From: Deinococcaceae bacterium | GTDB lineage: Bacteria; Deinococcota; Deinococci; Deinococcales; Trueperaceae | Direction: 5' to 3' | Assembly: GCA_040256005.1 (NCBI GenBank) | Contig: JBDZWC010000067.1 | Location: 1,975 to 16,426, forward strand | DNA: 14,452 bases | In this document: piece after piece, positions 1 to 14,452 of the stretch | Layout: each line of letters starts with the position of its first letter | Numbering within the stretch: the first letter of the stretch is position 1 | Translations under genes and position numbers: made by a program | The notes under the pieces: generated by a model | The model's input: the letters and a program-made list of their open reading frames with translations, nothing else | What the model was told of the DNA's origin: nothing | The model's database searches: none

Positions 1-27
1 CCATCGCGACCACCCGCGCCCGCTTCG

Positions 28-579
28 TCAACCTCGCGACGACCGCCATCTCCGCTTGATGGCCCGCACCTCGAACAGGTGTCCGGCCTCGTGCTCGACC
101 AGGTGGAACACCACCCACGCTGGTGAGCAGGCGTAGTCAACGCCCGCCGGCGCGCGCACCCTGTGCCACTCGTCCTTGCCCATGGGTCCGATGAGGTCGA
201 GGAACCGCTGGCGCACGAAACGCAGCCGCTCGAGGTGCTCGGCCATGGGCATACCCGGCACGTGGGTCAATCGGCCGTCTGGTGTGCGGTGATCGTGCGG
301 GAGGTACGCCAGTACGTCGTCAGGGTAGGGCTGCATCAGGATGTCGTCGAACAGCCACGACGTCTCGATCAGAGCGATGTGATAGAGCAGCGACCCGATC
401 GAGTTGTCGTCCCCAGAAGGGCCGCGCCAGTCGAGCAGCTCGGGTGCCAGGTCCTCCACCTCGTCGATGAGGCCACCTCGGACCTCCTGCATCGCCCACA
501 ACCAGCGACCGACCTCGGAATGTGACCCGAGAAGCGGTTCCATCGTCCTCACGTCCCTGCCAGGGAACTCCGTACTCAA
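28..579 (-). CDS. DinB/YfiT superfamily protein (four-helix bundle, putative metal-dependent thiol transferase)
   Basis: 183-aa ORF with the DinB pattern SIGSLLYHIALIE...W and C-terminal WVVFHLVEHEAGH (three-His metal site). TTG start has a strong SD (GGAGGTG) just upstream. Confidence 0.85.
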   Translation of the reverse strand: MSTEFPGRDVRTMEPLLGSHSEVGRWLWAMQEVRGGLIDEVEDLAPELLDWRGPSGDDNSIGSLLYHIALIETSWLFDDILMQPYPDDVLAYLPHDHRTPDGRLTHVPGMPMAEHLERLRFVRQRFLDLIGPMGKDEWHRVRAPAGVDYACSPAWVVFHLVEHEAGHLFEVRAIKRRWRSSRG

Positions 580-639
580 CCTTCACCTCCAGGCGGCGCG
601 GCGCTGCCGCTGCCTGCCAGCCCCCATCGAGCTGTCGAC

Positions 640-3030
<2,391 letters not shown>

Positions 3031-3071
3031 CTGGTCTCCCTGGATGGCGTTGTAAGTGAGTGGGCTGCGGT

Positions 3072-3470
3072 TCAGGTCACGCGCTGCAAGGTCATCTCGA
3101 AGTCGGGCTGCCAGCTCGCACCGGAGTCGTGTGACGCCTCGCCGACGAAGTGGACCTCGTCGGGGCCGACGAAGCGAGCAGTGTAGCGTTGTGAGAACGC
3201 TTCGTCTAGGTTGAGCAGCGTCCACCGGTCCTCGAAGCACTCCACCTCGAAGACCCGGGTGACGCCGCGCACGTCGAAGTAGTGGACCCGTTCCTCGGTG
3301 ATGAGTGCCAGCGCGTCCGGGAAGTCGGGACGGTCGTAGGTGAACCTCAGGAGCAGGAACGCGCCGCCCAGCACCGCTTCGTAGCGCTGCGTGCCCGTGA
3401 TCTGCTCGGGGACAGCGACGTGGCTCATGGTCAGTCGCCACTCCCCGAGCAGTCGCTTCAGGACCGACAT
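3072..3470 (-). CDS. small hypothetical beta-rich protein (DUF1579-like, tentative)
   Basis: 132-aa ORF filling the gap between VOC and uvrA. LLGEW near the N-terminus, LGGAFLL, HYFDVRG and a terminal W..DFEMTLQR resemble DUF1579/lipocalin-like barrels. Confidence 0.7.
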   Translation of the reverse strand: MSVLKRLLGEWRLTMSHVAVPEQITGTQRYEAVLGGAFLLLRFTYDRPDFPDALALITEERVHYFDVRGVTRVFEVECFEDRWTLLNLDEAFSQRYTARFVGPDEVHFVGEASHDSGASWQPDFEMTLQRVT

Positions 3471-3485
3471 CGGTCCAGGTTAGAC

Positions 3486-3881
3486 CTACCGGGCTCCCTT
3501 GAGCTGGGATATCTGGATCAGGTTCCCGCAGGTGTCGTCGAGGATCGCGATGGTGGAGCCGGGCACGTCCGTCGGGGGCATCGTGAACCGGGCGCCGCGC
3601 GCTTGCATGCGCTCGTGGTCCGCGCGCACGTCGTCGGTGAAGAACATCGCGGCAGGCTGGTTCTGGGAGAACCTCGCCTCCTGGAAAGCCTTCGCGGCCG
3701 CGTCGACGTTGGCCTCGAGGTGCAACTGGGTTCCGTCCGGGTCTTCCGGAGACACCACGGTAAGCCAGCGGTAAGGACCGTTGCTGACGTCGGCCTTCTT
3801 CTGGAAGCCGAGCACGTCCGTGTAGAAGCTCAGCGCCTTGTCCAAGTCGTCGACGTAGATGCTCGTGAGTCCGATCTTCAT
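3486..3881 (-). CDS. VOC family (glyoxalase/bleomycin-resistance) protein
   Basis: SIYVDDLDKALSFYTDVLGF, RWLTV and DDTCGNLIQI are typical VOC motifs. A purine-rich SD-like AGAAGGGA lies upstream. Confidence 0.9.
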   Translation of the reverse strand: MKIGLTSIYVDDLDKALSFYTDVLGFQKKADVSNGPYRWLTVVSPEDPDGTQLHLEANVDAAAKAFQEARFSQNQPAAMFFTDDVRADHERMQARGARFTMPPTDVPGSTIAILDDTCGNLIQISQLKGAR

Positions 3882-4021
3882 GTCTCGTTCCCTTCTCTGC
3901 CGGCGTGTAACCGGCGAGTCGTCCCCTCACCCGCACCCGTGGGCCGTGCGCGGGCCATGCTTGGCGGCGGCCCAACGGGGCTGCCGGTCTTCAACGAGCC
4001 GTGGCTAGCTCACGGCGGTGC

Positions 4022-4462
4022 TCAGCTGACTGCTTTCCGTATGAGCTCTGCGACCCTCTGCTCGTTGGCAGTGTCGAGCTCCTTGATCGCATACGAGGTG
4101 GGCCACATCGTGCCCTCGTCGAGGTTCGCCGGGTCCTCGAACGCGAGCGTCGCGTAGCGCGACTGCCACTTCGAGGCGGCCTGGAAGAACACGACGACCT
4201 TGCCGTCGTCGTTGGCGTAGGCGGGCATGCCGTACATGGTCTTGGGCGTCAGGTGGGGAGCCACCGCACGGACTATGGCGTGGATCTTCTCGGCCATCGT
4301 GCGGTCCGCGTCCGGCATCTCGGCGATGCGATCGAAGAGCTCCTTCTCCATCTTGGCCTTGCCCTTGAGCTTGCCAGCCTCCGCCTCCAGCGCCAGTTCC
4401 TTGGCGCGGTCCTGCATGGCTTTGCGCTCGGCAGCCGAGAAGCCGGTGTAGTCCTTGGCCAT
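4022..4462 (-). CDS. DUF1801 (YdhG-like) domain protein
   Basis: GFSAAERKAMQDRAKEL, IAEMPDADR, PKTMYGMPAYA, VVVFFQAASK..SRYATLAF and MWPTSYA match the family. The start overlaps the upstream VOC stop by 1 nt (TGATG at 4464-4460). Confidence 0.8.
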   Translation of the reverse strand: MAKDYTGFSAAERKAMQDRAKELALEAEAGKLKGKAKMEKELFDRIAEMPDADRTMAEKIHAIVRAVAPHLTPKTMYGMPAYANDDGKVVVFFQAASKWQSRYATLAFEDPANLDEGTMWPTSYAIKELDTANEQRVAELIRKAVS

Positions 4463-4872
4463 CAGCGGCGCTCCTGGATCCGGACCATGTTCCCGGCCGG
4501 GTCGCGGAACGCGCAGTCCCTGACGCCGTACGGCTGGTCGGTGGGCTCCTGGACCACCTCGCCCCCGCTGGCCTCCAGCCGGGCGAACACCGCCTCCAGG
4601 TCCTCGGCGGCGAGGTTGATGGAGGCGAACGTGCCCTTGGCCATCATCTCGGCCACCATCCGGCGCTCGTCCTCGGTGAGACCTGGGGTGGCCTCGGGCG
4701 GGTAGAGGACGATCGAGGTCTCCGGCTGGCCAGCCGGCCCGACGGTGATCCAGTGCATGCCCTGGTACTCGACGTCGTTGCGCACCTCGAAGCCGAGGCC
4801 GTCGCGATAGAAGCGGACGGCGGCCTCTGGGTCGTCCTGCGGCAGCATCGCGGAATGGATCGTGATGTTCAT
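4462..4872 (-). CDS. VOC family (glyoxalase/bleomycin-resistance) protein
   Basis: DDPEAAVRFYRDGLGFEVRNDV, WITVGP and QEPTDQPYGVRDCAFRDPAGNMVRI are typical VOC motifs. Confidence 0.92.
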   Translation of the reverse strand: MNITIHSAMLPQDDPEAAVRFYRDGLGFEVRNDVEYQGMHWITVGPAGQPETSIVLYPPEATPGLTEDERRMVAEMMAKGTFASINLAAEDLEAVFARLEASGGEVVQEPTDQPYGVRDCAFRDPAGNMVRIQERR

Positions 4873-4878
4873 GCCGAG

Positions 4879-4924
4879 ACTATAGAAGGGCCCGTCCGCG
4901 TGGCGCTTCTCGATTCCTGACCAG
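4879..4924 (-). promoter_or_regulatory. probable leaderless promoter of the VOC-uvrA block, with a candidate AraC activator site over the -35
   Basis: -10 TATAGT (4884-4879) lies 6 nt before ATG 4872 and there is no SD. There is no consensus -35; CTGGTCAGGAATCGAGAAGCG (4924-4904) overlaps that position instead. Confidence 0.6.
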
Positions 4925-4950
4925 TTGCTCGAGAGCCTCGCTTCGGGTGC

Positions 4951-5391
4951 TTACGGCTCCCAGCCCGGCAGCTTGGCGGCCTGCTCCACCCAGCTGGCGA
5001 ACTGCTTCTCGTCCACCCCTTCGTCCTCGAACACGTGGTAGTAGCGCTCTGTCTCGTGCTTCGAACCCACCGGCGGCATGGGCTCGAGCGAAGTGCCTTT
5101 GAAGAACGTCACCTTCACGTACTTCGTGTAGACGTGGAAGAGCAGGATCCAGCCCTGACCCGGGACGCCGTAGATGGGAGAGTTCCACCGCACGCCCTTG
5201 CGGAGGTCCGGCACGGTCTTCTCGATGATCTCGTCGAGCTTGCGGCCCACGTCGCGCTTCCAGCCCGGCATCGCCTCGATATAGGTCTGGACCGGGCCGT
5301 CACCGTCGCCCTTGGGAACCTGAGGGTTGCCGCCCGCGAGCAGTTTGGGCTTGCCTTCTTCCGCCATGCCTTGGTCCTTGTTGCGTGCCAC
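4951..5391 (-). CDS. DUF1801 domain protein
   Basis: PKLLAGGNPQVPKGDGDGPVQTYIEAMPGWK, VRWNSPIYG, KYVKVTFFKGTSLEP and SWVEQAAKLPGW match the family. Start is GTG 5391 or ATG 5367. Confidence 0.85.
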   Translation of the reverse strand: MARNKDQGMAEEGKPKLLAGGNPQVPKGDGDGPVQTYIEAMPGWKRDVGRKLDEIIEKTVPDLRKGVRWNSPIYGVPGQGWILLFHVYTKYVKVTFFKGTSLEPMPPVGSKHETERYYHVFEDEGVDEKQFASWVEQAAKLPGWEP

Positions 5392-5397
5392 CCGGGT

Positions 5398-5847
5398 TCA
5401 GCTCCGTCCCGCGGGAACCGCGCCCACTGGCTCGCGGCTCCTGACCGGCCTGGTCACCTGCTTAGCCACGCACGGCGGCATGCCCATGGTCGCGCCCGCA
5501 TAGCGCTCCTTGTAGAGGCTGGGCGGCACGCCCACCAGCTCCGTGAAGCGAGTGCTGAACGTGCCCAAGGACGAGCACCCCACCTCGAAGCACACGTCGG
5601 TGACGCTCATGTCGCCTATCCGCAGCAGCGCCATCGCCCGCTCGATGCGCCGCGTCATCAGGTACGAGTACGGGGACTCGCCATAGGCGGCTTTGAACTG
5701 GCGGCTGAGGTGCCCCGCCGACATGTTCACGCCACGAGCCAACGCCTCCACGTCCAAGGGCCTTGCGAACTCGCGATCCATGCGGTCCCGCACCCGCCGG
5801 AGGCGGGCGAGGTCCTTGAGGTTGGAGGCCGACGACGTGCCCGACAT
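5398..5847 (-). CDS. stand-alone AraC-family HTH transcriptional regulator (149 aa)
   Basis: LDVEALARGVNMSAGHLSRQFKAAYGESP...RRIERAMALL...SVTDVCFEVGCSSLGTFSTRFTELVGVPPS is the AraC double HTH, with no N-terminal sensor domain. ATG 5847 is preferred because TGGCACCAT ends 7 nt upstream. The ORF track start is 5889. Confidence 0.92.
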   Translation of the reverse strand: MSGTSSASNLKDLARLRRVRDRMDREFARPLDVEALARGVNMSAGHLSRQFKAAYGESPYSYLMTRRIERAMALLRIGDMSVTDVCFEVGCSSLGTFSTRFTELVGVPPSLYKERYAGATMGMPPCVAKQVTRPVRSREPVGAVPAGRS

Positions 5848-5929
5848 GGGCGCGATGGTGCCACGTGGAGCTAGCGCTGTCCACCGCACGGATTACGTGT
5901 TGGGCACCGGGCAGGCCCTGTTCCGGTGG

Positions 5930-6283
5930 CTAACCGTCCAACGCTCTCAGCCACTCGGCGCGGTCGCGCGCGAAGGTGACGAGGCCGCCGCGGTTGCTCT
6001 CGCGGATGAACGCCTGGAGGCTCTCACTGCCTCGCACCTCGAAGTCGCCGATGATCGCCAAGCGCAAACGGTAGTTGCTGAACTTCTGCAGGACGGCCCC
6101 GGCCAGGCCTGTGCTCAGGTCGAAGAACTCCTCTGGGAGCGCGTCCGCGGCCAGCAGGACCACGTCCGCGGCCTGGAAGCCGGCGTTGCCCACCAGGTCA
6201 GTAGCGTCGCGCTCCGAATCGATATGGCCCTCCACCAGCTCCGCGACGGTAACGTCGCCGGCCACGAAGGTCTCCAGCCTCAC
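5930..6283 (-). CDS. DUF4180 domain protein
   Basis: LPEEFFDLSTGLAGAVLQKFSNYRLRLAIIGDF...SESLQAFIRESNRG is the DUF4180 signature. Confidence 0.88.
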   Translation of the reverse strand: MRLETFVAGDVTVAELVEGHIDSERDATDLVGNAGFQAADVVLLAADALPEEFFDLSTGLAGAVLQKFSNYRLRLAIIGDFEVRGSESLQAFIRESNRGGLVTFARDRAEWLRALDG

Positions 6284-6312
6284 CGCGGCCCGGCCCCAAG
6301 GACGTCTGACAT
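6280..6312 (-). CDS. possible 10-aa leaderless uORF (MSDVLGAGPR) coupled to DUF4180
   Basis: TAGGCT (6325-6320) is followed by 7 nt and ATG 6312. Its TGA (6282-6280) overlaps the DUF4180 GTG start (GTGA). Confidence 0.3.
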   Translation of the reverse strand: MSDVLGAGPR

Positions 6313-6319
6313 GCGGCGC

Positions 6320-6350
6320 AGCCTAACCGGAGCGGTGGTTGCCTTAGCAT
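6320..6350. promoter_or_regulatory. back-to-back divergent -10 elements
   Basis: Minus-strand TAGGCT (6325-6320) and plus-strand TAGCAT (6345-6350) both fit TANNNT and sit where the two gene blocks diverge. Confidence 0.45.
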
Positions 6351-6356
6351 GGTGGC

Positions 6357-6538
6357 CGGGCGACCTCGCGCGCCCTACCCCTGACCAGGCGCCCCGCGCG
6401 CGCCGACGGTCCACGAGGGATCTTCAGGGGCGAAGGTGGCACGGATGCCATCGCGGGAGACCTCTTACCAACACCACCCGGACACGCGGTGGCATGGGCG
6501 AGGCGCGGGGTAGCCCGCCGCTGCGGGACAGGGTTGGC
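6357..6538 (+). ncRNA. candidate structured 5' leader / cis-regulatory RNA of unknown class
   Basis: About 180 nt between TAGCAT and ATG 6539. Stems: CGCCCC 6390-6395 with GGGGCG 6427-6432; GGTGGCA-CGGA-TGCCATC 6435-6452; CCACC 6474-6478 with GGTGG 6488-6492; CCCGC-CGCT-GCGGG 6514-6527; CCAAC 6468-6472 with GTTGG 6533-6537. Confidence 0.4.
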
Positions 6539-7693
6539 ATGACCAAGCAGAGGTCACTCAAGAAACTCGTGCGCGAGCGCATGCGACGCACGGGCGAGAC
6601 GTACACCACCGCACACCGCGTCATCACCTCCAGACGACCCGAGAGCCGCCCACCCGGGCTCATACCGTCTTACCCGGAGCCCGGGTATGCCGTTCACAGG
6701 GAGTCGGCATTGGTTCAGAGGCTCTTGGCTTCTGCCGGGCTCGAGCTCTCAGAGGCGATGGTCTGCGGTCTGGGCGGAGGGATCGGCTTCATGTACGCGG
6801 TCTTCGACTACAAGCCCCTGCCCCATCCGCTGCTTACGTTCGTAGCGCAGCATCACCCGCGTCCGTGGGTCGAGCAGGTGGCCGAGAGCCTCCACTTGCA
6901 TCTCAGCAGCGTGGCCTCGTCGAGCGCCAAGGCGGCGCTGGCGAAGCTAGACGCGGTGCTCGACTCCGGCCAGCCGGCGTTGATCACGGTGGGCCGAGGC
7001 GGCCTGCCGTGGTTCTCGGACATGAGCCCGGTCGAGGCAGCGGACCCGTACAACATCGCCGTCGTGGGCAAGCGCGGTGAGGACTACCTGATCGACGACT
7101 GCAGCGAGACCGTGCAGACAGCAACTGCGGACGCCCTGGCCGGCGCCTGGGGCATGTACCGGAAGGGTCGCTACGCCGTCCAGACGCTGGCTGAGCCCAG
7201 CGACGGACGCGCGGACATGACGGACGCGCTGCGGGCGGCGATCGGTACGACCGCGGCGCACATGACGGGACCGGTGCTAGGCAACTCCTTCGACGTCAAC
7301 TTCGGCCTCAGCGGCATCGCGAAGTGGGCAGACGAGCTGACGGACCTGCGCACGAAGAAGGGGTGGCATGCGCGTTTCGGTGCTGAGCCGGGCTTCGAGC
7401 ACGCGATGACCAGGGTCGCCGAGTGCTTCACCCACGCCTACAGCGCGCCAGGAGCCACCCGTCCGATCTACGCCCGCTTCCTCGAGGAGGCGGCGTCGGT
7501 GTCCTCGCTGCCACTGGCACCGGCCGCCGGGATCGCGGCCGAGAGCGGCGCGCTCTGGGAGCAGGTCGTAGAGGTAGCCGCGCAGGCGAATGACCCAGTC
7601 ACGGCGTTCGCCGCGATCGGCGACCTCGCCCGCCGACTGCATGGAGTGGAGTCACGGCTCGCCGGGGCGCTCGGGCGAGCGGTAGAGGCGTAG
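6539..7693 (+). CDS. BtrH N-terminal (papain/NlpC-P60-like) plus DUF4872-like protein with a basic N-terminal helical module, 384 aa
   Basis: LSEAMVCGLGGGIGFMY..F, LDSGQPALITV, LPW, VVG and GL.GI.KWADEL, then GATRPIYARFLEEA and ESGALW, match BtrH_N/DUF4872 proteins. Start reassigned from 5693 to ATG 6539 (MTKQRSLKKLVRERMRRTGETYTTA). Confidence 0.75.
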   Translation: MTKQRSLKKLVRERMRRTGETYTTAHRVITSRRPESRPPGLIPSYPEPGYAVHRESALVQRLLASAGLELSEAMVCGLGGGIGFMYAVFDYKPLPHPLLTFVAQHHPRPWVEQVAESLHLHLSSVASSSAKAALAKLDAVLDSGQPALITVGRGGLPWFSDMSPVEAADPYNIAVVGKRGEDYLIDDCSETVQTATADALAGAWGMYRKGRYAVQTLAEPSDGRADMTDALRAAIGTTAAHMTGPVLGNSFDVNFGLSGIAKWADELTDLRTKKGWHARFGAEPGFEHAMTRVAECFTHAYSAPGATRPIYARFLEEAASVSSLPLAPAAGIAAESGALWEQVVEVAAQANDPVTAFAAIGDLARRLHGVESRLAGALGRAVEA

Positions 7694-7776
7694 GACGCTG
7701 ACCGGGCCGGCGGCCGACGTGGCAGGGTCACGACCGCGGCGGCCGCCGGCCGAGCGAAGGGCTAAGCTCCGAAGCG

Positions 7777-8571
7777 GTGACAGATGTGAACAGCGCAGTA
7801 GCCGCCCCGGAACCGGGCGCCACGCCCAAGGCAACGACGCAGGAGCAGCTCGCGACCAACCTCGCTTCGATTCGTGCGCGGATCGAAGCGGCGTGCCGCC
7901 GCGTGGGCCGCGACCCGGCCGAGGTGGAGCTGCTGCCCGTCAGCAAGACCGTGCCGGCCGAGGTCCTGCGCCTCGCCTACGCCGCAGGGACCAGGAAGCT
8001 GGGAGAGAACAAGGTGCAGGAGGCCAGGGAGAAAGCCGAGGAACTCTCCGACCTAGCCGACCTCCGCTGGGCGGTGATCGGCAACCTGCAGACGAACAAG
8101 GCCAAGTACGTGGCACGCTTCGCTCACGAGTTCCACGCGCTCGACCGTCTGAAGGTGGCGGAGGAGCTCGACAGGCGGTTGCAGCGGGAAGGGAGGGGCT
8201 TAGACGTATACGTGCAGGTCAACAGTTCCGGTGAAGCCAGCAAGTTCGGCCTGGCTCCCGAGGACGTCCTCGCCTTCGTCAAGGAGCTACCAGCCTTCAC
8301 GGCTCTCCGTGTGCGGGGCCTCATGACGCTGGCGCTCTTCGCTGCCGACATGGAGCGCGTCCGGCCCTGCTTCGTGACGATGCGCCAGCTGCAGGCGCGG
8401 CTACGGCAGGAGGCCCCGGCAGGGCTGTCTTTCGACGAGCTGTCCATGGGCATGTCGGGGGACTTCGAGGTGGCCATCGAGGAGGGGGCGACCGTCGTGC
8501 GCGTCGGCCAGTCCATCTTCGGCGCCCGTTCGCTGCCCGACAGTCACTACTGGCCTGGCGCCGGCAAGTGA
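7777..8571 (+). CDS. yggS: YggS/PLPBP family pyridoxal phosphate homeostasis protein
   Basis: LLPVSKT (PLP-binding Lys), GENKVQE, IGNLQTNK, VQVN..GE.SKFG, GLMT and LSMGMSGDFEVAIEEGATVVRVGQSIFG. Exact start is uncertain (GTG 7777 or 7786). Confidence 0.95.
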   Translation: MTDVNSAVAAPEPGATPKATTQEQLATNLASIRARIEAACRRVGRDPAEVELLPVSKTVPAEVLRLAYAAGTRKLGENKVQEAREKAEELSDLADLRWAVIGNLQTNKAKYVARFAHEFHALDRLKVAEELDRRLQREGRGLDVYVQVNSSGEASKFGLAPEDVLAFVKELPAFTALRVRGLMTLALFAADMERVRPCFVTMRQLQARLRQEAPAGLSFDELSMGMSGDFEVAIEEGATVVRVGQSIFGARSLPDSHYWPGAGK

Positions 8572-8596
8572 CCGCCGGGGAGGCGGGCTGTACTCC

Positions 8597-9427
8597 GTGA
8601 CCGTGGACCGCGACGCGCTCGAGCCGCTGCCGGTCGACGTCATATCCATCCAGTCGCAGGTCGTCTACGGCTCGGTGGGCAACAGCGTGGCCGTACCCAC
8701 CATGCGGGCCCTAGGCCTCAACGTCGTGCCTGTCCCCACGGTGCTGCTCAGCAACGTCCCCCACTACGACTCGGTCCACGGCGGCCCGCTGCCTACCGAA
8801 TGGTTCGCAGGGTTCCTGGCCGACCTCGAGCGCCGGCAGGCCCTCGCCCACGTACGCGCCATCGTGCTCGGTTACCTGGGGCCGCCGGAGCAGACCATCG
8901 TGCTTGCGGAGTGGCTCGAGCGCATCCTCCACGAGCACCCCGACATCAAGCTCGTCCTCGACCCGGTCATGGGAGACCACGACGCCGGCATCTACGTCCA
9001 CCCCGAGCTTCCAGCCATGTTGCGGGACCGTTTCGTGCCCATGGCGCACGGCATGACGCCCAACGCCTTCGAACTGGAACAGATCGTCGGCCGGTCGCTC
9101 CCTACGCTGCACGATACGGTGGAGGCCGTCCGCGACCTTCTCGCCACGAACCTCGAGTGGGCGGTCGTCACCAGTGCCGCCCCCGGGGAGACCAAGCCAG
9201 GCGAGACGCGCACGGCCGTGGTGACCCGGGACGACGTGAACGTGATCGGTCATCGGCTCGTGGACTCACCGGCCAAGGGCACGGGCGACCTGTTCACGGC
9301 CGCCCTCGTCGGCGGCCTGCTGCGTGGCTACGCGCTGAAGGCTGCGGCCAAGGCGGCGGCAGAGCGCACGGTCGCTGTGCTGGAGCACAGCGCCGCCCTG
9401 GGCTGCGGCGAGCTCGTGCTGGTATGA
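8597..9427 (+). CDS. pdxK: pyridoxal/pyridoxine/pyridoxamine kinase (PdxK/PdxY family)
   Basis: ISIQSQVVYGSVGNS, PTVLLSNVPHY, GYLG, DPVMGD, TPNAFELE, VVTSA and KGTGDLF. The QSQVVYGSVGNS and PHY motifs resemble E. coli PdxK more than PdxY. Confidence 0.9.
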   Translation: MTVDRDALEPLPVDVISIQSQVVYGSVGNSVAVPTMRALGLNVVPVPTVLLSNVPHYDSVHGGPLPTEWFAGFLADLERRQALAHVRAIVLGYLGPPEQTIVLAEWLERILHEHPDIKLVLDPVMGDHDAGIYVHPELPAMLRDRFVPMAHGMTPNAFELEQIVGRSLPTLHDTVEAVRDLLATNLEWAVVTSAAPGETKPGETRTAVVTRDDVNVIGHRLVDSPAKGTGDLFTAALVGGLLRGYALKAAAKAAAERTVAVLEHSAALGCGELVLV

Positions 9428-9499
9428 CGGCCGACCCGGCCTCGTCGCTTACCAGCGCTGCGCCATGGCGTCGGCCCGCTGCGGACGGATAATGCGTCC

Positions 9500-10396
9500 A
9501 TGTTGAGGATCGGCTCGATCGTGTGGGGCGTGCGCGACGTGGCGCGCGCCGTGGAGTTCTGGACCAGCGCGCTCGACTACCGGGCCCGTGGGGGCGACGA
9601 CCCTGACTGGGTGCTCCTCAAGCCGAGGCGCGGCAGCGGCGTCCAGCTCGCGCTGCAGGAGGTGAAGGCGCCCGCCGCCGAGCGCAGACGACACCATCTG
9701 GACCTGTACGCCTACGATCAAGCCGCCGAGGTGGAGCGCTTGATCGGGTTGGGGGCCACTCGGGTGAACGAGTGGCGGTACCCGGACGGCGCGGACTACG
9801 TGGTGCTCAGCGACCCCGACGGCAACTACTTCTGTGTCATCGCCGCCGGCGAGCACGCCAAGGACCCCGCGCTGCGGCTGGCGGGCCCCCGGTTCGTGTC
9901 CGACGCCTCCGACCTGCCAGACCCCGAGGCGTACGCCTACCGCGGCGCCCGGGCCCTGGTAGCCCTCCACGAGAAGGAACTGCGGGCCTTCCTACCCGTG
10001 TGGCGGCGGTTCGACAGCGCCGGCATCCCACTTCCCGCAACGGACGACGAGAACTACCTCTCCAACGCCCACCTACTACTGCACGTGCTGAGGGCGGCCG
10101 GCCGGTACCTCACGTGGATCTGCCGCCAACTGGACCTGCCGGACCCCGGCATAGGCGACGCTCCGACCGCCGATGAGATCGTGGCCAAGGCCGAAGCGTT
10201 CCTCGAGCACGTGCTCGCTCGTTGGCGCGCGGCGTTGACGGAACTGCCGGCTGCGCGCGTCGAGGACAAGGCGTACGTCTCGAACTGGGGGGCGCCCATG
10301 ACGATCGAATCGATGCTCGAGCACGCCCTGGTGCACCCCATCAGGCACACGTTCCAGCTCGAAGAGCTCATGGCCAGGCAGGCACGAGCGGGCTGA
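9500..10396 (+). CDS. VOC domain-DinB domain fusion protein
   Basis: Residues ~1-115 are VOC (VRDVARAVEFWTSAL, HHLDL, LGAT, VVLSDPDGNYFCV). The C-terminal part is DinB-like (LLLHVLRAA.RYL.W, MLEHALVHPIRH). GATAAT lies 6 nt before the ATG. Confidence 0.8.
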   Translation: MLRIGSIVWGVRDVARAVEFWTSALDYRARGGDDPDWVLLKPRRGSGVQLALQEVKAPAAERRRHHLDLYAYDQAAEVERLIGLGATRVNEWRYPDGADYVVLSDPDGNYFCVIAAGEHAKDPALRLAGPRFVSDASDLPDPEAYAYRGARALVALHEKELRAFLPVWRRFDSAGIPLPATDDENYLSNAHLLLHVLRAAGRYLTWICRQLDLPDPGIGDAPTADEIVAKAEAFLEHVLARWRAALTELPAARVEDKAYVSNWGAPMTIESMLEHALVHPIRHTFQLEELMARQARAG

Positions 10397-10473
10397 GGCA
10401 CCCAGGGCCCGCTGCCGCTAGCGTCGCGAGGCGCACGGGCCGGTGGTGAAGGCGGGGGAGTTACGCTCTGGCG

Positions 10474-12615
10474 ATGAGCCTCCCCGATACGAAGACCGTG
10501 CCGGCTACCGTTCGGCGTCCGGTGAAGGACGTGCTGCACGGCCATGAGCTGACGGACGAATACCGCTGGCTCGAGGGTGACAACAGCGACCCGAACCGGA
10601 TGGGTCTCGTCACGCCAGAGGTCGCCGCCTGGACGGATGCCCAGAACGCCTACACGCGTGCCGTGCTAGACGGGTTGCCAGGTCGCAAGGCGCTGGAAGA
10701 TCGCATCAGGCCGCTGCTGCAGATCGGCTTCGTGTCCGAGCCGGTCCAGCGCGGTGGGCGGTACTTCTACTTCAGGAGGGACGGTGATCAGAAGCAGTCG
10801 CGCGTCTACTACCGCGATGGCCTCAGAGGCGAGGAGCGTCTGCTCATCGACCCGGAGGTGGTAGATCCGTCGGGGCTCACGACCGTCTCGTGGCTCTCGC
10901 CAAGCCCGGACGGCCGTCAGCTCGCCTTTGGCACCTACGCCGCCGGCGACGAGAACACGAAGCTGGAGCTCCTGGAGGTTGACACCGGCAGGAAGCTGCC
11001 GCTCGAGATCCACAACAAGGTGCGCCCGCCAGAGTGGCTGCCAGACGGCTCCGGCTTCGTGTACTGGCAGCTGGCCGACCCCACCGATCACTACACGGGC
11101 CGTGTCATGTACCATCCCAGGCCGGTCCAACCCGACGCGCAGGACGATGTCTCGGCCGACAAGGTCGTGTTCCGGCAGCTAACGAAGGAGGAGGACGAGA
11201 AGCTCGCCACGACCTGGGGTCCGGGCGGGCGCCTCTCGGCCGACGGTCGCTGGCTGCTGCTCCACTACTTCAACGACACGCGCTCGAACGACCTGTGGCT
11301 GGTGGACTTCGAGGCATACCGCCGCACCGGCTTCATGATGCGTACCCAGGTCAGCGCTGGCACTCCCGGCACCGCTTTCGGCTCGGTGGTGCCGGGCCTG
11401 GAGGGCGACGTCCTCGTACTGCATACGTATAAGCACGCCCCGCGTGGACGCGTGGTCGTGGCGCCGGTCTCCTGGCCCAGCGAGCTGGGCTGGCGCGATC
11501 TGGTGCCGGAGCCCGAAGACGGGAGCATCGATGCCGTGGCCATGTCGCAGGGCCATGTGATCGTCACCTACCTCGAGCGAGCCGTCAGCCGCATCGTCGT
11601 CTTCGACCTCTCGGGCAGGCGCGTGGGCGAGGTGCCGCTGCCCGCGATGGGCTCGGCCAACGTGGCCGCGAACAGGAGCTCGACGGAGGCGTTCCTGACC
11701 TTCACGAGCTACGGTCACCCCCCGGCCGTTTACCGCTTCGACGTTCGGGACCCCGAGGGCTCGTTCGAGCTGTGGGAGGGCCCGGATGCGCCCGTTGACC
11801 CTGACACGATCGAGGTCAAGCAGGTCGAGTACGCCTCCAAGGACGGCACGACCGTCTCGATGTTCATCGCTCACCGCAAGGGCCTGGAGCCTGCCGGGGA
11901 CGCGCCCACGATCCTGTTCGGGTACGGCGGCTTCGGCGTCAGCGAGCTACCGGTCTTCTCCCCCACCCTGGTTCCTTGGTTCGAGGACGGCGGCGTCTAC
12001 GCCCTACCGAACCTGCGCGGCGGCGGCGAGTACGGCGACGCTTGGCACGAGGCCGGCACCCTGGGCAAGAAGCAGGACGTGTTCGACGACTTCATCGCCG
12101 CCGCACAGTGGCTGCTCGACAACGGCTACACGAGGCGAGAGCGACTGGCCATCGCCGGCGGCTCGAACGGCGGCCTGCTCACCGGTGCCGCTCTCACGCA
12201 GAGGCCCGACCTGTTCGCGGCCGTGTTCGTCGGTGTGCCCCTCCTCGACATGCTGCGCTTCCAACACTTCCTGATGGCGCGCTACTGGGTGCCAGAGTAC
12301 GGGTCGTCCGAGGACCCCGAGCAGTTTCAGTGGCTGCGCGACTACTCCCCGTACCAGCGCGCGCAGGACGGGGTTCGTTACCCGGCAGTCCTGCTCACGG
12401 CTGGGGAGAACGACACCCGCGTGCACGCCATGCACGCGCGCAAGATGGCCGCGAGGTTGCAGGCCGCCACGGCCAGCGACCCGGCCCAGGACCCGGTCCT
12501 CCTGTGGGTGGACCGCTCGGCAGGCCACGGTCAGGGCAAGCCGCTCGACCTCAGGCTGCGAGACGCCGTGGACCAGCGGATCTTCTTCATGTGGCAGCTC
12601 GGGATACTGGATTAG
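10474..12615 (+). CDS. prolyl oligopeptidase (peptidase S9A)
   Basis: DEYRWLE, SKDGT.V, GYGGF, NLRGGGEYG..WH, and the catalytic triad Ser (GGSNGG), Asp (NDTRV) and His (AGHG). No obvious signal peptide. TACGCT lies 6 nt before the ATG. Confidence 0.95.
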   Translation: MSLPDTKTVPATVRRPVKDVLHGHELTDEYRWLEGDNSDPNRMGLVTPEVAAWTDAQNAYTRAVLDGLPGRKALEDRIRPLLQIGFVSEPVQRGGRYFYFRRDGDQKQSRVYYRDGLRGEERLLIDPEVVDPSGLTTVSWLSPSPDGRQLAFGTYAAGDENTKLELLEVDTGRKLPLEIHNKVRPPEWLPDGSGFVYWQLADPTDHYTGRVMYHPRPVQPDAQDDVSADKVVFRQLTKEEDEKLATTWGPGGRLSADGRWLLLHYFNDTRSNDLWLVDFEAYRRTGFMMRTQVSAGTPGTAFGSVVPGLEGDVLVLHTYKHAPRGRVVVAPVSWPSELGWRDLVPEPEDGSIDAVAMSQGHVIVTYLERAVSRIVVFDLSGRRVGEVPLPAMGSANVAANRSSTEAFLTFTSYGHPPAVYRFDVRDPEGSFELWEGPDAPVDPDTIEVKQVEYASKDGTTVSMFIAHRKGLEPAGDAPTILFGYGGFGVSELPVFSPTLVPWFEDGGVYALPNLRGGGEYGDAWHEAGTLGKKQDVFDDFIAAAQWLLDNGYTRRERLAIAGGSNGGLLTGAALTQRPDLFAAVFVGVPLLDMLRFQHFLMARYWVPEYGSSEDPEQFQWLRDYSPYQRAQDGVRYPAVLLTAGENDTRVHAMHARKMAARLQAATASDPAQDPVLLWVDRSAGHGQGKPLDLRLRDAVDQRIFFMWQLGILD

Positions 12616-12641
12616 GGAACCGGCTTGGGACGAACTTCCGG

Positions 12642-13010
12642 ATGACTGCCCTCAAGGGTTCGGTCCTTCTGTTCCGCTTCCTCCTGGAGCTCGCAGCCCT
12701 GGCCGCCGTCGCCTACTGGGGCTGGCATGTGAGTGACGGGCCCGTGCGCTACGTAGCCGCGATAGTCACGCCCATCGCGTTCGCGACGGCCTGGGGGTTG
12801 TTCGCATCGCCCAAGGCGACGTTCAAGCCCACTGGCCTCGGCGGCCAGCTGGCAGTCGAGGCCGTTCTCTTCGGGATCGCCGCGGCGGCACTGTTCAGGG
12901 CCGACAGGCCCGGACTCGGCTGGGCGTTCGTGGCAGCCGCGGTGGCTCATCGTGTCGCGATGTTGGTACTCGGCATGCAGCGCGGGGACCTGCCCGTGGA
13001 GACGGGGTAG
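12642..13010 (+). CDS. YrdB family (DUF2568) membrane protein, 122 aa
   Basis: FRFLLELAALAAVAYWGW...P...AWGLFASPKA...VEAVLFG with about four hydrophobic segments. Start reassigned from 11976 to ATG 12642. Confidence 0.85.
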   Translation: MTALKGSVLLFRFLLELAALAAVAYWGWHVSDGPVRYVAAIVTPIAFATAWGLFASPKATFKPTGLGGQLAVEAVLFGIAAAALFRADRPGLGWAFVAAAVAHRVAMLVLGMQRGDLPVETG

Positions 13011-13043
13011 ACGCCGTAAGGCGCCGGGGCCCTTAGCGCTCGC

Positions 13044-13088
13044 TTGACTTGACTAATAGCATTAGTTTATAAACTAAGTATGTTAGTC
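13044..13088 (+). promoter_or_regulatory. sigma70-type promoter with two palindromic operators (probable TetR sites)
   Basis: TTGACT occurs at 13044 and 13049. The -10 region reads TATAAACT (13068-13075). Palindromes are ACTAATagcATTAGT (13052-13066) and ACTAAgtatgTTAGT (13073-13087), forming an AT-rich island in a GC-rich window. Confidence 0.8.
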
Positions 13089-13949
13089 GCTCTAGCTGCC
13101 TACACGCTCGCAGCCGCCGTCCCTACGGCCGCTCCGCCCACGCGGTTCCTGGACCTGAGTGAGGGTCGCATCGCCTACGACGTCATGGGCGAAGGCCCCC
13201 TCGTCGTCATGCTGCCTGGCCTCGGCGACCTGCGGCAGGAGTACCGCTTCCTGGCCCCACTGCTCGCCGACGCCGGCTACACGGTCGTCACGGCCGACCT
13301 GCGCGGTCATGGAGAGTCGAGCGTCGGCTGGCCGCGTTACGACGCTCAGGCCGTCGGAGAGGACCTACTTGCCCTGATCGACCACCTGGGCGGACCAGCG
13401 TTCGTCGTGGGAAACTCGTTCGCCGCGGCCGCCGGGGTCTGGGCTGCGGCCGAGAGGCCCTCGGCGATCGCGGGCCTTGCCCTCCTCGGACCGTTCGTCA
13501 GAGAGCAGCAGACCGGGCTCTTCACGTCGTTGGCTCTCAAGGTCATGCTGAACGGCCCGTGGCGCGTGAGGGCCTGGGTCGCGTACCACGCCACGCTCTT
13601 CAAGGCGGGGAAGCCGGCCGATTACACGGAGTACGGAGCGGCGCTGCGCCGCAACTTGGCCGAGCCGGGTCGGTTCGAGGCGACCAAGGCGCTGGTGTTC
13701 CGTTCGGACGAGGCCGTAGAGGCTCGGCTGGCGGAGGTGTCCGTTCCGGTGGTCGTGATCATGGGCGACGCGGACCCTGACTTCTCGGAGCCCGAACGCG
13801 AAGCGCAGGAAGTCGCCGCGGCCTTGAGCGGGGAGTACGTGATGCTGCCTGGCGTGGGTCACTACCCGCAGGCCGAGGCTCCGCAGGCGACCCTCGATGC
13901 CATCCTGCCCACGCTTCGCAGCTCCTTCGTTGGGGCGCCAAAGCGATGA
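13080..13949 (+). CDS. alpha/beta fold hydrolase
   Basis: GEGPLVVMLPGLGD, DLRGHGES, nucleophile elbow VVGNSFAA, acid region MGDADPDF and catalytic His in GVGHYPQAE. Confidence 0.9.
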   Translation: MLVALAAYTLAAAVPTAAPPTRFLDLSEGRIAYDVMGEGPLVVMLPGLGDLRQEYRFLAPLLADAGYTVVTADLRGHGESSVGWPRYDAQAVGEDLLALIDHLGGPAFVVGNSFAAAAGVWAAAERPSAIAGLALLGPFVREQQTGLFTSLALKVMLNGPWRVRAWVAYHATLFKAGKPADYTEYGAALRRNLAEPGRFEATKALVFRSDEAVEARLAEVSVPVVVIMGDADPDFSEPEREAQEVAAALSGEYVMLPGVGHYPQAEAPQATLDAILPTLRSSFVGAPKR

Positions 13950-14452
13950 CCAGGCCGCCGCGAGCGCGCGCCCTCTCACCGGAGGCCGTCATCGAAGCGG
14001 CCGCCTCCCTCGTCGACGAACGCGGCCAGGAGGGCCTCACGCTGGCCGAGCTCGCGAAGCGCCTCGGGGTGAGATCGCCATCGCTCTACAACCACGTCGA
14101 CGGGCTCGAGGGGCTGCTGCGCGAGCTCAGGCTCAGGGCCCTGACCGATCTGGGGCGCGCGCTCGAGCGGGCCACGGTCGGCCGTTCGAGCAGGGACGCC
14201 CTGGCCGCGCTGTCCCATGCCTACCGGGGGTACGTACGCGAGCATCCCGGCCTATACGGCCTCACCGTGCGCTCCACCGAGGTGCAGGGCGCGCGGGAGC
14301 GAGAGGCGGGAGAAGCCGTCGTGGAGGTGGTCTTCGCGGTGCTGCGCGGCTTCGGGTTGGAAGGCGAGGACGCGGTACACGCGACTCGTTACCTGCGTTC
14401 CACGCTTCACGGCTTCGCGGTCCTCGAACTCGCAGGTGGGTTCGGGCTCGAG
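13946..14452 (+). CDS. TetR/AcrR family regulator with WHG-type C-terminal domain (partial, runs off the window end)
   Basis: Absent from the ORF track and translated by hand: MTRPPRARALSPEAVIEAAASLVDERGQEGLTLAELAKRLGVRSPSLYNHVDG...AYRGYVREHPGLY...RSTLHGF. It overlaps the hydrolase stop (ATGA). Confidence 0.92.
   Translation, partial: MTRPPRARALSPEAVIEAAASLVDERGQEGLTLAELAKRLGVRSPSLYNHVDGLEGLLRELRLRALTDLGRALERATVGRSSRDALAALSHAYRGYVREHPGLYGLTVRSTEVQGAREREAGEAVVEVVFAVLRGFGLEGEDAVHATRYLRSTLHGFAVLELAGGFGLE

Follow-up and report, generated by a model that had tools for sequence, protein, structure and literature searches.

The window, a stretch of 14,452 nt of DNA analysed as a whole and numbered from its first letter, carries a portable module in which a conserved, covarying RNA is co-distributed with a basic N-terminal protein segment, the tag, on variable protein bodies, as a sequence-only reading of this DNA had proposed. 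The module consists of a promoter, a structured 5' leader and the 30-residue tag. On balance, we think that the tag probably binds its own leader and holds it shut, which would make the module a portable translational autorepression cassette; both the binding and its sign are inferred from sequence comparison and predicted structures. The window contains the following features:

6345..6350, plus strand: -10 box TAGCAT, invariant in six of six same-genus leaders
6358..6375, plus strand: hairpin P1 (6358-6362/6371-6375), whose loop 6365-6369 forms pseudoknot PK1
6378..6430, plus strand: helix P2 (6378-6382/6426-6430) enclosing P2b (6388-6392/6400-6404), both with covariation
6431..6457, plus strand: YRRA junction CGAA (6431-6434), hairpin P3 (6435-6452) and the 3' strand of PK1 (6453-6457)
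6472..6541, plus strand: long 3' hairpin, a predicted fold, with 5' arm at about 6472-6499, an apical loop and 3' arm at 6513-6541
6539..6628, plus strand: coding sequence of the 30-residue basic tag, consensus MTxxKxFKRxVRxRMxKTGESYTxARR
6539..7693, plus strand: 384-aa gene encoding the tag, a Pro-rich linker, BtrH_N and DUF4872 (Pfam)

The leader occupies the longest intergenic stretch of the window and likely begins at the transcript start. The gap at 6284-6538 measures 255 nt while the next longest between genes called in the window has 140 nt, which bears out the earlier description. The open reading frame behind it (6539-7693, plus strand, 384 aa) opens with MTKQRSLKKLVRERMRRTGETYTTAHR and encodes a BtrH_N domain at residues 53-188 (nt 6695-7102, Pfam E 6e-21) and a DUF4872 domain at residues 214-378 (nt 7178-7672, Pfam E 3e-13). 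Close homologues of the protein are named Trueperaceae, and a single copy of tag and RNA was found in the source genome. The TAGCAT previously claimed as a -10 box is present at 6345-6350. Among 106 non-redundant leaders, 69 have a TANNNT box that stops 3-12 nt short of P1, and in 59 of them the distance is 6-8 nt; the count at control positions is 0 of 103. With such a box just ahead of P1, the RNA likely begins at the transcript start, which is predicted at around 6357-6359, at the first helix P1, and thus about 180 nt upstream of the ATG at 6539 rather than next to it. One 215-nt contig from an RNA run spans 6419-6633 at a depth of 2.6; being a contig, it does not allow start, strand or level to be read from it. 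As the frame is open from 5693, we considered whether the leader encodes an N-terminal extension of the protein and rejected this based on lengths and stops in relatives: the distance from P1 to the start codon is 180, 176, 180, 180, 172 and 174 nt in six relatives and the frame ends inside the leader in two of them.

The 5' part of the leader adopts a conserved fold with two pseudoknots. One architecture could be parsed upstream of the tag in 82 of the 84 distinct loci first examined. Within this set, L080 was misparsed yet is matched by the RNA model, L009 carries the RNA farther upstream and the phage locus L100 carries none. A covariance model of the 5' core, built from 61 sequences, matches the window at 6358-6460 with 49 bits, the window leader itself being a training sequence. 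Across 92 aligned model matches (one of them a weak stray), 96.1% of cells in the core helices are paired, against 76.6% after shuffling and 43-61% in slid registers, and double changes occur in 18 of 21 pairs. Individually, P1 is paired in 98.9% of cells with double changes in three of four pairs, P2 and P2b in 99.1% and 90.9% with double changes in 11 of 12 pairs, and P3, which coincides with a stem noted earlier at 6435-6452, in 98.0%. PK1, formed by the P1 loop (6365-6369) and the strand following P3 (6453-6457), is not part of the covariance model; it is paired in 89.9% of cells compared with 65% after shuffling and 26-55% in slid registers, its columns having been chosen on the same alignment and the identical register reached separately in leader parsing. 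The junction reads CAAA, TAAA, CGAA or CAGA in 117 of 118 parsed leaders, words that the parser favours. An additional genus-specific hairpin near 6408-6422 within P2 is seen in folding only.

PK2 connects the 7 nt loop of P2b (CCCGCGC, 6393-6399) to a downstream 7-mer and is perfect in 78 of 118 leaders as opposed to 12% when foreign leaders are combined. Loop variants are numerous and include CCCCAGC, CTCACGC, CCCACGC and CCCGCGC. The pairing of GCCCCGCGC with GCGCGGGG, put forward as one of two mutually exclusive options, is thus retained as a conserved 7-bp kissing loop (6393-6399/6503-6509) that is compatible with the other helices instead of being an alternative to them; the second option, CTACCCC with GGGGTAG, is not retained among relatives. 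Taken by comparison of leaders, the fold comprising P1-P3, PK1 and the 7-bp kissing loop PK2 is shown by the wide leader set. Covariation within the six same-genus leaders does not reach significance, with 169 of 500 shuffles scoring as high, and the signal comes from the wide set. The structured leader stands on conservation and covariation, and folding energy was dropped as evidence: that of 6358-6541 is ordinary (z -0.66; 51 of 200 shuffles fold equally well), and the minimum-energy fold of the window leader differs from the covarying one. In agreement with the earlier impression that the leader is no known riboswitch, no Rfam 15 covariance model matches the window leader at E<=5, nor any leader of 20 loci at the gathering score or of 18 loci at E<=5.

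The remainder of the leader is predicted to fold into a long hairpin burying the ribosome-binding site and start codon. With the PK2 partner kept single-stranded, this part folds as one hairpin displaying the partner GCGCGGG (6503-6509) in its apical loop while its 3' arm runs through the Shine-Dalgarno sequence (SD) and start codon into the coding sequence. Two segments, 6474-6492 and 6514-6527, were read earlier as separate hairpins but fit better as opposite arms of this one. Similarly, the exact register of the CCAAC/GTTGG pairing proposed next to the start codon is not conserved, but a predicted pairing over the start region is. We compared own with foreign arms in 106 of the 118 leaders, those in which the kiss lies 22-45 nt from the start and P1 is preceded by 12 nt or more. 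Own pairing is better than foreign in 85 of 106 leaders for the upper arms, in 76 of 106 for the arm base with the start region and in 102 of 106 for the kiss. Where an SD could be called, it is predicted to pair with the 5' arm in 76 of 90 leaders, compared with 34% when the arms are shuffled; for the start codon the corresponding figures are 83 of 106 and 39%. Among the six same-genus leaders the 3' hairpin is the least constant helix (80.4% paired). Nucleotide 4 of the gene pairs as A with U in 64 leaders and as C with G in six, tracking Thr or Pro at residue 2, a correlation that exists partly by construction as the pairing was read from folded structures.

The switch between mutually exclusive pairings suggested earlier is unsupported, since a family-wide scan of own versus foreign pairing, which is blind to invariant strands, revealed no covarying alternative that would free the SD; it returned a weak motif enrichment. 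Two candidates were rejected: a pairing of the 5' end with the segment before the SD, seen by eye in some leaders, occurs in 54 of 106 and equals chance, and a strand swap between P2b and a hairpin arm stayed under the 62% print threshold. No terminator-like site was found in 6200-7800, leader included.

The tag is conserved as a protein, basic and helical. The motif K..VR.RM..TGE.YT.A, described earlier as heading otherwise unrelated proteins, was confirmed by profile searches: a profile of the first 42 residues retrieves 1835 longer proteins at E<=0.01, and a more diverse tag profile retrieves 4314 clusters at 50% identity at E<=0.001. Among 118 non-redundant members K8, R12, R14 and T18 are invariant and G19, E20, Y22 and A25 nearly so, the invariance of R12, R14 and T18-E20 being partly built in because these residues belonged to the search patterns. 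The median net charge of these members is +6, and their synonymous codons vary. AlphaFold places helices at residues 3-18 and 22-31 (mean pLDDT 78), and the tag is accordingly predicted to be a helix-turn-helix hairpin. In the 390 listed matches its position is the start of the protein or, where the call is too long, a Met some dozens of residues further in. The tag has no Pfam, NCBIfam or PDB match, and fold, PDB-sequence and Atlas searches gave nothing significant. No interpretable residue-nucleotide covariation links tag and RNA, the mutual information between them being confounded by kinship and set aside.

More than 15 unrelated protein bodies are found behind the tag. Those seen together with the RNA include BtrH_N with DUF4872, DUF4287 with SRPBCC, CN hydrolase, BFN, APH, Clp_N, ankyrin, TPR, WD40, Ser/Thr kinase, sigma-70 and glyoxalase domains, while ClpS, ClpX zinc finger, DnaJ, LRR and DUF2087 bodies were seen at the protein level only. 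The bodies therefore vary as expected from the earlier reading, but they are not all sensors: enzymes, repeat proteins and protease or chaperone adaptor domains are among them. The tag occurs in six phyla as named in the records (Deinococcota, Actinomycetota, Planctomycetota, Acidobacteriota, Gemmatimonadota and, for the sixth, Gammaproteobacteria) with a patchy distribution: 31 of 201 genomes in a sample of the actinomycete phylum (three unpublished genomes included), nine of 151 acidobacterial genomes (one unpublished genome included) and four of 301 proteobacterial genomes, two of the latter being weak and spurious-looking. The unpublished genomes enter these tallies alone and support no other statement. 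Genomes carry up to four copies of the cassette. A single tag locus is present in the viral collection.

Comparison of loci shows that the RNA follows the tag and not the body. In 160 whole genomes of the actinomycete phylum the core model yields 27 matches, weak copies possibly being missed as 54 candidates were scored per genome; 24 sit immediately ahead of a tag gene, and the remaining three are truncated cores devoid of the kissing partner. Conversely, 29 of the 31 tag genes in these genomes have an RNA match of at least 20 bits. Of the other two, L138 has a variant RNA and L137 has none and lies beside a decayed tag. In metagenomes, 68 of 69 held-out tag loci carry the RNA (69 of 80 loci had enough upstream DNA). 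The RNA model matches none of seven BtrH-like loci lacking the tag (L012-L016, L018 and L019, two of which are contig fragments), and no intact RNA was found ahead of any gene without a tag in the 160 genomes. Conserved, covarying RNA thus precedes tag genes across different fusions. Adjacent elements travel together in any case, and co-occurrence consequently does not prove contact between RNA and tag.

Departures from this pattern also occur. The tag persists without a recognisable RNA at phage locus L100 and in most of a Streptomycetaceae clade with divergent tags. Divergent tags are accompanied by divergent RNAs, the exact kiss surviving at seven of 25 weak tags compared with a background of 63 of 2280 (2.8%); the remaining 18 have no exact kiss. 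Variant leaders were seen before divergent tags at L193-L196, L209, L210, L214-L216 and L138. They possess a kiss of the CCCACGC/GCGTGGG type and mostly a CAAGG junction, and they escape the RNA core model R1. Truncated 5' cores with neither hairpin nor tag are present at L145, L146 and L163; the one at L163 is fused straight to a BtrH fragment, and the one at L146 precedes a gene which we take to resemble that of ribosomal protein S15. In the same-genus orthologue L007 (minus strand, about 1500-1530 from its end), RNA and tag are both absent. This locus keeps the -10 box and an open 357-aa body, apparently through a single deletion, and so represents one event. At L009 (1221-1500) the RNA is followed by a 37-codon ORF starting MTR, the stop of which overlaps the GTG of the tag gene.

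The simplest reading we infer from a basic, predicted helical hairpin standing nearly always behind one predicted start-burying RNA fold is autorepression. The tag would likely bind its own leader and clamp the hairpin in which ribosome-binding site and start codon are predicted to be hidden, and the protein would repress its own translation whatever body stands behind the tag. When no tag is bound, the hairpin base would presumably open often enough, or fold late enough, for ribosomes to load. More speculatively, the strength of the feedback could depend on bodies that bind ligands or proteins (SRPBCC, Clp_N, ClpS, ClpX zinc finger, DnaJ, repeats).

The RNA could instead sense a metabolite, ion or temperature and open the RBS hairpin, the tag being an adjacent passenger with a separate job. 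Riboswitch-like complexity, conserved junction nucleotides and the predicted SD-burying hairpin fit a sensor, and a passenger acting as a degradation, localisation or partner-binding signal would suit the several bodies that are protease or chaperone adaptor domains. We nevertheless consider a sensor unlikely: the genes downstream of a metabolite-sensing riboswitch would be expected to share a pathway, but the bodies found here are unrelated and no pathway is common to them; we know of no riboswitch that needs a conserved N-terminal peptide; and in the 160 genomes intact RNA was found only ahead of tag genes.

Many lineages contain a second, in-frame start site just behind the tag. An in-frame SD and start codon are present at codons 30-56 in 24 of 52 CN-hydrolase members, compared with 183 of 1854 control windows, and fusions to Clp_N, BFN, ankyrin, kinase, sigma and glyoxalase bodies show the same arrangement. 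The BtrH class, the window's gene included, lacks it (0 of 75), and DUF4287 is at background (7 of 63). In CN-hydrolase members the internal SD often uses a GGA codon, which is rare within the tag. In the actinomycete CN-hydrolase fusions L136, L189 and L218-L244 it often lies at codons 31-38 in a small CTCC-N4-GGAG hairpin; seen by eye just before the second ATG, this hairpin suggests translational coupling. The internal sites suggest in-frame insertion of the cassette ahead of complete genes, and some tag genes with an internal start may make two products; neither applies to the window's gene.

Such sites would also suit a tag acting in cis or as an activator, with the nascent tag or translating ribosome remodelling the leader or opening the restart site, which would result in positive feedback or translational coupling to the body. 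The tag is aligned at the protein start in the matches examined, and the default fold is predicted to be OFF, so that something must open the leader. However, the two largest classes are those at or below background for internal starts, and the N-terminal position follows simply from cassette capture, making this arrangement quite unlikely in our view. We also consider it improbable that the leader serves as a stable scaffold RNA to which the tag tethers the body, the resulting ribonucleoprotein localising or storing it and SD burial being a side effect: a compact, double-knotted fold starting at the predicted transcript start would be expected of a scaffold, but the leader has no terminator or conserved 3' end, its 3' arm enters the coding sequence and the search revealed no intact copy standing alone. 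A selfish or mobile relic inserting ahead of genes and restoring their expression, its tag serving the element and not the host, would account for the patchy distribution with up to four copies per genome, the decayed remnants and the captured genes that retain their own RBS, but is very improbable given synteny and protein-level conservation within genera and a single viral tag locus that itself lacks the RNA.

Autorepression by the tag would resemble known autogenous systems in part. The S15 and L20 leaders are pseudoknotted leaders of autogenous repression, and in ribosomal-protein leaders the regulator has an RNA-binding day job while the leader mimics its target. Common to these and the module are a structured, pseudoknotted 5' leader near the RBS and a product with a basic, putatively RNA-binding part. 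In contrast, a dedicated 30-residue tag and its leader are here grafted together onto unrelated proteins, and no Rfam leader matches. The rpsF motif is a ribosomal-protein leader described as binding S6:S18 (PMC3895269). Two hallmarks of autogenous leaders are found in the module, a conserved structured RNA in its own 5' UTR and predicted occlusion of SD and start. ANTAR is described as an RNA-binding output domain, small and helical, that occurs on a variety of proteins and has a cognate dual-hairpin RNA (PMC3369931, PMC8934654). The module likewise pairs a portable helical domain on varied proteins with a cognate RNA motif, RNA binding by the tag being putative. However, ANTAR acts by antitermination on dual hexaloop hairpins, whereas the tag RNA has a different fold with no terminator found and, unlike in ANTAR systems, sits on the tag's own gene; the tag has no Pfam match to the ANTAR domain. 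In the plasmid replication of ColE1, the helix-turn-helix protein Rop/Rom (63 residues) acts as a free dimer on two RNAs and stabilises the kissing complex of their loops. The tag is likewise predicted to be a helix-turn-helix and would clamp a kiss, but no sequence or fold match of the tag was found.

Two further RNAs share the layout of the tag RNA, read from few loci, without detectable homology. One is the COG3860 RNA (RF02940, Cis-reg): by eye, both consensuses have a hairpin loop able to pair downstream and a YAAA junction. In five of five loci over the cut-off (L310-L314) 6-7 nt within the motif have a covarying complement downstream, and three folded loci show a long 3' hairpin reaching the start. 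The COG3860 RNA therefore appears to extend beyond its 54-nt Rfam model, a core simpler than that of the tag leader. The genes behind it begin with a small helical Glyoxalase_8-like domain (five loci), and DUF2087 bodies behind the tag are a point in common. Neither RNA model matches the other family, the core model R1 also finding no match at the COG3860 site of L307. Glyoxalase_8 and COG3860 N-termini were rejected as tag homologues at hhalign probabilities of 0.3% and 0.1%, short profiles limiting the power of this comparison.

The other RNA precedes genes that open with the helical N-terminal portion of Glyoxalase_8 (PF20066). Ten of 11 loci examined (12 were fetched) show a leader of their own without an Rfam match, nine of which were aligned, and the eleventh carries the Rfam COG3860 RNA. 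In the proteobacterial loci L298-L306 and L309 the conserved leader lies about 170 nt upstream of the PF20066 match. It comprises GCYYGC, a short hairpin and TGGTGAA, the GCYYGC in most cases having its match, GCRRGC, in the loop of a long hairpin that covers the start, making it a candidate sister RNA family. The sul1 RNA (RF03058), a motif of sulfate transporter genes that lies upstream of them, was rejected as a relative as its model has no match to tag loci. Five of six sul1 loci lead into one large membrane-protein family without a tag, and the sixth has no clean start call.

We tentatively propose, as a possibility we would not yet call probable, that the tag module belongs to an undescribed class of plug-in feedback devices in which a 5' RNA core kisses the tip of an RBS-burying hairpin and a cognate N-terminal helical tag is captured in frame with it by arbitrary genes. 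At least three parallel families (tag, Glyoxalase_8 and COG3860) would then represent orthogonal RNA-peptide pairs, the body being the sensor that releases repression. We found no description of the RNA or tag in the literature, the main texts of PMC5737381 and PMC11109978 included, the supplements of which may list the motif. If the tag binds its leader, the unit would be among the smallest natural RNA-protein regulatory units at about 180 nt and 30 residues. It occurs in six phyla and on more than 15 protein families, and neither half has a family entry in the libraries searched. With such binding, the unit would also mean that gene regulation can be acquired by cassette capture, would hint at what the orphan Rfam motif COG3860 and the N-terminal region of Glyoxalase_8 proteins do, and would offer compact, possibly orthogonal translational controllers for high-GC bacteria.

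The surroundings of the tag-BtrH gene recur in part. The order of the tag-BtrH gene, a YggS-like gene (Ala_racemase_N) and a pyridoxal-kinase-like gene (window 5930-9427) is also found in L002, L005 and L006, and a divergent DUF4180-like gene lies upstream of the tag-BtrH gene in L002 and L006 as well. On the minus strand of 6280-6325, TAGGCT is followed after 7 nt by a leaderless 10-codon ORF running from 6312 to 6280 (MSDVLGAGPR), the TGA of which overlaps the GTG of the divergent DUF4180 gene. Farther upstream, the minus strand of 640-5850 contains a cluster of an AraC regulator, two DUF1801 and two glyoxalase genes together with what we take from its sequence to be a UvrA-like ABC ATPase, a common high-GC stress or drug-response block.
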